Part shown: positions 1 to 64,000 of the stretch, piece by piece | Layout: the number at the start of each line of letters is the position of its first letter | Numbering within the stretch: the first letter of the stretch is position 1 | Source: Minisyncoccota bacterium | Lineage (GTDB): Bacteria; Patescibacteriota; Minisyncoccia; Phycocordibacterales; UBA1550 | Length of the DNA stretch: 64,000 nt | NCBI GenBank assembly: GCA_041660105.1 | Contig: JBAZWZ010000002.1 | Span: 57,964-121,963 of the forward strand | Direction: 5' to 3' | Position numbers and translations under genes: made by a program | Notes under the pieces: model-generated | Told to the model about the DNA's origin: nothing | The model's database searches: none | What the model saw: only the letters and a program-made list of their open reading frames with translations

Positions 1-299
1 GTTCCGCTTCTGCATCAGAGATTCTCGCAGGCGCACTTCACGAACAAGGCATCGCAAAGCTCGTCGGAGAGAAGAGTTTTGGAAAAGGCTCAGTGCAGGA
101 AGTGATTGAGATTACTCCCGACACGGCTCTCAAGGTGACCATCGCAAAATGGCTCACCCCAAGTGGTCACTCCATTTCTCAAAACGGCTTGGAGCCTGAT
201 GTAAAAGTAGCCATCACCAAGAAAGATATTGAAAAGAAATTTGACTCGCAGATGGAGAAGGCGGCAGAGATATTACGAGACGCAAACTATAAACTTTAA
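1..299 (+). CDS. C-terminal processing protease, S41 family (3' part; 5' end outside window)
   Basis: Frame 3 translates from the window edge as ASASEILAGALHEQGIAKLVGEKSFGKGSVQEVIE...KWLTPSGHSI, the S41 peptidase catalytic-region signature. The ORF track shows only the Met-initiated tail (93..299). Confidence 0.8.
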   Translation, partial: SASASEILAGALHEQGIAKLVGEKSFGKGSVQEVIEITPDTALKVTIAKWLTPSGHSISQNGLEPDVKVAITKKDIEKKFDSQMEKAAEILRDANYKL

Positions 300-303
300 T
301 CCC

Positions 304-744
304 ATGAAAATTATTTTCCTCAGAGACATTCCACGCATTGGTAAAAAATACGAAACGAAAGAAGTAGCCGACGGGTACGGACGACACCTTATCTCACAGA
401 AGCTCGCCGAACCCGCAACAAAGGAGGTTCTCGCGCGTATCGAACACAAGATGGCAACCGATGCCACAATGAAGAAAGTACATACTGAACTCTTGATGAA
501 AAACCTTGATGCCATCTCCGGCTCGGGTATCACCATCCGTGGCAAAGCGAACGAGAAGGGAAGTCTCTTTGCAAGTATTCACAAAGAAGAAATCCTCGCC
601 GAGCTCAAGCGCGCAACTGGACTCGATATGAACCCCGACTATGTCATCCTCGTACGACCTATCAAAGAAGTCGGCACCTACGACATCCCCGTAATGATCG
701 AGAGTAATCGTGTGACATTCAAGGTGGTGGTGGAGGCAAACTAA
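304..744 (+). CDS. rplI: 50S ribosomal protein L9
   Basis: MKIIFLRDIPRIGKKYETKEVADGYGRHLI matches the L9 N-terminal domain, 147 aa. The ORF-track upstream extension 229..303 is probably not translated. Confidence 0.85.
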   Translation: MKIIFLRDIPRIGKKYETKEVADGYGRHLISQKLAEPATKEVLARIEHKMATDATMKKVHTELLMKNLDAISGSGITIRGKANEKGSLFASIHKEEILAELKRATGLDMNPDYVILVRPIKEVGTYDIPVMIESNRVTFKVVVEAN

Positions 745-756
745 AAGGTATATAAA

Positions 757-784
757 AATAACCTGCATATTGCAGGTTATTTGT
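757..784. terminator. hairpin AAATAACCTGCA-TAT-TGCAGGTTATTT between convergent rplI and a small minus-strand gene
   Basis: Perfect 12-bp inverted repeat with A/T-rich flanks directly after the rplI stop. Confidence 0.5.
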
Positions 785-974
785 TGTCTTCAATAATTTC
801 CCTCATCTGTTTCAGTTGCCCCTCCACTACAAGGACAACATCTCCAACAACAGAACGAGGGTCATGAATACCTTCTTGTACCTGTTTTTTGAGTTTAAGA
901 ATCTCACCCTCGATACGTCCTATCCTAATTTCCAAGCAACAAATAAGTGTCTCCCTATCGTCCATATTTGGCAT
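777..974 (-). CDS. small hypothetical coiled-coil protein (65 aa)
   Basis: Strong SD GGAGGT sits 6 nt before the ATG at 974 (MPNMDDRETL...). The ORF-track version starting at 1049 lacks an RBS. No recognisable family. Confidence 0.45.
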   Translation of the reverse strand: MPNMDDRETLICCLEIRIGRIEGEILKLKKQVQEGIHDPRSVVGDVVLVVEGQLKQMREIIEDNK

Positions 975-1122
975 GATTACCTCCATAAGTAACAATCTGA
1001 AAAAAACTTTACCAATTCTAAGCAAAGTAGTCAACCCCGAACTAGACAAAAATACCGCATCATCACTGTGCGGTATTTTTGTTTGAATGACTTTGAGACC
1101 TTTGACTTTCCGACCTTAGACT

Positions 1123-1395
1123 CTATTTTACGCTCGCTACCTTGCGACGAGTTTTTGTACCGTCGAAGTTTTGCTTGTTTTTCTCAGTAAATTCTACAAC
1201 TCCTTCTTTGAGAGAATAAAGTGTGTGATCCTTGCCGATAGCAACATTTGCTCCGGCGAGAATCTTGGTACCGCGCTGACGCACGATGATTGATCCAGCC
1301 TTCGCAACCTCACCAGCATAAAGCTTGGTACCGAGGTATTGTGGTCCTGAATCTGTTAGGTTTTTGGCGGATCCGCCGGCTTTTCGATGTGCCAT
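1123..1395 (-). CDS. rpmA: 50S ribosomal protein L27
   Basis: MAHRKAGGSAKN...GTKLYAGE is the L27 signature, 90 aa. Confidence 0.9.
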   Translation of the reverse strand: MAHRKAGGSAKNLTDSGPQYLGTKLYAGEVAKAGSIIVRQRGTKILAGANVAIGKDHTLYSLKEGVVEFTEKNKQNFDGTKTRRKVASVK

Positions 1396-1438
1396 GGTTT
1401 AAATTTGGTAAATGTATATAAAACGCCTATAATCTAAT

Positions 1439-1870
1439 GTGATGAGCAGTATACAGCGATTAGTAGAAAAAATCAAGGGCCTTGGGCGTTTTGAAGCCCC
1501 AAATCTGCGAACTATCCCTGATGACCTATTTTTAGGGCTAATTATTATCCTCGTGGCTTTTGGGTCTTTTGGACTCGGTCGACTCTCGAAAATCCAAGGT
1601 TCGAAAACCCCTGTCCGTTTTGAAAATGCGCTCCTTGCGCCAGCCGAATCCGTCACCGCAAAAACTTCAGTGACAAATCAGAGCGCATCAGTTATTGATG
1701 CAACATCAAACAGCACTGACCTCGTCGGGTCCAAAAACGGCACAAAATATTATTATCCTTGGTGCTCTGGTGTAAAAAATATTTTCCCCTCAAACCTCAT
1801 TCACTTCGCATCAAAGTCCGAGGCTGAAGCAAGAGGATATACACCATCTGCGACATGTAAAGGTCTCTAA
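1439..1870 (+). CDS. membrane-anchored protein with C-terminal Ada-like Cys motif
   Basis: N-terminal TM helix. The C-terminus YYYPWCSG...IHFASKSEAEARGYTPSATCKG resembles the Ada N-terminal Zn-binding motif (FYANASEALAAGFRPCKRC). A TATAAT box lies 8 nt upstream of the GTG/ATG, suggesting a leaderless transcript. Confidence 0.5.
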   Translation: MMSSIQRLVEKIKGLGRFEAPNLRTIPDDLFLGLIIILVAFGSFGLGRLSKIQGSKTPVRFENALLAPAESVTAKTSVTNQSASVIDATSNSTDLVGSKNGTKYYYPWCSGVKNIFPSNLIHFASKSEAEARGYTPSATCKGL

Positions 1871-1875
1871 AATAT

Positions 1876-2919
1876 TTGTGCTATACTAGTTTTCTTATGA
1901 CCAACATCGAATCCCTTCACACACATACCACGCTCTCTGACGGGAAACTTTCGCACAAAGAAATGTTTGACCTCGCAGAGTCGCTCGGTGTTTCAGTGAT
2001 TGCATTTACTGATCACGATGCAGTGCCACCACCTGAGATTGTTGCCGAGCTTGAGACACTTCGTGACCGTAAGACAAAGTGGATTATCGGCTCGGAGATT
2101 ACCGCAGGACTTCCAAAGGAACTCGAATCATCAGGAAGTGCATCAATGCATATCATTGGGCTCTTTCTTGACCCAACAAATGAGGCGCTCGTTGTACATT
2201 GCCGTCGCGCTCAAGAAGCACGCATCAAAAGGATGAATTATATTGTGAATAGTCTCAAGAATCTTGGGTTCAATATTTCTGCTGACGACTGTCTCGAAAT
2301 GTCAGGTGGGGAGTCAGTGGGTCGTCCCCACATCGTGCTTGCACTTCAGAAATATCCTGAGAATAATTTGGTGCTTGAGAAAATCCGTCTCGAGATGGCT
2401 GACGAGGCTAGACGCGACTCAGCAATTCAGGAAAAATATACTCATATGATGCAAGTAGGCGAGCGTGAATATCCGTACACACTTTTCCTTACGCCAACAG
2501 CCTTTCGCAATTGCTATATAGAGCCAGAATATATGCCCGACCTCGACGAAGCAGTGAAGCTCATCCGTGACGCGGGTGGTTTAGCATTTCTTGCTCACTA
2601 CTTCACCATCAAATCAAAAATATCGTTGGAATTTCTTGAGAAACTTATAGCGGAAAAAAGATTTGATGGACTCGAGGTTGTGTATGGGCTCCGTGAATAC
2701 GGGACCAATGAGGAAATAGAAATGACGAGACAGAGGGTGGCTGTGCATGAGATTGTAAAACGCCACGGCGCTCTCGCCGCTGGTGGATCCGACGCTCACA
2801 CTCAAGAAGACCTCGAGCGCTATGTGTCCAATGACTGGTTCTCCGGGGAGACGGCGGGTTTCGCTGCAAACATCCTCGCAACAGGTCGCGTGAACAAACA
2901 ATTCTCATCGCTCGAATAG
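1876..2919 (+). CDS. PHP-family metal-dependent phosphoesterase (TrpH/YciV, RNase AM-like)
   Basis: LHTHTTLSDG, GSEI and HIV motifs follow the YciV/TrpH pattern. An alternative start is at 1897 (MTNIESLHTHT). Confidence 0.8.
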   Translation: MCYTSFLMTNIESLHTHTTLSDGKLSHKEMFDLAESLGVSVIAFTDHDAVPPPEIVAELETLRDRKTKWIIGSEITAGLPKELESSGSASMHIIGLFLDPTNEALVVHCRRAQEARIKRMNYIVNSLKNLGFNISADDCLEMSGGESVGRPHIVLALQKYPENNLVLEKIRLEMADEARRDSAIQEKYTHMMQVGEREYPYTLFLTPTAFRNCYIEPEYMPDLDEAVKLIRDAGGLAFLAHYFTIKSKISLEFLEKLIAEKRFDGLEVVYGLREYGTNEEIEMTRQRVAVHEIVKRHGALAAGGSDAHTQEDLERYVSNDWFSGETAGFAANILATGRVNKQFSSLE

Positions 2920-2953
2920 TAATTATCACAAAACGATGGTTTTGGTAATTTCC

Positions 2954-3003
2954 CCCACTAGTGCCGTACTTTATACGATAGTATAAAGTACGGCACTAGT
3001 GGG
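2954..3003. promoter_or_regulatory. perfect 23-bp inverted repeat CCCACTAGTGCCGTACTTTATAC-gata-GTATAAAGTACGGCACTAGTGGG
   Basis: Seen directly in the sequence. It lies between the PHP gene stop (2919) and an extended -10 box (TGATATAAT, about 3036-3046) upstream of the exonuclease gene. It could be a terminator or an operator; there is no T-run after it. Confidence 0.5.
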
Positions 3004-3056
3004 TTAATGTGATGCGAATAAATATTAACAAAGGATTATGATATAATATACACATT

Positions 3057-3644
3057 ATGATTGTCGCAGACATTGAAGCATCGGGGCTCGACTACAACAA
3101 ACACTCACTGCTCAGCATTGGAGCGGTGGACTTTGAAAATCCTGAAAGACAGTTCTATGGAGAATGTCGTATGTGGGACGGTGCAAGCATTATGACTGAC
3201 GCCATTAACGTAAATGGTTTTACAAAAGAAAACTGCGTTGACCCAAGAAAACAATCTCTCGAAGAACTTATGAATAGTTTTTTGAAATGGATTGATGAGG
3301 GCGAGGATAAGACTCTTGCGGGGCAAAACCCATCATTCGATCGCGACTTCCTCAACAACTCATTTGCTCGTGCACACATTGGTTGGCATTTCTCATACCG
3401 CACCCTCGACCTCAACTCAATGGCATATATGGATATGATCAAGCGCGGACTTCCAGTCCAACACAAGAACAACCGCGCCGACTTGAGTCTCGATACCATC
3501 CTCAAATATCTCGGCCTTCCCGAGGAGCCGAAACCTCATCACGGTCTCATGGGTGCAAAGTTGGAAGCCGAAGCATTTTCACGAATCCTCTACGGCAAAA
3601 ATTTGTTACCTGAGTTTGCAGAGTACCCCATCATGCATTCTTAG
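3057..3644 (+). CDS. DEDD-family 3'-5' exonuclease (DnaQ/RNase T-like)
   Basis: ADIEASGL (exo I), HNPSFDRDFL (exo II) and C-terminal H...AL.DA (exo III) motifs. Confidence 0.8.
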   Translation: MIVADIEASGLDYNKHSLLSIGAVDFENPERQFYGECRMWDGASIMTDAINVNGFTKENCVDPRKQSLEELMNSFLKWIDEGEDKTLAGQNPSFDRDFLNNSFARAHIGWHFSYRTLDLNSMAYMDMIKRGLPVQHKNNRADLSLDTILKYLGLPEEPKPHHGLMGAKLEAEAFSRILYGKNLLPEFAEYPIMHS

Positions 3645-3724
3645 TTCTATTTGACGGCGATAGCCCACAATGCTAGGCTTCAAAGAGGTAAGAACATTTC
3701 AATAACTAACGAGGGAGGTGTGTG

Positions 3725-4335
3725 ATGAAGGAACCTAAACGGATGAAAGAGTTGTTCCCCGCAAAGAACCCCGCAAAAGTACGACTCTATGGGGAATTTA
3801 ATGATGAGCTCGAGGAGAGTTTTCACAAGCAACTGAAGGCTAGTTCTGCAAAAGAGGAGCCAGACGGTCTTATGCTTCTTATTGATTCTCAGGGGGGGAA
3901 GCACGAGTTCTTTGGAGTATCGTCAACACACTTCAGAGGCTAGATTTGCCATGCATGGCTGTCGCAGAAAATGAAGCGTATTCTTGCGCTGCACAACTTC
4001 TGCTCTGGTGCCAGTACCGAGTTGCTGTGCCATTCGCAAATTTTATTTTTCACAATGCGAGTTACCCAATAAAAGGGGTAGACATACTTAGTGACGATGT
4101 CTTGTCAGTTATTGTCGAGAATCATCGCGCCCAAGAAAGAGCACTGCTTAAACAGTTTACACAAGCAACTGGACAGCCTCTGCGTCTTGCACGTGCTGTA
4201 TATTCCTCGGAGACACCGATGATTGCCACTCGCGCACTCGAGCTTGGTATCGTTCATGAAATAACCGAAAAGAGTTTCGCTATTGATGAGGATGACTGCG
4301 GTCTCGTCCTTGTCCCTGAAACCCCCGCCAAGTAA
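3725..4335 (+). pseudogene. ClpP-like serine peptidase (S14 fold) interrupted by a -1 frameshift inside a G7 run (3892-3898)
   Basis: Frame 2 reads ...VRLYGEFNDELEESFHKQLKASSAKEEPDGLMLLIDSQGG and then hits a stop after 15 more codons. Frame 1 continues EARVLWSIVNTLQRLDLPCMAVAENEAYSCAAQLLL...FIFHNA, which aligns residue for residue with ClpP ...[42 protein letters not shown]...MIHQP. The Ser and His positions are conserved. A G8 run would restore the frame. SD GGAGG sits 7 nt before the ATG at 3725. Confidence 0.6.
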
Positions 4336-4356
4336 GGCGGGGGTTTTTCTTTTTTA
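4322..4356 (+). terminator. rho-independent terminator CCCCCGCC-aagtaa-GGCGGGGG plus T-run
   Basis: The hairpin overlaps the ClpP-like stop codon and is followed by TTTTTCTTTTTT. Confidence 0.6.
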
Positions 4357-4372
4357 TGGTAATATAAAAATA

Positions 4373-6268
4373 ATGTGTGGCATTGTTGCAATCATCACGA
4401 GTAGAAAACGAAATCTCGTCCCTGAGATTGTTTCGTCGCTCAAAAATCTTGAATACCGTGGCTACGACAGCTCGGGTATTGCCATTCTTGACCAAGGAAA
4501 GATCAAGCGTGTTCGCCGTGTTGGTGCGCCGAGTGATGTTTTTCCGCCTGATGAAATCACAAATGAACTCGCTGTCAGCGATTTAGGATTCTCTCTTGCT
4601 CTCGGACACAACCGCTGGGCGACACACGGGAAGCCCTCACTTGGAAACGCTCACCCGCATTTTGATTGTGCTGGTGAAATCGCTGTGGTTCACAATGGAA
4701 CTATCCTCAATCACGAAACCTTAAAACAAGAGCTCGTGAAGCTCGGACACACTTTTACTTCGACGACCGATACGGAGGTCGTCCCGCATATGATAGAGCA
4801 GAAAATGAAAGAGGGCTTATCTCTTAAAGATGCCTTTCTTGACACCGCAGCGCTTCTCGAGGGGAGCTTTGGACTTGCTGTCATCTCTACAAAAGAGCCA
4901 GGAAAACTTTTTATCGTTAAGCGCGGAAGTCCACTGCTCTTTGGCATTTTGAAAAACACCATCATCGCTGCGTCGAGCTCAAATGCAATTCTTTCATACA
5001 CCAACACATTCATTCCGCTTACCGATTGCGAATATGCTGAGTTTGCTATTGAGGGCGATGAGGTGACCTATCGCATCGGCACCACCTTCAACAAGAACCA
5101 GACCATCAACAAACCAGTGGAAACAATTACCGACCACTCACTCGCTGATATTTCAAAAGGTGGCTACGACTCATTTATGAAAAAAGAAATCCACGCACAG
5201 CCTTCTGTTTTTCGTACGACCATTCTCGGACGCTACGACGAGAAAACAGGAGACGCTGTCTTGGGTGGACTCATTGACCACGAAGACACGTTGAGGAGCG
5301 CGAAAGCAATCCTCACTGTTGCGTGTGGCACCGCACACAACGCATCCCTCGTTGGCGGAGCGCTCATCGAGACACTTGCGGGTATCCCCGTGAGAAGCGA
5401 AATTGCGTCGGAATTTCGCTATAAGAAAGTTCCTCTCGACCCAAAAGACACGATAATCCTTGCCACAAGTCAGTCAGGCGAAACAGCAGACACCCTCGAG
5501 TCAATCAAGGAGGCGAAGAGAAAAGGGTATAAAACATTTGGTATCGTAAACGTCGTCGGCAGCGCCATAGCCGAAGAAGTCGACGCGGGAGTATACGCGC
5601 GCGCTGGTGTCGAAGTGGGGGTCGCCTCCACAAAAGCTTTCACGGCGCAACTCGCAATATTTTATTTGCTCGCGATAAAATTTGCACGCGAGCGGGGGAT
5701 GACGGCCCAAGAAGGTCGCGCGCTCATCGCAGAGCTTGAGCAAATCCCTGAGCTTATGATGAAGACTCTTGCTGACACAGAAAAGAGAGTGATTGCCCTC
5801 ACAGAGCGCTACACGGCAAAAAATATTCGTGTGATTAATTTCCTCGGGCGTGGTATCAATGTGCACGTAGCCACCGAAGCAGCGCTCAAGTTTAAGGAAC
5901 TCACATACCTCGAAGCAGGAAGCTATCCGCTTGGCGAGCTCAAGCATGGGCCTATCGCTGTCATTGATGAAAATTCCGTCTCGGTGATCCTTATGCCGCA
6001 CGACGAACTCTTTGCGCAAAACAAAAATTCGCTTGAGCAAATCCTCTCCAAGAATGGCAATGTCATCGTCATCACTGACGAACTCGGCGCGCAAAATCTC
6101 AAAGAACAAAATGTCGACATCATCACCATCCCCACACTCAAGCATTCACTCATGTACCCACTTCTTGAGATTCTTCCCCTTCAACTTTTCGCCTATCACT
6201 ACGCAGTCGCTCTCGGAAACAATGTCGACAAACCCCGTAACCTTGCAAAATCAGTGACGGTGGAGTAA
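4373..6268 (+). CDS. glmS: glutamine--fructose-6-phosphate aminotransferase
   Basis: MCGIVAI... gives the N-terminal nucleophile Cys. SIS domains are present and the C-terminus reads DKPRNLAKSVTVE. Confidence 0.9.
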   Translation: MCGIVAIITSRKRNLVPEIVSSLKNLEYRGYDSSGIAILDQGKIKRVRRVGAPSDVFPPDEITNELAVSDLGFSLALGHNRWATHGKPSLGNAHPHFDCAGEIAVVHNGTILNHETLKQELVKLGHTFTSTTDTEVVPHMIEQKMKEGLSLKDAFLDTAALLEGSFGLAVISTKEPGKLFIVKRGSPLLFGILKNTIIAASSSNAILSYTNTFIPLTDCEYAEFAIEGDEVTYRIGTTFNKNQTINKPVETITDHSLADISKGGYDSFMKKEIHAQPSVFRTTILGRYDEKTGDAVLGGLIDHEDTLRSAKAILTVACGTAHNASLVGGALIETLAGIPVRSEIASEFRYKKVPLDPKDTIILATSQSGETADTLESIKEAKRKGYKTFGIVNVVGSAIAEEVDAGVYARAGVEVGVASTKAFTAQLAIFYLLAIKFARERGMTAQEGRALIAELEQIPELMMKTLADTEKRVIALTERYTAKNIRVINFLGRGINVHVATEAALKFKELTYLEAGSYPLGELKHGPIAVIDENSVSVILMPHDELFAQNKNSLEQILSKNGNVIVITDELGAQNLKEQNVDIITIPTLKHSLMYPLLEILPLQLFAYHYAVALGNNVDKPRNLAKSVTVE

Positions 6269-6316
6269 AACTAGGCACAATCTACTATTCTGCGCATGTG
6301 CTAAAATAGGGGAATT

Positions 6317-7147
6317 ATGGCGAAACAGCCCAAACTTAGTCCTAGGCAGATAATGTTCTTCCAGGCTCAAATTTGGGCCTTTTACGGGGTATCAGGCAGG
6401 AGGAATCTACCTTGGCGAAAGACAAAAAACCCTTACAAAATAATGGTTTCTGAAGTAATGCTTCAGCAGACGCAGGTCTCGCGCGTACTCGTAAAATATC
6501 CTGAATTTTTAAAGGCTTTTCCGACTGTTGAGACACTCGCAAAAGCACCTTTATCTCAAGTCCTCAAAGTCTGGCAGGGGATGGGGTACAACCGTCGCGC
6601 GCTCGCGCTCAAGCGTATGGCGGAAAAAATAGTTGCTGATTTCAATGGAAAAGTTCCACGAGCGCGACTCGACCTCGAATCACTTCCTGGAGTCGGCCCA
6701 TACACCGCAGGCGCCGTGCGTGCGTTTGCATTTAACGAGCCAGAAATATTTATTGAGACAAATATCCGTAGAATTTTCATTCATCATTTTTTCATAGACA
6801 AAGAGGGAATTAGCGATCGAGAAATTTATCCACTCGTCGAAACTACCCTCGACACAAACAATCCGCGCGAGTGGTACTGGGCACTTATGGACTACGGATC
6901 ACACTTACCAAAGATTGCGCGCAAAAATTCAAATACACAAAGCAAACACTATGTAAGGCAAAGCAAGTTTAAGGGTTCTCTCCGTGAGCTCCGCGGGAAA
7001 ATAATACGCGCGCTTGGAGACAAGCCGCAAACTCTTGTATCACTCAAGCGCGCATGCAACAATGACACAAGGATAAAAGAGGCACTGGACGCACTCACAA
7101 AAGATGGCCTCATCACCTATGAAAAAAGAAAATACCAACTTGCCTAA
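6317..7147 (+). CDS. HhH-GPD DNA glycosylase, MutY-like, lacking the Fe-S cluster loop
   Basis: LPWRKTKNPYKIMVSEVMLQQTQV and GVGPYTAGAV match the MutY catalytic domain. No Cys4 cluster and no NUDIX-like C-terminal domain follow. The MutY catalytic Asp position reads E (IETNI). Confidence 0.7.
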   Translation: MAKQPKLSPRQIMFFQAQIWAFYGVSGRRNLPWRKTKNPYKIMVSEVMLQQTQVSRVLVKYPEFLKAFPTVETLAKAPLSQVLKVWQGMGYNRRALALKRMAEKIVADFNGKVPRARLDLESLPGVGPYTAGAVRAFAFNEPEIFIETNIRRIFIHHFFIDKEGISDREIYPLVETTLDTNNPREWYWALMDYGSHLPKIARKNSNTQSKHYVRQSKFKGSLRELRGKIIRALGDKPQTLVSLKRACNNDTRIKEALDALTKDGLITYEKRKYQLA

Positions 7148-7751
7148 GATTTTGAGAACACTCAAAATACTTTACCCTAACCCCGCATGCGCCCTTCACT
7201 ACACGAAGCCGTGGGAGCTTCTCGTTGCGGTCATTCTTTCTGCACAGTGTACTGATAAAAAAGTGAATGAAGTTACAAAGGTATTATTCAAAAAATACAA
7301 AACGCTTGATGATTATGTCGCCGCAAAACCTGCAGAGTTTGAACAAGATATTCATGCGACAGGATTTTATCGCGCAAAGACAAAAAATATTCTTGCTGCG
7401 GCAAAAGTTTTGAAATATGATTTCGGTGGAAAAATCCCAAAGACAATGAGTGAGATGATCACTATCCCTGGCGTCGGCAGGAAAACTGCCAACGTGGTCT
7501 TGGGTGAGCTCTACGGCACCGCAGAAGGAATCGCAGTCGACACCCACGTTATTCGTTTGTCACAACTCTTTGGATTGACAAAGAACACCGACGCAACCAA
7601 AATAGAGCAGAACCTGATGCAGATTGTTCCCAAAAAAGATTGGGTGAGTTTTTCGCATATGCTCATCCTCTATGGACGCGAGCACTGCACCGCGCGTTGT
7701 AAACACACTGACTGCCCACTGAAAGATTTTGTAATACGTGCTAATATGTAA
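7119..7751 (+). CDS. nth: endonuclease III
   Basis: ELLVAVILSAQCTD, GVGRKTANVV, DTHV and the C-terminal C-x6-C-x2-C-x5-C (CTARCKHTDCPL) motifs. The start overlaps the preceding gene. Confidence 0.85.
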   Translation: MKKENTNLPKILRTLKILYPNPACALHYTKPWELLVAVILSAQCTDKKVNEVTKVLFKKYKTLDDYVAAKPAEFEQDIHATGFYRAKTKNILAAAKVLKYDFGGKIPKTMSEMITIPGVGRKTANVVLGELYGTAEGIAVDTHVIRLSQLFGLTKNTDATKIEQNLMQIVPKKDWVSFSHMLILYGREHCTARCKHTDCPLKDFVIRANM

Positions 7752-7758
7752 GGACTTT

Positions 7759-8958
7759 ATGGAAACCTCAGACCATTTACTTACAAACAAGGAGCTTCGA
7801 AGGGGATTTTTTGGCCTCTACTTTGGTCGCATGGCGATGTCTGTCGCAAACGGCCTTATTGGAATATTTCTTCCTATTTTTCTCTACAACCTTCTCGACG
7901 GAAATGTATCCCTCATAATGCTTTATTATGGGCTAACAGGACTCGCGTATGTTTTCCTTGTAGCATTTGGCGCACAGTTTCTCAACAAATTTGGATTTCG
8001 CAGATCTCTCGTTCTCGGAAGTTTTTTGGCAGCGGTGGTCAACGCAGCATATTTTTTTGTTACAAAAGAAAATGCCTTTCTGCTTTTGTCATGCTCGCTT
8101 GTTGCGCTCGTACTCTTTCGAATGTTCTTTTGGATTCCGTTCCATGTCGACTTTGCAATTTTTACCAACAAGGGAAAGAAGGGTGGGCAAGTGGGGCTTA
8201 TGCTTGGAACAATGACGCTCGTCGGCATCGCAGGGCCTATGATCGCAGGATACATCATTCAAAACTGGTCGATGCAAGTGCTCTTTTTTATCGGAGTCTT
8301 GGTTTATATATTAAGTATGATTCCGTTCAAGATGGTGCCACGCACCAATGAGCGTTTCAGCTGGACCTACAAAAAAGTATGGCAAGAACTTTTTGCAAAA
8401 AAGAATAGGGGAATCGTGTGGGCATCGGTAGCAGTAGGAGCTGAGGATATCATCGGCTTTACAATCTGGCCTATCTTTATTTTCGTACTACTCAAGGGCA
8501 ACTATTTTCAGGTTGGTGCACTCGAAAGTTTTATTGTTGGGATCACCGTGCTCTTGCAACTAATGTTCGGTCGCTACCTTGACCGCATAGAGAAGAAACA
8601 CAGAACACTCAGGATGAGTAGCGTCCTATATGCGTTCGGATGGATTATCAAAATTTTTGTTGCAACCGCAGCCCAAGTATTTGTCGTTGGACTCTACCAC
8701 AGGATAACCAAAGTGCTGACTGACACTTCATATGATGCTATCTTTTACGAGACAGCAGCGGACCAAGGGCACTACGTAGATGAGTATACCGTCCTGAGTG
8801 AAATGGCAATAAACATCGGGAGGGTAGTCGGGACTGGAGCAGTAGCAATCCTTTTGGTATTTTTGAGCCTCAAGTGGACATTCATCGTTGGGGCTGCAGC
8901 TTCGCTCGTATTTATTACGCTTTCTGCAACGCATCAGATGAACGAGAAGCGCGCTTAA
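7759..8958 (+). CDS. MFS-type transporter (multi-TM)
   Basis: About 12 predicted hydrophobic helices and a GRxxDR-like loop (GRYLDRIEKK). Confidence 0.6.
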   Translation: METSDHLLTNKELRRGFFGLYFGRMAMSVANGLIGIFLPIFLYNLLDGNVSLIMLYYGLTGLAYVFLVAFGAQFLNKFGFRRSLVLGSFLAAVVNAAYFFVTKENAFLLLSCSLVALVLFRMFFWIPFHVDFAIFTNKGKKGGQVGLMLGTMTLVGIAGPMIAGYIIQNWSMQVLFFIGVLVYILSMIPFKMVPRTNERFSWTYKKVWQELFAKKNRGIVWASVAVGAEDIIGFTIWPIFIFVLLKGNYFQVGALESFIVGITVLLQLMFGRYLDRIEKKHRTLRMSSVLYAFGWIIKIFVATAAQVFVVGLYHRITKVLTDTSYDAIFYETAADQGHYVDEYTVLSEMAINIGRVVGTGAVAILLVFLSLKWTFIVGAAASLVFITLSATHQMNEKRA

Positions 8959-9035
8959 ACCAACGCCTTGGTGGTGGGTATTGATACTGAAGGGGGAAAG
9001 GGCTCTATTCTATATGTATGCGGGATATACGTACG

Positions 9036-9120
9036 TCGCACAATATATCTTTTGCGACGTGCTCAGAAATCCTGTAAGGATTACTTGAGTACGTCGCAAA
9101 AGAGCCTCCATTGTGCGACC
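9036..9120. repeat. cluster of GTCGCA(A/C)AA / TT(T/G)TGCGAC inverted repeats forming at least two hairpins
   Basis: ACGTCGCACAA-tatatc-TTTTGCGACGT and GTCGCAAAAG-agcctccat-TGTGCGAC, plus a central AATCCtgtaAGGATT hairpin. This is the 3' intergenic region of convergent genes. Confidence 0.4.
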
Positions 9121-9121
9121 T

Positions 9122-9180
9122 CGAATCAGCTGATTCTGAATTAGCAAATTCACGTCTCGGACGAAATCTTGGACATAAAC
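9122..9180 (+). repeat. copy 1 of the palindromic element (CGAATCAGCTGATTC ... CTTGGACATAAAC)
   Basis: Contains the 14-bp perfect palindrome GAATCAGCTGATTC and the shared TTGGACATAAAC module. Confidence 0.6.
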
Positions 9181-9223
9181 ATAAAAATGTGCGCACAATC
9201 CAGGTTTGCGACAAAACTAAAAA

Positions 9224-9466
9224 TTATTTTCCGAGAATTTGTGCTGTGGTAGTTGCTGTTGATGTAGCCGTTGAACTCGCTGACTCGAGTAAATCAATTG
9301 CGCTACCCGTCAGAAATTTAAATAATGGTAAAATATAATTTATCCAAGCTTCACTCAAAATTGCTATAATCTGTTTTACTATCGGCATTTGAGCCACCGC
9401 ATGCAAATCTATATTAAAATATGCGAGCCCCGCAATGATAATAACTGCCAAAAACACGATCTGCAT
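9224..9466 (-). CDS. small membrane protein (about 80 aa)
   Basis: MQIVFLAVIIIAGLAYF... has a TM helix, and AGGAGGG lies just upstream of the ATG at 9466. The gene is flanked by copies 1 and 2 of the palindromic element. The alternative longer start (MKRK at about 9562) would translate through copy 2. Confidence 0.45.
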   Translation of the reverse strand: MQIVFLAVIIIAGLAYFNIDLHAVAQMPIVKQIIAILSEAWINYILPLFKFLTGSAIDLLESASSTATSTATTTAQILGK

Positions 9467-9518
9467 AAACCCTCCTGAGTTTTTCGAAGAAAAATTCTGG
9501 CGGGTAAATCCGCGGTTA

Positions 9519-9550
9519 CGAATCAGCTGATTCGTGTCTTGGACATAAAC
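9519..9550 (+). repeat. copy 2 of the palindromic element (CGAATCAGCTGATTCG-tg-TCTTGGACATAAAC)
   Basis: 16-bp perfect palindrome followed directly by the TTGGACATAAAC module. A TAGTAAT -10-like box sits 16 nt downstream. Confidence 0.6.
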
Positions 9551-9586
9551 TTTTCTTTTCATAGTAATTATATTGTACATTGTTTT

Positions 9587-10861
9587 TTACATATAATCCA
9601 TCGGATCCAGATACGCGTTGGTTGCCGCTACGGGCATTGTGTAGGTACGGCCACCGCAAGACTTACTTGGGAGATTCTTTACTTCAACCGCTGCTGCTGC
9701 AAAAACCGTCAGGTGCAAGTGCGGACCTGTCGAATAGCCGGTGTTGCCACTGTAGCCAATAAGGTCGCTTGTGTTAACGGTCTGCCCTTTTGATACTTTT
9801 ATAAGCGAAAAGTGCGCATAGAGGCTCGCAAGTCCGTTGTTGTGCTTGATGAGCACCCATTTACCATACGAAGCACCCGCGCACGTGAGGTCTGTGTCCC
9901 CTGTGCCGATTACCGTCCCTGAGAGCATCGCCTTCACAGGAGTTCCTACCGATGCTCGAAAGTCTGTACCATTGTGCGTCCCTGATGCATACAAACGCCC
10001 TGATGAGCTCGTCTTGCCAAACTGTTGTGTGATAGTAAGCGGATTAAGTGGCGCTGCAAAAACTTTTGTACCACGTGGCGGAATCGACGTTGGATCAAGA
10101 ATGAATTTCAATGTTGATTCATACTCACGAAGTTCTTTCTCGAGCGCGTCCTTGAGCGCGAGCTTGTCTTTCAAAATCTTTTGGTACTGCGTCTCTTGAT
10201 TTTTTGTTTGCGTAAGAAGCTTCGTTGTTTGCTTTTTGTTATCAAGCGTGATTTTCTTTTGATCACTGAGGTCGCTCTGGAGGGTCAACAACTTCCCTTT
10301 TACTGTTTGTTGTTTTTTGTTTTTGTTTTCCAGATCCGCCTTCAATGACTTGATGAGCTCTACGTTTTCATTTATCGATAAGCTGAATTCACCGAGAGAC
10401 TCGATATCATTCCAAAAATCAGAAAAACTTTTGTCAGACAGGGCAACTTGGACCAAGGATAGCTTATCTCCTTCGTTTATTACCCGCAATGCTTCTTTGA
10501 GCGCTGCTATACGCCCGCTTATTTCATCTTCCTTATAGGAAATTTCTGAGCTTAACTGTCGGATAGTTAAATTTGAAGTATCAACCTTCGCTTGAGTTAC
10601 TTTTATCTGCGCTTCGAGTGCTTTCTGTGTCGTTGCGAGTGCGGCAACAGCATTGCTCAGCGTTTTTTTCTTTGTTGCAAGAGTGGTGAGGTCTCCTTGA
10701 TACTGTTTTATTTCATCTTCAAGTTTTTGTATCGCAGTATTTTGGGCGGTGATTTTTTGTTGTAACTCGTCGACTGTTTGCGCACTCGTAAGTCCACCCG
10801 TCATAAATACAATAACGCCGAGCGACAATAATATTCCAAGTTGAAAAAAATATTTTCGCAT
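9587..10861 (-). CDS. M23-family peptidase with long N-terminal coiled coil (EnvC/LytM-like)
   Basis: N-terminal signal/TM, a Q/K/L-rich coiled coil, and C-terminal GTHNGTDF...YAHFS...GNTGYSTGPHLHL M23 motifs. Confidence 0.8.
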   Translation of the reverse strand: MRKYFFQLGILLSLGVIVFMTGGLTSAQTVDELQQKITAQNTAIQKLEDEIKQYQGDLTTLATKKKTLSNAVAALATTQKALEAQIKVTQAKVDTSNLTIRQLSSEISYKEDEISGRIAALKEALRVINEGDKLSLVQVALSDKSFSDFWNDIESLGEFSLSINENVELIKSLKADLENKNKKQQTVKGKLLTLQSDLSDQKKITLDNKKQTTKLLTQTKNQETQYQKILKDKLALKDALEKELREYESTLKFILDPTSIPPRGTKVFAAPLNPLTITQQFGKTSSSGRLYASGTHNGTDFRASVGTPVKAMLSGTVIGTGDTDLTCAGASYGKWVLIKHNNGLASLYAHFSLIKVSKGQTVNTSDLIGYSGNTGYSTGPHLHLTVFAAAAVEVKNLPSKSCGGRTYTMPVAATNAYLDPMDYM

Positions 10862-10885
10862 AAAATTACAACACGCAAACAAATA

Positions 10886-12229
10886 CTAAGCAATGAGTAG
10901 CTTCGTTGCTTTCTCAATGCGACTTATGGTGACTTCTTTCCCCAAAATACTTGCGAGAACGAAAGGATCGGGTGATTTGTCACGACCCGAAAGAGCGTAG
11001 CGCATCGGCCAGAGGACACTCCCCCTCCCTACTTCGGTCGCATAGTCCCAGATTGCTGTTTTAATCGTCTCTGGGGTAAAAAGATTGTCATCAATATCAC
11101 CAATCAACGAAAGAACTTTCCTAAGCTTGCCCTCAGCAACAAATTTATCTTTCTCATCTTTCCACAAGAGTGCATCTACAGAATATTCTGGATCGTCAAA
11201 AAAGTATCCATACTCCCCCGCATCTGCAAGTGCGCTCACTTCTCCAAACGTCGAGATATGGTCGAGAATAACAAGTACAATTTTTGCGAGAATATTTTTA
11301 TTATTTTCTGCCTTCGCTCGTAAGTCATCAGGAAAACGCCTGAGGATTTCTGCTTCAGCATTTTCTGTAGTGAGAACCTTCATGTAGTGCTTGTTGAGCC
11401 ACTTGAGTTTATCAATATTAAAAACAGCGCCACCTTTTTGTATTTTCTCAAGCATGAAAAGTTTAATCATCTCATCAAGTGAGATTATTTCCTGATCGTT
11501 ACCCGGGTTCCAACCCATAAGCGCAACAAAGTTGAGGATTGCCTCAGGTAAATATCCTTCCTCACGATACTCAGTCACTGCGAGAGCACCATGACGCTTT
11601 GAGAGCTTCGATTTGTCGGGGGCGAGTATCATTGGCAAATGCGCATACACAGGGCGCGGTGCACCAAGAGCTTCTTGAATAAGGATTTGACGTGGCGTAT
11701 TTGAAATGCCATCGTCTCCGCGAATGATGTGAGTTACCCCCATTTCGAAATCGTCGACAACCACCGCGAAGTGATAGAGTGGGGACTCGAGATCTTTTGC
11801 AATAACAAAATCACCAAGCTCGGTGGTATCAAAGGAAATATCTCCACGAGCCTCGTCACGAAACGTGACAACACCATTGGGATTCTTGAAGCGAATTACT
11901 TCTGTGCGGTCCCCCGGTTCCTTCGGTTCCTCTTTTGAAACATACGCTGTGCCGTCGGCAATAAGTTTAATGAGATGTTTTTTATATATTTCTCCACGTT
12001 CAGACTGACGATAAAATTCATCATTTGTAAGTCCAAGCCACGCAAGCCCATCGAGGATATTATCTTCAAATTCTCTCTTCGAGCGTTCCTTGTCAGTATC
12101 CTCAATACGCAAAATAAATTTACCACCATTTTGACGAGCAAAAAGCCACGAGTAAAGTGCAGTGCGCACGGACCCAATATGAAGCACCCCTGTTGGTGAT
12201 GGCGCAAATCTTGTTATAACGTTTGTCAT
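10886..12229 (-). CDS. gltX: glutamyl-tRNA synthetase
   Basis: RFAPSPTGVLHIGSVRTALYSWLFAR...LRIEDTD (HIGH region) and KLSKR (KMSKS). Confidence 0.9.
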   Translation of the reverse strand: MTNVITRFAPSPTGVLHIGSVRTALYSWLFARQNGGKFILRIEDTDKERSKREFEDNILDGLAWLGLTNDEFYRQSERGEIYKKHLIKLIADGTAYVSKEEPKEPGDRTEVIRFKNPNGVVTFRDEARGDISFDTTELGDFVIAKDLESPLYHFAVVVDDFEMGVTHIIRGDDGISNTPRQILIQEALGAPRPVYAHLPMILAPDKSKLSKRHGALAVTEYREEGYLPEAILNFVALMGWNPGNDQEIISLDEMIKLFMLEKIQKGGAVFNIDKLKWLNKHYMKVLTTENAEAEILRRFPDDLRAKAENNKNILAKIVLVILDHISTFGEVSALADAGEYGYFFDDPEYSVDALLWKDEKDKFVAEGKLRKVLSLIGDIDDNLFTPETIKTAIWDYATEVGRGSVLWPMRYALSGRDKSPDPFVLASILGKEVTISRIEKATKLLIA

Positions 12230-12233
12230 ATAT

Positions 12234-13361
12234 TTATTTCTGGTGACGGAGGAGTATTGCAACTATTTGTTCAGCTATTTTTTCTGCGGCGTCGGTGCGA
12301 GCAAATGCCTTTGCTGCCGCCTTCATCGTCGCACGCTCGTTTGCATCGTTCATCAGTAAATCAATCTCCGACATCAAAATATTTGGTCCAAGATTTGCTT
12401 CTTCAATAACTACTGCTCCTCCCGCGCGCGCGTACGCAAAAGCATTTTTGCGCTGATGGTCGCCGATATGATTTGCGATAGGAATGAGTATTGCTGGCAC
12501 ACCCCATGCAGCTATTTCAAAAATTGCCGATCCCGCGCGTGATACGACGACCGTCGCTGCTTCGGCGGCAAGCTTCATCGTCTCAGAACCAAGGTATCCG
12601 TAAATATGGTAACGTGATGCATTTGGGTTGCCACCGAGCATTCCGTTTACATTGGTGCGCACTTCTTCAAGATTGGTCTCACCCGACTGGTGAACAATCT
12701 GATATTTTTCTACGAGCCTTGGTGCGAGAGTTTCCATCTGACTGTTGATAGTGCGAGCACCTTGTGATCCGCCGAGGACGAGGAGTACGGGGATACTTGG
12801 ATCAAGTCCGAGCTCTTTGAAAGCATCTTTGCCTGACGGGACGAGAACCTCTTCGCGGATAGGATTGCCAGTGAGTGCGGTGCGTCCTGCGGGGAAAAAT
12901 GGCGCGGCTTCGGGGTACGAGATGGCAATCTTCTGCGCAAACTTCCCTGCCCATGCGTTCACGCGACCTGGGACGGTATCGGACTCGTGAATGATGACAG
13001 GAATACGGAAAACGCGCGCAGCGACGAGCACGGGGAAGCTAGCAAAACCACCCTTACTAAAAACCACATCAGGGTACAACGCAAAAATCTGAAAAATCGC
13101 TTTTACGACACCCCAAGCAGTAACAAATACATCAAAAAAATTCTGCACAGAGAAATACGCGCGCATCTTCCCCGCACTAACTTGCTTGAAAGTGATTTTG
13201 TTGTCGTACAAAAGACGCTCGTTGTACGGGTCGGTCGACATATAAAAAAGCTCTACCTTTGCGATTTTCTCGCGCTCAAGCATTTTATTTAGTTTTTCGG
13301 CGACGGCTATTAGTGGGTAAAAGTGTCCGCCTGTATATCCGCCTGTGAGAAGAATCCGCAT
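12234..13361 (-). CDS. murG: UDP-N-acetylglucosamine--N-acetylmuramyl-(pentapeptide)-pyrophosphoryl-undecaprenol N-acetylglucosamine transferase
   Basis: MRILLTGGYTGGHFYPLIAV and the C-terminal GGSQGA nucleotide-sugar motif. Confidence 0.85.
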   Translation of the reverse strand: MRILLTGGYTGGHFYPLIAVAEKLNKMLEREKIAKVELFYMSTDPYNERLLYDNKITFKQVSAGKMRAYFSVQNFFDVFVTAWGVVKAIFQIFALYPDVVFSKGGFASFPVLVAARVFRIPVIIHESDTVPGRVNAWAGKFAQKIAISYPEAAPFFPAGRTALTGNPIREEVLVPSGKDAFKELGLDPSIPVLLVLGGSQGARTINSQMETLAPRLVEKYQIVHQSGETNLEEVRTNVNGMLGGNPNASRYHIYGYLGSETMKLAAEAATVVVSRAGSAIFEIAAWGVPAILIPIANHIGDHQRKNAFAYARAGGAVVIEEANLGPNILMSEIDLLMNDANERATMKAAAKAFARTDAAEKIAEQIVAILLRHQK

Positions 13362-13362
13362 A

Positions 13363-14463
13363 TTATGATTTTGCTAATTTTGAAATGTTAAGTAGTATCC
13401 CGATCTCGAGGAACGCAAAGAGTAATGCGGTTCCGCCGTGGCTCACAAAAACAAGAGGAACTCCTGTCAGAGGTATAAGCCCAAGCATCGCCGCAATGTT
13501 CGCAAATGACTGCGATACTATCAGTATAACAATTCCGACGGCTAAAAGCGACTCAAACATATCGGGGGCTCGTCTTGCAATAAGAATGCCCCGAACGCTA
13601 AAAGCGAGAAACAAAAGTATGATAGTTACTCCACCAAGAAATCCGAACTCCTCCCCCGCCACCGCAAAGATAGAGTCTCCTGTAGGCTCTGGGAGAGAGC
13701 CAGATTTCTGAATACTTTGACCAAACCCTCGCCCCGTGACGCCACCCGAGCCGATAGCAAGCAATGACTTTTGAAGTTGATAACTTGCGCCTTGGGGGTC
13801 GCGTGATGAATCCATAAACGTAAGGACGCGCTCCATAACATAGGGCTTCACCATCGCGAGGACGCCCACGGCAAAGACTGCGATGATCACAACGTAAACA
13901 AAGTGGCGCAATTTTGCACCCGCGGTAATGAGCATTGCAAGAAGAGCAGCAAGGAGGACAGCCAGAGTCCCCGTGTCGGGCTCCTTGAGCAACACTATCG
14001 CAGGAACAGCAATGACGCCAAAGAGCAGTCCGAGGGAATATTTTACTTCGCTTAATTTATTTTTAAAAAGTGGCAGAAGTGCTGCAAAATAAATTACCGC
14101 ACCGAGTTTGAGAAGCTCGGATGGTTGAAACGACATCACACGTAAATCAATCCATCTGTCAGCGCCGTTGTAGCCAAATCCGATACCGGGCACGAAAACA
14201 AGGAGTGTCACAATGATAGAGCCGATAAAAATATAGAGTGCATTCTTTTGTAATAATTTTATGGGGAATTTGAATGTAATAAATGTAGCAATCAGAATAC
14301 CAAGTACCAGCCCAAGCGTTTGGTCAAAAAATAAATCTTGCAAAGAAAAACCTTTGCGGACAAGCGGACCAAGTGATGCTGATGAAAAAACAAAAAAACC
14401 AACAAAAACAATTGCGGTAGCGAGTGCGAGGAATACTTTATCAAGAGTAGGTACTTTTCTCAT
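13363..14463 (-). CDS. ftsW: SEDS-family cell division/elongation protein FtsW/RodA
   Basis: Polytopic membrane protein with PEPTGDSIFAVAGEEFGFLG and SHGGTALL motifs. Its start overlaps the mraY stop by 1 nt (TAATG). Confidence 0.8.
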   Translation of the reverse strand: MRKVPTLDKVFLALATAIVFVGFFVFSSASLGPLVRKGFSLQDLFFDQTLGLVLGILIATFITFKFPIKLLQKNALYIFIGSIIVTLLVFVPGIGFGYNGADRWIDLRVMSFQPSELLKLGAVIYFAALLPLFKNKLSEVKYSLGLLFGVIAVPAIVLLKEPDTGTLAVLLAALLAMLITAGAKLRHFVYVVIIAVFAVGVLAMVKPYVMERVLTFMDSSRDPQGASYQLQKSLLAIGSGGVTGRGFGQSIQKSGSLPEPTGDSIFAVAGEEFGFLGGVTIILLFLAFSVRGILIARRAPDMFESLLAVGIVILIVSQSFANIAAMLGLIPLTGVPLVFVSHGGTALLFAFLEIGILLNISKLAKS

Positions 14464-15521
14464 TATCCTATAAGCGCAATTATTGTACCGACGAGAGCAA
14501 ACACGACCGAGAGAACCCAGTAACGCATAACCACTTTGTAAGGAGGCCATCCGAGTGCTTGGAAATGGTTGTGAAGTGGCGCAACGAGAAATACTTTTTT
14601 ACCATTGCGTAATTTTTTTGAAAAAATCTGGATGATACTTGAAGCACTCGTAACAACGAGCAGTAGCGCAATAATGGGGAGCACGAGCACTGCCTTAGTG
14701 AGAAACGCGACGACAGTAAGTGATGTCGTGAGTGCCATGGTACCTGTCTCAGAATTAAAAAATCGCGCAGGAGGAATATTGAACCAGAGGAACGCAAGGA
14801 GTCCACCGACGACCACACTACAGAATGCCGCGAGGTCGATTTGTCCTTGCGCAAACGAGATGATTGCGTACGCACTGAAGATTGAAGCAAACACACCACC
14901 CGAGAGTCCATCGATGCCGTCAATGATACCCCCCGAATAAATTCCAATCATAAAAATGATAAAGAGCGGGATGAACCAAAGTCCAAGCGTTGCATCACCA
15001 ATGAACGGCACATGAACGCTACCCATACCAAGCTTCGCGTAGAACCACCACGCGCCGACGCTCGCGAGAGTAAACACAAAAACAAGTCGGGCGCGAAGAG
15101 AAAGTCCACCACCAATATACGTTCCAGACTCACGACAAACAAGATAGTCATCAATGAGACCAAAGAGTCCACCCGCAATAAGCGTGAGAAGTGGGAGCCA
15201 CGTCTGATTGCGCGAGAGGAATGAAAGTTTCGCAAAAGCACTATCAGGGAACAGTGTCGCGAGAACAGAAAAAAGGACGATAGTAAACAACACCGATCCC
15301 CACACCACTACCCCACCCATGCGAGGCGTTTTACGCTCCTCGTCGTTATGAAGCTTGCTTGAGATAGTCGCTTCCCTGCCGTCCATCGTGAGCTTTACGC
15401 TCGACTTCTTCCACATCTTGTGGCGATACAAAAACCCCGTCAAAATAGGTGTAAAAAGGACACCAACCGTGAAGGCGACCGTCGCTGGAAGGAAGATTTT
15501 TACTACATCAAGAATCATCAT
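14463..15521 (-). CDS. mraY: phospho-N-acetylmuramoyl-pentapeptide transferase
   Basis: Polytopic membrane protein with KTPRMGG and HNHFQALGW motifs. Confidence 0.85.
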   Translation of the reverse strand: MMILDVVKIFLPATVAFTVGVLFTPILTGFLYRHKMWKKSSVKLTMDGREATISSKLHNDEERKTPRMGGVVVWGSVLFTIVLFSVLATLFPDSAFAKLSFLSRNQTWLPLLTLIAGGLFGLIDDYLVCRESGTYIGGGLSLRARLVFVFTLASVGAWWFYAKLGMGSVHVPFIGDATLGLWFIPLFIIFMIGIYSGGIIDGIDGLSGGVFASIFSAYAIISFAQGQIDLAAFCSVVVGGLLAFLWFNIPPARFFNSETGTMALTTSLTVVAFLTKAVLVLPIIALLLVVTSASSIIQIFSKKLRNGKKVFLVAPLHNHFQALGWPPYKVVMRYWVLSVVFALVGTIIALIG

Positions 15522-15574
15522 ATTTTTCTATTATATAGAAATTATAGACAAACTCCAAACGTTTAATTTAACAA

Positions 15575-16591
15575 TTAATTCTGAGACAGAGCTACAAGAA
15601 TAGTAGCTGCGACGAGCTTTTGAACATCTTCGAAACGCTCTTTGTAGCCAGAGCCGAGGACTACGATGACAATAGCGTCCCCTATTCCTCTGTCAAAAAT
15701 TACTGCAAGATTACCTCCCGCTAGGTCAGTAAATCCAGTCTTTGATGCAATGAGGCCGGGAATTTTGCCGACTATTTCATTGGTGTTTGGAAGGTAGTGC
15801 GCAATCTTGTCCTGAGAAGAAATATTTACTTCCTTGCGTGCAGTCACCTCAACAGTATCAGGGTATTTACTCCAGAGCTCTGCGATGAGCTCGGCAACAT
15901 TTTTTGCAGAGCCGTACCCGCCCGCCGTCGAGACGATTTCGGGCAAGCCGTTTTGTGTCGTGCTTACATCAAGCCCTGATTCATTGAAAAACTCCATTTG
16001 GTCAAGTCCGAGCTCCACGGCTTTTGCATTCATCATTTGTATAAAATTTGCACGAGTGAGACTCATATCAGGATAATTCTCTGGATGCCCATTTGCTCCC
16101 ACAAAGGAAGCAACAGCGTGGGCTCCGTCGTTCGACGAAATAATAAGTGTCGCACGAAGAAGGTCTCCAAGTCGCCAGCGTTCACCAGGGCGAAGACCAG
16201 TGTCTCCCTCCGCGGCGAGGTCATCCTTGGTAAGTGTAAGCACAGCACTCGCTGACATACTTTCGCGCGCAACAAGCGCTGTCATTAATTTGGTTACCGA
16301 AGCAAGTGGCAACTTTTCGTTTTCATTCTTGGCAAATAGAACGGTGTTCGTCTTGAGGTCATATACATACGCACCACGTGCAACGAGAGCGACCGTATCA
16401 AAGGGATTAACAATTTTCTCAGATAAAGACGTAGTGTTTGATACCTTGCTTACTCTCTGAGTACCTACCGGTGTATAAAATGAAACAAACCATTGCATCA
16501 GAAGTGCAAAAGCCGCTGTACTTCCGAGAACTATGACAAGTGCAATTATTCTCTTTGGGGTAAAATGCTCTTTATAATTCCTCGGGTTCAT
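15575..16591 (-). CDS. D-alanyl-D-alanine carboxypeptidase (S11, PBP5/6-like)
   Basis: N-terminal TM. ASVTKLMTA (SxxK), SSND (SxN) and KTGFT (KTG) motifs. Confidence 0.75.
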   Translation of the reverse strand: MNPRNYKEHFTPKRIIALVIVLGSTAAFALLMQWFVSFYTPVGTQRVSKVSNTTSLSEKIVNPFDTVALVARGAYVYDLKTNTVLFAKNENEKLPLASVTKLMTALVARESMSASAVLTLTKDDLAAEGDTGLRPGERWRLGDLLRATLIISSNDGAHAVASFVGANGHPENYPDMSLTRANFIQMMNAKAVELGLDQMEFFNESGLDVSTTQNGLPEIVSTAGGYGSAKNVAELIAELWSKYPDTVEVTARKEVNISSQDKIAHYLPNTNEIVGKIPGLIASKTGFTDLAGGNLAVIFDRGIGDAIVIVVLGSGYKERFEDVQKLVAATILVALSQN

Positions 16592-17117
16592 TTTCTACGT
16601 TTGCTTGTTTAAATTCTTCTACAGACTTTGTCGTCTCTTCATACCCTGGCAAATCCTGAACCTTGGTTACGCCCATATACGAGAGGAGCTCAAATGTTGG
16701 CTGATACACTGTGCTTCGTCCACCCTGATCAACTTTTTCAATAAGCCCACGAATGAGGAGGTTGCGCAAAATGTAATTTGAATTTACACCACGCAAGTAG
16801 TTAATCTCACTTCGAGATATTGGGCCACGATAAAGTACGGTTGCAAGCGTTTCGAGCCCTGCTTTGCCAAGCTCTTTGCTGAGTTCTTCCTTGAGGAGCG
16901 CTTCAATCAATGGTCCCATTTCTGGTGTTGTGCTCAATGTGTACTCATTGCCATTTTGCATAAGGACAATCCCTCGCCCTGAAAGCTCGTCTTTGAGAGT
17001 TACGAGCCCTTGTGCAACTTCTTCCTCAGTGTTGCCAAGAGACTTCACAAGAAAAGCCACCGTGACTGGCTCACCTTTGTAAAAAAGTAATGCTTCAATT
17101 TTTCGAGAAATTTCCAT
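16572..17117 (-). CDS. scpB: segregation and condensation protein B
   Basis: N-terminal EALLFYKGEPV and tandem wHTH architecture, 181 aa, directly downstream of scpA. Confidence 0.8.
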   Translation of the reverse strand: MEISRKIEALLFYKGEPVTVAFLVKSLGNTEEEVAQGLVTLKDELSGRGIVLMQNGNEYTLSTTPEMGPLIEALLKEELSKELGKAGLETLATVLYRGPISRSEINYLRGVNSNYILRNLLIRGLIEKVDQGGRSTVYQPTFELLSYMGVTKVQDLPGYEETTKSVEEFKQANVENEPEEL

Positions 17118-17122
17118 AAGTT

Positions 17123-17875
17123 TTATTGTACCACATTCCCCGTTCCTCCATAATTGGGTGTCTCCAAGACGCTCGTCTCAATCTGGATGTCGTCACTGTT
17201 CTCCGCTTGAGTAACTGCTATCATCCCTTGCTTCACGAGCTCGAGCATCGCAAGGAAGCTCACAATGACATTTACCTTCTCCTCCTTCCCTACTCCTGCG
17301 AAATCACGGAAGCTCATCTTGAGACTGCCAGTGATACGTGTGGCAAGTCTGTCCATCATCTCCTCAAGTGAGACGACTTTCTTTATCACAACTTTTGGCA
17401 GAGTTACCTTCTTTGGAAAATGTGCGATGATTTCGCAAATAGCTGCAAAAATACTCTGCGTGGTGATCTCCTCACTCGGAGCGAAGACGACTTCCTTTTC
17501 GCGTGTCTGACCCTTAGGAAAGGAAACGTTTACTCCAAAGCGCTCTTTCACACGCACGGAGAGCTCGCGAATCTTCTGGTACTCGCGCAAGCGTCGCTCA
17601 AGTTCGTTAATGTCCTGAGTTTCTTCAGGGCTGAGGTCGAGCGCAGGAAGAAGTGATTTTGACTTGATGAGAATGAGTGTCGAAGCAACGATGAGGAAGT
17701 TTGAAACAAAATCAACGGGCATCTTTTCAAACTGTCGCAAGTGCGCAATGTAGTCATCCGCAACCTGTGCAAGCGAAATCTCATTGATAAAAAGTTTGCG
17801 CTTCTCAACAAGATCAAGCAAAAGCTCGAGTGGTCCTTCAAAGACTTCAGTTTTTACTTGATAGTCAGGGTTCAT
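17123..17875 (-). CDS. scpA: segregation and condensation protein A
   Basis: EGPLELLLDLVEKRKLFINEISLAQVADDY is the kleisin N-terminal signature. Confidence 0.8.
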   Translation of the reverse strand: MNPDYQVKTEVFEGPLELLLDLVEKRKLFINEISLAQVADDYIAHLRQFEKMPVDFVSNFLIVASTLILIKSKSLLPALDLSPEETQDINELERRLREYQKIRELSVRVKERFGVNVSFPKGQTREKEVVFAPSEEITTQSIFAAICEIIAHFPKKVTLPKVVIKKVVSLEEMMDRLATRITGSLKMSFRDFAGVGKEEKVNVIVSFLAMLELVKQGMIAVTQAENSDDIQIETSVLETPNYGGTGNVVQ

Positions 17876-17877
17876 GA

Positions 17878-19275
17878 TTACTTCTTCTTTGGAATCGTGA
17901 TGCCGAGTTCGAGGAGCTGTTCGGGGCTGATTTCTGAAGGTGACTCCATCATAGGGTCACGGCCTTCGCCAGTCTTTGCAAATGCGATCACTTCGCGAAT
18001 GTTTGGTTCGTTCTGGAGGAGCATCATCAAGCGATCAAAGCCGAAAGCAAGACCACCATGAGGAGGCGCACCTGCGGCGAGCGCCTTGAGCATGTGCCCA
18101 AAGTTCTTCTCAATGCCTTCCATCGAGTGTCCCATAATCTCAAATACTTTCTTGAGTGCCTCAGGGTTGTGATTGCGGATACCGCCGCCACCGATTTCAT
18201 AACCATTGAGTGCGATATCGTACTGAGCTGCCACGATGTCACCGATGTTTTTCTTCTCCATCAAATCCTGCATAAATTCTGGCTTTGGTGCAGAGAAAGG
18301 ATTGTGTGAGAACGTCCACGCACCTGTGTCAGTCTTCTCAAAAAATGGAAAATCAATAACCCAACAGAACGCAAGAAGATTTGGGTCCTCTTTATCCTCG
18401 CGGATATCTGGTTTGTCGTTGCCATATTTCTCCATAGCATCCTTGTAGGAAATACGTGGGAACGGTACTTGCTGAATGCGCTTCTCAGGGTAGAGCTTGG
18501 TCACCATATCAATCATAAGTGCCTCGTTGATTTGCATCACGTCTTCTTGAGTAACGAAACTCATTTCCATATCGATCTGCGTAAACTCTGGCTGACGATC
18601 ACCACGAGTGTCCTCATCGCGGAAACAACGTGCCACCTGCACATAGCGCTCAAAACCCGACGCCATAAGAAGCTGCTTGTACTGCTGAGGTGACTGTGGG
18701 AGCGCATAAAACTTGCCCTGATCGAGACGTGAAGGCACTACATAGTCGCGAGAACCCTCAGGTGTCGACTTGGTAAGCGAAGGAGTTTCAATCTCCATGA
18801 AGCCATGCTGTGCATAAAAATTACGAAGATGAAGGAGCACCTCATGACGCATACGGAAGTTACTCTGCATACGTGGACGACGAAGGTCGAGGTAGCGATA
18901 CTTGAGGCGAGTCTCCTCGCCAATCTCACGCCCATCAGAAGACACATCAAACACAGGAGTCTCAGCTTCGTTCAATACCTCAATACCGAGAACCTCGAGC
19001 TCAATGTCACCATTGGGAACCCCAGCCTTCACGTTGCGCTCGGGGCGCTTGTTGACCTGCGCTGACACAGCCACAACCCACTCTGGGCGCACACGCTGTG
19101 CCACCTCAAGTGCCTCAGTGTGCATAGGGAGCACAACTGCCTGCACCTTGCCGGTCACATCACGAAGATCGAGGAAGACCATCTTTCCTTGGTCGCGACG
19201 AACATCAATCCATCCCGAGATAGATACTTGCTGTCCTACGTTGTTCTGTAAATCCTTAATGTATGTTCGTTCCAT
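17878..19275 (-). CDS. aspS: aspartyl-tRNA synthetase (short form, 465 aa, no bacterial-type insertion domain)
   Basis: N-terminal OB fold. Class II motifs FERYVQVARCFRDEDTRGDRQPEFTQIDMEMSF and GGGGIRNHN...GLAFGFDRL. Confidence 0.85.
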   Translation of the reverse strand: MERTYIKDLQNNVGQQVSISGWIDVRRDQGKMVFLDLRDVTGKVQAVVLPMHTEALEVAQRVRPEWVVAVSAQVNKRPERNVKAGVPNGDIELEVLGIEVLNEAETPVFDVSSDGREIGEETRLKYRYLDLRRPRMQSNFRMRHEVLLHLRNFYAQHGFMEIETPSLTKSTPEGSRDYVVPSRLDQGKFYALPQSPQQYKQLLMASGFERYVQVARCFRDEDTRGDRQPEFTQIDMEMSFVTQEDVMQINEALMIDMVTKLYPEKRIQQVPFPRISYKDAMEKYGNDKPDIREDKEDPNLLAFCWVIDFPFFEKTDTGAWTFSHNPFSAPKPEFMQDLMEKKNIGDIVAAQYDIALNGYEIGGGGIRNHNPEALKKVFEIMGHSMEGIEKNFGHMLKALAAGAPPHGGLAFGFDRLMMLLQNEPNIREVIAFAKTGEGRDPMMESPSEISPEQLLELGITIPKKK

Positions 19276-19286
19276 GACCTTTGTAA

Positions 19287-19532
19287 TTAGTTGTAAAGTT
19301 TATTTTTAATTTCTTTGATTGCGTCCTCGTGTGTTTTCTCATCTGCGAGAAGATTGTAAAAATTGTACTGAGGATCATTGAGTAGGTTATCAAAGCGTTC
19401 GCCATTAGTAACAATCCACTCAAGTGCAGTATCCCCATCACCAACACCATCCATAACCTCAAGCTGTGCTTTCATTTTTATATCAAATTTCTTCTCGTCT
19501 GGGTTTTCAAATTGTAGTTCAGGAAATTTCAT
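19287..19532 (-). CDS. hypothetical small acidic protein (81 aa)
   Basis: Compact ORF placed tightly between trpS and aspS in the same orientation. No recognisable family. Confidence 0.4.
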   Translation of the reverse strand: MKFPELQFENPDEKKFDIKMKAQLEVMDGVGDGDTALEWIVTNGERFDNLLNDPQYNFYNLLADEKTHEDAIKEIKNKLYN

Positions 19533-19536
19533 AATA

Positions 19537-20610
19537 TTATTTAAGAGTTAAGCCAACTTTTGCACGCACTTCGCTCATCATCTTCTGTGCTTGGGCTCGT
19601 GCTACTTCCCCACCCTCGCGCAAAATCTTCAACACGGCCTCGGGGTCGCGTGCGATCTCCTCACGGCGAGCACGCATTGGTGAAATGAATTTGATAATTT
19701 TTTCTACAAGCAAATCTTTTGATTCCTTGTAGCCGATACCGCCCGCGACATAGCGCGCGCGGAGCGCGTCGAGTTCTTCACCAGGGAAAAGCTCGTGCAT
19801 AGCAAATACTTTGCAGGTCGCAGGATCCTTGGGCTCCTCGACACCTTTTGAGTCGGTCGGAATGCTCATCACTGCTTTTTTGATCTCATCGTCAGTACCA
19901 AAAAGCGGGATGGTGTTTCCATAACTCTTGCTCATCTTGCGGCCATCGGTGCCGACCACAGTCTGCACTTCTTCAAGGATAATAGGCTCAGGCATTTTGA
20001 ATGTCTCGCCAAATGCATTGTTGAACTTCTGCGCAGTGTCGCGCGCGATCTCGATGTGTTGCTTCTGATCAAGACCAACAGGAACAATATCGGTCCCATA
20101 CATCAGGATGTCTGATGCCATAAGAATCGGGTAATCAAAAAGGCCGACGTTTATTCCTTTAAAGACATGCTCCGTGTATTCTTCCATAGAGATACTTGTA
20201 CTACCCAACGTACCCTCGTCGTTAAACTTAATCTCTGAAGAATCTGAAGAAAATGATTTTGAATTTTTATTAATTGCATCCTTGAATGCGTGTGCACGCA
20301 TAAGATATGGCACCGTCGTAAGTGTATTAAAAATCCACGTGAGCTCTGTCACCTCGGGCACATCTGACTGGAGGAAGAGTGTCGTCTTCTTGGGGTCGAT
20401 ACCAATAGCGAGATAGTCGAGGGCAAGGTCGAGGGTGAGCTCACGGAGCTTGTCGCCATCTGAAACACTCGTGAGTGCATGATAGTTTGCCAAAAAGATG
20501 AACTGACGGTAATCATCCTGTCGGTCGACAAACTGGCGCATAGCACCAAAATAGTTGCCAATATGGACCGTTCCTGTGGGTTTTACACCAGAAAGTAGTG
20601 TTTTTTGCAT
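19537..20610 (-). CDS. trpS: tryptophanyl-tRNA synthetase
   Basis: SGVKPTGTVHIGNYFGA (HIGH) and GRKMSKSYGN (KMSKS). Confidence 0.9.
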   Translation of the reverse strand: MQKTLLSGVKPTGTVHIGNYFGAMRQFVDRQDDYRQFIFLANYHALTSVSDGDKLRELTLDLALDYLAIGIDPKKTTLFLQSDVPEVTELTWIFNTLTTVPYLMRAHAFKDAINKNSKSFSSDSSEIKFNDEGTLGSTSISMEEYTEHVFKGINVGLFDYPILMASDILMYGTDIVPVGLDQKQHIEIARDTAQKFNNAFGETFKMPEPIILEEVQTVVGTDGRKMSKSYGNTIPLFGTDDEIKKAVMSIPTDSKGVEEPKDPATCKVFAMHELFPGEELDALRARYVAGGIGYKESKDLLVEKIIKFISPMRARREEIARDPEAVLKILREGGEVARAQAQKMMSEVRAKVGLTLK

Positions 20611-20647
20611 TACTTCATATTAACAAAATATTGCGGTTTTTCAAAGG

Positions 20648-20688
20648 AATTCAGGGGCGCGGGCAAAGCCCGCGCCCTGAATTCCCAA
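20648..20688. terminator. perfect 18-bp hairpin GAATTCAGGGGCGCGGGC-aaa-GCCCGCGCCCCTGAATTC
   Basis: Sits between the histidine kinase stop (20694) and the trpS start (20610). No clean T-run, so it may act as a processing or termination structure. Confidence 0.5.
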
Positions 20689-20693
20689 ATATC

Positions 20694-22355
20694 CTACCCC
20701 TTCGCTTGAAGCTCCACAAAGAACGTCGAGCCTTGTCCTTCCCCTTTTGACTCTGCCCATATACGCCCTCCGTGCTTCTTGATGACCTCGCCTGCAACAT
20801 AGAGCCCCAGCCCCGTACCCTCGGTGTACACCTTGCTCACCCCCTCAGCACGACTAAACTTCTTAAAAATCTTATCTTTTGTCGTATCGCTCATCCCAAT
20901 CCCCGTGTCCGAGATACTAAATAATACTTTTTTATTATCTGGGCTTTTTGAGAGCAAGATCGATACTTCACCCTTTGGTGTGTACTTGACTGCATTATCG
21001 ATAAGGTTTGAAGCAACTTGGCGCAATTTGCCCTCATCACCCACTATGACGAATGAAATATCCTGAATGATACCCTCATCTATAATTACACTAAGCGCAA
21101 GGTGCGCGCGGTCTGCTGATTGTTTCATCTCCTCCGACAATTCAAGCACGAGCTTCTTCATATCAACATCAGCAAATTGATAGTTCATATCTCCACTTTC
21201 AATGCGCGCAACATCCATAAAGTCCGACACCATTAAAAGCAGACGCTCACTTGAATCAAAGATTTTTCCAATAGCATCTTTCACGTTCTCTGGTAATTCC
21301 CCAAGTGAGCCTTCCATAAGCATTGATGCGTAACCTTTGATGGTCGTAAGTGGGTCACGCAGATGGTGAGATGCAATGGACAAAAACTCAGACTTCTTTT
21401 TGTCGAGAACTTTTAGCTGCTCCGTAAGAAAATCTATTTCGAATAATAGGCGTGTAATCTTGTCCTTGGACTGGATCTCCCTTTTTATACTTCCATCCAA
21501 AAATGCACAAGAAAAAATGATGAGTACCGTGATTCCTGTTTTGACAATCAAATCAATTGTTGAGCTCGCAAAAAATATTTCAACAATCATCGTAATTATA
21601 ATGATCGATGTAAAGAACTCAGTAAGAATTATTTTAATATTCCAAAAATTATATTTTGCAAGAATGAAGGCGATGGCAAATATAAACAAAATGACAGCAA
21701 TATGCCCTCCCCAAAACAGGTCTGAACCCCAAATCAAAAAGGGCGAGAAAAGGGACATAGCAAGCGCCGTCAGACAAGTTAAAGCAAGGGATATAATTAA
21801 TCCCCGAATTGCTACCTTATAAATACCCGCGCTTGTGCGATATTTATTAACCAACAAAACACCACAGGCAACAAGAAACGCCACTATGTACAATGCGTAC
21901 AACCAAAAACCCTTCCCAAATACAATCACGTTTTTCTCTTCTCCTGTGTGCAGTTGGTGACCAACAATAAAATCAGGTGCTCCAACAAGAATTGTTAAAA
22001 TTAGCAAAAAAGGAACAAACAGAGCAAACAGATTCCAGACTGAATTCTTCTTTTTTTCTGTTGAAAATGTATAAAAGAACAAAAAAAGAAAAACGGGGAC
22101 CGTCGCAGCTGCTGAATAAAGCACCATTATCCCAACTTCGGCGTATGCCCCCCTAAATGCACCGTCGAAAAATGCATAGGAAAGTCCCCACAAAAAAACA
22201 ATTACCCCTAAAAAAAGAAATGCCAAACCACTTCGCCTTGTAATATCCTGCAAATAAACGATTCCGGTCATAACCAGTGCAAGTAGACTTCCTCCGACAA
22301 CAATCCAACCGATTGTCGAGATGTTATTAATAATGGAAATGACAATTGCAGACAT
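20694..22355 (-). CDS. sensor histidine kinase with N-terminal multi-TM (7TM-type) domain
   Basis: H-box ASHHLRDPLTTIKGYASML and G2 box GTGLGLYVAGEVIKKHGGRIWAESKGEGQGSTFFVEL. About 7 N-terminal TM helices. Confidence 0.8.
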   Translation of the reverse strand: MSAIVISIINNISTIGWIVVGGSLLALVMTGIVYLQDITRRSGLAFLFLGVIVFLWGLSYAFFDGAFRGAYAEVGIMVLYSAAATVPVFLFLFFYTFSTEKKKNSVWNLFALFVPFLLILTILVGAPDFIVGHQLHTGEEKNVIVFGKGFWLYALYIVAFLVACGVLLVNKYRTSAGIYKVAIRGLIISLALTCLTALAMSLFSPFLIWGSDLFWGGHIAVILFIFAIAFILAKYNFWNIKIILTEFFTSIIIITMIVEIFFASSTIDLIVKTGITVLIIFSCAFLDGSIKREIQSKDKITRLLFEIDFLTEQLKVLDKKKSEFLSIASHHLRDPLTTIKGYASMLMEGSLGELPENVKDAIGKIFDSSERLLLMVSDFMDVARIESGDMNYQFADVDMKKLVLELSEEMKQSADRAHLALSVIIDEGIIQDISFVIVGDEGKLRQVASNLIDNAVKYTPKGEVSILLSKSPDNKKVLFSISDTGIGMSDTTKDKIFKKFSRAEGVSKVYTEGTGLGLYVAGEVIKKHGGRIWAESKGEGQGSTFFVELQAKG

Positions 22356-22363
22356 ATAAATAA

Positions 22364-24019
22364 TTATACACTAATTTCCACTCCCCCTTGCGGTGCGGGT
22401 GGCAACTCAACAATGACCGTAGTCCCTTGCCCAACACCAGCAGACTTAATATGGATAGACCCTTGTTGTGCTTCGATTATTTCTTGCGCGATATACAACC
22501 CAAACCCGTGAGTGCGCTCTTGTTTTTCTGATACAGAGTTTGTACTTTCAGTCCCATCATCAATCATAGCTGTTTTTGAATTATAGGTATCAAAAATGTG
22601 CGATATTTGACTCTTAGTCATCCCTGGACCAGTATCAGAAACCGAAAGACGTACCCTGTTTGTAACTTGATCATATGCAATTACAACACTCACCAACCCA
22701 GGACCGACTGAGTATCTAATCGCATTATCCAGAATCTGTCGCACTGCCTGCTTCAATTTATACTCGTCAATCATAACAAAATATTCTCCCGTACTCTCAG
22801 GTGAGAACGACATAATTATTTTCGCTTCATCGGCATCTTTTTTCAGCTCCGCAAGCACCTCTTTAATAAATAATTTGAAGTTTACCTTTCTAAAATCAAT
22901 CGTTGTCCTCCCCTGCTCAATGCGCGAAACGGTCAAAAGGTCTTCTACAAGTGAGGCAACATTCACTGTTGATTCATATAGTTTTTCTATTGCCTTGCGG
23001 GCGGTCTCATTGATGGGTCCAAAGGTTCCTTCTAGTACCATTGATGCATACCCCTTAATAATGGTAAGTGGTGTGCGAAGCTGATGAGAAGCAATCGATA
23101 CGAATTCTGTCTTTTGAGTTTCCATCGCTCGAAGTTTTTCATTGGCTCGCGCCCTCTCCCACGCAAGCTCTTCAATCCTCTCACGGTCGCGGATTTCGCC
23201 ATAAATACCCCGTACAAGAAAGAAACTGAATGCAACAACAGAGAGAGCAACGGAGATATTGAGCACATAGTCAAGCTTTGTATGTGAGGTAAATATATTG
23301 ATAAACAAAAATAGGTTTAGCAAAAAAACCGCAAGCTCGACAAGAATGAGTTTGATGTCAAATAATTGATGCTTAATAATAGCGTAAGAAATGATTAGAG
23401 GATAGAGAAGCACTGTCATGTTCATAAACGGATATATATCAACCCCGTACACAGGAAAGAAGTTAAATCCTCCACCAGCAAAACTTACTGCCATTCCAAA
23501 AAAGAACAATTTGATCCTATCCTTAGTTAACCTATCGTTGGTCTCATTATACCCGCGCCACAAAAGAAAATGACTATACGCAGTCAGCCCAAAGAACATT
23601 ACTGTATAAAACGGATAAAGAAGACCAGGAGGAGAGTCAAAGTAAAACTCATTAAACACGAAGCGCATGTTGTCTATAAAAAGTCCCCCCGCAAAATCTG
23701 CAACTAGAAATATGCCAGAAATAATATAGAAAAATGTGAGAAGTTTTACATTCTTTTTCCCCAAAAACTCATACACGAAGTGCAAAAATAATACAGGTAT
23801 CATAATCGCACCAACATGAGCAAGCTTCCAAGAAAACGAGGCTTCTTCAGGAGTCAGTGCTCCCCCAACAAAATAAACGCCAAGCCCAAAAAGAAAGACT
23901 GCAAAACAAAAAACCGCCCAAAGATAATGTAGTTTATTTTTGCCAATGAGCAGCATCAGAGCTGTCATCAGTCCGCTCGTGATGGCAGTAAGAAGACCTG
24001 ATAAACTATAGATAGTCAT
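22364..24019 (-). CDS. sensor histidine kinase with N-terminal multi-TM (7TM-type) domain (paralog)
   Basis: ASHQLRTPLTIIKGYASM and GFGLYIAQEIIEAQQGSIHIKSAGVGQGTTVIVEL. Same architecture as the neighbouring kinase. Confidence 0.8.
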   Translation of the reverse strand: MTIYSLSGLLTAITSGLMTALMLLIGKNKLHYLWAVFCFAVFLFGLGVYFVGGALTPEEASFSWKLAHVGAIMIPVLFLHFVYEFLGKKNVKLLTFFYIISGIFLVADFAGGLFIDNMRFVFNEFYFDSPPGLLYPFYTVMFFGLTAYSHFLLWRGYNETNDRLTKDRIKLFFFGMAVSFAGGGFNFFPVYGVDIYPFMNMTVLLYPLIISYAIIKHQLFDIKLILVELAVFLLNLFLFINIFTSHTKLDYVLNISVALSVVAFSFFLVRGIYGEIRDRERIEELAWERARANEKLRAMETQKTEFVSIASHQLRTPLTIIKGYASMVLEGTFGPINETARKAIEKLYESTVNVASLVEDLLTVSRIEQGRTTIDFRKVNFKLFIKEVLAELKKDADEAKIIMSFSPESTGEYFVMIDEYKLKQAVRQILDNAIRYSVGPGLVSVVIAYDQVTNRVRLSVSDTGPGMTKSQISHIFDTYNSKTAMIDDGTESTNSVSEKQERTHGFGLYIAQEIIEAQQGSIHIKSAGVGQGTTVIVELPPAPQGGVEISV

Positions 24020-24056
24020 AGATACATTATAAATGAGTTATTCATTTTTTCATAAC

Positions 24057-24090
24057 AAAAAGCGAGCAGTACTAGAGTACTACTCGCTTT
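24057..24090 (-). terminator. rho-independent terminator (GCGAGCAGTACT-aga-GTACTACTCGC plus T-run on the minus strand)
   Basis: Hairpin followed by TTTTTGTT when read on the minus strand, after the SDR gene. Confidence 0.5.
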
Positions 24091-24108
24091 GCCCCAAAGT
24101 ACAAAGTT

Positions 24109-25248
24109 TTACTTCTTGCCGAAGTCCACAGACATCGCGTAGTCGAGCATCATGCGGAGCATCTTCTCGTCGACCCTGGGATGCTTGGGGTATTTATCCC
24201 CGAGCGCATTAACCAAGTTATCGCACTTAAAGATGGTGCCGTGCTTCACATACGGTTGGTAGATCCTGATGTTTTCCGTGACTCCCCCCTGAATCTTCGC
24301 CAAGAATGGCGTCAGTTTGGAATTGTCCGCAGGACCATACATGACCCCCGCAATACGCATATGCGCGAGAGAGACTTCGATGACCTCCTTGACCCGCATA
24401 GGGTTTTGATCGACAAGATGATACGTCCGATCAGAACTCGGCCGCGGAAGGAACTGGGACAAAACTGTAGCGACCCAGTCAACGCAAACCATGTTGAGAA
24501 CCGACGTTTCGGAACAATCGATGAAAAGCGGGATGTTCATCACGCCAGATTCGTCGAATGTCACACCCTTGCTCGCACAGTCACCCCGATCCGCATCCCA
24601 ACGTCGGCGCCAGCTCTTGATCATACGCCAGAACGGAATGAAGAAGCCGTAGTAGCTATGGAAGGTCAGGACCTCGCCATCAATAGAGCTACCAAGAACG
24701 ATGGGCAAACGAGAGATAGTAAACTTACCACCAGCCCATGCATGCACAAGTTTTTCGGCAGCAATCTTGGAGCGCTCGTAGGGATTGAAAAACTCCTGCC
24801 CCACGTCGAGATCAGTCTCGCGAAAGACTTCAGACGTCCCCGAGATGTACGCAGTGCTGATGTAGTGGAAGTCCGTGATGCCAAGGGCATCAGCGAGCTC
24901 CAGCATGTTTTTCGTACCAACATAGTTGGTCTTCCATACGCTGTCGGCGTCCTTCTCTTCGAAGCTGATTGCCGCAGCGGCATGCAAAATCTTGTCGACT
25001 TTGCCATCCCACTTCGCGACATCCTCGACGGAAAATCCGCCGAGAGGCAACGTGATGTCACCCTCGATTGCGATGTCCATCTCTTCGCGAACCACCGGCA
25101 AGATTTTCGCCAGACGTGCTTGCGCATCATCATCGCCAGAGGGGCGAATCAGATAGAGGATGCGGTAGTCGAGCTTTTGCAAAACCATCGCGAGCTCGGA
25201 AACAACTTGCCCCGTGACACCCGTGAGCAAAACGGTTTTCTTTTTCAT
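24109..25248 (-). CDS. extended SDR / NAD-binding-4 (thioester-reductase-like) oxidoreductase
   Basis: LLTGVTGQVVSEL Rossmann motif, YERSK (YxxxK) and a long C-terminal domain. The 366-aa ORF on the opposite strand is a shadow. Confidence 0.7.
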   Translation of the reverse strand: MKKKTVLLTGVTGQVVSELAMVLQKLDYRILYLIRPSGDDDAQARLAKILPVVREEMDIAIEGDITLPLGGFSVEDVAKWDGKVDKILHAAAAISFEEKDADSVWKTNYVGTKNMLELADALGITDFHYISTAYISGTSEVFRETDLDVGQEFFNPYERSKIAAEKLVHAWAGGKFTISRLPIVLGSSIDGEVLTFHSYYGFFIPFWRMIKSWRRRWDADRGDCASKGVTFDESGVMNIPLFIDCSETSVLNMVCVDWVATVLSQFLPRPSSDRTYHLVDQNPMRVKEVIEVSLAHMRIAGVMYGPADNSKLTPFLAKIQGGVTENIRIYQPYVKHGTIFKCDNLVNALGDKYPKHPRVDEKMLRMMLDYAMSVDFGKK

Positions 25249-25369
25249 CTTGAATCTCCTTCAAAAGACCTGCTGAAATAAAAAGAAGTTGATAACAATC
25301 AACTTCTTTTACTCAAACTCCAATTAAGAGTTAACCATATTTTTACTCAGATGTAAATTACCACCAATT

Positions 25370-26446
25370 CTAGATGCCTTCTTTTTTGAGTTCTTCGATG
25401 AGTTTTTCTGCGGTGCGGGAAAGTTTTGCAGGAGTTTTCACCTCAAGCTTGATGAAGAGATCACCACGCTTCTTGCTATCGTAGGGCACACCTTTTTCTT
25501 TTACGCGCAAGACTTCGCCTGACGAAACACCCTTGGGAATCTTGAGTTTAATCTCGCCATCGAGGGTTTCTACGGGATACTCCGCGCCAAGAATTGCATC
25601 AGTAAGTTTCACCTGAAGCGTCATCACAAGACTATAACCTTCTCTCTTGAAGACCTTGTGTGCTCCGACGTGAATACGTACATAAAGGTCGCCTGGCTTG
25701 CCGTTCTGAATGGCCTCGCCTGCTCCCGTAAGACGAACTTGCTCACCATTATTAATTCCAGCTGGTACACGGATGGTAATATTTTCTTCTTTGCGAAGCA
25801 CGCCTGCTCCTTTACAATTTGTACATTTTTCTTCAGGCACCTTACCACTGCCGTGACATGTCTCACACTCTCGCTCTTGTGCGAAGCTACCAAGTATTGT
25901 CCGCACTGTTTCTTGTGTACGCCCCTTACCTTTACATTGCGTACACTCTTTCGTTTTTGTATTTGGTTTTGCGCCGCTACCATTACACGTATCGCATTGG
26001 GATGTCTTTGTGATGCGAACTTTTTCTTCTACACCAAAGACTGCCTCAGAGAAAGAAATCTCGAGGTCCACCGCGATATCACGGCCACGACGCGCTTGTT
26101 GACGACGTCCACCTCCAAAAAAGTCACCGAAGATATCATTGAGATCAACACCCTCGAACCCTTGCTGACCTCCGAAACCACCCTGAAAACCGCTGAAGCC
26201 TGATGCGTCGAAACCGCCACCCTGCCCACCGAAGCCTTGATTTGGTCCTGCACTACCATAGGTGTCATACTGCTGACGCTTCTTCTCATCAGAGAGTGTC
26301 TGATATGCTTCGCTCGCCTCTTTGAATTTCTTCTCATCGCCACCCTTGTCGGGGTGATGCTGATGCGCGAGCTTACGGAACGCTTTTTTAATTTCGTCCT
26401 GAGATGCGCCTTTTTCAACGCCAAGAATTTTGTAGTAATCTTTCAT
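25370..26446 (-). CDS. dnaJ: chaperone DnaJ
   Basis: J domain ([10 protein letters not shown]...HPDK), a G/F-rich region and four CxxCxGxG repeats. Confidence 0.9.
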
Positions 26447-26456
26447 GAGCTTCCAA

Positions 26457-26548
26457 CATGTGACATTTAACAAGTGACATGTGACGAGCAACTTTTTCGC
26501 TATGCGAAAAAGTTGCTGTCAGTTGTCAGATGTCAGTGGTCAGTTGTT
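26457..26548. repeat. intergenic palindromic repeat element (TGACAT repeats + GCAACTTTTTCGC-tat-GCGAAAAAGTTGC hairpin + CTGTCAGTTGTCAGATGTCAGTGGTCAGTTGTT)
   Basis: Perfect 13-bp hairpin flanked by imperfect inverted ends (AACAAGTGACATGTGAC / GTCAGTGGTCAGTTGTT). It fills the dnaK-dnaJ spacer and related copies occur elsewhere in the window. Confidence 0.55.
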
Positions 26549-28442
26549 ATTTGTTCTCCCCCTCCTTGTACTCTGCGTCGTGCACGGTGCCTTCGCCTTC
26601 AGCTTTTGGAGCTTCACCTTCAGGAGCTTTTGCGCTCTCTGCCTGCTTCATCATTTCTTCACCAATCTTCGAGAGTTCATCTGAGAGCTCTTGTGAAGCC
26701 TTCTTCATCGCCTCAGTATCAGTACCTGTGCTTGCAGTCTTTGCAGCTGCAATCTTGCCCTCGACTGATGTCTTGAGGTCAGCAGAAATCTTGTCGCCGT
26801 TGTCACGAAGCCCCTTCTCTGCAGTGTAAACCATTTGCTCGAGATTGTTCTTAGTCTCTACGGCTGCGTGCTTGCGAGCATCCTCCTCAGCATTCATCTC
26901 AGCTTCTTTCTGCATACGAGCGATGTCGTCCTTTGAAAGTCCTGAGCTTGCTTCGATACGGATTGATTGCTCCTTGCCCGTGGTCTTCTCCTTGGCCTTC
27001 ACCTGGAGGATACCGTTGGCATCCACATCAAACGACACCTCAACCTGAGGAATCCCGCGTGGTGATGGTGGAATACCATCGAGAATGAAACGACCGAGTG
27101 ACTTGTTGTCGGCGGCCATTGGGCGCTCGCCCTGAACAACGTGAATCTCTACTGAGGTCTGGTTGTCTGCTGCAGTCGAGAATACTTGTGAACGTGATGC
27201 TGGGATCGTGGTGTTTTTCTCAATGAGCTTCGTCGCAACACTTCCAAATGTCTCGATACCAAGTGAAAGTGGAATAACATCGAGGAGCAAAACATCCTTC
27301 ACGTCCCCTTGGAGAATACCCGCCTGAATAGCAGCACCAATAGCAACCACTTCGTCTGGGTTGATTGAGCGGTTTGGCTCCTTACCAAAGAGCTCCTTCA
27401 CTGCGTTTACAATAGCTGGCATACGAGTCTGTCCACCAACCATAATGATTTCATTTATCTCCTCCTTCTTGAACGGAGAAGCAGCGAGAGCACGCTTGGT
27501 AATCTCAATAGACTTCTCAATGTACTCACGAGCGAGATCCTCGAGTGTAGCGCGAGAAATCTTCATGAGAAGGTGCTTTGGACCGTCTGAACCAGAAGTA
27601 ATAAATGGAATATTGATTTCAGCTTCTGTCGTGGTTGAGAGCTCGTGCTTTGCCTTCTCAGCAGCCTCCTTGAGACGCTGAAGTGCCATCACATCGGTTG
27701 AAACATCGATACCTGATTCCTTTTTAAATTCGCTCGCAATGTAGCCAATGATCTTCTGGTCGATATCCTCTCCACCCATGTGCACATCGCCGTCGGTCGA
27801 CTTCACTTCGATAACATCGCCACCCACCTCGAGTACTGACACGTCGAACGTACCACCACCAAAGTCGTACACCACAATCTTCTCATCCTTCTTTTTATTA
27901 AAACCGTATGCGAGTGCTGCAGCGGTAGGCTCGTTGATGATGCGCTTTACATCGAATCCTGCAATAGTTCCCGCATCCTTTGTTGCCTGACGCTGTGCGT
28001 CATTGAAATATGCAGGCACGGTGATCACCGCCTCAGTAATCTTCTCACCGAGCTTTGCCTCTGCATCTGCCTTGAGCTTTTGGAGTACCATCGCTGATAT
28101 CTCCTCTGGACGATACTGCTTGTCGCCCATCTTTACCTGCACGCCACCGGTAGGTGACTTCTCAAGAGTAAATGGCACGTTCTTTTTGTCACGCTGAACA
28201 CCCTCGTCTTCGTAGGTGTGTCCGATCATGCGCTTGATGCCGTAGAGTGTATTCTGAGGATTGGTTACGGCCTGACGCTTCGCGAGGAGTCCCACCAATC
28301 GTTCACCACTTTTTGAAACTGCGACAATCGATGGTGTCGTGCGTGCGCCTTCAATGTTTTCAATGATGCGGGGCTCGCCACCCTCAATGATAGCAACCGC
28401 GCTGTTTGTAGTACCCAAGTCAATACCTAAAATTTTTGCCAT
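26547..28442 (-). CDS. dnaK: chaperone DnaK (Hsp70)
   Basis: [25 protein letters not shown] and the full Hsp70 architecture, 631 aa. Confidence 0.95.
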
Positions 28443-28520
28443 AATATGTTTGTGTGATTACAATTAATGAGACTAATAAAATCCTTTCGACTTTCTCTTA
28501 CTATTTATTATACTAAATTC

Positions 28521-29147
28521 TTACTCCGTCGGATGCCCGAACGCCTTCACCTTTGCGGGACGGATCACCTTGTTGTGCAAACGATATCCTTTTTGGATTA
28601 CTTCCGCCACGGTGTCTGCTTCTTTCTCTGACGGCGTCGGGATCTCCTCTATTGCAACGTGTAGTCGCGGATCAAACGCTTCCCCCACCTTGCCTATCTC
28701 CGTGAGACCACGGGACTCGAGAATAGAATACATTTGAGCGTAAATATATTCAACCCCCTTACGCCAGTTGGCATCTACCTTCTCCCATGCTTCTTTGTTG
28801 CCAAAGGCCATCGCGAACGAATCGAGCACAGGGATGAGGTCATCTACGAGCCCTTCGGCGGCAAACTTGATCATCTCACCGCGTCTCGTCTCCTCTTCCT
28901 TGCGGGCGTTTGCGAAGTCTGCGCGCATCCTCTGCCACCCATCGAGATAATCCTTTTTCTCCTTCTCGCAGGTCTTGAGCTTTTCGCGAAGCTTCTTCAA
29001 AGATTGAGCAGGATTCTCCATTTCTTCGTCATCCTCATATTGGAGGTCATCACTATACACAGCGTTTTCTTTTGTGTCAAGTGCCTCATTTCCTGCCTCC
29101 AAATCCCCTATTTTCTTATCTTTTTCTTCGTTTTCGTTGTTTGTCAT
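28521..29147 (-). CDS. grpE: nucleotide exchange factor GrpE
   Basis: Acidic N-terminus, a coiled coil and a C-terminal ...GWQRMRADFANARKEEETRR GrpE core. Confidence 0.9.
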   Translation of the reverse strand: MTNNENEEKDKKIGDLEAGNEALDTKENAVYSDDLQYEDDEEMENPAQSLKKLREKLKTCEKEKKDYLDGWQRMRADFANARKEEETRRGEMIKFAAEGLVDDLIPVLDSFAMAFGNKEAWEKVDANWRKGVEYIYAQMYSILESRGLTEIGKVGEAFDPRLHVAIEEIPTPSEKEADTVAEVIQKGYRLHNKVIRPAKVKAFGHPTE

Positions 29148-29257
29148 ATTGGATTCTTATCTTATCACATCAGGCAAATTGGTGGAACTTGACATCTTTG
29201 GCTCGTTTGGTAATATATCTACATAACGACGAAAAAGGATCCGAAAGGTCTCGTGCC

Positions 29258-29812
29258 TTAGGAGCCTTTTTCTTTTCTACTGGTGCGGGCAATATATGTC
29301 TTTATATTTTCCAGATTATCGTAATATTCCGACCCAATTCTCTTATACAATGACGAAGCTCGTTTTTTGTCGGGAAACAATATCTTCTTAAACCTTTTTT
29401 CCTCAATGAGAAAATCAACTATGGCTTTATAATCGCCATCCCCAGACACTAAAATTACATCCTGGAAATCTTCTTTTCGATATAATCTTTTCATTATCGA
29501 AAAAATAATATCAGAATCAACATTTCCCTTTTTGCCACTTATCAATGCTTCGCTGTGTTGTCTAAACTTTAGAATAAAGCCAGAACTTTGAATATATTCA
29601 TAAATCTCTTGCGCCCTTTCTGTGTCTTGAATATATCCAAGGTGATAGAACGCCACTTTAACATTATATTTGTCGGCAAGATAAACCCGAAATCTCTTTA
29701 GGTCAATCTTCCACGGATCGACTTCCCTCTTCGCTGTCCCCATGTGCAAATTCTGCCCATCGATGAATGCATAATTTTTGAGTTCTTTGTTCATGGTTTC
29801 AATTCCTAACAT
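29258..29812 (-). CDS. NYN-domain (LabA-like PIN-fold) putative nuclease
   Basis: AFIDGQNL...VDSDI...VSGDGDY acidic residue pattern of NYN domains. Start uncertain (29812 or 29794). Confidence 0.7.
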   Translation of the reverse strand: MLGIETMNKELKNYAFIDGQNLHMGTAKREVDPWKIDLKRFRVYLADKYNVKVAFYHLGYIQDTERAQEIYEYIQSSGFILKFRQHSEALISGKKGNVDSDIIFSIMKRLYRKEDFQDVILVSGDGDYKAIVDFLIEEKRFKKILFPDKKRASSLYKRIGSEYYDNLENIKTYIARTSRKEKGS

Positions 29813-29825
29813 TATCCCACCATTA

Positions 29826-29910
29826 CACATTAAAAGAAAGAGTGGATTGCAATGCAATCCACTCTTTCTTAATTTTGTCTCTACCAATGGAGTTTGAAAA
29901 TCAAAGGTAC
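29826..29910. repeat. 85-bp hairpin repeat, copy 1 (AAGAAAGAGTGGATTGCA / TGCAATCCACTCTTTCTT stem + conserved 45-bp tail)
   Basis: Near-identical to 31064-31148, with compensatory loop changes that preserve the stem. It lies just 3' of the Fic gene. Confidence 0.6.
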
Positions 29911-29948
29911 CTGACCGCTTATTCTTGAGAGTCCGTGGCGAATATTGA

Positions 29949-31010
29949 TTAAATCCTTACATACCTCGTTCCCCTGCCACGGCCGATACGCTTTACTTTT
30001 CCAAGCTCGACGAGACGCTCGAGGGATTTTCTTACGGTCGCGGTAACCATACCAGTTGCACTCGCAATTTCCGCAGGGCTCGCCTCGTGGACTGACGCAA
30101 AGAATTGTAGAACCTCGCTTTGTTTTGGTGATAGGCCTTCCTCGTGTTCCCTTTCCACAAGCGCTAGCGCTCTCACTGCCTGTTCCTTTACGATAGACAA
30201 AAAGAAATTAAGCCAAGGCACGATTGAACTATTTTCCGTCTTAAATGTTTTCTGTGCTTCACGCAGAGCAAGATAGTATTCATCTTTACGTTTCTCGACG
30301 AGTTGCTCGTGCGAGACGTATTGCACAAATGTATAACCAGAGCGAAGGAGAAGCATATTGGTGAGCACACGTGAAAGGCGCCCATTACCATCTTCAAATG
30401 GGTGAATCTTCAAAAACTCTATAAGGAAATTTGCAATAATGAGGAGTGGATGAAAGCGCTTCTTCTCAAGAGCTTCATGTGTCCACAGGACGAGCTCGGT
30501 CATTTCTGCGGGTGTCTGCCATGCGGGGGTTGTTTCGAACACAATACGTACGACTTTGCCGTCTTCGCCGAGCACTCCAACTACATTTTCTTTCTTTTTG
30601 TATTCACCCCTGTGTAGGTCGTCTTTGGTTGAATATTTGAGAAGTTCTTTGTGAAGCGATTGAATAGTACTTTCACGAAGTGCCAGTGTTTGAAAACTAT
30701 CAAAAACATTTTGCAGTGTTTCGAGGTAGCCTTGTACTTCCTGGGAATCGCGGTCTGCGAATTTAGTAATTGAAAGCCCCTGCATTATCTTTTTCACTTC
30801 CTCGTCAGAAAGTTTTGATCCTTCGATACGAGTCGATGCACCTGCTGATGTCACGAGAACCGACTTTCGAAGATTGGTAATTGCCTGTGGCGTCATACGA
30901 ACACCAACACGGAAAACACCACGGGCCTCGTCTATCGCTGCCAAAAGAGCCACAATATGAGGCTCGGGGGTGTTTATTCGGTGGTCAAATTTTCGTGCGT
31001 TATCGTCCAT
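29949..31010 (-). CDS. Fic-family protein (putative AMPylase) with C-terminal wHTH
   Basis: Canonical HPFEDGNGRLSRVL Fic motif. An N-terminal STRIEG (S/T-x-x-x-E-G/N) inhibitory-helix motif suggests class II. Confidence 0.85.
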   Translation of the reverse strand: MDDNARKFDHRINTPEPHIVALLAAIDEARGVFRVGVRMTPQAITNLRKSVLVTSAGASTRIEGSKLSDEEVKKIMQGLSITKFADRDSQEVQGYLETLQNVFDSFQTLALRESTIQSLHKELLKYSTKDDLHRGEYKKKENVVGVLGEDGKVVRIVFETTPAWQTPAEMTELVLWTHEALEKKRFHPLLIIANFLIEFLKIHPFEDGNGRLSRVLTNMLLLRSGYTFVQYVSHEQLVEKRKDEYYLALREAQKTFKTENSSIVPWLNFFLSIVKEQAVRALALVEREHEEGLSPKQSEVLQFFASVHEASPAEIASATGMVTATVRKSLERLVELGKVKRIGRGRGTRYVRI

Positions 31011-31063
31011 ATTTAGTGATACTATCTAACATATGAGATTTTATCACATTTTATTAGATAAAG

Positions 31064-31148
31064 CAAAGAGTGGATTGTCGAAGACAATCCACTCTTTCTT
31101 AATTTTGTCTCTACCAATAGAGTTTGAAAATCAAAGGTACCTGACCGC
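31064..31148. repeat. 85-bp hairpin repeat, copy 2
   Basis: Direct repeat of 29826-29910, upstream of the Fic start. Confidence 0.6.
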
Positions 31149-31254
31149 AATATTCTAGGTATCTACTCATACGGACGATAGTACTGTATAAGTAGATACC
31201 TGGTGCACAAAGCTGGATTTCCTTCACTTTTTTCCGTAGTTCCCTAGTATATAC

Positions 31255-31300
31255 AAAATTTTAGAGATGTGGATTTCAAAAGGGTGCCCAATCCCCTTTC
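31255..31300 (+). repeat. 40-bp direct repeat, copy 1 (AAAATTTTAGAGATGTGGATTTCAAAAGGGTGCCC...)
   Basis: Repeated at 32095-32134 and includes an AAAGGG...CCCTTT hairpin. It lies 50 nt upstream of a 240-aa ORF. Confidence 0.55.
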
Positions 31301-31347
31301 TTCGAGTTCTGGTAACCGAGGAGCTTTAAGAGTACACTTCCTAATAT

Positions 31348-32070
31348 ATGGCAGGAAGAAAAGAAAAATCTGTTTCTGGTTCAGACCTAGCACATCCTCA
31401 TGATGTCGGTGTTACTGTGACATTTAATCAGATAGTCATTCATCCAACTTACGGCACAATACTGCTACCTGTTTATGATCACACAGACTTTTACTTTAAG
31501 TCTGCCGAATCTGCTCTGATCGAAGCCAAAAAATATCATGAAAAAATACTATCCAGCCCCGTTAATAAATCAAATTGTCGAGTCGTTTATTCAGAAAGTA
31601 CAGACTTGCCTGCATTTTTTATGTTTTCACAAAATGTCGTTATATATTCATATTTAGCTCTTGAGTACTTTGCTATAAGTTGTGCTCAATCAGTTAATAA
31701 GGTTAAGGAGTGGGAAAAGAGAAGACTAGACCAAAAATTAAAATATCTTATACAACAGGAACTTGGTATCCCTCATCTTTCTCCTGATCTTTGTAGTGCG
31801 TTTGGTGAACTTGAAAATAGAAGACACTCTTTGAACCATCCGACTATAAAGAACATAACTAATGGTCACCCTACAGAATGGGATTCTGCACATCTTGCCT
31901 GGTTAATGGTTGGGAACTATGAAAAAGTATATTTATCTGCTAAGAAAATTTATGAGGAAATTCGTAAACCTCTAATAGAATACAATAAGAAAAAACCTCA
32001 GGGTGAAGTTACTCTCACTGGAGTTAAAAGAGGTATTAAGTTTGAAAACCCAGCCAAGAAATCTTTATGA
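31348..32070 (+). CDS. hypothetical protein (240 aa), no recognisable domain
   Basis: Clean ORF on the strand opposite its neighbours, flanked on both sides by the 40-bp direct repeat. Confidence 0.6.
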   Translation: MAGRKEKSVSGSDLAHPHDVGVTVTFNQIVIHPTYGTILLPVYDHTDFYFKSAESALIEAKKYHEKILSSPVNKSNCRVVYSESTDLPAFFMFSQNVVIYSYLALEYFAISCAQSVNKVKEWEKRRLDQKLKYLIQQELGIPHLSPDLCSAFGELENRRHSLNHPTIKNITNGHPTEWDSAHLAWLMVGNYEKVYLSAKKIYEEIRKPLIEYNKKKPQGEVTLTGVKRGIKFENPAKKSL

Positions 32071-32094
32071 AACAATGGTGTTACCACTTCACGC

Positions 32095-32134
32095 AAAATT
32101 TTAGAGATGTAAATTTCAAAAGGGTACCCCCTTT
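32095..32134 (+). repeat. 40-bp direct repeat, copy 2 (AAAATTTTAGAGATGTAAATTTCAAAAGGGTACCCCCTTT)
   Basis: Lies between the convergent 240-aa ORF and the protease gene. Contains the AAAGGGTACCCCCTTT hairpin. Confidence 0.55.
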
Positions 32135-32141
32135 ATCAAAC

Positions 32142-33518
32142 CTATTCACAAAAATATGACCCACCAGAAGTCTCAAGCTCCTTTTCTTTTGAGACTGTTA
32201 TTACTATTAAATCTTTCGCTAATTTAGTGTATTTTTCCTCTTCCTCCTGTAACGATTTTAAATAGATATCTGAAGCACTGGACTCCAAACCCTCCACGAA
32301 TTTAAGTGTACTTTCTGCTTCTTTTATTCTATAACCAATTGCTTCCTTTCGTAATTTTACGACATCACTCATGACACCAGCAATAGATGAGGGTATATTA
32401 TTTGGTATGAGACTAGGCAGACTATCAAATGTTTTGCTTGCTATCTTAAAATTAGTAAGTGCATTTTCTAGGTCAGTATGTGCACCATCAATATCAATGT
32501 CTCCTATCTTCTTATACACGAAAAGTCCATTTATTATTCCTTTATTCATGCTGTCTGAACCCCTGCTCAAGGTTGAAATAAAAGACAGATAATTTTGTTT
32601 TTGATTCTCGGTATAAGTACAACTGCTCGAATACGCCGTCGTCGAACCTGGGAGGATCGTATTTTTGCCTTGTTTCAAATACGGGAGCCATGTTTTTACG
32701 ATATCAACCGGAATAGCAAATTTGATTGTTTCTCCCAAAATGACACCCTCAATCTGTTTGCTACTATAAATTGCAGTATTAATACCTACCACCTGACCAT
32801 AACGGTTTATTAAAGGTCCACCACTATTCCCTGGGTGAATTTCAGCAGAAGTTTCAAGGTAATTTTCAATTCGTCGTGAAATCGTCCCTTCCTTGAAACT
32901 CACATCTCCTTCAAGTCCAAATGGAAATCCGAAAGTAAAAACATTTTCTCCTTGAGGAAGCGACTCTTCATCAGAATTTCCAAATTTAATTATCGACAAA
33001 CCATTTTTATTTACTTTCAATAGAGCCAGATCATGAAGTTCATCCCTGCCAACAACAGTTGCTAAGGCGTAATCACTATTACTAAAAGTAACATCAGCTC
33101 TGTTGACCCCACTAATAACATGGGCGTTCGTTAAAATATATCCATTGGGCTCTATTACAAAACCACTACCACTTCCTTCAGATGTTTTTATGTAAACTAC
33201 CGCAGGCTTTACCTTTTTAATTAAATCCGTATTACCCAAAACACCAGTTGACGTTGTAGTAACTTCTTTTTTTACGGAAGGAGCATTCGTATTAGATGAA
33301 TGTTGCCCCTTTTTAAGTTCATCAACTTCTTGGCGTAGTTTTTCAATTTCCGAAAGTTGGGGGGTTGTGCTCGCTTGCTTGTCGCTCTTGGAAGGATTTT
33401 CTGCTTGGTGGATTTGATATTGTACTACTCCAAAATATCCGCCACCCCCTAAAACCAAAACGCTCGCAACAGCCACGAGAAGTATTGGTATTGGGATAAA
33501 TCCTCCTTGATTTTTCAT
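32142..33518 (-). CDS. membrane-anchored trypsin-like (S1) serine protease with uncharacterised C-terminal domain
   Basis: N-terminal TM. GSGFVI...TNAHVI (His), DLALLK (Asp) and GNSGGPL (Ser) motifs. No obvious PDZ, and about 190 aa of unknown C-terminal sequence. Confidence 0.75.
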   Translation of the reverse strand: MKNQGGFIPIPILLVAVASVLVLGGGGYFGVVQYQIHQAENPSKSDKQASTTPQLSEIEKLRQEVDELKKGQHSSNTNAPSVKKEVTTTSTGVLGNTDLIKKVKPAVVYIKTSEGSGSGFVIEPNGYILTNAHVISGVNRADVTFSNSDYALATVVGRDELHDLALLKVNKNGLSIIKFGNSDEESLPQGENVFTFGFPFGLEGDVSFKEGTISRRIENYLETSAEIHPGNSGGPLINRYGQVVGINTAIYSSKQIEGVILGETIKFAIPVDIVKTWLPYLKQGKNTILPGSTTAYSSSCTYTENQKQNYLSFISTLSRGSDSMNKGIINGLFVYKKIGDIDIDGAHTDLENALTNFKIASKTFDSLPSLIPNNIPSSIAGVMSDVVKLRKEAIGYRIKEAESTLKFVEGLESSASDIYLKSLQEEEEKYTKLAKDLIVITVSKEKELETSGGSYFCE

Positions 33519-33540
33519 TTAAATTATTATCCCACAAATA

Positions 33541-33600
33541 CACATTAAAAGAAAGAATTGGACTGACTGCTGAAGACAGTCCGTCCAGTTCCTTCTTTTA
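33541..33600. repeat. hairpin element related to the 85-bp repeat (CACATTAAAAGAAAGA... nested stems)
   Basis: Shares the CACATTAAAAGAAAGA lead and a long imperfect stem. It lies upstream of the protease gene start. Confidence 0.4.
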
Positions 33601-33709
33601 TCATTATCCAATTGTGTATAGAAATTATAGGCACTTGTACACCTCCTTAATTTACTTTTGTAGTAATATACTATGGTAAATTACTACAAAAAAGAATAGA
33701 CTTTAGATT

Positions 33710-34540
33710 ATGGACCCAAATACCTATAAATTTCTCTACGACTGGCAGCAATTAATCGGTGCGTTTCTTGGACCATTTCTTGCAATTATTTTTTCTTCAT
33801 TAAGTTTTTATATTACGTGGTTAATTGGGAAATGGAGAAGATACAGAGAAACATTTCGAAAAATTGAGGTTCACACTACATACGCAATGAATAGCACGGT
33901 CTCAATGCAGGATAAACTTACAAGCTTTGTTAATCAAGCAAAAAAACTAGTAGCTGACATCAGGGGGATAACTAATCCAAATGAATTTGCTCTTCATACC
34001 ATTAATTTCCCCGCATTGGGTGAAATCCACCTTTTTTCAGAGGCGCCAGATATTGGAGTTAGAAGTTACTTTTTACACAACAAGCTTCTCTGGGCGCACT
34101 CAAGCACAAAAGATCTTAATTCAATACTGGGAACATTTTCAGACGGTTGGTCTCATATAATTAATTTAAATAATCGCCTCATCGACCTTACAAAAGACAC
34201 ACCAAATCCAACATTTCAAAGAGGACAATATGCAGAAAATATAGAAATTTTTTGTAAAGAAATTGAGAGGTTTTCTAATGATGACTTATCAAAAAACTTG
34301 ATAACACTTTCTCAAATAAAAATATACAACGAGATGCTGAGGCAGTCATATTTTGTCGGTAGCTATAATTTATGGAAGAATGAAGGCCTGAGTTTCAAGT
34401 ATTTTCGTACTTACTCAGAACATAAAGCATTTTCAAGAAACCTCGAAAGTATTGAAAGGATTGAGGGAATCATCCAAGACGAAACTACTAAACTTTTATC
34501 GGAAATTGAAGAAAGGCACAAAAAAATCAACAATATATAA
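33710..34540 (+). CDS. hypothetical membrane-anchored protein (276 aa)
   Basis: N-terminal TM helix (LIGAFLGPFLAIIFSSLSFYITWLIG) and a soluble remainder with no recognisable family. Confidence 0.5.
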   Translation: MDPNTYKFLYDWQQLIGAFLGPFLAIIFSSLSFYITWLIGKWRRYRETFRKIEVHTTYAMNSTVSMQDKLTSFVNQAKKLVADIRGITNPNEFALHTINFPALGEIHLFSEAPDIGVRSYFLHNKLLWAHSSTKDLNSILGTFSDGWSHIINLNNRLIDLTKDTPNPTFQRGQYAENIEIFCKEIERFSNDDLSKNLITLSQIKIYNEMLRQSYFVGSYNLWKNEGLSFKYFRTYSEHKAFSRNLESIERIEGIIQDETTKLLSEIEERHKKINNI

Positions 34541-34650
34541 AACATAGAACTGCAACCAGCAACCCTGCATTTTTTTAAATCTCCAAAAAACGTTCAAATA
34601 TTGAGATGCTTACGCTCTAAGGTTTATCTCGAGATGAATACGAGGCACGG

Positions 34651-34706
34651 AAAAAGCGCCCGCGGAAGGTGTACAAGTAGTACTCCGACCAAGGGCGCTT
34701 TTTTCG
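34651..34706. terminator. bidirectional terminator AAAAGCGCCC...GGGCGCTTTTTT
   Basis: GC stem flanked by an A-run and a T-run, between convergent rpsI and the hypothetical plus-strand gene. Confidence 0.6.
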
Positions 34707-34727
34707 TAACGAAGTAGTCGCTCGAGA

Positions 34728-35195
34728 TTAACGCTTAGACCATTGTGGGGCCTTTCTAGCCTTCTTAAGCCCAAACTTCCTTCTCTCCTTCATTCTAGGA
34801 TCACGCTTGAGGAAGCCGAGCTTCTTGAGACGCTTGCGAGTCTCTTCGTCGTACTTCACGATTGCGCGTGAGAGTCCGTGGCGAAGTGCCTCTGCTTGTG
34901 AGTGGATACCACCTCCTACTACCTTTACGGTAACGATGAACTTGCCGGCTACCTTCGACTTCTCGAGAGCTTCTGCAACAATGTGCTGGAGCTCTGCTGT
35001 GGGGAAGTACTCAGTAACGGTCTTGTCGTTGATGGTTACACCCTCCTTGGTGCCCTCGGTAATACGTACACGAGCTGATGAAGTCTTACGACGACCAACT
35101 GCCTCGATGTAACGAGCGGCTGTCTTCACTACCTTTGGAGCCTTTACAGCTACACTTTCTTCTCCTACTGCTTTTGTTGTATCTTTGGTCGTCAT
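34728..35195 (-). CDS. rpsI: 30S ribosomal protein S9
   Basis: ...GGGIHSQAEALRHGLSRAIV...KKARKAPQWSKR C-terminus. Confidence 0.9.
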   Translation of the reverse strand: MTTKDTTKAVGEESVAVKAPKVVKTAARYIEAVGRRKTSSARVRITEGTKEGVTINDKTVTEYFPTAELQHIVAEALEKSKVAGKFIVTVKVVGGGIHSQAEALRHGLSRAIVKYDEETRKRLKKLGFLKRDPRMKERRKFGLKKARKAPQWSKR

Positions 35196-35196
35196 A

Positions 35197-35544
35197 TTAT
35201 TCTGTAACTTTTAAATTCTTCATACGAGCCTTGTGAAGCTTGTTGCGAGGGATCATACGTGAAATTGCGCGAACGAAAACATCGCCGTAGCCCTTCTTCT
35301 CAATGGTGTACGCAACGGTACGCTCCTTGAGTCCTCCTGGAAAACCAGAGAACAACTTGTGGTGAACAGTCTTCATCTTTGAAGGAGCGATTGATGCCTT
35401 TGAGGCGTTTTCAATCTCAACCTCAACATCCGCAACCAAGTTGTTTTGGAATGCTGGTGAAGTCTTGCCCATAAGAATCATTGCAGCCTCTGTGGCTACA
35501 CGTCCTACGGATTTTCCTTTTGCGTCAATTTTGTGTGATGTCAT
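35197..35544 (-). CDS. rplM: 50S ribosomal protein L13
   Basis: MTSHKIDAKGKSVGRVATEAAMILMGK matches the L13 N-terminus. The longer ORF-track start would overlap rplQ. Confidence 0.85.
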   Translation of the reverse strand: MTSHKIDAKGKSVGRVATEAAMILMGKTSPAFQNNLVADVEVEIENASKASIAPSKMKTVHHKLFSGFPGGLKERTVAYTIEKKGYGDVFVRAISRMIPRNKLHKARMKNLKVTE

Positions 35545-35554
35545 ATTAGTAAAA

Positions 35555-35914
35555 TTAAACAAACTCAATTACAGCCATCTTTGATGCGTCTCCCTGACGA
35601 CGAGGAAGCTTCACGATGCGGGTGTAACCACCTGCACGCTCCTTGTAGCGAGGCGCTATCTCGTCAATGAGTTTCTTTGCACCCTCCTCTCCTGACACAC
35701 CACCAAGGCGTGCAATAATGAGACGGCGTGATGCAAGATCAGCTGCTCTTCCACGAGTCACAAGCTTCTCAACAAATGGGCGAATCTCCTTGGCGCGAGC
35801 CTCGGTAGTCTCCATATGCTCAGTCTTGATGAGCGAAAGTGCGAGCGAACGAAGGAGCGCGATGCGTCCTGCGTGGTCTCGTCCAAATTTTCGAATCGAC
35901 TTGTGATGTTTCAT
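35555..35914 (-). CDS. rplQ: 50S ribosomal protein L17
   Basis: MKHHKSIRKFGRDHAGRIALLRSLA is the L17 signature. Confidence 0.9.
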   Translation of the reverse strand: MKHHKSIRKFGRDHAGRIALLRSLALSLIKTEHMETTEARAKEIRPFVEKLVTRGRAADLASRRLIIARLGGVSGEEGAKKLIDEIAPRYKERAGGYTRIVKLPRRQGDASKMAVIEFV

Positions 35915-35941
35915 AGTAGTAAAAGTAACCTAATAAATTAA

Positions 35942-36910
35942 TTATGCCTTGAGGGTGATGTCGTGTGCTCCGAGAGCGCGCTTGATCTCCTGAATACCCT
36001 TGTCGCCCAAACCATCGATCTCCAAGAGGTCTTCCTCGGTCTTGCGAGCGAGTCCACCAATGGTACGGATGTTTGCGTTTGAGAGAGCGTTGTTGGTACG
36101 TGTCGAGAGGTCGAGGTTTTCTACGCGAGTCTTCAAGAAGTCGTTGTCTGCAGCGTCCTTCTTTGCAGGCTTCTCTTCGCCAGTAATCTCAGCTTCTTCT
36201 GCCTCAACTTCTGCCTTCTCTACAAAGCCAATAACTGCCTTGAGCTGGTTGATCATAATCTCAATCGATGCCTCGAGAGCGCGACGTGGAGAAATGGTAC
36301 CGTCAGTCTCAATAGTGAGGCGGAGACGGTTGTAGTCAGTACGATCACCAACGCGCATATTGTCTACTTCGTAGTTAACACGGCGAATAGGGGTGAAGAT
36401 CGCATCGAGCGCAATGGTGCCGATATCTACCTTCTCCTTCTGGTGAATCTCCTTTGATACGTAACCAAAGCCCTTTGCAACTACAATCTCAATGTTGAGC
36501 GTTGCGCTCTTGTCGGTCAATGTCGCGATGTGCAACTCTTTGTTCAAAACCTCAACTTGGCCAGACACGGTGATGTCACCTGCGGTAACATCCTTTACTC
36601 CCTTCACAGAGAGCGTCACGGTCTGTGACTCCATAGTTGATAGCTTGAAACGAGCCTTCTTCAAATTGAGAAGAATCGTGATGACATCTTCCTTCACACC
36701 GGGAATCGTTGAAAACTCGTGTGATGCACCTTCAATCTTCACCGTCGTGATGGCTGCGCCAAAAAGCGATGAAAGAATAATACGGCGAAGTGAGTTGCCG
36801 AGTGTGTGGCCGTACCCAGGGTAAAGACTTTCAATTTCGTAACTTCCCTTAAAACCGTCCTCTGAGAGAACTTTTGGCTTTGATGGCAATGTGATGTTGT
36901 AGTCGAGCAT
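35942..36910 (-). CDS. rpoA: DNA-directed RNA polymerase subunit alpha
   Basis: NTD plus CTD (LDLSTRTNNALSNANIRTIGGLARKTEEDLLEIDGLGDKGIQEIK), 322 aa. Confidence 0.9.
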   Translation of the reverse strand: MLDYNITLPSKPKVLSEDGFKGSYEIESLYPGYGHTLGNSLRRIILSSLFGAAITTVKIEGASHEFSTIPGVKEDVITILLNLKKARFKLSTMESQTVTLSVKGVKDVTAGDITVSGQVEVLNKELHIATLTDKSATLNIEIVVAKGFGYVSKEIHQKEKVDIGTIALDAIFTPIRRVNYEVDNMRVGDRTDYNRLRLTIETDGTISPRRALEASIEIMINQLKAVIGFVEKAEVEAEEAEITGEEKPAKKDAADNDFLKTRVENLDLSTRTNNALSNANIRTIGGLARKTEEDLLEIDGLGDKGIQEIKRALGAHDITLKA

Positions 36911-36976
36911 TGTGTTGTGGGTTAGATTAGGAGGAAACTTAGTTTAAAATTTGATAAATCAAACGGGATTCAGTGA

Positions 36977-37588
36977 TTAACGGCTGTAGAACTCAATAAC
37001 CGAAGTGAGATTGAATGACAACTCAGCTTGACCTGCCTTTGGCTTACCTTGGAAGGTTGCCGTGAGCTTGTCCGCGTCCACCTTGAACCAAGATGGTGCA
37101 GTGAGTGTCTTCATCTTCTCGCTCAATCCTTCAAAAAGTTTCGTGTTCATACTTCCTGGGCGAATAGCAATGACGTCGCCTACTTTCATACGGCGAGATG
37201 CGATGTTGCTACGGCGACCATTTACCATAATGTGTCCGTGGGATACAATCTGGCGTGAAAGCGCACGTGATGTTACAAAACCTGCACGAAATACTGCATT
37301 ATCCAAACGTGATTCGAGAGCTTCAAAAAGGAACTCTGCGGGATTGACTCCACGCTTTGCTGAAGCCTCTTTTACATAATTCGAAAACTGCGTTTCGCTC
37401 ACGCCGTACGTGTGACGAACCTTCTGCTTCTCACGAAGCTGACGGCCGTAGTCGGTTACGGTTGAACGGTGTTTCTTTTCAGAAATCAACTTTCCCGGTG
37501 GGTACGGACGCTTCTTAAAAGCGCACTTCTCACGTCCGCAAATGCTCTCTCCGAGACGACGACAAATTTTACATGTAACTCTGCTCAT
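36977..37588 (-). CDS. rpsD: 30S ribosomal protein S4
   Basis: N-terminal Zn-ribbon-like CKICRRLGESICGREKC and an S4 domain. Confidence 0.9.
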   Translation of the reverse strand: MSRVTCKICRRLGESICGREKCAFKKRPYPPGKLISEKKHRSTVTDYGRQLREKQKVRHTYGVSETQFSNYVKEASAKRGVNPAEFLFEALESRLDNAVFRAGFVTSRALSRQIVSHGHIMVNGRRSNIASRRMKVGDVIAIRPGSMNTKLFEGLSEKMKTLTAPSWFKVDADKLTATFQGKPKAGQAELSFNLTSVIEFYSR

Positions 37589-37611
37589 ATGTTAATAATT
37601 AATTGGATGGT

Positions 37612-38046
37612 TTAAATTCTTCGTGGCTTCTTTGGCTTTGGTCCGTTGTGAGGAACCGGTGTGACGTCGCGGATTGATGAGATGTCAATACCCTTTGAGT
37701 TGACCGCGCGGATAGAGCTCTCACGTCCTGCTCCAACGCCCTTTACGACAACGTCAACTGACTTCATACCGATCATTGCTGCCTTTTCTCCAACGAGCTC
37801 ACCTACCTTTGCGGCTGCAAATGGAGTCCCCTTCTTTGCGCCCTTGAAACCAAGAGAACCAGATGATGACCATACGAGTGCGTTGCCTGCCTTGTCCGCG
37901 AGGAGCACCTTGGTGTTGTTGTATGTTGACTGAACATAGAGAACGCCTTCAACGTGCTTCTTCTTTGCGGTACGAGCAAGAGCGCGAGATACCAATCCCT
38001 GATCAACACTCTGTCCTTCTTTTTTAATAATTCGTTTTTTGCCCAT
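37612..38046 (-). CDS. rpsK: 30S ribosomal protein S11
   Basis: Internal KKHVEGVLYVQSTYNNT... motif and C-terminal ...DVTPVPHNGPKPKKPRRI. Confidence 0.9.
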   Translation of the reverse strand: MGKKRIIKKEGQSVDQGLVSRALARTAKKKHVEGVLYVQSTYNNTKVLLADKAGNALVWSSSGSLGFKGAKKGTPFAAAKVGELVGEKAAMIGMKSVDVVVKGVGAGRESSIRAVNSKGIDISSIRDVTPVPHNGPKPKKPRRI

Positions 38047-38080
38047 AATAGTAGTCTTGTTGGTGATTGATTATTGCGCT

Positions 38081-38461
38081 TTACTTCTTGTCTGCCTTAC
38101 GTCTTCCTGAACCCATCGTTGTGCGCTTGTTGCCGCGTACGGTGCGAGAGTTGGTCTTTGTGCGCTGTCCACGAACGGGAAGCTTCTTTGCATGACGTGA
38201 ACCGCGGTATGATTTGATTTCTTTCAAACGCTTTACGTTGGTTGAAATCTCACGCTTGAGGTCTCCTTCGAGAGTGAGGCCTTCGACAACTTTACGAATC
38301 TTTGCCTCATCATCTGGGGTCAAATCCTTCGCGCGCTTGCCGTGATCAAGTCCTACAGCGTCGAGAAGCTCCTTCGCGCGGGGACGGCCGATGCCGTATA
38401 CCGCTGTGAGGCTGATCTCTAATCTCTTATCGTCTGGTATTGTAACTCCTAGGATTCGCAT
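38081..38461 (-). CDS. rpsM: 30S ribosomal protein S13
   Basis: MRILGVTIPDDKRLEISLTAVYGIG is the S13 signature. Confidence 0.9.
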   Translation of the reverse strand: MRILGVTIPDDKRLEISLTAVYGIGRPRAKELLDAVGLDHGKRAKDLTPDDEAKIRKVVEGLTLEGDLKREISTNVKRLKEIKSYRGSRHAKKLPVRGQRTKTNSRTVRGNKRTTMGSGRRKADKK

Positions 38462-38491
38462 AATTTAATATCTTAAAATGTTTTAGCTCTA

Positions 38492-38605
38492 TTAGCCCTG
38501 GCGCTGCTTGTGGCGAGGGTTCTCGCAGATAACACGAATACGGTCACCTCGTTTGACCGTCTTGCATTTCACGCAGATTTTTTTTACTGATGCTCGTACT
38601 TTCAT
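38492..38605 (-). CDS. rpmJ: 50S ribosomal protein L36 (37 aa; below the ORF-track length cutoff)
   Basis: Minus-strand translation gives [37 protein letters not shown], with the Cys/His zinc ribbon. It sits in the canonical position between infA and rpsM. Confidence 0.85.
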
Positions 38606-38719
38606 ATAATCATAAACTGGTTTACAGCGGATTGGTTTATACGGGTTTAACTGAACAAACCCCAAACTAGCTGATTCAAAAACAGTGAGAGTATTCTATC
38701 TCATTTCGAAATAAAATGC

Positions 38720-38925
38720 AAGGGCTTTGCCTCGCAAAGCCCACAACTGACAGCTAACACCGCTTACGCGGACATCTGACCGCTGATTTTCGCTTCGCGA
38801 AAATCAGCGGTAATGGTCAATTATCACACGTTTTTTGTCAAATGTTCCCCAAAATCCCCCGTGCCACTATCTAATAATCTATCCCCTGTCAGTTGTTATA
38901 TGTCAGTGGTCAGTTGTTCCCCTCT
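38720..38925. repeat. composite intergenic palindromic element (two hairpins plus inverted ACAACTGACAG ends, GTCAAATGTTCCCC module)
   Basis: Hairpins GGGCTTTGC-ctc-GCAAAGCCC and CCGCTGATTTTCGC-ttc-GCGAAAATCAGCGG. ACAACTGACAG at 38743 is inverted relative to CTGTCAGTTGTTATATGTCAGTGGTCAGTTGTT at 38886-38918. Related to the element at 26457-26548. Confidence 0.55.
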
Positions 38926-39139
38926 ATAAACGCTTGATGATACGACCTTTTCCGCCGTATGGGTCAAGCTTTACCATCACTTTGTCCCCGATGAGGACCT
39001 TGATGCGGTGGAGCCTCATCTTGCCCGCTAAGTAACAAATGATGTTTTTCTCCCCAGGAAACTCTACGCGGAACATAGCGCTCGGAAGCGCCTCTGTTAC
39101 TACTCCTTGTGTAAGTTCTTCTTTTTCGTTTTCTGCCAT
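38924..39139 (-). CDS. infA: translation initiation factor IF-1
   Basis: MAENEKEELTQGVVTEALPSAMFRVEF...GKMRLHRIKVLIGDKVMVKLDPY is the S1-like IF-1 signature. Confidence 0.9.
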   Translation of the reverse strand: MAENEKEELTQGVVTEALPSAMFRVEFPGEKNIICYLAGKMRLHRIKVLIGDKVMVKLDPYGGKGRIIKRL

Positions 39140-39292
39140 TTGTGAATGTTTATAATAACAAAATTATGGTGTGCCGTCAATTTCTCCGGCAAGTGCGTAG
39201 ATAACCAGTTGCAATAGACATAAATTACAACACATTATTTACGAAACAATCGTGACTGTCCCCATTTCCCACATTTCCCATTTCCTCATTTC

Positions 39293-39721
39293 CTACGACT
39301 TCTTCCGTAGTGTAATGTATTTTGAAATAATGAGAATAAGAGAAACAACAAGAAATATAATAGAGAGAAACATAGAAGTTGGCTCAGCAATTTGCATGCC
39401 CATAAAACCACCAATACTATCCTTTTCCATAAAAATAATTAAGGAAATAATGACAAATTGAAGCGGTACCCATCGATAAGCAAATTTACGCCAAGACTGA
39501 AAAATTTCATCACGCGAAAATAATAAGATAAATACAACAAAAGTTAAAGGAACAGAGAACCAGATGATAGATTTATATATTGCTATGTATGTATGCTGAG
39601 GTAATCCTAGTAACGGCCACACGTCATAATAGTGTTGAAGAAAATACGCAATCAATATCCCCGCAATTCCAATAATTGCCATGTTTTTCTTTGTCACCCA
39701 CTTATTAATATTTTCTGTCAT
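39293..39721 (-). CDS. small 4-TM membrane protein (paralog A)
   Basis: Shares (E/D)EIFQSW(R/L)..A..WVPLQ and overall topology with the adjacent gene. Confidence 0.55.
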   Translation of the reverse strand: MTENINKWVTKKNMAIIGIAGILIAYFLQHYYDVWPLLGLPQHTYIAIYKSIIWFSVPLTFVVFILLFSRDEIFQSWRKFAYRWVPLQFVIISLIIFMEKDSIGGFMGMQIAEPTSMFLSIIFLVVSLILIISKYITLRKKS

Positions 39722-39726
39722 CTTAT

Positions 39727-40131
39727 TTATTGCATTTTATTTCGTAAGGTAGAATACTTTACAAAAATGAATACGAGGGACACGAAGAAGAATACACAAG
39801 AAAAAAATATGGACATTGACTCGACTGTGGGTGCATTAAAAAATCCACCGCCTACTGTGCCACGCTCTCTAATTGCCATAGAAACAACCACAAGAATTTG
39901 CAAAGGAACCCACAAAATAGCCAAACGAAGCCAAGATTTAAAAATCTCACCACGAAGAGGAGAGAGGACAATCATAATTACAACTAGCGCAACGGAAACA
40001 TGGAATAATGGTTCTGCTATAATTTTGTACACACTCCTCGAAAGTAGCGCATGTCTATATAGTGACTCTATACCAAACGCCAGTCCAACACCAATCAAAC
40101 TTCCAATAAAAAGGTTTTTTTTGTCGCCCAA
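39727..40131 (-). CDS. small 4-TM membrane protein (paralog B)
   Basis: Tandem paralog of 39293..39721, directly downstream of the giant surface protein gene. Confidence 0.55.
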   Translation of the reverse strand: MGDKKNLFIGSLIGVGLAFGIESLYRHALLSRSVYKIIAEPLFHVSVALVVIMIVLSPLRGEIFKSWLRLAILWVPLQILVVVSMAIRERGTVGGGFFNAPTVESMSIFFSCVFFFVSLVFIFVKYSTLRNKMQ

Positions 40132-40200
40132 TTCAATACTTTTTCCATAATTTTAGATAATTAATTTTTAATAACACACTTAACAAACTTCCCGCTGGCA

Positions 40201-43200
40201 TTACTCCTCAAATCTCACCCCCACAACATCCATCTGGGTAATACCATTCACGGTTGTAGTGATGGTAATATTTTCCTGAGTCGTCGCTAAGCTTTGGGGG
40301 AAGAAAAGCGAGAACTTCGTCTGCTTGCGGTCATTGTCATTGTCATGTTCTTCCTCCTGGACAACATTGAGCATAGTGAAATTACCCACAATGTTCGACG
40401 CGAATGGCACATCTTTCTTGATCCCTGTTACCTTCACTGTCATCTCAAGTGGTTGTCCTTTTTTGAGTTTCAGTGTGTCGTCTGATTTGAGCAGAAGTGT
40501 CGTACTGTGGTTGGTATCCTTATATTTGTACTGTAGCTGAGCTGTTTGCTGTTTGTCATAGATATTTACAATGCTCATCTCTGACGTTGTCTTGTTGGCA
40601 CTTGTATTGGTTATCCCAAGAGTGATTGGGGAACCCGCAAAATCCAACTCTTTTTCTAAGTCACGTCTTCGTTCTTCGTCTCCTTCGTGGTCTCTCTTCT
40701 TTTTAATAGAGTCTCGTTCCTTAGTGTTTCCTTTTGTAGTAGCGAGAGTAAGTGTGTAAGTCTTGAGCTCTTTGGTGCTCTGTGCAAACGATACCGTGAT
40801 TACTCCGTCTGTTGTAGTGACCGTTGCGGGGACAGTAGTTCCTATACTGTCTTTCACAGGTGAAGTTCCTATGCGGTAATACGTGTTTGATAGTATGAGG
40901 TTTACATCCCCCTTCCCTGCAACTGAGAACGGCAAATCAAATGATTCTTTTTCCCAAAGAGAATACTCGCTTGGAATGATGAGATTTACAAAGACAGTAG
41001 CGTCAAATGGCTTCACGTCGTCTTGATTTGGGACACCGTCACCATCGGGATCTGCGGCTGGAGAAGAGTAAATTGTTATGGCGATGCTTGAGGTTGCAAT
41101 ATTGCCTGCCATATCGTGTGCAGTTATTAATATGTTCGTAACTCCTGGCGCGAATATCTGCGTGAGAGGTACGTCTGTGGTAAATGTTGGGCTTGCATCA
41201 ATACTATCATTGACTGTCACGGGGACAGTAAGGAGTGTGCCTCCCGCAGTAAGTTGTTCCGCCGAGGTATCCGAAGCGAATATAGTTGGTGCGACGGTGT
41301 CGATATTGAAGGTGAGCGTTTTTATAGCCTCACTATTGCCACTGTTGTCTACTGAGTAGTATTGAAGCGTGGTACTGCCTTCTGTTGCGATAACAAGTGG
41401 AGTGCTTGTGCTGTATGTATTCCATGTAGTTCCGTTATCGAGAGAGTACTTTGTGTCTGCAACTCCTGATGACACCTCACCAAGAGGGGCGCCATCATCT
41501 GCGGTAAGAGCAACAGTAACTGCAGAAGTATAGTAGTCATTTGAGCCAAGAGTACCTGATGGCATCACAATAGTTACTGGTGCGGTGAGGTCGTTGCTTT
41601 CTTGTACGGACACATCGGTCCCCACGGTGTCGATAAGATATGTTTTTTCCTCTGTTGGAGCAATGGTTTGATTTTCCAAAATTGGAGACGTGAAGATTCC
41701 CACCGTTGGGTCAATGGTACGTGCGTAGAGTGAATATGAGTCGGTGGTCGTCGCCATGGTGCTTGCGAGCCCTGGGTTCTGCTTCAAGAACTCATCATTG
41801 TCATGCGCAGAGACATAGTACTTCACTTGAGTCCCTTCGGGGACGTAAACCCATTCTGGGATACCTTGGTTATCTCCCGAGACAATAGAGCCAGGGATTT
41901 GATTCTCGTACTCCCCTGTTACATAGTTCATGCCAATGTGTTTGCCGTCGGGGGTAATGGCGTGGAGATCGAGGTCAGGAAGGGTGTAGTCGAGAGGAGA
42001 AGATAACATAAATCCATTATTTCTATAACATGGTTCGAGGTTCTCGCAAGTTCTAAACATAGCACAACCAGCGTCGTAAGAGGTGACAACTGTAGACAAT
42101 GCAGAGAGGTAGTAAAGATAATTACCCCAAGTAATGACAGAGGCAGACCACAGAACCCAAATAGAAACTTTAACTATCTTTACTTTTCGCCATTGAATAT
42201 TAATTACACTCTTTTTTTTGTAGACAAATACTAATATTATGCTTAATACCAAAAACAAGAGCGGGGCAGGCATTTTTTTAACGGCGCAAATTCTTGTATC
42301 TAACCCTCCACCAGAAAGAAGTTCGTCTATTGGAATTGAATTCCTTGGGATAGTCCCCGGCCTGACTGGAGTCATAAACATATCACCCTTAATATACTGT
42401 AGGAAATCGTTCAAAGGGCTTAGGACTGATCCATTATAATTTTGATTAAATGATTCTTTTGGAATCTTGGTGATTGAAGTAGCAATCTCGTATTTTCCGT
42501 TAACTGTTTGGTCTCCTGAGGTAGAGAATTCTACAAACTTATCCAGGTCTTTGTAAGTTTCCCCAGACACAGAGAGCACACCGTCATCTACACTTATAGT
42601 GCTTGTAGAGTTTGTAGGACTGGAAGGAATTGTGATGGTTTGTTTTTTCCCCAAGAGAAAACCGCTCGCCCCAACACGATATAGCACCAATGATTTTTCT
42701 TCTGGAAGCGATGAATCCCATATTTTCAAATTTCTATTACGTGCCTCGAGAATATAATAATCATCGGTTGATGAATTAGTATTTTCTTCAAGGTTGTAGC
42801 GGAAAATAGTGTCACCCAACTCGCTCGTTTCCAGTGAATTAATCTGATATGTTCCGTATGCGGATTTTGGATGAATATCTTCGCTGAGCAAACCGAGAAA
42901 TTCTTGGGTAAAGGAGGTCATAAATGGAGGATCTGAGACATTGTTGTCGGCGACATTCCAGTCACCGTCCGCCATCAAATCCCACCTTCCTACATTGCCC
43001 ATTAGATAGAGATCGGGAGTTGGGGTGTTCTCTGGAGTTATTGTGGTTCCAACAGTGTGCCCCACCTCGTGCATCCACACACCAACTGGCTCGCGCTCTG
43101 AGATAATAATCTTTAGAGGTGGTTGCCAAAACAATATCGTACGCCCCCATGCACCAGTGGAAAGTTTACTTTTAGGAATTGTTGCATTCATTTGATCCGA

Positions 43201-44898
43201 CTCACCCGCATGAACAACTGCCGCAACATCAAACGCTCTTAAATCTATCGCGGATATAGTAATTGCATCCTCAACAAACTCATCCTCCTTATCATTCGCC
43301 CCATAATACGCCTCAGTCTTATCCGTCTTGTACCACAGCCCACCGTTATCAAATATCGTAAACGTAAAACTCAACGAACCGTGCGATACTTCTTTGTAGT
43401 AATCATTGATGCAGTAGGCGAGGTCGGTGTAGTATTCTTCGCCATAACCATTGGCGTAAGTCTTTTCAGGAATGAGCTTGCATGGCTGAGCGGTTGTTGA
43501 CGCTGTTGTGTGGGAAACATCTACTGGCTCCGCGAGAATGATAGCGACGTTAATGTTTTTTGCTGTGCTTGTCGGTGCGAGCCAACCATCTTGTTTTGTC
43601 CATGGCAGATTATCTTGTCCACCAGGGAAAACGTAGGCGGAATCACAGATGTTGTCATTATTTGCATCCCTACAGCCTTCACTTGCTGTATCAAAGTTGC
43701 TCCAGTAGTTGCCACCTATTGGAGGAGCAAGGTTGAATATATCGGTATTTGTGTAGCGAGTATCAATATAAACCTGCGTTGGGTTATTGAGAAAGTTATT
43801 ATTGTATATTTTGTTAATAATAGGCAGACTCCACGGGAAGTTGGATATCCCGCTTACAGCGTTTTTTGAAAAAGTGTTACCAGACAAGGTATTGCCGCTG
43901 GAAACAAAAAAATCGATTCCATTCTTATAGTTATTTAATGCGTTATTCCCGGAAAGGGTGTTGTTATTGGAACCAAAAAGGAAGATTCCGAAAGAATTAT
44001 TTTGAGCAGTGTTGCCAGTCAGAGTGTTGTTATTGGCACCACGGAGAAGGATTCCGCGGCTAGAATTAAATACAGTATTCCTGGTTAGGGTGTTGTTGGG
44101 GCCTACAAGTTCGATTCCATTCGTATTATTCGATATCGTATTGTTGACCAGAGTGTTATAGCTAGAATTGTAGACAAATATTCCATCCGTAAAGTTACTA
44201 ATATTCAAATTCCTGATTGTCACACGCCCTCTCCCGTTAAGATAGACACCGTTCCCCGTGTTATATCCTGTCAGCGTATGGTGGTTACCATCGAGAGTTA
44301 CATTATTACTGTCTATCTGGATGGTTTCGGTGAGGTCTGTGTTCATCGTGCAAACCCTTGTAGTATAATTCCAGCTACCAATCTGAGTACAGTCTCCGCC
44401 CGTTGCGTTGTCGCTAATGAATTTCGTTGAGTGGCGAGGTTGAATAAATACTATATGTGTCTTCGATAAATCTTGTGAGTATGAGTAGCCACCACTTGCA
44501 TCAGTAACAAACTGGTCTAAATTGTGATAGCTGTCTTCATACTTATAGTACGTTGTCGATGTGGCAAAACCAGAGAGGGTGACTTGAGTTGATGTCGCCG
44601 TAGATGAGGCCGATGACTCAACTGTTAATGTTACCATTTCTGGTACGGAGTCCATTTTTAATTTAATCTGCTCTGAACTGTCGAGGGTGACATTGAGATA
44701 TTGACTGTCTGTGATAGTGAAGTGTGTATCATCCCCCTCAGTTGTGCCTGGCATAACAAATGGCTGGGGTATATCAAATACAGGAGGTGGAACTGATTGC
44801 GCGTATGCAAAAGAATTAAATCCAAACAATAAAGCAAGCGCAAACACCGCGCGCACAATAAGACGGATGATAATCTTTTGCATAAAATTGACGGTCAA
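40201..44898 (-). CDS. giant (1565 aa) secreted/surface protein with parallel beta-helix repeats and an HEXXH zinc-metallopeptidase-like (M6/InhA-like) region
   Basis: N-terminal signal peptide. Repeated NNTLTGN/NNTLSGN beta-helix units. VWMHEVGHTVG...VGRWDLMADGDW. A hydrophobic segment (LLFLVLSIILVFVY) mid-protein and Ser/Thr-rich linkers. Confidence 0.75.
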   Translation of the reverse strand: MTVNFMQKIIIRLIVRAVFALALLFGFNSFAYAQSVPPPVFDIPQPFVMPGTTEGDDTHFTITDSQYLNVTLDSSEQIKLKMDSVPEMVTLTVESSASSTATSTQVTLSGFATSTTYYKYEDSYHNLDQFVTDASGGYSYSQDLSKTHIVFIQPRHSTKFISDNATGGDCTQIGSWNYTTRVCTMNTDLTETIQIDSNNVTLDGNHHTLTGYNTGNGVYLNGRGRVTIRNLNISNFTDGIFVYNSSYNTLVNNTISNNTNGIELVGPNNTLTRNTVFNSSRGILLRGANNNTLTGNTAQNNSFGIFLFGSNNNTLSGNNALNNYKNGIDFFVSSGNTLSGNTFSKNAVSGISNFPWSLPIINKIYNNNFLNNPTQVYIDTRYTNTDIFNLAPPIGGNYWSNFDTASEGCRDANNDNICDSAYVFPGGQDNLPWTKQDGWLAPTSTAKNINVAIILAEPVDVSHTTASTTAQPCKLIPEKTYANGYGEEYYTDLAYCINDYYKEVSHGSLSFTFTIFDNGGLWYKTDKTEAYYGANDKEDEFVEDAITISAIDLRAFDVAAVVHAGESDQMNATIPKSKLSTGAWGRTILFWQPPLKIIISEREPVGVWMHEVGHTVGTTITPENTPTPDLYLMGNVGRWDLMADGDWNVADNNVSDPPFMTSFTQEFLGLLSEDIHPKSAYGTYQINSLETSELGDTIFRYNLEENTNSSTDDYYILEARNRNLKIWDSSLPEEKSLVLYRVGASGFLLGKKQTITIPSSPTNSTSTISVDDGVLSVSGETYKDLDKFVEFSTSGDQTVNGKYEIATSITKIPKESFNQNYNGSVLSPLNDFLQYIKGDMFMTPVRPGTIPRNSIPIDELLSGGGLDTRICAVKKMPAPLLFLVLSIILVFVYKKKSVINIQWRKVKIVKVSIWVLWSASVITWGNYLYYLSALSTVVTSYDAGCAMFRTCENLEPCYRNNGFMLSSPLDYTLPDLDLHAITPDGKHIGMNYVTGEYENQIPGSIVSGDNQGIPEWVYVPEGTQVKYYVSAHDNDEFLKQNPGLASTMATTTDSYSLYARTIDPTVGIFTSPILENQTIAPTEEKTYLIDTVGTDVSVQESNDLTAPVTIVMPSGTLGSNDYYTSAVTVALTADDGAPLGEVSSGVADTKYSLDNGTTWNTYSTSTPLVIATEGSTTLQYYSVDNSGNSEAIKTLTFNIDTVAPTIFASDTSAEQLTAGGTLLTVPVTVNDSIDASPTFTTDVPLTQIFAPGVTNILITAHDMAGNIATSSIAITIYSSPAADPDGDGVPNQDDVKPFDATVFVNLIIPSEYSLWEKESFDLPFSVAGKGDVNLILSNTYYRIGTSPVKDSIGTTVPATVTTTDGVITVSFAQSTKELKTYTLTLATTKGNTKERDSIKKKRDHEGDEERRRDLEKELDFAGSPITLGITNTSANKTTSEMSIVNIYDKQQTAQLQYKYKDTNHSTTLLLKSDDTLKLKKGQPLEMTVKVTGIKKDVPFASNIVGNFTMLNVVQEEEHDNDNDRKQTKFSLFFPQSLATTQENITITTTVNGITQMDVVGVRFEE

Positions 44899-44922
44899 CT
44901 TTTACTATTAATAATGCTAAAA

Positions 44923-45035
44923 GTATACCCCCACACCTACTTTTTACCTAGTAGGTTATACACAGTTAATATTATTGATACTATCTATGAAATTGTGTCG
45001 ATGATCAATGTGGAAAAGTAGGTGTGGGGGTATAC
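44923..45035. promoter_or_regulatory. 22-bp perfect inverted repeat GTATACCCCCACACCTACTTTT ... AAAAGTAGGTGTGGGGGTATAC enclosing about 68 bp (with an internal ACCTAGTAGGT palindrome)
   Basis: Located 25-135 nt upstream of the giant gene ATG. The arms contain TATACT. Confidence 0.5.
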
Positions 45036-45047
45036 CACGGAGGCGCG

Positions 45048-45119
45048 CAAAAACGTCAGAGGGCGGGATTGCCGAAGGCAGTCCCGCACTTTGACGTTTT
45101 CTGTCAGATGTCAGTTGTG
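45048..45119 (-). terminator. terminator hairpin (CGTCAAAGTGCGGGACTGCC-ttcg-GCAATCCCGCCCTCTGACG + TTTTT) fused to a partial ACAACTGACATCTGACAG repeat module
   Basis: Read on the minus strand directly after the stop of the 45132..46481 gene. Confidence 0.5.
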
Positions 45120-45131
45120 CGCACCGATACA

Positions 45132-46481
45132 CTACTTCGTCAAAATCTTCACCGTTATTTTTGTGGGGTCGGTGGGGAAAACTGTTTTCCAGACGGGGCG
45201 GATGGTGAGGTTGGCTTTGTGGATGTTGCTCTGGTCGGCAATCATAGCGCTAAAATCATTTTTGTTTTTGCCTACGAGTGATGCGATGATTTTCGCTGAA
45301 TCAATTTTGCCTACAAAAGATGCCGGTCCTGCGATGTGGAATTGTAATTTCGAAATATCTGAGAGCACTACGTTGTCGACGGGGTCAATAAATGTAAACG
45401 TAAGCGTCGACATATCGGGGATACCATATGGTGTCGCCGTCGTGTCATCGGTGAATGCGGTAGCGGTGAGAACTTTGATCAACGAATCCGTATCAAAGAA
45501 AAATACTGATGCGGTCGCACGTACCGTCACATTGGCAGCATTATCAGCCGAGTAATCCTGCGGAACTTCTTCAAACTTCACAATCACGCTTCCCGGGAAA
45601 AAAGTAACGTTCTCTGGAATTTGCGCGCGCGCCTTTTCTGTCGCCTCTTTCTTGAGGTCTTGCTTGAGCTCTTCCATAGCTTGCGCAATCGCTTCGTCAG
45701 AAGGAACTTTCACCGTACCTGCAAACCCGCCCGCGAGCACCGAGTCTGGCTTCGAGCGCGCATAAAACCTTGTGTATCTTGGGTCACCTTTGAATCCTGG
45801 AATTGTGAAATCAACGGGCTTATCAATATTGTACTTCTCGCCTGCTGCGTCTGCGTAGATTGTTGCCTCGATTGACCCTGGAACTGTCTTGCCACTTACT
45901 ACTTTATAGCCCGGGACAACTACTGATTTGTCTATATGAAATATTTTATGATCAGGTGTCTCGAGGCGTGTGTTTATGACGAGCTTCTGAGTAGCGGTGC
46001 TGTAATTGTTGTAAATGATAACCTTGCCCGTTGCTTTGTTTTGAATATTCTTTTCGACCGTTACGGGTGCTTCCTTGGTCTTCTCATCAGTGAGACTTAC
46101 AAATTGAAACACGAGAGAATCATCATGAGCAGCAAGTTCCTTTACTGCAGTGAAGTCAGCGTCGAGGGTTGCCTCCCTGGTCGTGGGAGAAATCTCGATA
46201 ATTGCCGTTGCAAAATAGTTTGCAACAACGAAACCACAAGCGAGAAGCGCCACAAACACGAGAGCCCAGAGGATACCACGTACCCCTGAGCCACTTGACT
46301 CCACTGGTTTCCTCACCTTAGCGCTACGAGACTTTTCAAAAAATGGATTGTTCTCAATGCGGTCACCTGCTCTCTCGGGGGAAATGCTGGGGCGCGACTC
46401 AGGTACAACAACAGGACGACGAACAACCTCGTTGTGAGGGACGAGCACGTCATTCATTTGTTTTTTCTTGATGTCATCCAT
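45132..46481 (-). CDS. hypothetical membrane-anchored protein (449 aa, single TM)
   Basis: Basic N-terminal region and one TM (ILWALVFVALLACGFVV). No recognisable domain. Confidence 0.5.
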   Translation of the reverse strand: MDDIKKKQMNDVLVPHNEVVRRPVVVPESRPSISPERAGDRIENNPFFEKSRSAKVRKPVESSGSGVRGILWALVFVALLACGFVVANYFATAIIEISPTTREATLDADFTAVKELAAHDDSLVFQFVSLTDEKTKEAPVTVEKNIQNKATGKVIIYNNYSTATQKLVINTRLETPDHKIFHIDKSVVVPGYKVVSGKTVPGSIEATIYADAAGEKYNIDKPVDFTIPGFKGDPRYTRFYARSKPDSVLAGGFAGTVKVPSDEAIAQAMEELKQDLKKEATEKARAQIPENVTFFPGSVIVKFEEVPQDYSADNAANVTVRATASVFFFDTDSLIKVLTATAFTDDTTATPYGIPDMSTLTFTFIDPVDNVVLSDISKLQFHIAGPASFVGKIDSAKIIASLVGKNKNDFSAMIADQSNIHKANLTIRPVWKTVFPTDPTKITVKILTK

Positions 46482-46483
46482 AA

Positions 46484-47671
46484 TTATTTTTCAAATTGCT
46501 CTGTCATCTTTTGCGCAAAGAGCACTTCTGTCACGATGAATGGGTCACGCGTAATCCCAGGATCAGACACAACAAATTTTGAAACGATGAGCTGATCTAA
46601 ATATTGTACATCAAATCCCCCATTTACTAAAAGTTCTGATTTTGCACTTCTAATAGTGCTAGAAAAAAGTGGCTCAATATCACTATCAATAGTAAAGTAT
46701 ATTTTGTTGGGGGTCGTCCCGCCTGCGGAAAGTGCCGCGACGGTCTTCTCGAAACGAATGAGCCATTCTTTCTTTGCCCATTCTATTATCTCGGAAATCG
46801 GAGCTCTCCGCGCATCATCGAGCTCGTTGCGGAGGAACATCGCAAATAGTGACGCCGCTTCTTCGTGGACAGTGCGCATACGCATCGATATCTCGCGGAT
46901 GATAAAGTTGCGCCCATAAGGGAACGAGAGTGTACCCGTGAGTATGTCATTCTCAATACGCGATATGTCGGTCGACTCGCCCGTAATATCGAGAAAGAGG
47001 AAATTCTTATCAACAGGAAACATATCACGCACCACACTGAATGCTGCCACAGGGAACGCACCAAAGTGGATCGGAGCAATGTGAAAATATTTGTGAATCT
47101 TCCTCTCGATCCCCTGAATGACTTTGTTTGATGAAATGCAAACCGTAGTCGACATCTCCATTCGCGTGGTGCGTTGTTTGTAGGGATTTTTTATCTCGTA
47201 CCCATTGAGCTTCATCTGAATTATTTTCTTTTCAATAACCCTGACGTCGCGTGGGGGAAGCGTCTGTTTAAGCTCCTCTTTGAGGAGGGTGACATCTTCG
47301 TCAATAAATTCTTCAAGTGTGTGCTCGTTGACTTCAAATTCTTGAAGACGAGAAATCTGCATATTGCGGGTTTTCAAAATGAACCACGGGGACGAGAGTG
47401 TGCAAAATACATTTGAAAGTTTCCCCCTTACAAGACCTTTTGATTGAATATTCTTTAGTGCTGTATCAAGACTTCTGTTCATCGCAAAAAGAAAACGAGA
47501 AGAAGAAAGCACTTCCTGAAATGAAATGTCTTCACGGACGCTCGCAAGCACTTGGGGGACAGAGCCTTTGCCCATCTTTACCAAAGCTGCACCAACGCTC
47601 GATGACCCCACATCGATGAGGAGCGTGAGCGCCTGCTCTTGTTTCTTGTTAGCTAAAAAAGGAATTGCCAT
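46484..47671 (-). CDS. actin-like ATPase, FtsA/PilM family
   Basis: LLIDVGSSSVGAALV (phosphate 1) and LFLDITGESTDIS (phosphate 2-like), 395 aa. Confidence 0.6.
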   Translation of the reverse strand: MAIPFLANKKQEQALTLLIDVGSSSVGAALVKMGKGSVPQVLASVREDISFQEVLSSSRFLFAMNRSLDTALKNIQSKGLVRGKLSNVFCTLSSPWFILKTRNMQISRLQEFEVNEHTLEEFIDEDVTLLKEELKQTLPPRDVRVIEKKIIQMKLNGYEIKNPYKQRTTRMEMSTTVCISSNKVIQGIERKIHKYFHIAPIHFGAFPVAAFSVVRDMFPVDKNFLFLDITGESTDISRIENDILTGTLSFPYGRNFIIREISMRMRTVHEEAASLFAMFLRNELDDARRAPISEIIEWAKKEWLIRFEKTVAALSAGGTTPNKIYFTIDSDIEPLFSSTIRSAKSELLVNGGFDVQYLDQLIVSKFVVSDPGITRDPFIVTEVLFAQKMTEQFEK

Positions 47672-47704
47672 TTGTTACATTGTACCACGTCGCGATACTT
47701 TGTT

Positions 47705-48430
47705 TCAATTGGATTTTATTAACAAATGTGCCAAATACTCTTTGTTGCCTGCCCCACCTAGAACTGGCGACGGAATCACCGCCTTGCATACAAGCCCAAG
47801 CTCCTCACTTTTCTTTACTACAGTCTCGACTGCATCACTGCGAAGCTTTTCATCGGTCACTACGCCATTCTTGCCAAGCTTACCTTTCCCAACTTCAAAC
47901 TGCGGTTTAATGAGTATCACAGCGCTTCCCTTTTCTTTTAACATAGACTTCACACGAGGAAGAATCTTAGTAACAGAAATAAACGAAACATCAACAACGG
48001 CGAGGTCCACGGGCAGAGGTAGCTCAACAGTGCGAACATCAGTCTCTTCCATCGATATCACGCGCGGGTCATTGCGAAGCTCTGGCACGAGCTGATCACG
48101 ACCAACATCAATCGCAAAAACTTTTTCAGCGCCACGCTGAAGCACACAGTCGGTAAATCCTCCCGTCGATGCACCAATATCGGCGACCGCAAGACCCTTC
48201 ACATCAATATCAAAAACCTCAAGTGCCTTCTCGAGCTTGAGACCACCGCGACCAACAAACGGAAGTTGCTCAGTGACTTCAATAGTCGTCACATCATCGA
48301 CAGGCAAGCTAGGCTTCTCTACAATAACACCACCAACAACGACTTTTTTTGTATGCACAAGCTCCGCCGCTTGAGTGCGACTGCGTGCGAGACCTTTTTC
48401 TACGAGGGCTATGTCGATGCGCTTTTTCAT
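47705..48430 (-). CDS. tlyA: TlyA-family rRNA 2'-O-methyltransferase (S4 domain + FtsJ-like MTase)
   Basis: MKKRIDIALVEKGLARSRTQAAELV (S4 domain) and ADIGASTGGFTD (SAM motif I). Confidence 0.8.
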   Translation of the reverse strand: MKKRIDIALVEKGLARSRTQAAELVHTKKVVVGGVIVEKPSLPVDDVTTIEVTEQLPFVGRGGLKLEKALEVFDIDVKGLAVADIGASTGGFTDCVLQRGAEKVFAIDVGRDQLVPELRNDPRVISMEETDVRTVELPLPVDLAVVDVSFISVTKILPRVKSMLKEKGSAVILIKPQFEVGKGKLGKNGVVTDEKLRSDAVETVVKKSEELGLVCKAVIPSPVLGGAGNKEYLAHLLIKSN

Positions 48431-48470
48431 GTTTACCTTTTTATCATATTTACTGCGTGTTGTCATTGAA

Positions 48471-48539
48471 CTCGAAAATTAAAACAAAGGACCGCCCTTT
48501 TTGAATTCTCAAGGGCGGTCCTTTGTTTTAATTTTCGAG
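48471..48539. terminator. 27-bp perfect inverted repeat CTCGAAAATTAAAACAAAGGACCGCCC ... GGGCGGTCCTTTGTTTTAATTTTCGAG
   Basis: Fills the rpsP-tlyA spacer. The 14-nt loop is TTTTTGAATTCTCA. Confidence 0.6.
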
Positions 48540-48545
48540 TGTCGC

Positions 48546-48968
48546 TTACGCTACAACTTCTGGTGTTGCCTCTGTTGCTACTTCAGCTACGGGAGCCTCT
48601 GCTACTACTTCTGCGGGGGCTTCTGCGGGAGTCTCGGCTGCTGCTGCGGCTGGTGCGGCTGCCTTTGGAGCCTCTGCGGGAACTTCCTTAACGATAGGAG
48701 TCTTCTTGCCGAGAACGTTCACCTTCTTTCCTGAAACCGCTTTGAGGTCTACGAGGAGGTTGTGAACTGTTCCTGACGCCTTTGCGCCTACTGACATCCA
48801 GTGCTTTGCGCGCTCTACGTTGATAACGGGCTTTCCCATACGCGCGTTATATGAACCGAGAACTTCAAGGAAGTTTCCAGTCTTTGGCTTTAACTTTGAA
48901 TCTGTAACGATGACGCGGAATGATGGGTCATTCTTGCGGCCAACGCGTTGTAGTCGAATTGATAACAT
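48546..48968 (-). CDS. rpsP: 30S ribosomal protein S16 with Ala/Pro/Glu-rich C-terminal extension
   Basis: MLSIRLQRVGRKNDPSFRVIV is the S16 signature. The C-terminal tail is AEAPKAAAPAAAAAETPAEAPAEVV. Confidence 0.85.
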   Translation of the reverse strand: MLSIRLQRVGRKNDPSFRVIVTDSKLKPKTGNFLEVLGSYNARMGKPVINVERAKHWMSVGAKASGTVHNLLVDLKAVSGKKVNVLGKKTPIVKEVPAEAPKAAAPAAAAAETPAEAPAEVVAEAPVAEVATEATPEVVA

Positions 48969-48990
48969 AGGCAACATCCTATCAAAAAGG

Positions 48991-49030
48991 CCCCAAACAG
49001 TCAAGCGATTGACTGTTTGGGGGAGTAGTG
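48991..49030 (-). terminator. rho-independent terminator CCCCAAACAGTCAA-gcg-TTGACTGTTTGGGG
   Basis: Perfect 14-bp stem followed on the minus strand by CTTTTTGAT. A second hairpin, AAAGGGCTCA-aaat-GAGCCCTTT at 49062-49084, follows directly after the 49095 gene stop. Confidence 0.55.
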
Positions 49031-49094
49031 GCTAACCACATACACTAAACTAATAAAGAAAAGGGCTCAAAATGAGCCCTTTAAGTGCAGAAAA

Positions 49095-49517
49095 CTATTT
49101 GACGGGTGTCCAAAGACTGCCATTCACCACCTTGGCCTTGAGCTTTTTGGGGGCGAGATATTGATCGTCCAAAATCTCGAATTTCTCGAAACCGTTGCGG
49201 GGCTCCATCACTACCTCTGTTTCGTAGTTTGGGCTTCCGTCGAGAAATAATAGGCGACGTCCTCTTGTTTTGACAATATCGCCAATCCTGTATGAGACAT
49301 CTTTGTCGAGATCCTTCTCCTCTGCAATTGTGCCGAGACCGAGACAGCGTCCACGGTAGGAAACGAGAAAAAGGATGACTACAAAGAAAACAGTTGCAAA
49401 AAATATAAACAGCCCCGAAAATTCTGGATCCTTGAAAGCAACAAAAAGGCATCCAGCAAATATTGCTGAAAAGATACCGATGATTATTTTCTGTGTTCTG
49501 TTTTCGTTCTTACTCAT
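49095..49517 (-). CDS. hypothetical membrane protein (2 TM, about 140 aa)
   Basis: MSKNENRTQKIIIGIFSAIFAGCLFVAF... has two hydrophobic helices and a soluble C-terminal domain. Confidence 0.5.
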   Translation of the reverse strand: MSKNENRTQKIIIGIFSAIFAGCLFVAFKDPEFSGLFIFFATVFFVVILFLVSYRGRCLGLGTIAEEKDLDKDVSYRIGDIVKTRGRRLLFLDGSPNYETEVVMEPRNGFEKFEILDDQYLAPKKLKAKVVNGSLWTPVK

Positions 49518-49633
49518 CACACACCTCACTTTTTGTAGTTGAAAGAATTACTTCTAAATTCAAACTACCACTTCCCTGCTATTTGTCAACAAAAAAAGGG
49601 CCCGAAATGGACCCTTTTGAACTAGAATGGTTG

Positions 49634-49870
49634 CTACTCTTGCGCTTCGTCCTGCTGGTTTTTCGCAAGGAGAGCGCTGAGCTTTTGTGCTGAGCGTCGT
49701 GCTTGTTGGCCGATACGGACGAGTTTGGGGATTTCAGAAATTGAAACTATCGCTCGAACTGGTTCCTTCACGCCAATTACGTTGGTATACTGAGGCAAAT
49801 TCGTAAACTCAACCAGTGCGCTTCCGTCTGGTTTCGTTGAAAGTACTTTCATTTCTTCCTCCTTAATCAT
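49634..49870 (-). CDS. small hypothetical protein, possibly KH-like RNA-binding (78 aa)
   Basis: ...VIGVKEPVRAIVSISEIPKLVRIGQQARRSAQKLSALL weakly resembles the YlqC/KH fold. Low certainty. Confidence 0.35.
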   Translation of the reverse strand: MIKEEEMKVLSTKPDGSALVEFTNLPQYTNVIGVKEPVRAIVSISEIPKLVRIGQQARRSAQKLSALLAKNQQDEAQE

Positions 49871-49988
49871 TTATGATGTACCAGATTTCATCGTACCATA
49901 AATTTACTAAATAACAATTACTTAGAAGTATGCGTGGTCAGTTGTCCCAAAATGTCATCTGTCAAATGTTCCCCAACTGTGCTATCTT

Positions 49989-52019
49989 ATGAGCAATATG
50001 AACGACAAAAATACTAAAGACTCCAACTTTGCTGAAGGCGTTATTACTACCACGGCGAAAGGTTTTGGCTTTGTTTCTGTGGGCGAAGATAGCCCGCGCG
50101 AAAACGATATCAAAATCGAGGCAGGTTTCCTTAATACCGCACTACCCCGCGACAGAGTGAAAGTACGTTTGAACGCTAAAGTCGGAGACATGCAGCAAAC
50201 GGGAGAGGTTACAGAGATTCTCGCGCGCAATAAGATAACCTTCGTGGGCCTCATCGACGAAGAAGGTGGGTCAACATTCCTCATTCCTCAGGATACACGC
50301 ATCTATGTGGACTTCTTTATTCCCAATCCTACCCAAAGCAAAGCGGGTGACAAAAATGAAGAGAAACTTCGTGGCAAAAAAGTACTCGTGCGACTCATGG
50401 ACTGGACTGACCCAAAGAAAAACCCAACCGCAGAGATTATTGAGGTACTCGGTCAGGCTGGCGATAACGAAACAGAGATCCGCGCTATCGTCCTCGACAA
50501 GGGGCTTCAGATGGAGCTTCCTGAAGAAATTCATCGTGAAGCAGACGAGCTCAAGAAAACTGCGCCTGCATTTATCGCAGAGGAAGCAAAGAAACGTCGC
50601 GACTTCAGAAATGTAACGACATTCACTATCGACCCTGCGGATGCGAAGGACTTTGACGATGCTATCTCTATCCAGACACTCGCAAACGGCGACATTGAAA
50701 TCGGTGTGCATATTGCAGACGTGTCGGCGTACGTGAAGCCTCATATGGCTATCGACGAGGAGGCGCGCAACCGTGCTACATCTATCTACCTTGTGGACCG
50801 TGTGATCCCAATGTTCCCTGAGGTTCTCTCCAACGACCTCTGCTCGCTCAATGAGAAGGAAGACAAGCTCGTGTTCTCAGCTGTGTTTACGTTTGCGCCA
50901 GAAGCGTTTAGTGACCCAAAGACGAAAGTGATTGTGAAAGACAAATGGTTTGGTCGTGCAATCATCAATTCTGCAAAGCGCTTTACCTACGAGAATGCGC
51001 AAGAAATCCTCGACAAGGGCGAAGGTCTTTTCTATAACGAGCTCAATATGCTCAATGTGATGGCAAAAAAGCTCGCTATCCAAGACAAAGCAGAAGGCGC
51101 TATTTCTTTTGAACACGAGGAGGTACGTTTCGAACTCGACGAAAACAAAAAGCCTATTCGCGTATACACAAAGACATTTCAAGACACCAATAAGCTTGTG
51201 GAAATGTATATGCTCCTCGCCAATAAAAAGGTGGCAGAGTTCGTGTCTTCGAAGCTCGGTGACAATAATGGCAAGCTCGCACACCCCGACCATGTGAATG
51301 ATCTCTTTATTTATCGTATCCACGATGAACCAAAACCAGAACGCATCCTCGAGCTCTCGAAGTTCGTCGCTGGTCTCGGGTATAAACTTCCCGTAAAGGA
51401 GGGTCGTGTATCCTCAACAGATATCAATAAATTCCTCGAATCAATCAAGGGTAAGCCGGAGGAAACAATGCTCAACACCGCCACGGTGCGCACGATGGCA
51501 AAAGCAATCTACTCGACCAATAATATCGGCCATTTTGGTCTCGCATACGAGCACTACGCACACTTCACCTCCCCTATTCGTCGATATCCTGACGTGATGG
51601 TACACCGCATCCTCGCGCACTTCCTCGCTGATGAGAGGGTTACCAAAGATGAGATGGAAGAATACCGTAAGCTCGCATCGCACTCATCTGAAATGGAAAA
51701 GCTTGCTGCCGATGCAGAGCGCGCATCTATCAAGTTTAAGCAAGCGGAGTATATGAATGAACGCGTTGGCAAAGAATTTATGGGGACTATCTCTGGTGTT
51801 GCTGAATGGGGTGTCTTCGTAGAGGAAGACGAGACAAAGTGTGAAGGTCTCATCCGTATCTCAGACCTCGGCAATGACTATTACATCTTTGAGCGCGACA
51901 AGTATCGCATCGTTGGAAAGACGAAACACGAAAAGTTTCAGCTTGGAGAGAAAATAAAATTCCGCGTGAAAGCGGTTGACCTCGAGAAGAAGTCGATTGA
52001 TTACGAGCTCGTGAAGTAA
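49989..52019 (+). CDS. rnr: ribonuclease R (RNB family 3'-5' exoribonuclease)
   Basis: N-terminal OB/cold-shock domains, RNB motifs (DPADAKDFDDAISI, VYLVDRVIPM) and a C-terminal S1 domain. Confidence 0.9.
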   Translation: MSNMNDKNTKDSNFAEGVITTTAKGFGFVSVGEDSPRENDIKIEAGFLNTALPRDRVKVRLNAKVGDMQQTGEVTEILARNKITFVGLIDEEGGSTFLIPQDTRIYVDFFIPNPTQSKAGDKNEEKLRGKKVLVRLMDWTDPKKNPTAEIIEVLGQAGDNETEIRAIVLDKGLQMELPEEIHREADELKKTAPAFIAEEAKKRRDFRNVTTFTIDPADAKDFDDAISIQTLANGDIEIGVHIADVSAYVKPHMAIDEEARNRATSIYLVDRVIPMFPEVLSNDLCSLNEKEDKLVFSAVFTFAPEAFSDPKTKVIVKDKWFGRAIINSAKRFTYENAQEILDKGEGLFYNELNMLNVMAKKLAIQDKAEGAISFEHEEVRFELDENKKPIRVYTKTFQDTNKLVEMYMLLANKKVAEFVSSKLGDNNGKLAHPDHVNDLFIYRIHDEPKPERILELSKFVAGLGYKLPVKEGRVSSTDINKFLESIKGKPEETMLNTATVRTMAKAIYSTNNIGHFGLAYEHYAHFTSPIRRYPDVMVHRILAHFLADERVTKDEMEEYRKLASHSSEMEKLAADAERASIKFKQAEYMNERVGKEFMGTISGVAEWGVFVEEDETKCEGLIRISDLGNDYYIFERDKYRIVGKTKHEKFQLGEKIKFRVKAVDLEKKSIDYELVK

Positions 52020-52026
52020 TAAAAGG

Positions 52027-52059
52027 AAGCCCGTGGCGCATCGCGCCACGGGCTTTTGT
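52027..52059. terminator. bidirectional terminator AAGCCCGTGGCGC-atc-GCGCCACGGGCTT + TTTTG
   Basis: Perfect 13-bp stem between convergent rnr and gmk. Confidence 0.6.
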
Positions 52060-52060
52060 A

Positions 52061-52642
52061 TTACTCACGAAGGGCTGAGGGCCCGACACGGTATACGATT
52101 TTGTCACAGATTTTCTGGACAACATCCTTCGGGTCATCATTGTCGCTATTTCTGATACGATATTTGATAAAGGGACTAAGGATGTTGAGCAATTCATCAT
52201 CGAGCTTCGCGATGCGTTCCTGCTTCTTTTCTTCGCTTATATCACGCTCATTGATGCGACGGATGAGGTCTTCTTTTGGTGCTGTGACGAAGAACGTTTG
52301 GGCTTCGGGGTAAATACGAGCGATTGATTCAACCCCCTGAATGTCCACGACGAGCAAGACGAGCGCCCCCGTCGCCAACATAGAATCAAGATCATCCCGC
52401 AATGTCCCATACAAATGCCCGTAGACTTCTGCGCTCTCAACAAATTCACCACGACGAACAGATTCGATAAACTCCACACGACTGAAGAAATAGTAATCTA
52501 CCCCATTTACTTCACCCGGACGAGGGTCACGCGTCGTGCCACTAATTACCTTTTTTGTGTTTAAACGTTTTTCGATTGCTGTTGAAAGTTTAGTTTTCCC
52601 AGCTCCCGAAGGTCCTGCAAGCACCACAATGCGTCCACTCAT
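52061..52642 (-). CDS. gmk: guanylate kinase
   Basis: GRIVVLAGPSGAGKTKL P-loop and TTRDPRPGEVNGVDYYF. Confidence 0.85.
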   Translation of the reverse strand: MSGRIVVLAGPSGAGKTKLSTAIEKRLNTKKVISGTTRDPRPGEVNGVDYYFFSRVEFIESVRRGEFVESAEVYGHLYGTLRDDLDSMLATGALVLLVVDIQGVESIARIYPEAQTFFVTAPKEDLIRRINERDISEEKKQERIAKLDDELLNILSPFIKYRIRNSDNDDPKDVVQKICDKIVYRVGPSALRE

Positions 52643-52752
52643 GTCTGTTCCCCTTCCTTGGAATAGTTTGTTTGGGTGTTCCATAAATCAGAGTACAGAA
52701 AATTTACCAACAAGTCAAAAGCCCGTTGCGCATAACGCAACGAGCTTGTTCT

Positions 52753-53349
52753 CTACGTCAGATTCCCGACGATTTCCTCCCACGAATAGACGCGGGTGAC
52801 ATTCTTGGGAAGCTCAGCGGTTTGATTCCAAGGCGCATCGAGAAGTAACACAGGTGTTCCCGTAGCAGCAATATCAAATGCGTAATCCAAGTGATCGTCA
52901 ATAAATACTTCTATTCCAAGATCAAGACAAAGCTCCGCCTTCCTTCTCTTGGTAGGAATACCTTTATATACACTCCCATTTGGAAAATGAAAACTATCAA
53001 GTAAAAACGGAATATGTTTTTGTGCAAGAAGTAACGTGATAGGACTAAATTCTTTTCTTCGTGCAGTAATAATATGCAGTTCTTTGTCTTTGCCTTTCAA
53101 CATCCTGAGAGAGTCAACTGCTGCATTAATTAATTTGGTGGATGTGTGCTCATCGGAACTAAAGAAATTGTCGATTCGCTTGTTCGCCTCATCAAGTGAA
53201 CAACCCCAAATTTTTTCAATAGAATAAGTAAAAATATCCTTTCTTTCATACGCGGTCCCATACACACGATTATGCCACAGCGCCATCGCTTCGTTTGTCG
53301 AAACAATTACATCATCAAAATCAATGCCAATTACTTTTGCGTTTTTCAT
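52753..53349 (-). CDS. HAD-superfamily hydrolase, 5'(3')-deoxyribonucleotidase-like
   Basis: IGIDFDDVI (DxDx[T/V] motif I) and FIDDH (motif IV). Confidence 0.7.
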   Translation of the reverse strand: MKNAKVIGIDFDDVIVSTNEAMALWHNRVYGTAYERKDIFTYSIEKIWGCSLDEANKRIDNFFSSDEHTSTKLINAAVDSLRMLKGKDKELHIITARRKEFSPITLLLAQKHIPFLLDSFHFPNGSVYKGIPTKRRKAELCLDLGIEVFIDDHLDYAFDIAATGTPVLLLDAPWNQTAELPKNVTRVYSWEEIVGNLT

Positions 53350-53750
53350 TTAAAATCTGATTTATGGGACACAATTGCTTTTGCAATATACGCGCGAAGT
53401 TTTGGCGCGCCCGAAAAATCAGTTGTCTTCTTTGGGGTATGTTCAAAAATATTAAAACCTTTCTCATCATATCGCGGTACGAGCTGCCAATGAACATGTT
53501 TCGCTTCGTCCATATACACGAGATAAACCTTTTTAACTTTAAGCATTTTGAGGAGTGCATCGCGCGTCACATCCACGACGTGCATCAGATGCTCATACTG
53601 CTTACACGTGAGATCACGCAAGTCAGGCACTTCATTCTTCCAAACAACGATAGTGTGCCCCACGGTAACAGGAAAAAGTGCGAGACAAACATAAAGATAT
53701 TTATCTTCGTACACAATCGATTCTTTTGGAGGAGTTGGGAGTTTTGACAT
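53346..53750 (-). CDS. HIT-family (histidine triad) hydrolase
   Basis: HVHWQLVPR is a histidine-triad variant. 134 aa. Overlaps the downstream gene by 4 nt. Confidence 0.75.
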   Translation of the reverse strand: MSKLPTPPKESIVYEDKYLYVCLALFPVTVGHTIVVWKNEVPDLRDLTCKQYEHLMHVVDVTRDALLKMLKVKKVYLVYMDEAKHVHWQLVPRYDEKGFNIFEHTPKKTTDFSGAPKLRAYIAKAIVSHKSDFK

Positions 53751-53819
53751 ATTTACTTTACTATCTCTACTATTCCATTAATTTAACGAGTTCCTAAACA
53801 TTATTGCTTTATCAATACC

Positions 53820-54071
53820 TTATTTATACATATCCTTTCTGTGCCCAACCTTTAGAATTTTAGCCGTGTCTTTTTCAACATCAAACGCAACTCTATAATC
53901 TCCAATACGAAAACGGTATTCTCCAAATTCAAAATCTGTAAGATGTTCCGCAAAATGAAGTGGCGTCGATGCCGACATATAAAACTCAAGTTTCTCCATT
54001 ATCAACAATTGAACCTTGCGAGGAAGCTTAGAAAATTCTTTGATCGAGTTGCCCTTGAAATCGTACTTCAT
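53820..54071 (-). CDS. type II toxin, RelE/ParE family
   Basis: YRFRIGDYRVAFDVEKDTAKILKVGHRKDMYK matches the RelE/ParE consensus (YRIRVGDYRIIY...I.IGHRKD.Y). Confidence 0.85.
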   Translation of the reverse strand: MKYDFKGNSIKEFSKLPRKVQLLIMEKLEFYMSASTPLHFAEHLTDFEFGEYRFRIGDYRVAFDVEKDTAKILKVGHRKDMYK

Positions 54072-54073
54072 AA

Positions 54074-54298
54074 TTAGGCAAGTCCAAGTTTCTTGTACAA
54101 ATCCTTTGATGAAACTTCTTTTTTAGAAATGCGTGCACGTGCAATATCTTGCTTATATTTTTTTGAGGTAGACATTTGATAGTATTCTTCAAGCTGACTT
54201 ACCCTTTCACGAATGGTCTCCCATACCGAAACAGGCAAGACCACAACAGGGTTCTTGCCGAGCTTGAAAATTTGCGCTTTTTTCATCAATGTATTCAT
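54074..54298 (-). CDS. cognate type II antitoxin (74 aa)
   Basis: Immediately upstream of the toxin with a 2-nt spacer. The small basic/acidic protein has a canonical antitoxin-toxin arrangement. Confidence 0.6.
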   Translation of the reverse strand: MNTLMKKAQIFKLGKNPVVVLPVSVWETIRERVSQLEEYYQMSTSKKYKQDIARARISKKEVSSKDLYKKLGLA

Positions 54299-54333
54299 AT
54301 TTTTATGATACTCTTTTTTACAAAAATCACAAA

Positions 54334-56577
54334 CTATTTCGCCACTTCCACAGCTTCTTCAAACTTGATTGAGAGGAGCTTTGAGATTGCGTCTGAGCCC
54401 ATCGTCACACCGTAAATGATACCCGCGCGCGACATCGTTTCGCGGTTGTGCGTGATCACAATAAGCTGTGAATACTTTGAGAGTGTTGCGACCATATCGC
54501 CATACTTCTTTGAGTTGGCCTCATCGAGTGCTGCATCTGTCTCATCGAGTACGAGAAATGGTGGTGGGTTCACCTGTGACACTGCGAAGATGAGTGCAAT
54601 AGAGGTGAGTGCACGCTCTCCACCAGAAAGCATCTGAAGTCCTCGAATCTTCTTGTGTGGAAGTGAGATTGCAACCTCAATCCCCTCCTCGCCTTCTTCT
54701 TCCTCAATCTCATCAGGGTTCTCAACGATGTCGGTATCCAAGCGCTTTCTCTTCTTCTCAATAGCAACCTCGAGTGAGGCAGTCCCACCACCAAACATAA
54801 GCGCAAAGAATTCACCGAACTGCTTGTTGATCTTCTTGATACCCTCTTTGAATTGCACCCCAAGGGTCTCCTCGAGCTCACGACAGAGTGCGTGGAGCGA
54901 CTCAGCGCCCTTGGTAAGGTCTTCGAGCTCGCGTGCGAGGAAATTATCGCGCTCAACGGCCTCTTCATACTCACGCATAATCTCCTCTCCCGAACCGCCA
55001 CCCATCATATCCTCGAGACGAATCTTGGTACGCTCAATCTTCTTGCGACGAGCCTCTTGCTCAGCACGAGACTCTGTAAGTGCCATCTCAATATCAATAG
55101 GAGTATTTACATAGTCGAGCACAGAGCGTCCCACGAGGATACCTCCCTCACGAAGTTCTTCACGGAAGGAAACTTCATCGCGGGCAAAGTTCTCAATGTG
55201 CTCACGTACCATACCGAGGCGAAGGGTAAGCTCTTGCTTCTTGGCACGGAACTCAAACGATGCACGCTCTGCTTCTGTCGTCTCTGTGCGCTTGTTCTCC
55301 AGTACTGCTTCAAGCTCATGAACCCTCCTCTCAAAACCACGAATCATTTCTTCGAGGTTGTGTTGTGAATCAAGAAGTGTCTTGTGCTCATTACGCAAAT
55401 CATCGAGTGCCTTAATAACGGCATCATTGTTTACGGGCACACCCTCAGAACCACGAATGTGTTCGAGAAACTTCCCCACTTTCTGGCGGGTAGCACTTAC
55501 TACACCTTTAATATACAAATAGTCCTCGCTTGATTCTGCGTGTCCAAGCTCGTCGTAGAGATTTTGTGCGAGATTCTCAGCCTCTTCTGCGCTCACAACC
55601 TTTTCGTGTTTCTCAAGTGGCGTATTCAAACGGCGCTCCTCGTACTCGATCATTCCCTCGAGGCGACCTATCTTGCGACCGAGGTCATCACGCTCACGAC
55701 GAACAGCGCCCATCTCAGAGCGGACCTTCACGAGCTCGGCAACCTCAGCGCTGTCCTTGGTCTGAACACCGCGCAGACTGTCCGCATGCGCAAGCGCCTC
55801 ATTGGCCACATGGAGTTCTTTCTCAAGTACTTCTTTCTCCTTGTGGAGCTTCTCACGTGTGTGTTTGATGTACGTCTCCTCACGAATCAAATAATCACCA
55901 TAAAGCATCGCGAGCTCATCACGGAGAGTACGTGCCTGCTCCACTTTCTCAACTTGTTTCTTCAAGAATTTAATGTGTGGAGCAATCTCACGACGAAGCG
56001 ACTCTGTCTGACGCATATTCTCCTCTGTCTTCGCGAGTTTCTTCTCGCTCTCTGCAATCTTCCACTGATAAATCTTGAGACCAAGCGCGTCCTCAATCAT
56101 CACACGGCGCTCCTTGGGTGATGTGTTCAAAATACGATCTGCCTCGCCCTGAGAAATGATGTGGTGCCCTGACGCACCAATGTGCACGGACGCAAGGAGC
56201 TCGATAACGTCCTTGAGGCGCACTGAAGATCCATTGATAAAATACTCACTCGATGCATCGCGGTGAATCTCGCGAGAAATAGCAACCTCGTCGTAATCGA
56301 TAGGAAATGTACGGTCTTTGTTATCAAAAGAAATAGTGACACGTGCGCGGTTCTGACGCTCGGCCGACTTGGAGCCGTTGAAGATGAGATCCTCGGTGCG
56401 CTTACCACGCATCGACTTGAGCGACTGCTCTCCGAGTACGAAACGAAGCGCCTCGGCGACGTTGGACTTGCCGGAGCCGTTGGGACCCACGATAGCGGAA
56501 ATAGACGCCCCAAACTCAAGGGTGCTCTTCTTTGCGAAGGATTTAAAACCTGAAATCTCGAGACTTTTTACACGCAT
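54334..56577 (-). CDS. smc: SMC-family chromosome partition ATPase (short, 747 aa)
   Basis: N-terminal Walker A IVGPNGSGKSNV, a long coiled coil, and C-terminal LSGGERALTSIALIFA...FLVLDETDAALD signature/Walker B. scpA and scpB are present elsewhere in the window. Confidence 0.8.
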   Translation of the reverse strand: MRVKSLEISGFKSFAKKSTLEFGASISAIVGPNGSGKSNVAEALRFVLGEQSLKSMRGKRTEDLIFNGSKSAERQNRARVTISFDNKDRTFPIDYDEVAISREIHRDASSEYFINGSSVRLKDVIELLASVHIGASGHHIISQGEADRILNTSPKERRVMIEDALGLKIYQWKIAESEKKLAKTEENMRQTESLRREIAPHIKFLKKQVEKVEQARTLRDELAMLYGDYLIREETYIKHTREKLHKEKEVLEKELHVANEALAHADSLRGVQTKDSAEVAELVKVRSEMGAVRRERDDLGRKIGRLEGMIEYEERRLNTPLEKHEKVVSAEEAENLAQNLYDELGHAESSEDYLYIKGVVSATRQKVGKFLEHIRGSEGVPVNNDAVIKALDDLRNEHKTLLDSQHNLEEMIRGFERRVHELEAVLENKRTETTEAERASFEFRAKKQELTLRLGMVREHIENFARDEVSFREELREGGILVGRSVLDYVNTPIDIEMALTESRAEQEARRKKIERTKIRLEDMMGGGSGEEIMREYEEAVERDNFLARELEDLTKGAESLHALCRELEETLGVQFKEGIKKINKQFGEFFALMFGGGTASLEVAIEKKRKRLDTDIVENPDEIEEEEGEEGIEVAISLPHKKIRGLQMLSGGERALTSIALIFAVSQVNPPPFLVLDETDAALDEANSKKYGDMVATLSKYSQLIVITHNRETMSRAGIIYGVTMGSDAISKLLSIKFEEAVEVAK

Positions 56578-56625
56578 TATGCGTATATATTACCATATTG
56601 CGTTTTATGTTGCGACAAATAAAAA

Positions 56626-56660
56626 ACCAGGTGGCATCACGAGATGCGCACCTGGTATAT
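56626..56660 (-). terminator. rho-independent terminator ACCAGGTG...CACCTGGT + TTTTTTATTT (minus strand)
   Basis: Lies after the 49-aa ORF stop. Confidence 0.55.
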
Positions 56661-56679
56661 ATTAGAACCTTGATAGTGT

Positions 56680-56829
56680 TTAGTTGTACATGCGAATCAT
56701 CTCTATGCGTTCTTTGCGCTCCTCGAGTGTTTCGCCCCAATGACACAAGCGGTCCATAACAAACCAAAAAAGAACGGTACAAAAAAGTGAAATCAAACCT
56801 ACAGCAAGCAACGATTGTAAATTACACAT
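56680..56829 (-). CDS. small membrane protein (49 aa; below the ORF-track cutoff)
   Basis: MCNLQSLLAVGLISLFCTVLFWFVMDRL... with CCCAAGGAGGGAAAAATG leader/RBS identical to that of the 95-aa gene at 57256. Confidence 0.5.
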   Translation of the reverse strand: MCNLQSLLAVGLISLFCTVLFWFVMDRLCHWGETLEERKERIEMIRMYN

Positions 56830-56968
56830 TTTTCCCTCCTTGGGAAGTTGACTAATGCTGACAAACCCTACAAATACTATACACTAATATACTATTCTGT
56901 CAACCCCAATCAAGTTGCAACGAAAAAACAGGCGAGATTATCGCCTGTTTTGAATTTATATATTTACA

Positions 56969-57256
56969 TCACGTAGTGTAAACCTTTTTTAGGGTAAATA
57001 TCCCCAAAAAGAACAGTGCGGCACCCGTAAGCCCTGTGATTAGATTTACTACAAGTGACGCAGACACGAAAGTTGCAAAAATCACGCAACCACATGCTGT
57101 AAATACCATCCCAAGAACCATGCGGGCAAGAAACCCCAACATAGGATATCCGTGCTCAAACGGACTATCACCACAGAGGAAGAAATATATTCCTCCAAAA
57201 AGAAGTACTGCGTAAACAAAAGCCCAAGCAATGAAACTCTCAATTTTTCGTAGCAT
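56969..57256 (-). CDS. small membrane protein (95 aa, 3 TM)
   Basis: Same CCCAAGGAGGGAAAAATG translation-initiation context as the 49-aa ORF, and hydrophobic helices. Confidence 0.5.
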   Translation of the reverse strand: MLRKIESFIAWAFVYAVLLFGGIYFFLCGDSPFEHGYPMLGFLARMVLGMVFTACGCVIFATFVSASLVVNLITGLTGAALFFLGIFTLKKVYTT

Positions 57257-57388
57257 TTTTCCCTCCTTGGGAGTTATTAAGATCTGAACGAAGATTAGAA
57301 TAATATTAGAAATATGTCAACAGCAAGAGCGCGAGGCCTTTGGCCTCGCGCTCCGTGTTTCTATTTGCTAATGACTATTGGCTATCAA

Positions 57389-58090
57389 CTATTTCTGCCA
57401 CCCCTTCTTCTTGAGCCCATCCGCGGCGGCATTTTGCTCTGCGTCTTGCTTTGACTTACCCATCCCTGTCCCCACAAGCTCTTTCTCGAGATACACACCC
57501 ACGGTGAAATCCTTATCATGGTCGGGACCCTCTTCCTTAAGCACTTCGTACGATGGTGTGATGCCAACATGCTCTTGTGCCTCTTCTTGAAAAAAACTCT
57601 TTGGGTCACGCCAGAGTTCTTTGTTTACAATTTCATCTGTCTTGCCAAGGAGATGTGTCTTCAAAAATGTATCCGCTGCATCGTATCCCAAGTCGAGATA
57701 AATAGCTCCCACGAGCGCCTCAAATGCGTTCGCGATAATTATTTGTCTCGCCTTTGTGCCCCTGTCCTTCGCCTCGCCTTTTGACATCAGAAGATACTCC
57801 TCCATACCGAGATCAATGCCGAGATTGCCAAGTGTCACTGCGTTTACGAGCGCAGCGCGATAGCTTGTGAGGTCTCCTTCGTTTGACTTTGGATATTTCT
57901 TGTACAAGTAATCAGTTACCGCGAGCTCAACAACGGCGTCACCAAGGAACTCGAGGCGCTCATTGTGATCGAGTCCACGCTCGCGTGTCTCGTTGATATA
58001 CGAGCGATGCGTAAAAGCCTCACGGAGAACCGCCTTGTCGCGAAAGATAACGCCTATGCGTTCTTCGAATGGTAAAAATTTTTCTTTCAT
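57389..58090 (-). CDS. rnc: ribonuclease III
   Basis: ERLEFLGDAV catalytic signature and a C-terminal dsRBD. Confidence 0.85.
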   Translation of the reverse strand: MKEKFLPFEERIGVIFRDKAVLREAFTHRSYINETRERGLDHNERLEFLGDAVVELAVTDYLYKKYPKSNEGDLTSYRAALVNAVTLGNLGIDLGMEEYLLMSKGEAKDRGTKARQIIIANAFEALVGAIYLDLGYDAADTFLKTHLLGKTDEIVNKELWRDPKSFFQEEAQEHVGITPSYEVLKEEGPDHDKDFTVGVYLEKELVGTGMGKSKQDAEQNAAADGLKKKGWQK

Positions 58091-58164
58091 AAAAATTAAG
58101 CTGGTATATCCTGGATTGCTTCGCTGCGCTCGCAAAGACAATCACCGTGATTGTTAGTTAAAGG

Positions 58165-59070
58165 TTATTTCTTGAGTAATATATTTACTGCCTTCGTAAT
58201 CACCGGCAACATATCATCATACATATTGAGGTCAATGATTTCTGCGAGCTTGAACCACTTTGCATCATCGAGTCCACCTTTCTTAAGAAGCTGAATATCC
58301 TGATACGGTGCCTCAGCAAGGAAATAACTCACATGCTTTCGCATCTTACCCTTCTCTGGGTGTGATGCAACGTATTCATTTTCACCGAGAAGCTCACCAA
58401 TAGTTACGGGCAAACCAACTTCTTCCATAACGATACGTGGAAGTGCCTGCTCGTCAGTCTCACCTTCTACATAGTGCCCTTTCGAGAGCGTCCAGTGACC
58501 AAATATGTCATGCACAAGTCCGAGATAGACATCCTGACCATCACGCGCGTAAATCACCGCACCGCCAAGCTTGTCGAGAGGAAGAGTCTTTGGGTCCACC
58601 GGAGCGTGAGGAACTTTCTTCTTGCTCGTCTCATCTTTACCAGGCTCACCAAGCTCCTTATACACCGCGCCGAGTACGCCGTTGATAAACTTACCACTTG
58701 TCTCACCGCCGTATGTCTTCGCAAGCTCGATAGCTTCATTGATAGCCACCTTCGCCGGCACTTGAGTACGGTCTTCGAAAAGTAATTCGTAAAGTCCGAT
58801 GCGGAGGATATTGCGGTCTACAAGTGCAATCTTGGCAATAGGCCAATCTGGGGCAGCCTTTACAATAATGTCGTCAAGCGTAGTCTTCTTGTTGAGGATA
58901 CCCAAAAGAAGCTTTCGCATAAACGAGATGTCATTCACCCCAGGGGCAAACTCCTCTGCGTTGCGTACGAGAGCCTGCTCAATCTCAAGATCGGTAAGTG
59001 CTCCACCGCGGAAATCCCACTCGTAGAGAACCTGCATAACGATACTTCTTGAAAGGTGTCTGTTTGCCAT
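58165..59070 (-). CDS. NusB-like N-terminal domain fused to a C-terminal NUDIX hydrolase domain
   Basis: N-terminal about 145 aa (RSIVMQVLYEWDF...FINGVLGAVYKEL) is NusB-like. The C-terminus carries the Nudix box GHWTLSKGHYVEGETDEQALPRIVMEEVGL. Confidence 0.75.
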   Translation of the reverse strand: MANRHLSRSIVMQVLYEWDFRGGALTDLEIEQALVRNAEEFAPGVNDISFMRKLLLGILNKKTTLDDIIVKAAPDWPIAKIALVDRNILRIGLYELLFEDRTQVPAKVAINEAIELAKTYGGETSGKFINGVLGAVYKELGEPGKDETSKKKVPHAPVDPKTLPLDKLGGAVIYARDGQDVYLGLVHDIFGHWTLSKGHYVEGETDEQALPRIVMEEVGLPVTIGELLGENEYVASHPEKGKMRKHVSYFLAEAPYQDIQLLKKGGLDDAKWFKLAEIIDLNMYDDMLPVITKAVNILLKK

Positions 59071-59156
59071 ATGATTAAATGTACTTATCCTTATAGTATA
59101 CGCATAAGGAGCAAAAAAGAAAAGCGGTTAGGCTTTACCTTACCGCTTTTGCTTGA

Positions 59157-59375
59157 TTATTTCTTCTTTGCTGCGACACGCTTCTCTGTCTTCGCAATAG
59201 TTTTTACCAATTTGAGGACTGCCTTACCACGATACGTACCGCAAGCGGCACAAACCTGATGGCGAAGGTGAAGAGCCTCGCACTTCACGCACTTTGAAAG
59301 GCGTGCGCCGTCAAGAGCGTGATGTGAACGGCGATTTGCCGTGTGTGCACGTGTGTGTCTCATTCGTACTACCAT
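59157..59375 (-). CDS. rpmF: 50S ribosomal protein L32
   Basis: MVVRMRHTRAHTANRRSHHAL...CxxC...CxxCG is the L32 zinc ribbon. Confidence 0.85.
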   Translation of the reverse strand: MVVRMRHTRAHTANRRSHHALDGARLSKCVKCEALHLRHQVCAACGTYRGKAVLKLVKTIAKTEKRVAAKKK

Positions 59376-59449
59376 AGTAGAGATACTCTAGCAAATCCCC
59401 CAGAAAAAATCAAGGGGCTGGTATTTCTACCAGCCCCTTTTGGGTTTTT

Positions 59450-59767
59450 CTACAGAATTCTTCGAAGCATACGGGTGTTATAAAGCTGGAAACGCCTGCC
59501 TTCAACACTGAGAACACCTTCCCTGATTGCCACTGCTATCACCTCATCCTCAATAAAACCAAGCCTGACTGCGGGGGCTCCACCATCTTCTGAGGGATGA
59601 TAGAACAGTGTGACACTGAAACCCTTGTCCTCCTTAAGGAAATGGAGGGTCTGATTCTTGTCCTCCACATCGACGAGGGCCTCCTTGATGCCATACCCCG
59701 GGTGCGCGGTTGCTGGAGCAGTGTTTGCCCTGGACACAGAGCGAAAACGTTCACTTTTATTCAACAT
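59450..59767 (-). CDS. hypothetical protein (105 aa) upstream of rpmF
   Basis: Position is analogous to the DUF177/YceD genes that often precede rpmF, but the sequence is not clearly recognisable. Confidence 0.35.
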   Translation of the reverse strand: MLNKSERFRSVSRANTAPATAHPGYGIKEALVDVEDKNQTLHFLKEDKGFSVTLFYHPSEDGGAPAVRLGFIEDEVIAVAIREGVLSVEGRRFQLYNTRMLRRIL

Positions 59768-59821
59768 TTACTTCCTTTCTATTGTGTACGTACTAAAACA
59801 AGTATACCACACAAACACGCT

Positions 59822-59953
59822 TTACACAAGACCCTTCAGAAAACTTTTGCGGTGATGCTTGGTGATGCCATTCTTTTTTATTGCTTCGTAGTGTGCGCGG
59901 GTACCGTAGCCTTTGTGTTTTTCAAAACCGTACGCAGGAAACTTTTTTGCAAA
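59822..59953 (-). pseudogene. duplicated 3'-terminal fragment of rnhB (about 42 codons plus stop)
   Basis: The nucleotide sequence is about 85% identical to 60942-61071. It translates to ...[43 protein letters not shown] against rnhB ...[44 protein letters not shown]. Confidence 0.65.
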
Positions 59954-60308
59954 TATGGAAAAGAAAAAGCGCCGTACCAAAAGGTCGTGCGCTCTTGTAT
60001 TTGATGCAGTTACTTGGGAATGTACGTAATTGTTACGTACATCGTGGCGTCGCTCGAAATTGAAGTGGCCACGGAAATGCATTCCTTAACATTCTCTGAA
60101 AGAAACTTTTCCACACCTTTCTCCATTTCATCAAATCTTCCCACAGTATGGCGTGGTTGAGTGAGACAGAACGAAAGCACTTTGCACTTAGGCATCACAT
60201 ACTCCTTAGTTGTGTATGTTCACGGCGACGTGCCAGTGACTCATATGAATTAACAGTAGCATTTTAGTATAATTTTGTCAAGTGCTACAAGACTTTTGCT
60301 ACAGAACT

Positions 60309-60929
60309 TTAAAAATTGCGCCCACAATTTTTTCTTGCTATCAAAACCTCAGCATTATTCACCATAGGAGTCCCGTCCGTACGATTTCGCAATGCACGGG
60401 AGTCCATCTTGTCATAGGCAATAATCTCCCAGTCATTATATATTTCTTTTAGTTCATTTGGTTTGGGATAAAAATTTTTTGTTGATGGATTCTCATTATA
60501 AAAATCTCCCTCTGCCGTAAGAACCGATACGACGTTGAAACCACCAGCCCTTGTTTTTTCTTTCATCTGTTCTATGACTTTTCTTGCAGCAAAATCAGTG
60601 ATGTGCTGAAAAACATAAGAAACTACAATAACATCATAACTCTGGATAACACCAATTTCGACTATGTCTGCAATATGTGAACGAACAACCAAGTTTCTCT
60701 TTTTAGCCTCTTTTTTAAACTTCTCAACTCCAACCCTAGAAAGATCAATGAGTGTAACTTGAAATCCAGCGTCTGCAAGAAAAAGTGCATTTCTCCCTTC
60801 TCCTCCACCTATGTCCAATACTTCGCCACTCTTAATTAACTCTGTAATTTTTTTTACAGCTTGCTGTGGTTTCCCTCCCCTAAAATCAATATTTGGGGTC
60901 GCATAAATTTCATCATATTTATTACTCAT
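60309..60929 (-). CDS. SAM-dependent methyltransferase, TehB-like
   Basis: VLDIGGGEGRNALFLADAGFQVTLIDLS (motif I) and overall similarity to tellurite methyltransferase TehB. It lies between the two rnhB 3' copies. Confidence 0.75.
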   Translation of the reverse strand: MSNKYDEIYATPNIDFRGGKPQQAVKKITELIKSGEVLDIGGGEGRNALFLADAGFQVTLIDLSRVGVEKFKKEAKKRNLVVRSHIADIVEIGVIQSYDVIVVSYVFQHITDFAARKVIEQMKEKTRAGGFNVVSVLTAEGDFYNENPSTKNFYPKPNELKEIYNDWEIIAYDKMDSRALRNRTDGTPMVNNAEVLIARKNCGRNF

Positions 60930-60933
60930 CTGT

Positions 60934-61542
60934 TTATTCTACCACACCCTTCAAAAAACTTTTCCTGTGATGCTTGGTTATGCCGTTCTTTTTGATAGCT
61001 TCGTAGTGCGCTCGGGTGCCGTAACCTTTGTGCTTTTCAAAACCGTGCTCAGGGAACTTTTTTGCAAGAAGTGTCATACGAGCATCGCGCGCGACTTTTG
61101 CCACTATTGAAGCAAGGGCAATAGCAAGCTCCTTTTCGTCGCCCTTTATAATAGTTTCTTGATTCTTGTAATGCTCTGGTGCATAGAGCGAACCATCAAG
61201 AAGAACTTTTGCCTCATCGACATTGTGCTCGATTGCTTCGAGTGAAGCAATCATCGCCGTGCGAATAGCAGACGAAAGTCCCCTTTTATCAATCACGCTC
61301 GGCGCAACAAAAGAAACTGCGCACGAGAGATATCCGAGAGACTCAGCTTCTTTGATTTTGAGTAACCATTCTTCCCTCTTTTTGGGGGTGAGTTTTTTTG
61401 AGTCTTTTATAATAGGAAAAAGTTTTTCAACCTTCTTTTTGTGTTCAGCATAAATACACACAGCGCCGACAGCGACCGGCCCAGCAAGAGGTCCACGACC
61501 AACCTCATCGACACCAATTATGTATTTATACTTCTTCTTCAT
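60934..61542 (-). CDS. rnhB: ribonuclease HII
   Basis: IIGVDEVGRGPLAGPVAVGAV catalytic DEDD motif region, 202 aa. Confidence 0.9.
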   Translation of the reverse strand: MKKKYKYIIGVDEVGRGPLAGPVAVGAVCIYAEHKKKVEKLFPIIKDSKKLTPKKREEWLLKIKEAESLGYLSCAVSFVAPSVIDKRGLSSAIRTAMIASLEAIEHNVDEAKVLLDGSLYAPEHYKNQETIIKGDEKELAIALASIVAKVARDARMTLLAKKFPEHGFEKHKGYGTRAHYEAIKKNGITKHHRKSFLKGVVE

Positions 61543-61577
61543 ATTTCATAACTCTATAGTATCTAACAGTAAAAAAC

Positions 61578-61611
61578 AAAGCCCCTTGCGCTTTACAGCA
61601 CAAGGGGCTTT
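61578..61611 (-). terminator. terminator AAGCCCCTTG...CAAGGGGCTT with flanking A/T runs
   Basis: Lies between the stop of the 61621 gene and the rnhB start. Confidence 0.55.
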
Positions 61612-61620
61612 TCGTTGATG

Positions 61621-62106
61621 TTACCTTCGGCGCATTTTCTCCATTTCGGAAAGTTGTTTGTCGATTTGTTTATCAACTTTATTCATATCGACATCACGCA
61701 CAGGAATTACGCTGAGACATCGGATAAGGCCATTGTTGTGGACCCCAACGTCCTTCTTCATAATCTCCGCGATTTTCATAGAACGATATCGGGAGAAATG
61801 CCAAGTTGCTAAACAAAGACAGATCAAAACAGCAAAAGAAAATTTTGGAAATCCTAAAGTTGCAAGGACAAGACTTGCAATCATTGCCATTATCGCAATC
61901 ACCGCTTGGCAAATATGCGCATTTCGCATATCCCTCATCATGCTTCTCCGAAATGGCTCTTGCTCGTGAAGTTCTTTAACGTTTTTGGGCAATCGCTGGG
62001 CTATCAACGATTTTGCGCTATTCTGCTTAAATCCTTCAAACAGCAAATATAGACAGATTGTAACCAGCAAAATTGTCCCCAAAACCAAATGTAGGTTGGT
62101 CATCAT
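61621..62106 (-). CDS. hypothetical membrane protein (161 aa)
   Basis: Three hydrophobic helices. It is divergent from dnaE, and the shared upstream region carries copy 3 of the palindromic element. Confidence 0.5.
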   Translation of the reverse strand: MMTNLHLVLGTILLVTICLYLLFEGFKQNSAKSLIAQRLPKNVKELHEQEPFRRSMMRDMRNAHICQAVIAIMAMIASLVLATLGFPKFSFAVLICLCLATWHFSRYRSMKIAEIMKKDVGVHNNGLIRCLSVIPVRDVDMNKVDKQIDKQLSEMEKMRRR

Positions 62107-62184
62107 TTTCTCCTTTGTAATGAACTATATTTCATTCTATCTAAAAAGAACAATACTTCATTTTGGTGATTATGTCAAAAATTT

Positions 62185-62240
62185 CGAATCAGCTGACGGG
62201 TCACCAGAGCCGTGTCATGGGCACGTGTCTTGGACATAAA
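62185..62240 (+). promoter_or_regulatory. copy 3 of the palindromic element (CGAATCAGCTGAC ... CACGTGTCTTGGACATAAAC) in the dnaE promoter region
   Basis: TTGGACA is followed after 17 nt by TATACT at 62254-62259, and the dnaE ATG is 8 nt further on. The half-palindrome CGAATCAGCTGA is retained. Confidence 0.55.
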
Positions 62241-62267
62241 CCTTCATCAGCGATATACTGTCACTGT

Positions 62268-64000
62268 TATGACCATCGAGAAACAGCAATTTGTGCATCT
62301 TCACACACACTCTCACTACTCTCTCCTTGATGGACTCTCAAAAATTGATGAGATGATTGCACTCGCAAAAGAGCGTGGTATGAAAGCCATCGGTCTCACC
62401 GATCACGGCAACATGTACGGTGCGATTGAGTTCTATAAGAAGTGTAAAGCAGCAGGCATCAAACCAATCCTCGGCGTAGAAGCATACGTGACTGCAGGCT
62501 CACGACTCGATAAGCGCCCAGGTATCGACAACGAACGCTTCCACCTCACCCTTCTCGCAAAGAACGCACAAGGTTACAAAAACTTGATGCGCCTCGTGAC
62601 CATCTCAAACCTCGAAGGCTACTACTACAAGCCACGCATGGACAAAGAAGTGCTCCGCAAATACAGTGAAGGGGTTATTTGTTTGTCAGGATGCTTCGGA
62701 GGAGAGTTTTCTCGTGCTATTCGTCGAGGTGACCTCGAAGGGGCGGAAGCTATCGCACGTGAACATCAAGACATCTTTGGGAAAGAAAATTATTTTCTTG
62801 AAATCATGCATCACCCTGGTGTTGAAAATATTGAAGAGGTGCGCAAAGAAATCATCCGCCTCAGCAAGAAGCTCGACATCCCCCTCGTCGCCACACAGGA
62901 CTCGCACTATCTCCATGTCGAAGACCAAGATGCGCACGAAACACTTCTCGCCATCCAAACCAACGGCGACCTCAACGATGAAAATCGTTTCTCAATGAAG
63001 ACAGATCTCTTCAGCTTCATCGACGAAGAGACAGCGCTCAAAAACTTTGCATCAACTCCTGAAGCAGTGTGGAACACGGGCAAAATCGCTGATATGTGTG
63101 ATATCGAGCTCACACTAGGAAAATTTATTTTTCCAAATTTCACCATCCCTGAAGATACGACTTACGACTCTGAGCTTCGCCGACTTTGTTTTGAAGGACT
63201 TCCCCGTCGCAAACTCGAGGGAGACGAAAAGGTAATTGAGCGACTTGAGTACGAACTCTCGGTGATCAAGATGAAGGGGTACGCGGTGTACTTCCTCGTT
63301 GTGGAAGATCTCATTCGTTTCGCGAAGGAGAATAAAATCCTTGCGAACATTCGAGGGTCCGTCGCAGGCTCGATGACTACGTATCTCCTCGGGATTACGG
63401 CGGTAAACCCACTTGAATACAAGATTCCTTTTGAGCGCTTCTTGAACCCTGAGCGTCCCTCTGCTCCCGATATTGATATGGACTTTGCCGACAACCGTCG
63501 CGACGAAGTTATTGAATATTCACGCAAAAAATACGGAGACGATCACGTGGCGCAAATCGGTACATTTGGGACAATGATGGCGCGCGGTGCCGTGCGTGAC
63601 GTTGCGCGCGCGCTCGGTCACCCGTATGCTATCGGCGACAGGATTTCTCGTCTCATTCCCGAAGGCTCACAGGGTTTCCCGATGACGATCGACACTGCAC
63701 TCGAAATGGTCGACGAGCTCGCTGAACTTTACAAAAAAGACGCTGACACAAAACAGATAATTGACCTCGCAAAAAAACTCGAAGGTTGTGTGCGTCACAT
63801 TTCTGTCCATGCTGCGGGAGTCGTCATCTCCCCACTCCCCCTTTATGAATACGCGCCACTACAGTTTGACCCCAAGGGTGGAAAAATAATCACACAGTAC
63901 GATATGTACTCTGTCGGCGAAGACGGCGTCGGGCTCACCAAGTTCGACTTCCTTGGTATCCGCAATCTTTCAATATTGAGTAACGCAGTTGAGCTCGTGG
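62268..64000 (+). CDS. dnaE: DNA polymerase III alpha subunit (5' part; continues beyond window)
   Basis: MTIEKQQFVHLHTHSHYSLLDGLSKIDEMIALAKERGMKAIGLTDHGNMYG is the DnaE PHP-domain N-terminus. The ORF runs open to the window end, so the track omits it. Confidence 0.9.

Follow-up and report, generated by a model that had tools for sequence, protein, structure and literature searches.

A proposed mosaic surface hydrolase/adhesin with two downstream four-helix membrane proteins and a dispersed promoter-associated palindrome in a Paceibacterota genome

Secreted zinc metalloproteases of the InhA/M6 type, such as Bacillus InhA (PDB 4yu5) and Vibrio PrtV, feature an HExxHxxG motif, a PD(E/L)Y aspartate further on, a W.LM..G.W segment and C-terminal Ig-like domains, and parallel beta-helix repeats are found in NosD/CASH proteins; the giant protein described here resembles both. 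In CdiA-CT/CdiI systems and Rhs orphan arrays, a large exported protein has a small gene directly downstream, and 5'-truncated copies of its C-terminus are each accompanied by their own copy of the small gene, some decayed and some mosaic, as is also the case in this protein family. Silent-cassette systems (Neisseria pilE/pilS, Borrelia vlsE, Mycoplasma genitalium MgPa repeats) provide a further likeness, namely one full-length surface-protein gene, several promoter-less partial copies of its exposed part at 50-80% identity, some of them at a distant locus of the same genome, and mosaic variants.

Lipase effector/immunity pairs (T6SS Tle-Tli, T7SS TslA-TilA) share with relatives of the locus a secreted lipase gene followed by a small protective-type gene, which is diversified and often multiplied. 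Lastly, Correia elements of Neisseria, other MITEs and Bacteroides invertons are comparable to the palindrome upstream of the giant gene in their conserved inverted arms of ~20 nt, TA-rich ends, intergenic position, many copies, promoter-like end, and gain or loss between relatives.

The window, i.e. the whole 64-kb stretch of DNA analysed, contains three genes which form a unit on the minus strand of a Paceibacterota (CPR) genome. The small-genome bacterium suggested in an earlier note on this DNA agrees with the NCBI label of the giant's product, Candidatus Paceibacterota. Every sequence feature described in that note is present, while its interpretation is only partly upheld. On balance, the locus is probably best read as a mosaic surface hydrolase/adhesin with two genes for proteins of four predicted transmembrane helices (4-TM) and a dispersed promoter palindrome which does not invert.

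Domain architecture of the giant protein

The ORF of the giant gene (40201..44898, minus strand) encodes 1565 aa from a TTG start at 44898, the length given in the earlier note, and 1560 aa from the ATG at 44883. The database copy (P0001) comprises 1560 aa, i.e. it starts at the ATG, and the gene is placed at 40201..44883. Its N-terminus is signal-peptide-like, reading MQKIIIRLIVRAVFALALLFGFNSFAYA and then QS, and inspection together with a hydrophobic segment at residues 5-32 locates the signal peptide at residues 6-34 in the 1565-aa numbering (44797..44883, minus strand), with AYA directly before QS.

A right-handed beta-helix of the NosD/CASH type spans residues about 188-436 (43591..44337, minus strand) and is matched by PF05048 (NosD, E = 9.6e-31), PF13229 (Beta_helix, E = 1.3e-21) and the NosD structure PDB 7o0y (E = 2e-7), so that the domain scan bears out the repeats noticed by eye. 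TIGR04247 gives 46.6 against a cutoff of 300, by which a role as the N2O-reductase maturation protein NosD was ruled out. The module recurs in hundreds of surface proteins of Patescibacteria in which the enzyme domain is interchangeable, NlpC/P60, C39-like, LCAT and M6 domains being among those represented.

In the giant, the enzyme domain is a divergent M6/InhA-like zinc metalloprotease (residues 497-722; 42733..43410, minus strand), with the motif string HEVGH...PDLY...WDLMADGDW. HEVGH occupies residues 610-614 (43057-43071, minus strand), and D629 of PDLY is the putative third zinc ligand; the zincin H, E, H and D show no substitution in 11 relatives. PF05547 (M6) only just reaches its Pfam cutoff (22.4 bits against 22), TIGR03296 gives E = 1.3e-14 but 54.7 bits, below the NCBIfam cutoff of 110.8, and a profile of the family matches the InhA structure 4yu5 at E = 5.5e-6. 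Besides this low TIGR03296 score, the giant differs from InhA/M6 proteins in an insertion of ~9 residues between HExxHxxG and PDLY, and in the fusion of its protease behind a NosD-type beta-helix and ahead of a two-helix membrane hairpin. As the protease is followed by this hairpin, the protein is probably tethered rather than released. The zincin claim of the earlier note thus holds for a secreted, membrane-tethered M6-like protein which would be proteolytically active.

The hairpin corresponds to the internal hydrophobic segment noted before, which the hydropathy scan resolves into two adjacent helices at residues about 876-893 and 911-934 (42097..42273, minus strand), joined by a K-rich loop. 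It is kept ~270-300 aa past HExxH in nearly all M6-type relatives. Together with the signal peptide, it leads to the prediction that the two large parts of the protein on either side of the hairpin are extracellular. The region beyond the membrane (41071..42012, minus strand) consists of beta-sandwiches, with a PPC-like domain at 963-1100, an OmpL47-type domain at 1123-1199 and an HYR-like domain at 1200-1276; NF047446 scores 55 bits, over its cutoff, and the HYR match is weak. A C-terminal cassette of about 305 aa follows (residues 1255-1565; 40204..41136, minus strand). In the AF2 model (pLDDT 63), the cassette is a pair of Ig-like beta-sandwiches joined through a charged helical hairpin, and the Foldseek matches of this model are Ig modules of the adhesins AspA, SdrC, ClfB and Als3.

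The product would therefore, on its predicted topology, be exported via the signal peptide, held in the membrane by the hairpin and displayed at the surface as a hydrolase/adhesin. Its N-terminal half would combine a beta-helix of the glycan-binding type with the divergent M6/InhA-like zinc protease, and its C-terminal half would present a string of Ig-like domains with the adhesin-like cassette at the end.

A dispersed palindrome upstream of the operon

The palindromic, promoter-associated element (44923..45035) was characterised by inverted-repeat search, shuffling and folding. Its arms, at 44923-44944 and 45014-45035, are 22 nt long and 100% complementary, and enclose an interior of 69 nt (44945-45013; about 68 in the earlier note) with a nested palindrome, ACCTAGTAGGT, at 44946-44956. 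The arm sequence has no further copy in the window, 0 of 100 shuffles match it, and the region folds with z = -5.0 against shuffles. A terminator-like hairpin 3' of the upstream 449-aa gene (inverted-repeat pair I2; 45050..45100, minus strand) has 24-nt arms, 88% complementary, a 3-nt loop and then a T-run. A comparable hairpin is found upstream of the giant of L001, the closest relative of the locus.

The arms belong to a dispersed family, matched in at least 100 metagenome stretches and upstream of many unrelated genes. The partner arm is present in about 70 of 80 loci, and arm conservation looks inflated because copies were found by an exact 19-mer. The palindrome is intergenic in 56 of 61 copies, with divergent flanking genes in 12 and convergent ones in 2. 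It is also asymmetric: TGCATAGT adjoins one arm, and one flank reads TACT, the other TACCA. The motif-side arm is turned towards a gene start in 31 of 36 copies, and ~20 copies place a TATACT-like -10 hexamer 6-9 nt ahead of the ATG of leaderless genes which are unrelated to one another. Interiors of different copies have no sequence in common, and their lengths run from 4 nt to about 300 nt. No Rfam family matches the palindrome, and a search of the accessible literature gave no record of the arm sequence in such a setting.

The window copy is canonical on the plus strand, hence its motif-side arm points at the giant gene. The outer end of this gene-proximal arm reads TATACT (44922..44927, minus strand), predicted as a -10 hexamer by comparison with the other copies and with the leaderless pattern of promoters in the genome, where an SD-like motif precedes only 3 of 43 genes and TAnnnT lies within -16..-5 at 18 of 43. 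The arm would thus supply the -10 box of the giant operon, with transcription expected to start near 44915, which would leave a leader about 32 nt long ahead of the ATG (44883). The ATG lies 38 nt past TATACT, as opposed to the 6-9 nt of other copies; the -35-like motif is CTAGGTA here and CTATGCA in the family, a poor match to TTGACA.

A short AT-rich segment enclosed by perfect 22-bp arms just ahead of the giant gene, with a promoter-like arm and flank, is what an invertible switch specific to this operon would look like. That reading, which also takes the 4-TM proteins as dedicated partners of giant M6-type proteins, is very improbable. The same arms lie ahead of unrelated genes in at least 100 other places, no such repeat stands upstream of the orthologous giant of L001, and some interiors (4-10 nt) are too short for inversion by site-specific recombination. 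Moreover, 15 of 15 same-locus pairs from independent assemblies have their interiors in the same orientation, a point of difference from Bacteroides invertons, and the phase-variable inversion suggested earlier is not borne out. The invertible-switch model is largely refuted for the family. Since the palindrome probably carries a promoter, the "regulatory" half of the earlier "regulatory switch" is plausible, and the locus-specific switch is not.

A selfish, MITE-like mobile element which landed upstream of the giant with no selected regulatory role is a somewhat unlikely alternative, although terminal inverted repeats, multiple copies per contig in relatives, and presence or absence at orthologous promoters (the window against L058 and L061, 75-83% identical), including the absence from L001, would suit it. 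The outer GTATAC is itself palindromic and could be a target duplication. Such an origin is harder to reconcile with interiors which vary between copies, unlike typical MITE families, and with the nearly fixed register and orientation relative to leaderless start codons, which, with the asymmetry beside one arm, also set the family apart from Correia elements. Furthermore, ftsH-like genes (identified by eye) of two genomes both carry the palindrome with differing interiors, and no transposase-bearing full-length copy was seen among the palindrome loci. A promoter-bearing palindrome remains the preferred reading.

Two 4-TM proteins and the mosaic origin of the giant

Downstream of the giant, 4-TM protein A (39727..40131, minus strand; 134 aa from TTG) is followed after 5 nt by 4-TM protein B (39293..39721, minus strand; 142 aa; P0121 = WC791_01400). 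They share 37% identity (E = 5e-19) and have four predicted helices each, confirming the tandem paralogy noticed earlier. For protein A, an upstream ATG (40148) lies in the 0 frame, and an A8 run (40115-40122) separates it from the gene body, which is read in the -1 frame; this arrangement is kept in a 68%-identical ortholog. The family is a large, unannotated one of Patescibacteria, with at least 1,512 representative clusters at 50% identity; a Pfam search gave no consistent match, and neither a PADLOC nor a fold match was obtained.

In every case among 12 genome loci and two further loci (L002, L004), 4-TM members adjoin the 3' side of a same-strand protein of 762-1888 aa, at a gap of a few to about 45 nt, mostly 10-45 nt. 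At loci other than the window, all 16 tested upstream partners carry PF02450 (LCAT; E = 1e-9 to 1e-16), most with a signal peptide and most without a membrane anchor. No 4-TM gene was found near the four other M6-type giants examined, and the combination with M6 is limited to the window and the 61%-identical L001, which likewise has two 4-TM genes behind its giant. Conserved partnership, which the earlier note proposed to check, therefore holds for large surface proteins and fails for M6-type giants generally.

As 4-TM genes follow LCAT-type lipases and are absent after other M6 giants, the window giant is probably a recombinant, which probably kept its C-terminal half and partner genes from a lipase-type gene. 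A related protein, P0003, is 68% identical to the giant at the N-terminus and 72% at the C-terminus, and its centre is a lipase with neither HExxH nor membrane hairpin. The 1603-aa lipase-type protein of L002 aligns to residues 963-1565 at 65%; no lipase domain is found in the giant or encoded within the window. The catalytic centre would derive from a family of M6-type proteins at the surface of Paceibacteria, and the C-terminal ~600 aa and both downstream genes from a lineage which otherwise carries a secreted LCAT-type lipase.

For the 4-TM proteins, immunity-like self-protection is the favoured reading, held tentatively and by analogy with Tle-Tli and TslA-TilA; the pair would have been retained as orphan protection once the lipase module was swapped out. 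The lipase immunity proteins known so far (Tli, TilA) are either periplasmic or lipoproteins, whereas those described here are 4-TM, and their short predicted extracellular loops count against the analogy, as does the loss of the lipase domain from the window giant. Export via a Sec signal peptide is a further difference from those systems.

Tetraspanin-like membrane docks or assembly partners, anchoring the exported enzyme at the surface, would be a less probable role. The pairing is one-to-one, in that three tandem lipase paralogs of one locus (L010) each own a 4-TM gene; 13 of 16 lipase-type giants have no predicted membrane-spanning anchor past the N-terminal signal segment; the predicted extracellular loops hold conserved Cys pairs and a PWYxGD motif; and in both M6-type chimeras the 4-TM genes have stayed intact. 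Yet the window giant has its own hairpin and lacks the lipase domain, the one trait which unites the partners, and tandem runs made up of 4-TM genes alone, as well as many decayed copies, resemble immunity islands more. Moreover, the class of the C-terminal cassette does not co-vary with the 4-TM type, for which reason the pairing may only reflect a duplication unit.

Orphan cassette units

Units of a C-terminal fragment and a 4-TM gene occur at eight loci (L001, L002, L007, L011, L013, L014, L017, L125), and such 5'-truncated units recur downstream in relatives and elsewhere in the window's own genome. There, in the MAG to which WC791_01400 of the window belongs, a 4-TM paralog, P0127 (WC791_04640), has the stand-alone cassettes P0155 (WC791_04650) and P0158 (WC791_04645) beside it. 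Another cassette, P0157, is a mosaic of two tail classes.

Unequal recombination between paralogous loci could have left the extra 4-TM genes and truncated fragments as debris, with no current role for the window pair, a reading we regard as quite improbable. Many downstream 4-TM copies are indeed split or truncated (L002, L011, L013, L014, L125), stand-alone cassettes (L002_311 and, by alignment, P0154-P0158) have no hydrophobic signal-peptide-like N-terminus, and protein A has lost its in-frame ATG. Against this, the first 4-TM gene behind each large gene is always intact, as are the pairs of the window and L001 despite the divergence of their giants, the cassettes P0155 and P0158 each have an unbroken reading frame of 302 aa, and the frame arrangement of protein A is conserved in its ortholog.

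By analogy, the layout of the orphan units resembles polymorphic-toxin orphan arrays or silent cassettes. It departs from CdiA-CT/CdiI and Rhs in that the duplicated C-terminus is an Ig-like domain pair and not a toxin fold, the lipase or protease domain occupies the centre of the protein and is missing from the orphans, and variation is spread over the cassette, with no conserved pre-toxin demarcation motif seen; in the neighbourhoods inspected, none of the called genes was seen to be a CDI, Rhs or T6/T7 secretion gene. In contrast to the numerous short cassettes of pilE/pilS, vlsE and MgPa, there are few cassettes here, each of them long, and they are accompanied by an extra membrane-protein gene. 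Repeated duplication and 5' truncation of these units would build up a pool of variant tips, which recombination may shuffle.

Architecture and probable mosaic origin of the giant protein

The giant open reading frame of 1565 aa extends from a TTG codon on the reverse strand (40201..44898) and is followed on the same strand by ORFs of 134 aa (TM-A, 39727..40131) and 142 aa (TM-B, 39293..39721), in agreement with the earlier note. Its public copy, P0001, starts at the ATG at 44883, has 1560 aa and is 100% identical; it is named 'NosD domain-containing protein [Candidatus Paceibacterota bacterium]' by NCBI and 'M6 family metalloprotease-like' by JGI. The beta-helix previously read from the sequence was recovered both by profile and by structure: residues 204-403 (numbered on the 1565-aa form) match NosD in Pfam with E = 9.6e-31 and Beta_helix with E = 1.3e-21, while residues 188-436 match the solved NosD structure PDB 7o0y with E = 2e-7. 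This fold is all that the giant has in common with the NosD maturation protein of N2O reductase, and an assignment to that protein was rejected on the basis of the TIGR04247 score (46.6 against a cutoff of 300) and of the neighbouring ribosomal and cell-division genes. An OmpL47-type domain (residues 1123-1199, 55 bits, above cutoff) and a weak HYR-like match (residues 1200-1276) follow towards the C-terminus, and no match for the giant was found among the PADLOC defence models.

The assignment as an M6/InhA-like zincin was upheld as regards motif and profile similarity to InhA. HEVGH occupies residues 610-614, its H, E and H are invariant across 11 aligned relatives, HE..H was found in 17 of the 17 M6-type relatives scanned, and the profile of the 11 relatives matches the solved InhA structure 4yu5 (E = 5.5e-6), where VGVWxHExGHxxG...PDLY...WDLMxxGxW...SSYTKEFL aligns with VGVFAHAFGHDLGLPDEY...WSLMSGGSW...SPQNKDFL of InhA. 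As regards family scores, the match is borderline in Pfam (PF05547, residues 495-540, 22.4 bits versus a cutoff of 22.0) and falls under the curated NCBIfam cutoff (TIGR03296, residues 497-722, E = 1.3e-14, 54.7 bits versus 110.8). D629, within PDLY, is also invariant in the alignment and matches PDEY of 4yu5; it is a putative third zinc ligand, a role assigned only provisionally because an insertion places it 15 residues past the second His of HEVGH. The internal hydrophobic segment reported earlier consists of two TM helices with a lysine-rich loop between them, and almost all M6-type relatives have such a hairpin, some 270-300 residues C-terminal to HExxH. Since the N-terminus carries a signal peptide and the number of helices is even, both halves of the giant are predicted to be extracellular.

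About 20 database proteins have the same layout (N-domain, beta-helix, M6, hairpin and post-membrane domain), and in hundreds more only the N-terminal beta-helix module is common, with other enzymes attached (among them NlpC/P60, C39-like and LCAT lipase). P0003, a database protein at whose gene the contig stops, is 68% identical to the giant over the N-terminal 440 residues and 72% over the last 460, and its centre is a lipase, without HExxH and without the hairpin. Furthermore, the 1603-aa LCAT-type protein of the related locus L002 has a 65% match to giant residues 963-1565. This pattern of similarity argues that the giant arose by recombination, with a centre of M6 type and a C-terminal half derived from a lipase-type gene; which way the M6/lipase swap went is inferred.

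The large surface proteins (P0004-P0059 and loci L007-L017) have a few recurrent C-terminal types, namely ...G(F/I)xxVxxxTxxGxxxVxY, ...YIYNLSTxxLxxGTWQLKVxLDDG...SIK, a helical ...LANLYxxLxxLLxxL and, in the window giant, ...TTVNGITQxDVVGVRFEE, all of which look like further interchangeable modules. With respect to the neighbourhood, the giant lies before the ribosomal cluster infA-rpmJ-rpsM-rpsK-rpsD-rpoA (35942-39139, names read from translations), and in L121 (650-7795) a large beta-helix/M6 gene adjoins a ribosomal-protein gene cluster, after rplD. A terminator-like hairpin at 45050-45100, separate from the palindrome described below, closes the upstream 449-aa gene. A hairpin 5' of the closest orthologous giant, at locus L001 (5886-5927), has the core GGGA(T/C)TGCC-loop-GGCAATCCC in common with it despite different upstream genes, and the hairpin may thus be part of the giant's module and not of the upstream gene.

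The 4-TM proteins and the C-terminal cassettes

TM-A and TM-B are paralogs, as had been proposed (37% identity, E = 5e-19), with four helices each, also found in the AF2 model (pLDDT 87), and they match the HMM of their family with E = 3e-33 and 1.5e-38, respectively; TM-A recurs with 100% identity in P0123. The family is very large, with at least 1,512 representatives at 50% identity (E <= 1e-3), nearly all of them unfused and 125-150 aa long. Conservation is complete at W67 and almost complete at F64 and S118. Helix 2 is followed by the conserved motif F..SW(R/K)K, helix 4 is preceded by a likewise conserved PWYxGD-type loop, and most members have two Cys in the first outer loop; the window proteins represent a subtype in which WVPLQ and GGF replace usual family features. 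The family has no consistent Pfam match and no solved-structure relative, neither TM-A nor TM-B has a match in NCBIfam or the PADLOC defence models, and a Foldseek search of TM-A against PDB yielded generic helical bundles only (best E 0.4).

The genomic context of the family was determined at L002/L003, at L004 and at twelve genome loci from Paceibacterota, Nomurabacteria, Yonathbacteria and other Patescibacteria MAGs, the latter being retrieved with type-I members only because the full alignment had no stretch conserved enough, so that this context sample, itself small, is biased to type I. Every member lies directly 3' of a gene for a 762-1888-aa protein on the same strand, with a gap of a few to about 45 nt (10-45 nt in most cases). 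Pfam LCAT (PF02450) and DUF7379 are present in 16/16 of the large partners tested, most of which carry a signal peptide but lack a membrane anchor. Four other M6-type giants (P0005, P0012, P0015 and P0016) have no family member nearby; M6-type giant and 4-TM genes occur together only in the window and at L001, where the giant is 61% identical and the neighbourhood different. The earlier note had asked whether the small proteins are conserved partners of giants of this kind: the co-conservation is real, but, given the uniform LCAT partners and the absence beside the four other M6-type giants, it tracks the lipase-type lineage, or a C-terminal half inherited from that lineage.

Each of the three LCAT-type paralogs that lie in tandem at L010 (16-14190; 61-91% identity) is paired with a 4-TM gene of its own, and the first is also fused to an N-terminal subtilase S8 domain. 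In TM-A, an upstream ATG (40148) encodes MEKVLNWATKK, the normal N-terminus of the family, and the rest of the protein lies in the -1 frame across ACAAAAAAAACC (40113-40124 on the reverse strand, with an A8 run at 40115-40122). The TM-A ortholog of L002 (68% identical; 7990-8040) has the same out-of-frame layout across A_AAA_AAA, whereas the 4-TM gene of P0126 is in frame. Programmed -1 frameshifting and transcriptional slippage are two possible explanations of this layout, a third being an old frameshift common to both genes, with translation restarting at TTG/GTG. A short tandem repeat (39259-39294; period of about 8, 4.5 copies, GAAATGNG on the reverse strand) begins at the TM-B stop codon, 5' of the promoter-like site of infA.

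Downstream of many of the large genes lie 5'-truncated copies of their C-terminal part, each followed by another, often split, 4-TM gene (L001, L002, L007, L011, L013, L014, L017 and L125). The order is giant, TM, 99-aa fragment and TM in L001, and large gene, TM, 193-aa fragment, TM, 311-aa fragment, split TM and fragment in L002; no cassette fragment lies between TM-A and TM-B in the window. The proteins recovered with the C-terminal cassette of the giant (residues 1255-1565; 40204-41136) as query were all short and stand-alone (193-311 aa). Among them are P0155 (80% identity, WC791_04650) and P0158 (60%, WC791_04645), two cassettes which adjoin the 4-TM paralog WC791_04640 and belong to the MAG that also contains WC791_01400 of the window. 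The 2.2-kb contig with P0155 reads cassette end, decayed TM, intact 302-aa cassette, truncated TM and cassette fragment. Two tail classes are present among the cassettes, and P0157 is a mosaic of both.

In having 5'-truncated copies of a C-terminus, each with a further copy of the small gene behind it, these loci resemble the orphan CT/immunity arrays of polymorphic toxin loci. There, however, the C-terminal module is a toxin domain, whereas the cassette, which has no Pfam toxin domain, is modelled as two Ig-like sandwiches with a charged helical hairpin between them (pLDDT 63) and structurally matches adhesin Ig modules (AspA, SdrC, ClfB, Als3) and not toxins. An immunity-like, self-protective role of the 4-TM proteins, inherited from lipase-type ancestors, is tentatively favoured because the effector precedes the small gene, diversification is extreme, tandem runs occur, extra copies have decayed and orphans are retained where the lipase is gone. 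The main rival, in which the 4-TM proteins are docking or assembly partners, is considered rather unlikely. A specific pairing of cassette C-terminus and 4-TM protein was set aside, as the class of the cassette varies independently of the 4-TM type.

A dispersed palindrome in promoter register

The perfect inverted repeat noted upstream of the giant consists of 22-nt arms (44923-44944 and 45014-45035) which are 100% complementary and enclose 69 nt (about 68 in the earlier note). The arm sequence occurs as a pair only once in the 64-kb window, and shuffles give no match. An Rfam scan of 38500-46000 at E <= 1 returned nothing, and the palindrome therefore matches no known RNA family; neither tRNA nor tmRNA was found in the window. 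Copies were collected by exact matches to the 19-mer TACCCCCACACCTACTTTT of the arm, at least 100 of which were found in metagenomes, and in about 70 of 80 loci the partner arm lies inverted 4-300 nt away. The arms measure 19-22 nt, and at least two copies are present on each of four contigs; two matches on viral contigs are both within coding sequence and unrelated. Arms are conserved between copies, interiors are unrelated in sequence and length, and the element is asymmetric (AGTA/arm/TGCATAGT...variable.../arm/TACCA). Terminal inverted repeats and multiple dispersed copies are traits in common with MITEs, two further traits of which are a conserved internal sequence and a target-site duplication. 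The flanks read ..TG/GTATAC..GTATAC/T, and because the outer GTATAC is itself palindromic, a target-site duplication is indistinguishable from a longer inverted repeat.

Inversion of the interior, suggested earlier as a phase-variation switch, was contradicted at the level of the element family by 15 same-locus, same-flank pairs from independent assemblies, in which interior identity is 1.00 in direct orientation versus 0.12-0.40 inverted, without a single inverted case. Between the two arms of one pair in L091 (3117-3452) lies an entire gene for a small GIY-YIG nuclease (MFYVYVLKS...LYFGSTNDLRRRLSDHN...), which has a TATAAT-N6-ATG of its own; the gene may be cargo of a longer element form, or the arms may be two solo ones.

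The copies are intergenic in 56 of 61 cases; the neighbouring genes diverge in 12 instances and converge in 2, and of the 36 oriented copies, 31 have their motif-side arm towards a gene start. Across copies, the sense strand of the gene reads CTATGCA-AAAAGTAGGTGTGGGGG-TATACT-N6-9-ATG; the window copy keeps the orientation rule, but has CTAGGTA as its -35-like motif and a distance of 38 nt from TATACT to the ATG. Among the 43 window genes of at least 150 aa, an SD-like motif precedes 3, and TAnnnT is present within -16..-5 of the ATG at 18, with several upstream regions reading TGnTAnnnT (e.g. TGGTACAAT, TGGTAATAT). Leaderless mRNAs therefore look common in this genome, as far as can be read from its upstream regions, and the TATACT of the arm appears to be in -10 register. 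The G-rich arm as a Shine-Dalgarno site was rejected, given a spacing to the ATG that is too long and a genome that rarely uses SD motifs.

The genes 3' of the copies, read from sequences, are unrelated housekeeping genes: FtsH (two genomes), SerS, SMC, DnaX, RpsB, PilB and a pilin. Close relatives of the window organism, represented by the syntenic loci L058 and L061 (75-83% protein identity), bear the element at promoters that are of the ordinary kind in the window, the SMC-like gene of the window, without element, reading TGGTAATAT-N9-ATG; no palindrome precedes the giant of L001. The element lies directly upstream of the FtsH genes of L031 and L042, in different genomes, with the same arms and interiors of 38 and 26 nt, which suggests long-term retention at one promoter.

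Surface modules and their possible exchange

Transcription of the giant, TM-A and TM-B would probably begin some 7 nt past TATACT (44922-44927); the three genes have no terminator-like hairpin between them, and infA, 3' of TM-B, has its own promoter-like site, TTGACG-17-TATTAT. The giant would be exported and tethered by its hairpin, with a glycan-binding-type beta-helix and an M6-like protease displayed to one side of the anchor and, to the other, an Ig stalk ending in an adhesin-like tip, an architecture which fits a contact-dependent lifestyle.

A more speculative and, in our view, improbable reading takes the locus as the expression site of a cassette-exchange system of Patescibacteria. 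Intact, promoter-less Ig-like tip cassettes of about 305 aa would recombine into the 3' end of the giant, with WC791_04645 and WC791_04650 of the same genome as donors and orphans as those of relatives, and would alter the exposed adhesin tip and, with it, host or antigen specificity. The co-duplicated 4-TM genes would be functional partners travelling with each cassette, and the palindrome would be a selected, previously undescribed promoter module for leaderless genes in these bacteria.

The M6-like protease, the NosD-type helix, the Ig domains and the dispersed palindrome are each of a known kind. In the searchable literature, no description was found of the lipase/protease swap on one scaffold, of the very large 4-TM partner family, of cassette and 4-TM orphan arrays with a non-toxin cassette, or of the promoter-register palindrome and its arm sequence, and nothing relevant was found on DUF7379, on LCAT in Patescibacteria or on leaderless translation in Patescibacteria.

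CPR/Patescibacteria live attached to other microbes and are not known to make their own lipids. Exported hydrolases and adhesins are likely tools of this lifestyle and, to our knowledge, almost none has been characterised. The locus suggests that their surface proteins are built from interchangeable modules, the same scaffold bearing either a lipase or an M6 protease, and that exposed C-terminal tips are kept as spare cassettes, a hallmark of surface variation. The 4-TM family, genetically coupled to secreted lipases, is a testable candidate for self-protection or docking, and a dispersed palindrome in promoter register before leaderless genes offers a handle on transcription signals in organisms which are not routinely culturable.

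Follow-up and report, generated by a model that had tools for sequence, protein, structure and literature searches.

The 64,000-nt stretch of Minisyncoccota bacterium DNA analyzed here (assembly GCA_041660105.1, contig JBAZWZ010000002.1; referred to below as the window) encodes a transcription antitermination factor NusB that continues, in the same reading frame, into a C-terminal Nudix-fold domain. The explanation that we favor, with a probability of about 0.5, is that this protein represents the lineage's own NusB, to which a Nudix module is tethered that would bind nucleotide polyphosphates and be weakly catalytic or non-catalytic.

The fused ORF and its two domains

The nusB::nudix ORF consists of one uninterrupted frame (Table 1). 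Its translation was matched by the Pfam models NusB (PF01029; residues 7-138, E 1.3e-33, 116.6 bits against a gathering cut-off of 23.1) and NUDIX (PF00293; residues 171-286, E 2.6e-14, 53.8 bits against a gathering cut-off of 21.1) as well as by the NCBIfam equivalog for nusB (TIGR01951; 125.5 bits against a cut-off of 88.35), and with Pfam and NCBIfam scores this far above chance the ORF and both of its domains are real. An earlier note on this DNA had described a single 301-aa ORF with a NusB and a Nudix part, which was borne out by the ORF list, Pfam and TIGR01951, and the peptide quoted there was found in the ORF translation. When the domain HMMs were run against all six-frame ORFs, no other NusB- or Nudix-like ORF was detected in the 64-kb window.

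The structure prediction of the full-length protein that the same note had called for (AlphaFold2, 59-sequence alignment; mean pLDDT 83.4, pTM 0.48) returned a helical bundle within residues 4-140 and an alpha/beta Nudix domain within residues 165-299, joined by a linker of low pLDDT. The NusB and Nudix halves are modeled as two well-defined domains whose mutual orientation is not confident, and among the structural matches there was no solved chain spanning both of them.

Table 1. Features of the nusB::nudix locus (positions refer to the window)
Feature	Position	Strand	Description
nusB::nudix ORF	58165..59070	-	301 aa + stop, ATG start; ORF list, Pfam NusB + NUDIX
NusB domain	58651..59070	-	Residues 1-140; seven-helix bundle, includes F128 and D85
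Linker GEPGKDETSKKKVPHAPVDPKTLPLD	58573..58650	-	Residues 141-166; conserved proximal motif, distal spacer of varying length
Nudix-fold domain, Ap4A/Ap6A-hydrolase type	58168..58572	-	Residues 167-301
Nudix box GHYVEGETDEQALPRIVMEEVGL	58411..58479	-	Residues 198-220 (23 residues); 8/9 specified consensus positions matched
Ile213 codon	58432..58434	-	Box position 16; the canonical Glu at this position is NUDT2 E58, RppH E53
rpmF (ribosomal protein L32)	59157..59375	-	Pfam PF01783; upstream gene of the conserved operon
rnc (RNase III)	57389..58141	-	Pfam Ribonuclease_3 + dsrm; lies downstream in the conserved operon
Terminator-like hairpin upstream of rpmF	59412..59439	-	Consensus scan only; likely 5' boundary of the transcription unit
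GC-rich hairpin past the rnc stop	57327..57353	.	Consensus scan, T-run scored on the plus strand only; likely 3' boundary

Distribution of the fusion among related genomes

Both Pfam domains were present in all of the best homologue clusters (120/120; 65-96% identity), which come from NCBI, JGI, ENA and Logan assemblies and encode proteins of 277-312 aa each, except for one of 251 aa. The organisms were Candidatus Yonathbacteria, Pacebacteria and Parcubacteria, and wherever the source gave a cluster name it was only 'transcription antitermination factor NusB'. A scan of GTDB, with one genome per species, recovered relatives encoded in at least 579 species genomes. Across the best 80 of these loci, whose titles included Yonath-, Nomura-, Kaiser- and Adlerbacteria as well as Paceibacterota and Parcubacteria, residues 1 to ~301 were matched in one tblastn segment and in one frame. 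Dozens more full-length fusions at 33-58% identity were found with HMMER among 1.84 billion cluster representatives (50%-cluster). The search of related genomes for the same fusion that had been recommended earlier therefore located it throughout the lineage, and we agree with the view expressed there that the architecture is unusual for NusB, with the addition that it is real, in one frame and lineage-wide.

When the codons of the window gene were compared with those of seven related loci, pN was 0.04-0.13 for the NusB half, 0.07-0.36 for the linker and 0.10-0.22 for the Nudix half, and pS was saturated at 0.54-1.0 (mostly 0.7-0.9); in the linker, pN was as low as 0.07-0.08 with a pS of 0.5-0.7. 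dS was saturated for most pairs, so that only pN versus pS and not the dN/dS ratios are meaningful. Because pN was well below the saturated pS, all three parts of the protein are translated and under strong purifying selection.

A single observation could be taken to favor an assembly or frameshift artefact that joins separate nusB and nudix genes, namely one related 2.4-kb contig (locus L081, protein P0256) on which NusB and Nudix were called as two genes. This locus carries the same gene and departs from it only by a single in-frame TAA at the conserved Tyr codon of GAVYKELGEP. The Nudix-only protein P0237 (locus L082) was cut off by the contig end, so that neither case constitutes a true split nusB/nudix pair, and no genuine split form was confirmed among the Nudix-only representatives examined. 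The stop codon or frameshift that had been suspected in the linker is excluded by the occurrence of one frame in 80 independent species-level genomes and in more than 120 clusters of proteins that stem from different projects, together with the purifying selection on the linker codons. Judged by these comparative data, an artefact is already refuted, and we regard it as having next to no chance of being correct.

The NusB half

The N-terminal half has the all-helical NusB fold. In NusB, the path of the boxA RNA starts at the N-terminus and follows alpha7, the C-terminal helix, with boxA U8 stacked against F122 and bridged to NusE-H15 by E81, and the EcNusB-F122D variant is defective (Stagno et al., PMC3177189). 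The residue of the window protein that corresponds to F122 of Ec/Aa NusB, F128, was invariant in the fused proteins (141/141). D85, the counterpart of NusB E81, was invariant in the alignment of relatives, and here the conservative exchange of Glu for Asp is also seen in T. maritima NusB. Equivalog score, fold, boxA- and NusE-contacting residues and genomic position all agreed with NusB. Because TIGR01951 scored above its cut-off, the L32-NusB-rnc slot is shared and F128 and D85 are invariant, the N-terminal half qualifies on sequence grounds as a true NusB orthologue by every NusB criterion that could be applied. Compared with the NusB proteins of known structure (TIGR01951/PF01029; E. coli, T. 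maritima, Aquifex and M. tuberculosis), the fusion adds ~160 C-terminal residues: canonical NusB stops shortly after helix alpha7, whereas the fusion continues as the linker and the Nudix domain.

Operon context, origin of the fusion and the linker

The neighborhood of the gene is conserved. Among the best 80 related loci, 77 have L32 ahead of the gene on the same strand, at a median gap of 141 bp, and 74 have rnc directly behind it, at a median gap of 60 bp; smc comes after rnc in 67. The true start of the rnc gene in the window is probably an internal Met at ~58090. Beyond rnc, a small membrane-like ORF and then smc were observed on the same strand. It is plausible that rpmF, nusB::nudix and rnc form a transcription unit bracketed by the two hairpins listed in Table 1, of which we infer that the one at 57327-57353 acts on the minus strand. 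No convincing sigma-70 promoter was apparent directly upstream of nusB::nudix, the scan counts being not above the shuffled expectation, and no rRNA leader or boxA target was detected within the 64-kb window (no Rfam matches, no tRNAs).

Among stand-alone NusB proteins, the closest ones (140-149 aa; ~50-55% identity to the N-terminal half) were encoded in the same slot, with the order L32-NusB-rnc (loci L083-L085). At these loci rnc was next downstream, no nudix gene adjoining the stand-alone nusB was found, and there was no sign of a merger of two pre-existing neighbor genes. Because stand-alone NusB fills the same slot with rnc next to it, the comparison indicates that L32-NusB-RNase III is the ancestral order and that the Nudix module was added to the C-terminus of NusB in a large clade of Parcubacteria/Paceibacteria.

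The two domains are connected by what is predicted to be a disordered, flexible tether of ~25 residues (pLDDT <50 for residues 142-157), whose total length in the fused family varies between 8 and 43 residues, the median being 24. Its proximal motif, GEPGKDE-SKKK, was ~70-77% conserved over 141 fused proteins and absent from the stand-alone NusB relatives. The linker leaves alpha7, the boxA-binding helix, directly, and the Nudix domain is therefore tethered beside the boxA site.

These observations also bear on whether the two halves have anything to do with each other. A housekeeping NpnN/NTP pyrophosphatase could have been fused to nusB with the halves acting independently, the only consequence being co-expression, and the arrangement could persist as un-fusing is hard. 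Compact gene arrangements are common in the small genomes of the Candidate Phyla Radiation (CPR), and the low confidence of the inter-domain packing (pTM 0.48, disordered linker) would fit such an uncoupled fusion. Against it stand the lack of true split forms, all apparent ones being due to a nonsense codon or contig ends, the absence of a nudix gene next to the nearest stand-alone nusB genes, and the conservation under purifying selection of a linker motif that is specific to the fusion. A housekeeping hydrolase would moreover be expected to retain its catalytic box, which is not the case for much of the family as detailed below. We therefore consider independence of the two halves quite improbable.

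The Nudix half and its nearest relatives

The C-terminal half has the Nudix fold and scored above the Pfam gathering threshold. Foldseek placed an Aquifex Ap4A hydrolase (TM 0.85) and Ndx1 (TM 0.83) at the top, followed by CT771, the C. elegans and human Ap4A hydrolases, M. smegmatis MutT1 and M. tuberculosis Rv2985; NrtR (ranks 7-9), AraR, NadQ and the mitoribosomal protein mL46 were structural neighbors as well. The sequence GHWTLSKGH aligned with hHWTPPKGH of NUDT2 and the C. elegans Ap4A hydrolase and with kHWGFPKGH of CT771, so that both the HWTxPKGH motif of the Ap4A hydrolase/NUDT2 type and the best overall similarity point to this group. The Nudix half has kept the pocket residues HWTxxKG / G-x-NEY / K / Y / W in addition to the E-E pair of the box.

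None of the curated RppH, MutT and NudC models reached its cut-off, nor did any NCBIfam hydrolase model; the RppH models (NF001936, NF001937, NF001934 and NF001935) scored 11.6-17.3 bits against cut-offs of 118-259. The Nudix domain of the window protein is acidic (pI ~5.3, net charge -6; family medians 5.3 and -5), in contrast to the basic RppH (pI ~10), which argues against extensive binding of an RNA backbone and not against binding of a terminal nucleotide or a small ligand. On the basis of these alignments and scores, the Nudix half should be termed Ap4A-hydrolase-like and not be filed as a hydrolase.

The catalytic signature

The box of the window protein reads G-x5-E-x7-R-I-V-x-E-E-x-G-L, compared with the consensus GX5EX7REUXEEXGU. 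E7 and R15 are present, and Ile213 replaces the first Glu of the REUXEE core. The 'complete Nudix box' that the earlier note had reported was consequently not confirmed. I213 aligned exactly with E58 of NUDT2, a column at which the 4ijx E58A entry has Ala, and with E53 of E. coli RppH (40% identity over 53 residues). Neither ppp-RNA nor pppGpA is dephosphorylated by the NUDT2 E58A variant (PMC8616924), and the E53A exchange abolishes catalysis by RppH (PMC6061791).

This substitution is not confined to the window protein. At box position 16, 121 close relatives had Ile (73), Glu (37), Val (6), Lys (4) or Ala (1), and 141 fused proteins spanning 30-100% identity had Glu (37), Lys (30), Val (25), Ile (19), Ala (11) or Gly (9), so that Glu was found in 26% of the larger set. 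Box positions 7 and 15 were often lost too, even in well-aligned sequences of 60-65% identity, and degenerate boxes included EGIKDELG, QGIKDEMG, DKLKEELG and KVIKDEIS. The full set E7, R15, E16, E19 and E20 was kept by only 32 of the 141 fused proteins (23%), whereas 50, the window protein among them, lacked E16 alone and 54 lacked E16 and at least one more of these residues. The box columns of representatives at 30-40% identity may be partly misaligned, and the pattern holds at 60% identity and above. No compensating acidic column was found in the 141 fused proteins where box position 16 is not Glu.

Outside the box, conservation was considerably higher: of 141 sequences, 132 retained D188, 136 W193, 136 K197, 127 Y233, 123 K245, 130 Y249, 134 W272 and 134 Y284. 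The pocket residues were ~90-96% conserved, compared with 26-87% for box positions 16, 7, 15, 19 and 20. The E-E pair at box positions 19/20 was kept in ~85% of the 141 proteins, and E216/E217 were invariant among the close relatives. Seen across the alignment, the catalytic signature of the fused family is a mosaic, in which at least some members, given a fully canonical box, are probably active; in the window protein, which has E216, E217, E7 and R15, a two-metal site may survive. Nudix enzymes are known to differ in the residue that serves as catalytic base (PMC4974056).

An alternative reading is an active enzyme acting on RNA 5' ends. NusB bound to boxA near the 5' end of the nascent rRNA leader would deliver the Nudix domain to remove pyrophosphate or an Np4 cap from that end, which would license 5'-monophosphate-dependent nucleases and help a co-transcribed RNase III to remove the leader. 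Ap4A/Ap6A hydrolases are the closest relatives of the Nudix half, and ppp-RNA is dephosphorylated both by NUDT2, itself an Ap4A hydrolase, and by the related RppH (PMC8616924). The exit of the tether from the boxA-binding helix, the presence of rnc within the conserved operon, the invariant E-E pair in close relatives and the canonical box in 32 of 141 members are consistent with such an activity, and RsmB provides a precedent for a NusB fold that targets an rRNA enzyme. These points are countered by the Ile at box position 16 of the window protein and the low frequency of Glu at this site in the family, by the inactivation of NUDT2 and RppH upon substitution at the same site, and by the additional loss of positions 7 and 15 in many members. 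The acidity of the domain relative to RppH and the distance of the RppH NCBIfam models from their cut-offs argue in the same direction. Taken together, we consider an active 5'-end enzyme possible and on the unlikely side. The coupling of antitermination to nucleotide or RNA-cap hydrolysis that had originally been suggested for this gene fares accordingly: a coupling to a nucleotide or an RNA 5' end is still plausible, but efficient hydrolysis is doubtful given the Ile at box position 16 and the mosaic signature.

Comparison with known systems

The nearest architectural precedent is the 16S rRNA m5C967 methyltransferase RsmB/Fmu/Sun, which combines a NusB-like domain with an rRNA methyltransferase. 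The window protein joins its NusB half to a Nudix fold and not to a Rossmann methyltransferase; RsmB models scored 19-60 bits against cut-offs of 269-540 and Pfam detected no methyltransferase domain, so that the protein does not belong to the RsmB-type fusions and the likeness is an architectural analogy only.

The Nudix half resembles (di)nucleoside polyphosphate hydrolases such as Aquifex aq_158, Thermus Ndx1 (Ap6A), human NUDT2, the C. elegans enzyme, Chlamydia CT771 and M. tuberculosis Rv2985. It differs from them in the Ile in place of the box-16 Glu, in its fusion to NusB and in an identity of 22-30% only, and with I213 at the E58 column the NUDT2-type catalytic Glu is missing. With RppH it shares the Nudix fold and a similar box context, and an RNA-linked role is plausible, whereas E53 of RppH is replaced by Ile and the domain is acidic as opposed to the strongly basic RppH. 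An identification as RppH was rejected, since the curated models remained far below cut-off and I213 occupies the E53 column.

The effector domains of NrtR, AraR and NadQ, the NUDT9H domain of TRPM2 and mL46 may be comparable in that a Nudix fold with a degenerate box serves ligand binding or a structural role in a ribonucleoprotein. Relative to NrtR or mL46, the box of the window protein is much less degenerate, and relative to these non-catalytic Nudix modules as a group the fusion partner is an RNA-binding antitermination factor instead of a wHTH domain or an ion channel. Only a conceptual analogue is provided by SuhB of the E. coli rrnTAC, which has an unrelated fold and is a separate polypeptide.

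Full-text literature searches for a NusB-Nudix fusion, for NusB in the Candidate Phyla Radiation and for Nudix proteins in Patescibacteria returned nothing relevant. We found no description of the NusB-Nudix architecture in the searchable literature, and the sequences are already public under names that refer only to NusB.

A tethered ligand-binding module as the favored explanation

Because purifying selection on the Nudix half is strong while the catalytic box decays and the pocket is kept, the conserved function of this half would be something other than canonical catalysis. Binding of a nucleoside polyphosphate in the retained pocket is, we infer, the most economical candidate for this function. 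There is precedent for both elements of such a role: NUDT9H of TRPM2 binds ADP-ribose and is nevertheless inactive owing to substitutions in its Nudix box (PMC4974056), and SuhB, a protein with an enzyme fold of the inositol monophosphatase family, is an integral subunit of the rrnTAC that helps NusB/E to integrate (PMC6614801, PMC6614797).

According to the favored explanation, the NusB half would work in the usual way, binding S10 as well as the boxA of the nascent rRNA leader, and the Nudix half would bind a nucleoside-polyphosphate group beside boxA and hydrolyze it at most slowly; a metal may be held by the E-E pair. Candidate ligands would be a free nucleotide of the NpnN/NTP type or the 5' end of the nascent leader, carrying a triphosphate or an Np4 cap. 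Ligand binding could then anchor or modulate the antitermination/rRNA-maturation complex, and the Nudix half would represent a built-in accessory subunit with an enzyme fold rather than an efficient pyrophosphatase. A more specific proposal, which we put forward as tentative and somewhat unlikely as it stands, is that in a major CPR clade this Nudix pseudo-enzyme or slow enzyme on NusB senses a nucleoside polyphosphate beside boxA, be it an NTP, an alarmone of the Ap4A type or a leader whose 5' end carries ppp or an Np4 cap, and in this way couples rRNA transcription and maturation to the nucleotide, stress or 5'-end state.

Implications

NusB is a core and near-universal component of the bacterial rRNA antitermination/RNA-chaperone complex and has been studied almost only as a stand-alone protein of 140 residues. 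The fusion places a second, enzyme-derived domain on this factor, fixed across hundreds of species in a lineage that is uncultivated and genome-reduced. Public names that mention NusB only hide the Nudix half from name-based surveys, and the degenerate box means that this half should not be annotated automatically as a hydrolase. If the Nudix domain binds or processes a nucleotide or a transcript 5' end, it would constitute a new input into rRNA synthesis and would make transcription control in the CPR accessible through a tractable recombinant protein. Should the sensing proposal be true, the Nus machinery of these bacteria would have a regulatory input without a described counterpart in model bacteria.

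Apparent insertion between rnhB and the fusion gene

The distance from rnhB to the fusion gene nusB-nudix is 1864 bp in the window, compared with approximately 813 bp in relatives. Within this interval lies a second copy of the rnhB 3' end, forming a direct repeat whose two copies are 87% identical and spaced 1115 bp apart, with a TehB-like methyltransferase ORF between them. The methyltransferase was absent from all 80 syntenic loci, the best 80 of at least 579 GTDB species genomes encoding a relative of the fusion. From sequence comparison, this arrangement looks like an insertion of about 1.1 kb that regenerated the rnhB 3' end. The 105-aa ORF upstream of rpmF, which is followed by a terminator-like hairpin, was assigned to no Pfam family and gave no tblastn match in the same best 80 of at least 579 relatives.

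Features of the window described in this section
Feature	Position	Strand	Remarks
SMC homologue	54334-56577	minus	747 aa; Pfam SMC_N
rnc ORF as mechanically called	57389-58141	minus	TTG start
Proximal linker motif GEPGKDE-SKKK	58615-58650		ORF residues 141-152
Terminator-like hairpin	59412-59439
105-aa ORF	59450-59767	minus	between rnhB remnant and rpmF
Remnant ORF	59822-60082		retains RNase HII C-terminus
Direct repeat, first copy	59826-59952		127 nt
TehB-like SAM methyltransferase ORF	60309-60929		between repeat copies; PF03848, E 6.7e-26
rnhB (RNase HII)	60934-61542	minus
Direct repeat, second copy	60941-61067		127 nt

Other genes of the window

An ATG (MKEKFLPFEE...) at ~58090, 17 codons downstream of the TTG, is probably the true start of rnc, since the RNase III proteins encoded beside the stand-alone relatives (unfused NusB genes in the same L32-NusB-rnc slot) align to the window protein only from its residue 18-19. 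With this start, a gap of ~74 bp would follow nusB-nudix. Bacterial SMC proteins are typically about 1100-1200 aa long; in the much smaller window homologue the match to the SMC_N head model is split over residues 3-732, which implies a predicted coiled coil much shorter than in typical bacterial SMC. No Rfam family reached the gathering threshold anywhere in positions 1-64000, nor were tRNA or tmRNA genes found across the 64 kb. For a small genome, this is a long run to contain no known RNA gene.

Divergent relatives and the conserved linker motif

In one related locus (GCA_013565675.1, contig JACCDV010735530.1, 542-1459) the conserved Tyr codon of GAVYKELGEP is replaced by an in-frame TAA, so that the fusion gene is annotated as two genes, one for a 133-aa NusB and one for a 141-aa Nudix protein. 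The stop may reflect a sequencing error, or the gene may be a pseudogene or one of the rare cases of a natural split. P0260, a Nudix-only protein of 142 aa from the representative library, combines a canonical MutT-like N-terminal half (GQWVAPGGRIEFGETPERCIVREIKEELGL) with a C-terminal half (GENEYVASDP...GGLDDARWF) almost identical to the fusion family; it represents a recombinant Nudix or else a chimera created in assembly. The proximal linker motif, not found in the stand-alone NusB relatives, is kept across the fused proteins despite predicted disorder, and judged by this pattern of conservation it may serve as a short linear interaction motif.

Follow-up and report, generated by a model that had tools for sequence, protein, structure and literature searches.

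A duplicated rnhB 3' end around a TehB-like methyltransferase gene: a probable scar of DNA exchange between related Patescibacteria at a site of gene turnover

In the window, that is, the entire 64-kb stretch of DNA analysed here, the RNase HII gene (rnhB) of a Yonathbacteria-like Patescibacteria genus is separated from the operon of ORF105 and rpmF by a small module, the only genes of which are a methyltransferase gene and ORF62. In several related genomes the same site is occupied by an ABC exporter (MsbA-like), and in others by nothing at all. The 3' end of rnhB is present twice, once on each side of the module. The features of the locus, all of which except the palindrome are read on the minus strand, are as follows.

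60934-61542, minus strand: rnhB, encoding an intact RNase HII of 202 amino acids (PF01351, 1.2e-37); its last 42 codons are copy B of the repeat
60941-61067, minus strand: copy B, codons 160-201 of rnhB, forming the 3' end within the gene itself, with the tail G-V-V-E-stop and its TAA at 60934-60936
60936-60946, minus strand: TGTGGTAGAAT, a putative extended -10 promoter lying within the tail of rnhB, stop codon included, and preceding the ATG of the methyltransferase by 6 nt
60309-60929, minus strand: AT-rich cargo gene for a TehB-like class I SAM-dependent methyltransferase of 206 amino acids (PF03848, 6.7e-26)
60010-60198, minus strand: ORF62, an apparently orphan small ORF of 62 amino acids, with AAGGAG as its Shine-Dalgarno sequence and TTGACA upstream, at 60276-60281
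60020-60042, no strand: perfect 10+3+10 palindrome ATGTACGTAA-TTG-TTACGTACAT, within the 3' end of ORF62
59955-59996, minus strand: hairpin with a U-run, terminator-like, closing the module and abutting copy A (folding energy -17.6 kcal/mol, z = -2.75)
59826-59952, minus strand: copy A, an orphaned 3' fragment of rnhB from the ABC-deleted type of allele, with the tail K-G-L-V-stop and its TAA at 59822-59824
59801-59829, minus strand: putative promoter of the ORF105-rpmF operon (-35-like TTGTGT at 59824-59829, 17-nt spacer, TGG-TATACT at 59801-59809), read from the sequence
59450-59767, minus strand: ORF105, a fast-evolving small ORF (46-67% identity) of conserved position in relatives
59157-59375, minus strand: rpmF, ribosomal protein L32 (PF01783), the first recognisable core gene downstream
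59953-61067, minus strand: block of 1115 nt that is extra by comparison with ABC-less sister species (blastn), comprising copy B, the promoter, the methyltransferase gene, ORF62 and the terminator

The repeat search returned the two copies (59826-59952 and 60941-61067) as one family, a direct repeat of 127 nt at 87% identity with a spacing of 1115 nt, which is the largest direct repeat of the whole window. A sequence-only reading of this DNA had already pointed to a duplicated rnhB 3' end enclosing a TehB-like methyltransferase and a 62-aa ORF, and both the duplication and the cargo were borne out, the similarity covering 127 nt rather than fewer than 30 bp; the palindrome that it described is real and slightly bigger than noted. 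Its view that rnhB is reconstituted by copy B, with copy A placed like a displaced resident 3' end collinear with ORF105-rpmF, also stands, but the stop codon does not belong to the repeat: the stops of A and B lie in different tails of different origins. The similarity of the copies sets in abruptly at TTGCAAAAAAG, located at rnhB codon 159/160. In the sequence upstream of 59953, local alignment against shuffles revealed no rnhB-like sequence (z-scores of 0.1-0.7), and in the 355-nt spacer the same approach revealed no remnants of rnhB, of the ABC gene or of the downstream DNA (z below 2.6). The right junction (59952/59953) is abrupt and non-homologous, and on the left side rnhB is continuous. 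The longest stretches over which A and B are identical measure 13 nt, namely TTGCAAAAAAGTT, at the 5' margin of the repeat, and ACGGTTTTGAAAA; exact blocks of this size are compatible with a crossover core and also with plain homeology. An 86-aa ORF that runs over copy A (59822-60082) was judged to be non-coding, its Shine-Dalgarno-like AAGGA abutting the ATG and the terminator-like hairpin lying upstream.

One might suspect an assembly chimera of two co-occurring strains, particularly as L024, an ABC-less relative, co-occurs with the window type (L001) in the sample SRR18595301. Yet the structure is reproduced at 100% identity across both copies in four independent assemblies from different assemblers and samples (contigs matching the window came from Logan SRR18595301, JGI 3300014208 and ENA ERZ27249449), and the right junction offers no shared k-mer longer than 13 nt, so that the probability of a chimera is practically negligible.

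The methyltransferase scores 91.4 bits against the Pfam TehB model PF03848 (cut-off 20.4) and 83-109 bits against the NCBIfam TehB equivalogs, under their cut-offs of 218-303; by these family-model scores, it can be classed as TehB-like. With a GC content of 37% and a GC3 of 29%, against 44-51% GC in its neighbours, the gene is compositionally foreign. Its homologues elsewhere are found beside unrelated neighbours (a partial tRNA-like end, patatin, OmdA, a hydrolase, a ribosomal-protein cluster) and bear a TGATATACT promoter of their own; in none of these contexts was an rnhB arm, a recombinase or an ORF62 homologue seen. ORF62 has no family match in Pfam, NCBIfam or PADLOC and gave only spurious repeat-protein matches among 1.84 billion representatives, which makes it, to all appearances, an orphan. 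The idea that the two genes constitute a defence system was dropped, as PADLOC returned only a generic methyltransferase-domain match (mad2). The palindrome half-site TACGTACA occurs again at 59785-59792, in the 5' UTR of ORF105, where it is kept in relatives. A Xer/dif-like or attC-like site was also considered for the palindrome and rejected, its geometry (10-bp arms and a 3-nt spacer), as judged by eye, being unfit. Rfam models came nowhere near any gathering score for a non-coding RNA in the spacer or leader, and viral scans gave no match indicative of phage or viral origin.

The expression signals of the locus appear to be written into gene tails. The 15-mer GGTGTGGTAGAATAA, identical in the window and in L022, L025 and L026, is located in these three relatives 7 nt before the ATG of the ABC exporter, and variants of it are present in L029 and L038; the promoter motif has 2 matches in the window against 0.12 expected, and six long ORFs of the window show the same promoter-before-ATG architecture. 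We infer that the last rnhB codons, G-V-V-E-stop, are the extended -10 promoter of the ABC exporter, and the mRNA of the methyltransferase, positioned as it is, would probably be leaderless. A decayed rnhB fragment upstream of the L025 ABC gene was looked for as well and discarded, only the 15-nt promoter being common. On the other side of the module, the -35-like TTGTGT of the putative ORF105-rpmF promoter overlaps the last codons and the stop of copy A, and this promoter is conserved in relatives, where it follows the native stop (L020) or the ABC stop (L022).

In the relatives, which are all about 80-86% identical to the window at the nucleotide level, the rnhB-rpmF site exists in different states. 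The ABC exporter resides there in L022, L025, L026, L029 and L038-L041, where rnhB is 71-89% identical to that of the window (87-89% in sister species; for rpmF, 92-94% across sister species), and the boundaries of this occupant differ from those of the methyltransferase module. The lineages L020/L021/L027, L023/L024 and L004 are ABC-less and carry neither the methyltransferase nor, as their inspection for a second rnhB fragment established, the duplicate. The methyltransferase is found at this site only in the window population, which is clonal (100% nucleotide identity). A metagenome scan for further relatives yielded at least 11 loci, one of them useful (L029, with rnhB-ABC). In blastn, the window segments 61533->60947 and 59952->58165 map to one continuous stretch of L023 (6007-6593 and 6473-8265), and L020 behaves likewise; one copy of the duplication is collinear with each flank, copy A and the DNA downstream of it following the ORF105-rpmF-nusB-rnc region of the relatives.

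The two tails can be traced separately. Among the best 120 ABC homologues listed (51-100% identity), more than 100 end in ..GL-x and 56 in GLV; hence, the G-L-V-stop tail shared by copy A and the rnhB genes of ABC-less relatives appears to be the leftover C-terminus of the exporter. The seemingly "empty" relatives would then be ABC-gene deletions that fused rnhB to the L-V-stop of the exporter. The tail of copy B, for its part, equals the exporter promoter of the relatives, and because of this copy B is best taken as the rnhB end of another haplotype of the locus and not as an attP.

The divergence of the copies tells where they came from. Over the 42 shared codons, A and B differ by 13 synonymous and 3 non-synonymous changes, and since the differences are mostly synonymous, the copies evidently derive from two functional rnhB genes of different lineages. 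Their divergence of 13-14% is as large as that separating species within the genus. Where they differ, at 18 sites, the outgroup L004 agrees with A in 15 cases and with B in 3; copy B has 3 private substitutions relative to 7 relatives, and copy A has none in 117 nt, so that the event is recent. A tandem duplication of the rnhB 3' end in situ, with the copies diverging and the methyltransferase being inserted between them later, would produce direct repeats in tandem orientation, as observed. It would, however, leave an orphan fragment on which purifying selection, visible in the 13 to 3 ratio for both copies, could not have acted; it is further opposed by the absence of any private change from copy A, by the different and traceable origins of the two tails and by the lack of the duplicate in every relative, and is extremely improbable. 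Segment-wise and sliding comparisons of nucleotide identity with L004, L020, L022, L023 and L025 had no resolving power for chimerism within rnhB itself, that of a resident as against an imported stretch of codons 1-159 included, the relatives being equidistant and synonymous sites near saturation.

The sequence-only reading had taken the locus for the remnant of an integrase-mediated island, with copy A as an ancient displaced end. The latter attribute does not survive the lack of private substitutions in copy A. As to the former, the surrogate rnhB 3' end would be an attP, inserted site-specifically at a core such as TTGCAAAAAAGTT, with the integrase and most of the cargo lost later. The final architecture fits, in that the target gene is reconstituted and the resident 3' end displaced; the homology begins abruptly, at the 5' margin of the repeat, with a stretch of 13 identical nt, and relatives provide unoccupied sites. 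But neither the module nor its surroundings within about 12 kb contain a recombinase: starting at about 47.7 kb, all ORFs up to the end of the window are housekeeping genes syntenic with those of relatives (FtsJ, S16, RNase R, Gmk, NT5C, HIT, SMC, rnc, nusB-Nudix, rpmF, rnhB, dnaE). The supposed surrogate tail is the resident exporter promoter of relatives at the same locus, pointing to a sister haplotype; a second copy of the module was not found in 5.8 billion proteins, in genome and viral scans or among the metagenome matches listed; and the methyltransferase homologues lack the rnhB arm. An extra deletion would be required as well, one that removed the integrase yet spared both junctions and a compact unit of promoter, gene and terminator, and the undecayed state of copy A leaves little time for it. 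A remnant of an integrative element is, therefore, distinctly unlikely, even if a site-specific recombinase might conceivably have acted in trans.

The reading that we consider reasonably probable is that the locus is a recombination scar in which the host machinery joined two haplotypes of the variable site downstream of rnhB. The ancestral order would have been rnhB-ABC exporter-ORF105-rpmF, with the extended -10 promoter of the exporter formed by the last rnhB codons, G-V-V-E/K/Q-stop. In some lineages, the exporter would have been lost between short GGG repeats, which fused rnhB (..K-G) to the L-V-stop of the exporter and left the -35 region of the downstream operon in place. In a different lineage, the exporter ORF may have given way, behind the same promoter, to a foreign AT-rich gene for a TehB-like methyltransferase, along with the orphan ORF and the terminator. 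DNA of one of these related lineages would then have recombined with the other, without a site-specific integrase, by either of two routes: (a) a circularised fragment with 127 nt of homeologous rnhB 3' end entered by a Campbell-type single crossover with the resident 3' end of the gene, or (b) two joins were made, one homologous and one illegitimate, the latter at codon 159/160. The outcome would be an intact rnhB ending in copy B, a methyltransferase transcribed from the old exporter promoter, probably as a leaderless mRNA, a terminator that insulates the module, and copy A as a silent orphan, which still provides the ORF105-rpmF promoter with its upstream part.

For route (a), there is an experimental precedent: in lacZ of E. 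coli, recircularised truncated fragments integrated by single crossover gave duplications of the homologous segment of 109-950 bp (PMC3240628). In homology-facilitated illegitimate recombination, which corresponds to route (b), recipient DNA is usually deleted (PMC3240628), and no such loss is evident here by comparison with ABC-less relatives, an atypical trait that counts against the explanation. The donor haplotype (rnhB-promoter-methyltransferase-ORF62 without copy A) was not found, and the illegitimate junction with its possible microhomology is thus unreadable. As to DNA uptake, com genes are conserved across the CPR, and Saccharibacteria, though no group beyond them, have been demonstrated to undergo natural transformation with homologous recombination (PMC10633639).

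The transfer could also have had the opposite direction: the window lineage would have possessed the arrangement rnhB-promoter-methyltransferase-ORF62, and a linear fragment of an ABC-deleted relative, reaching from rnhB codon 160 through ORF105-rpmF, would have supplanted what lay downstream through homology-facilitated illegitimate recombination with its anchor on the right side; the import would then be copy A together with the downstream flank. The flanks are indeed mosaic, memb161 on the left being closest to the ABC-bearing L025 (47% versus 27-32% for the others) and ORF105 on the right closest to the ABC-less L023 (67% versus 46% for L025); moreover, insertion with replacement is a standard outcome of such recombination (PMC3240628), and a circular intermediate becomes unnecessary. 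However, the mosaic signal is weak, as small ORFs evolve fast, core genes on both flanks are equidistant from all sister species, and the polarity is without direct support; we consider this version rather unlikely. A bolder extension of the preferred host-recombination reading, which we regard as highly doubtful, is that the methyltransferase-ORF62 pair, the 127-nt rnhB arm and the captured promoter constitute a recombinase-free 'homology-armed' cassette. If this were true, the cassette would spread between Patescibacteria relatives through natural transformation and insertion of the Campbell type, its surrogate end sparing the target gene, and would represent a minimal mobile unit wholly dependent on host competence and RecA. 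The window contains a second duplication-flanked single-gene module, with a Fic gene (29855-31148); it would be another example should the cassette reading be true.

Whatever the direction and route, the locus is the scar of a real, recent and ordinary kind of event, DNA exchange between related lineages at a spot of gene turnover. It provides a clean, datable case in which ultra-small uncultivated Patescibacteria of different species exchange accessory genes one at a time, at a fixed chromosomal spot and without mobile-element machinery, and fits the view that gene flux in Patescibacteria is driven by competence and homologous recombination; the current understanding of integration mechanisms is unchanged by it. 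For annotators, the lesson is that in such genomes the last codons of the upstream gene can be a promoter, with the consequence that each rearrangement would rewrite the C-terminus of RNase HII, and that a seemingly 'empty' site may be a deletion scar.

It remains to compare the rnhB scar with known systems. Integrative elements and islands insert at the 3' ends of genes and bring a surrogate 3' end, as do the tRNA and tmRNA islands or ICESt1 and ICESt3 at the 3' end of fda. The window shares with these islands a reconstituted target gene, a displaced resident end and an insert bounded by imperfect direct repeats. It departs from them in lacking an integrase, an exact att core of more than 13 nt and any recurrence of the element, in a cargo of only 1 kb, and in a surrogate end that represents a sister allele from this very locus, with the promoter belonging to the locus included. 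Chromosomal hot spots of accessory-gene turnover lie between conserved core genes, and, similarly, the rnhB-rpmF interval holds the exporter, nothing or the methyltransferase in closely related species; in contrast to such hot spots, the interval is very small, it takes one gene at a time, and the junctions fall in promoter and gene-tail sequence.

Homology-facilitated illegitimate recombination, known from the naturally transformable Acinetobacter baylyi, Streptococcus pneumoniae and Pseudomonas stutzeri (PMC3240628), shares with the window the combination of one homologous and one abrupt non-homologous junction around some 1 kb of foreign DNA, and the phylum of the window bears com genes and has one transformable member (PMC10633639); its typical products delete recipient DNA, whereas in the window the recipient segment is kept as a duplicate. 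The Campbell-type lacZ experiment differs in that the arms in the window are homeologous (87%) and not identical, and in that the event was natural and occurred between lineages, without an observed circle. As in the Campbell-type crossover, the insert is flanked by a direct duplication of the incoming homologous segment (109-950 bp there, 127 nt here), a site-specific recombinase is not needed, and the target gene can remain intact (PMC3240628).

The repeat scan brings out a single direct-repeat family, 59826-59952 (copy A) versus 60941-61067 (copy B), with 127 nt of 87% identity at a spacing of 1115 nt; it is the longest direct repeat across the 64-kb window. The duplication of the rnhB 3' end that had been reported from the sequence-only reading is thus borne out, although the stop codon does not quite fall within the repeat as claimed: copy A ends in K-G-L-V-stop and copy B in K-G-V-V-E-stop. 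The likeness starts sharply at TTGCAAAAAAG, at rnhB codon 159/160. An assembly artefact can be ruled out, since contigs of three other data sets match the whole structure at 100% identity. The locus comprises the following features:

60934-61542, minus strand: rnhB (PF01351, 1.2e-37), copy B being its true 3' end
60309-60929: gene of a TehB-like SAM methyltransferase (PF03848, 6.7e-26), between the copies
60010-60198: 62-aa ORF (ORF62), with an AAGGAG ribosome-binding site and TTGACA upstream
60020-60042: perfect 10+3+10 palindrome, between the copies
59955-59996: hairpin followed by a U-run (-17.6 kcal/mol, z = -2.75), adjoining copy A
59826-59952: copy A, an orphan rnhB fragment

No similarity of the 355-nt spacer to rnhB, to the ABC exporter gene (see below) or to DNA downstream in relatives could be detected. 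The methyltransferase gene is compositionally foreign (GC 37%, GC3 29%, versus a GC of 44-51% in its neighbours). Its few homologues (40-74% identity) occupy unrelated contexts behind their own TGATATACT promoter, with neither an rnhB fragment nor ORF62 found near them; ORF62 itself is an orphan. Just upstream of the closest homologue (74% identity, locus L014) lies an apparent 3' half of a tRNA gene (..GGTTCAATTCCGGCC..; L014 1-90), cut by the contig end and not called by ARAGORN. The octamer TACGTACA, found 5 times in the window versus 0.8 expected, occurs three times within 260 nt at the locus: at 59785-59792, in the 5' UTR of ORF105 (the small ORF before rpmF), where relatives keep T(A/T)CGTACA, and at 60021-60028 and 60034-60041, which make up the palindrome within ORF62. 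The octamer could function as an operator or as an RNA hairpin.

Elsewhere in the window, a second single-gene module is flanked by a duplication: two copies of a 64-nt direct repeat (29855-29918 and 31085-31148, 98% identity, spacing 1230 nt) lie on either side of a gene for a Fic/DOC protein that has a winged-helix domain (29949-31010; PF02661, 1.5e-17), upstream of an NYN-domain gene, and both copies close with a terminator-like hairpin. Three ~66-nt tandem units at 43862-44056, 62-72% identical, are probably a coding repeat.

The organism is a member of Patescibacteria (Paceibacteria/Minisyncoccia); its lineage-named annotated relatives at 67-78% rnhB identity are mostly Candidatus Yonathbacteria, and in sister species dnaE is 96-98% and nusB 96% identical at the protein level. 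Three states of the rnhB-rpmF interval were found. In the first (loci L020/L021/L027, L023/L024 and the outgroup L004), there is no cargo: rnhB ends in K-G-L-V-stop and is directly followed by the conserved TGTGGTATACT promoter, a 104-137-aa ORF and rpmF. In the second (L022, L026, L029 and L038-L041, with rnhB 71-89% identical), a 590-aa MsbA-like ABC exporter starts 5-8 nt past the rnhB stop; L025 also bears the exporter, with 130 nt extra before it. The third, the methyltransferase module with the duplicate, was confined, among the loci found, to the window population. By blastn, window segments 61533->60947 and 59952->58165 map to one unbroken stretch of L023 or L020, so that the window carries a 1115-nt extra block relative to these genomes, which supports the proposed insertion footprint with a reconstituted target gene.

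Other oddities occur at the same spot. L025 (2780-2960) and the protein P0036, on different backbones, share an unusual, extended rnhB tail, ..HLKNNGEMQ(D/G)-stop, their rnhB genes being 87% and 79% identical to that of the window; in L025, 130 nt and a 32-aa ORF lie between this tail and the exporter promoter, a layout that represents another rearrangement. In the groundwater contig L037, a ~50-nt perfect palindrome, GTAGGTATACACGTATAATATACTATAGTATATTATACGTGTATACCTAC (85-140), directly follows the rnhB stop and precedes a 393-aa ORF on the opposite strand (229-1410) with no Pfam match; this could be the end of a mobile element.

Copy B closes with the codons GGTGTGGTAGAATAA, 15 nt that recur unchanged 7 nt before the exporter ATG in L022, L025 and L026; in L025, this 15-mer falls wholly outside rnhB. 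It includes the extended -10 element TGnTAGAAT. In the window, six long ORFs start 5-8 nt past a TGnTAnnnT motif (4373(+), 17117(-), 20610(-), 47671(-), 48968(-) and 60929(-)), a spacing suggestive of frequent leaderless transcripts in this organism. Since promoter variants GTGATACAAT and GTGGTAAAAT in L029 and L038 encode the tails GVIQ and NVVK, and many more distant rnhB proteins end in G/N-V/M-V-K/E/Q, the exporter-linked promoter-in-tail form appears to be the older, widespread arrangement.

The G-L-V-stop tail, in turn, is the C-terminus of the exporter itself, which reads RYELHVGL(V/A)-stop in L022, L025 and L038; more than 100 of the best 120 exporter homologues listed (51-100% identity) end in GL-x, 56 of them in GLV. 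Hence the "empty" alleles are exporter deletions between short GGG repeats, with rnhB K-G joined to the exporter's L-V-stop: the last two exporter codons and the stop (G|L-V-stop) end rnhB at L020 6590-6609, L023 6584-6603 and L004 6590-6603, as compared with the exporter-bearing L022 4105-4126. The 9-nt CTTGTGTAA holds a -35-like TTGTGT, 17 nt upstream of TATACT, predicted to serve the ORF105-rpmF-nusB-rnc operon, which may explain its constant retention.

Over their 42 common codons, the two copies show 13 synonymous and 3 non-synonymous differences. Purifying selection cannot act on an orphan fragment, so this divergence accrued while both ends served working rnhB genes in two separate lineages. 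The distance between the copies (13-14%) equals that between species of the genus over the same segment. Against seven relatives, copy A has no private substitutions in 117 nt and copy B has three, so that the displacement of copy A is recent. The copies differ at 18 sites, of which the outgroup L004 agrees with A at 15 and with B at 3. The window combines two allele types: an rnhB whose tail is of the older, promoter-bearing type, with the methyltransferase, ORF62 and the predicted terminator now standing behind that promoter in place of the exporter ORF, and 127 nt of an exporter-deleted allele leading into the downstream operon. Either the methyltransferase block or copy A with its downstream flank is the imported part. 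Of the flanking genes, memb161 on the left most resembles that of the exporter-bearing L025, and ORF105 on the right that of the exporter-less L023, which hints at mosaicism without settling the direction of transfer; no breakpoint was detected within rnhB because all relatives are ~80-86% identical at the nucleotide level. Lying between dnaE and rnhB, the membrane-like, 161-aa memb161 (61621-62106) shares only 27-47% identity with the ORFs of 102-112 aa that take its position in sister species with 96-98% identical dnaE; this small gene either evolves very fast or has been exchanged.

The remnant of an integrase-mediated island envisaged by the sequence-only reading is unsupported: from ~48 kb to the window end there is no site-specific recombinase gene, all genes being syntenic housekeeping ones; the longest exact block shared by the copies is 13 nt; the module did not recur among the matches listed from 5.8 billion proteins and from genome, metagenome and viral scans; and the "surrogate" end, copy B, is a sister allele of the locus with the locus's own promoter. 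A recombinase-free, homology-armed cassette spreading by transformation is improbable, as the module is known from one occurrence only. Conservation of the com genes extends across CPR (PMC10633639), and Saccharibacteria, but as yet no others, have been demonstrated to undergo natural transformation with homologous recombination (PMC10633639; see also PMC12455944). In E. coli, recircularised fragments with a partial homologous segment yield, by a single crossover, 109-950-bp duplications of that segment flanking the insert, whereas homology-facilitated illegitimate recombination joins one end by homology and the other illegitimately, as a rule with loss of recipient DNA (PMC3240628). Given the lack of support for a recombinase and an architecture that matches the products of host recombination, we consider it rather likely that the scar records an inter-lineage recombination event performed by host functions. 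Processes of this kind are known, and the event would add one more case from a phylum in which few have been elucidated.
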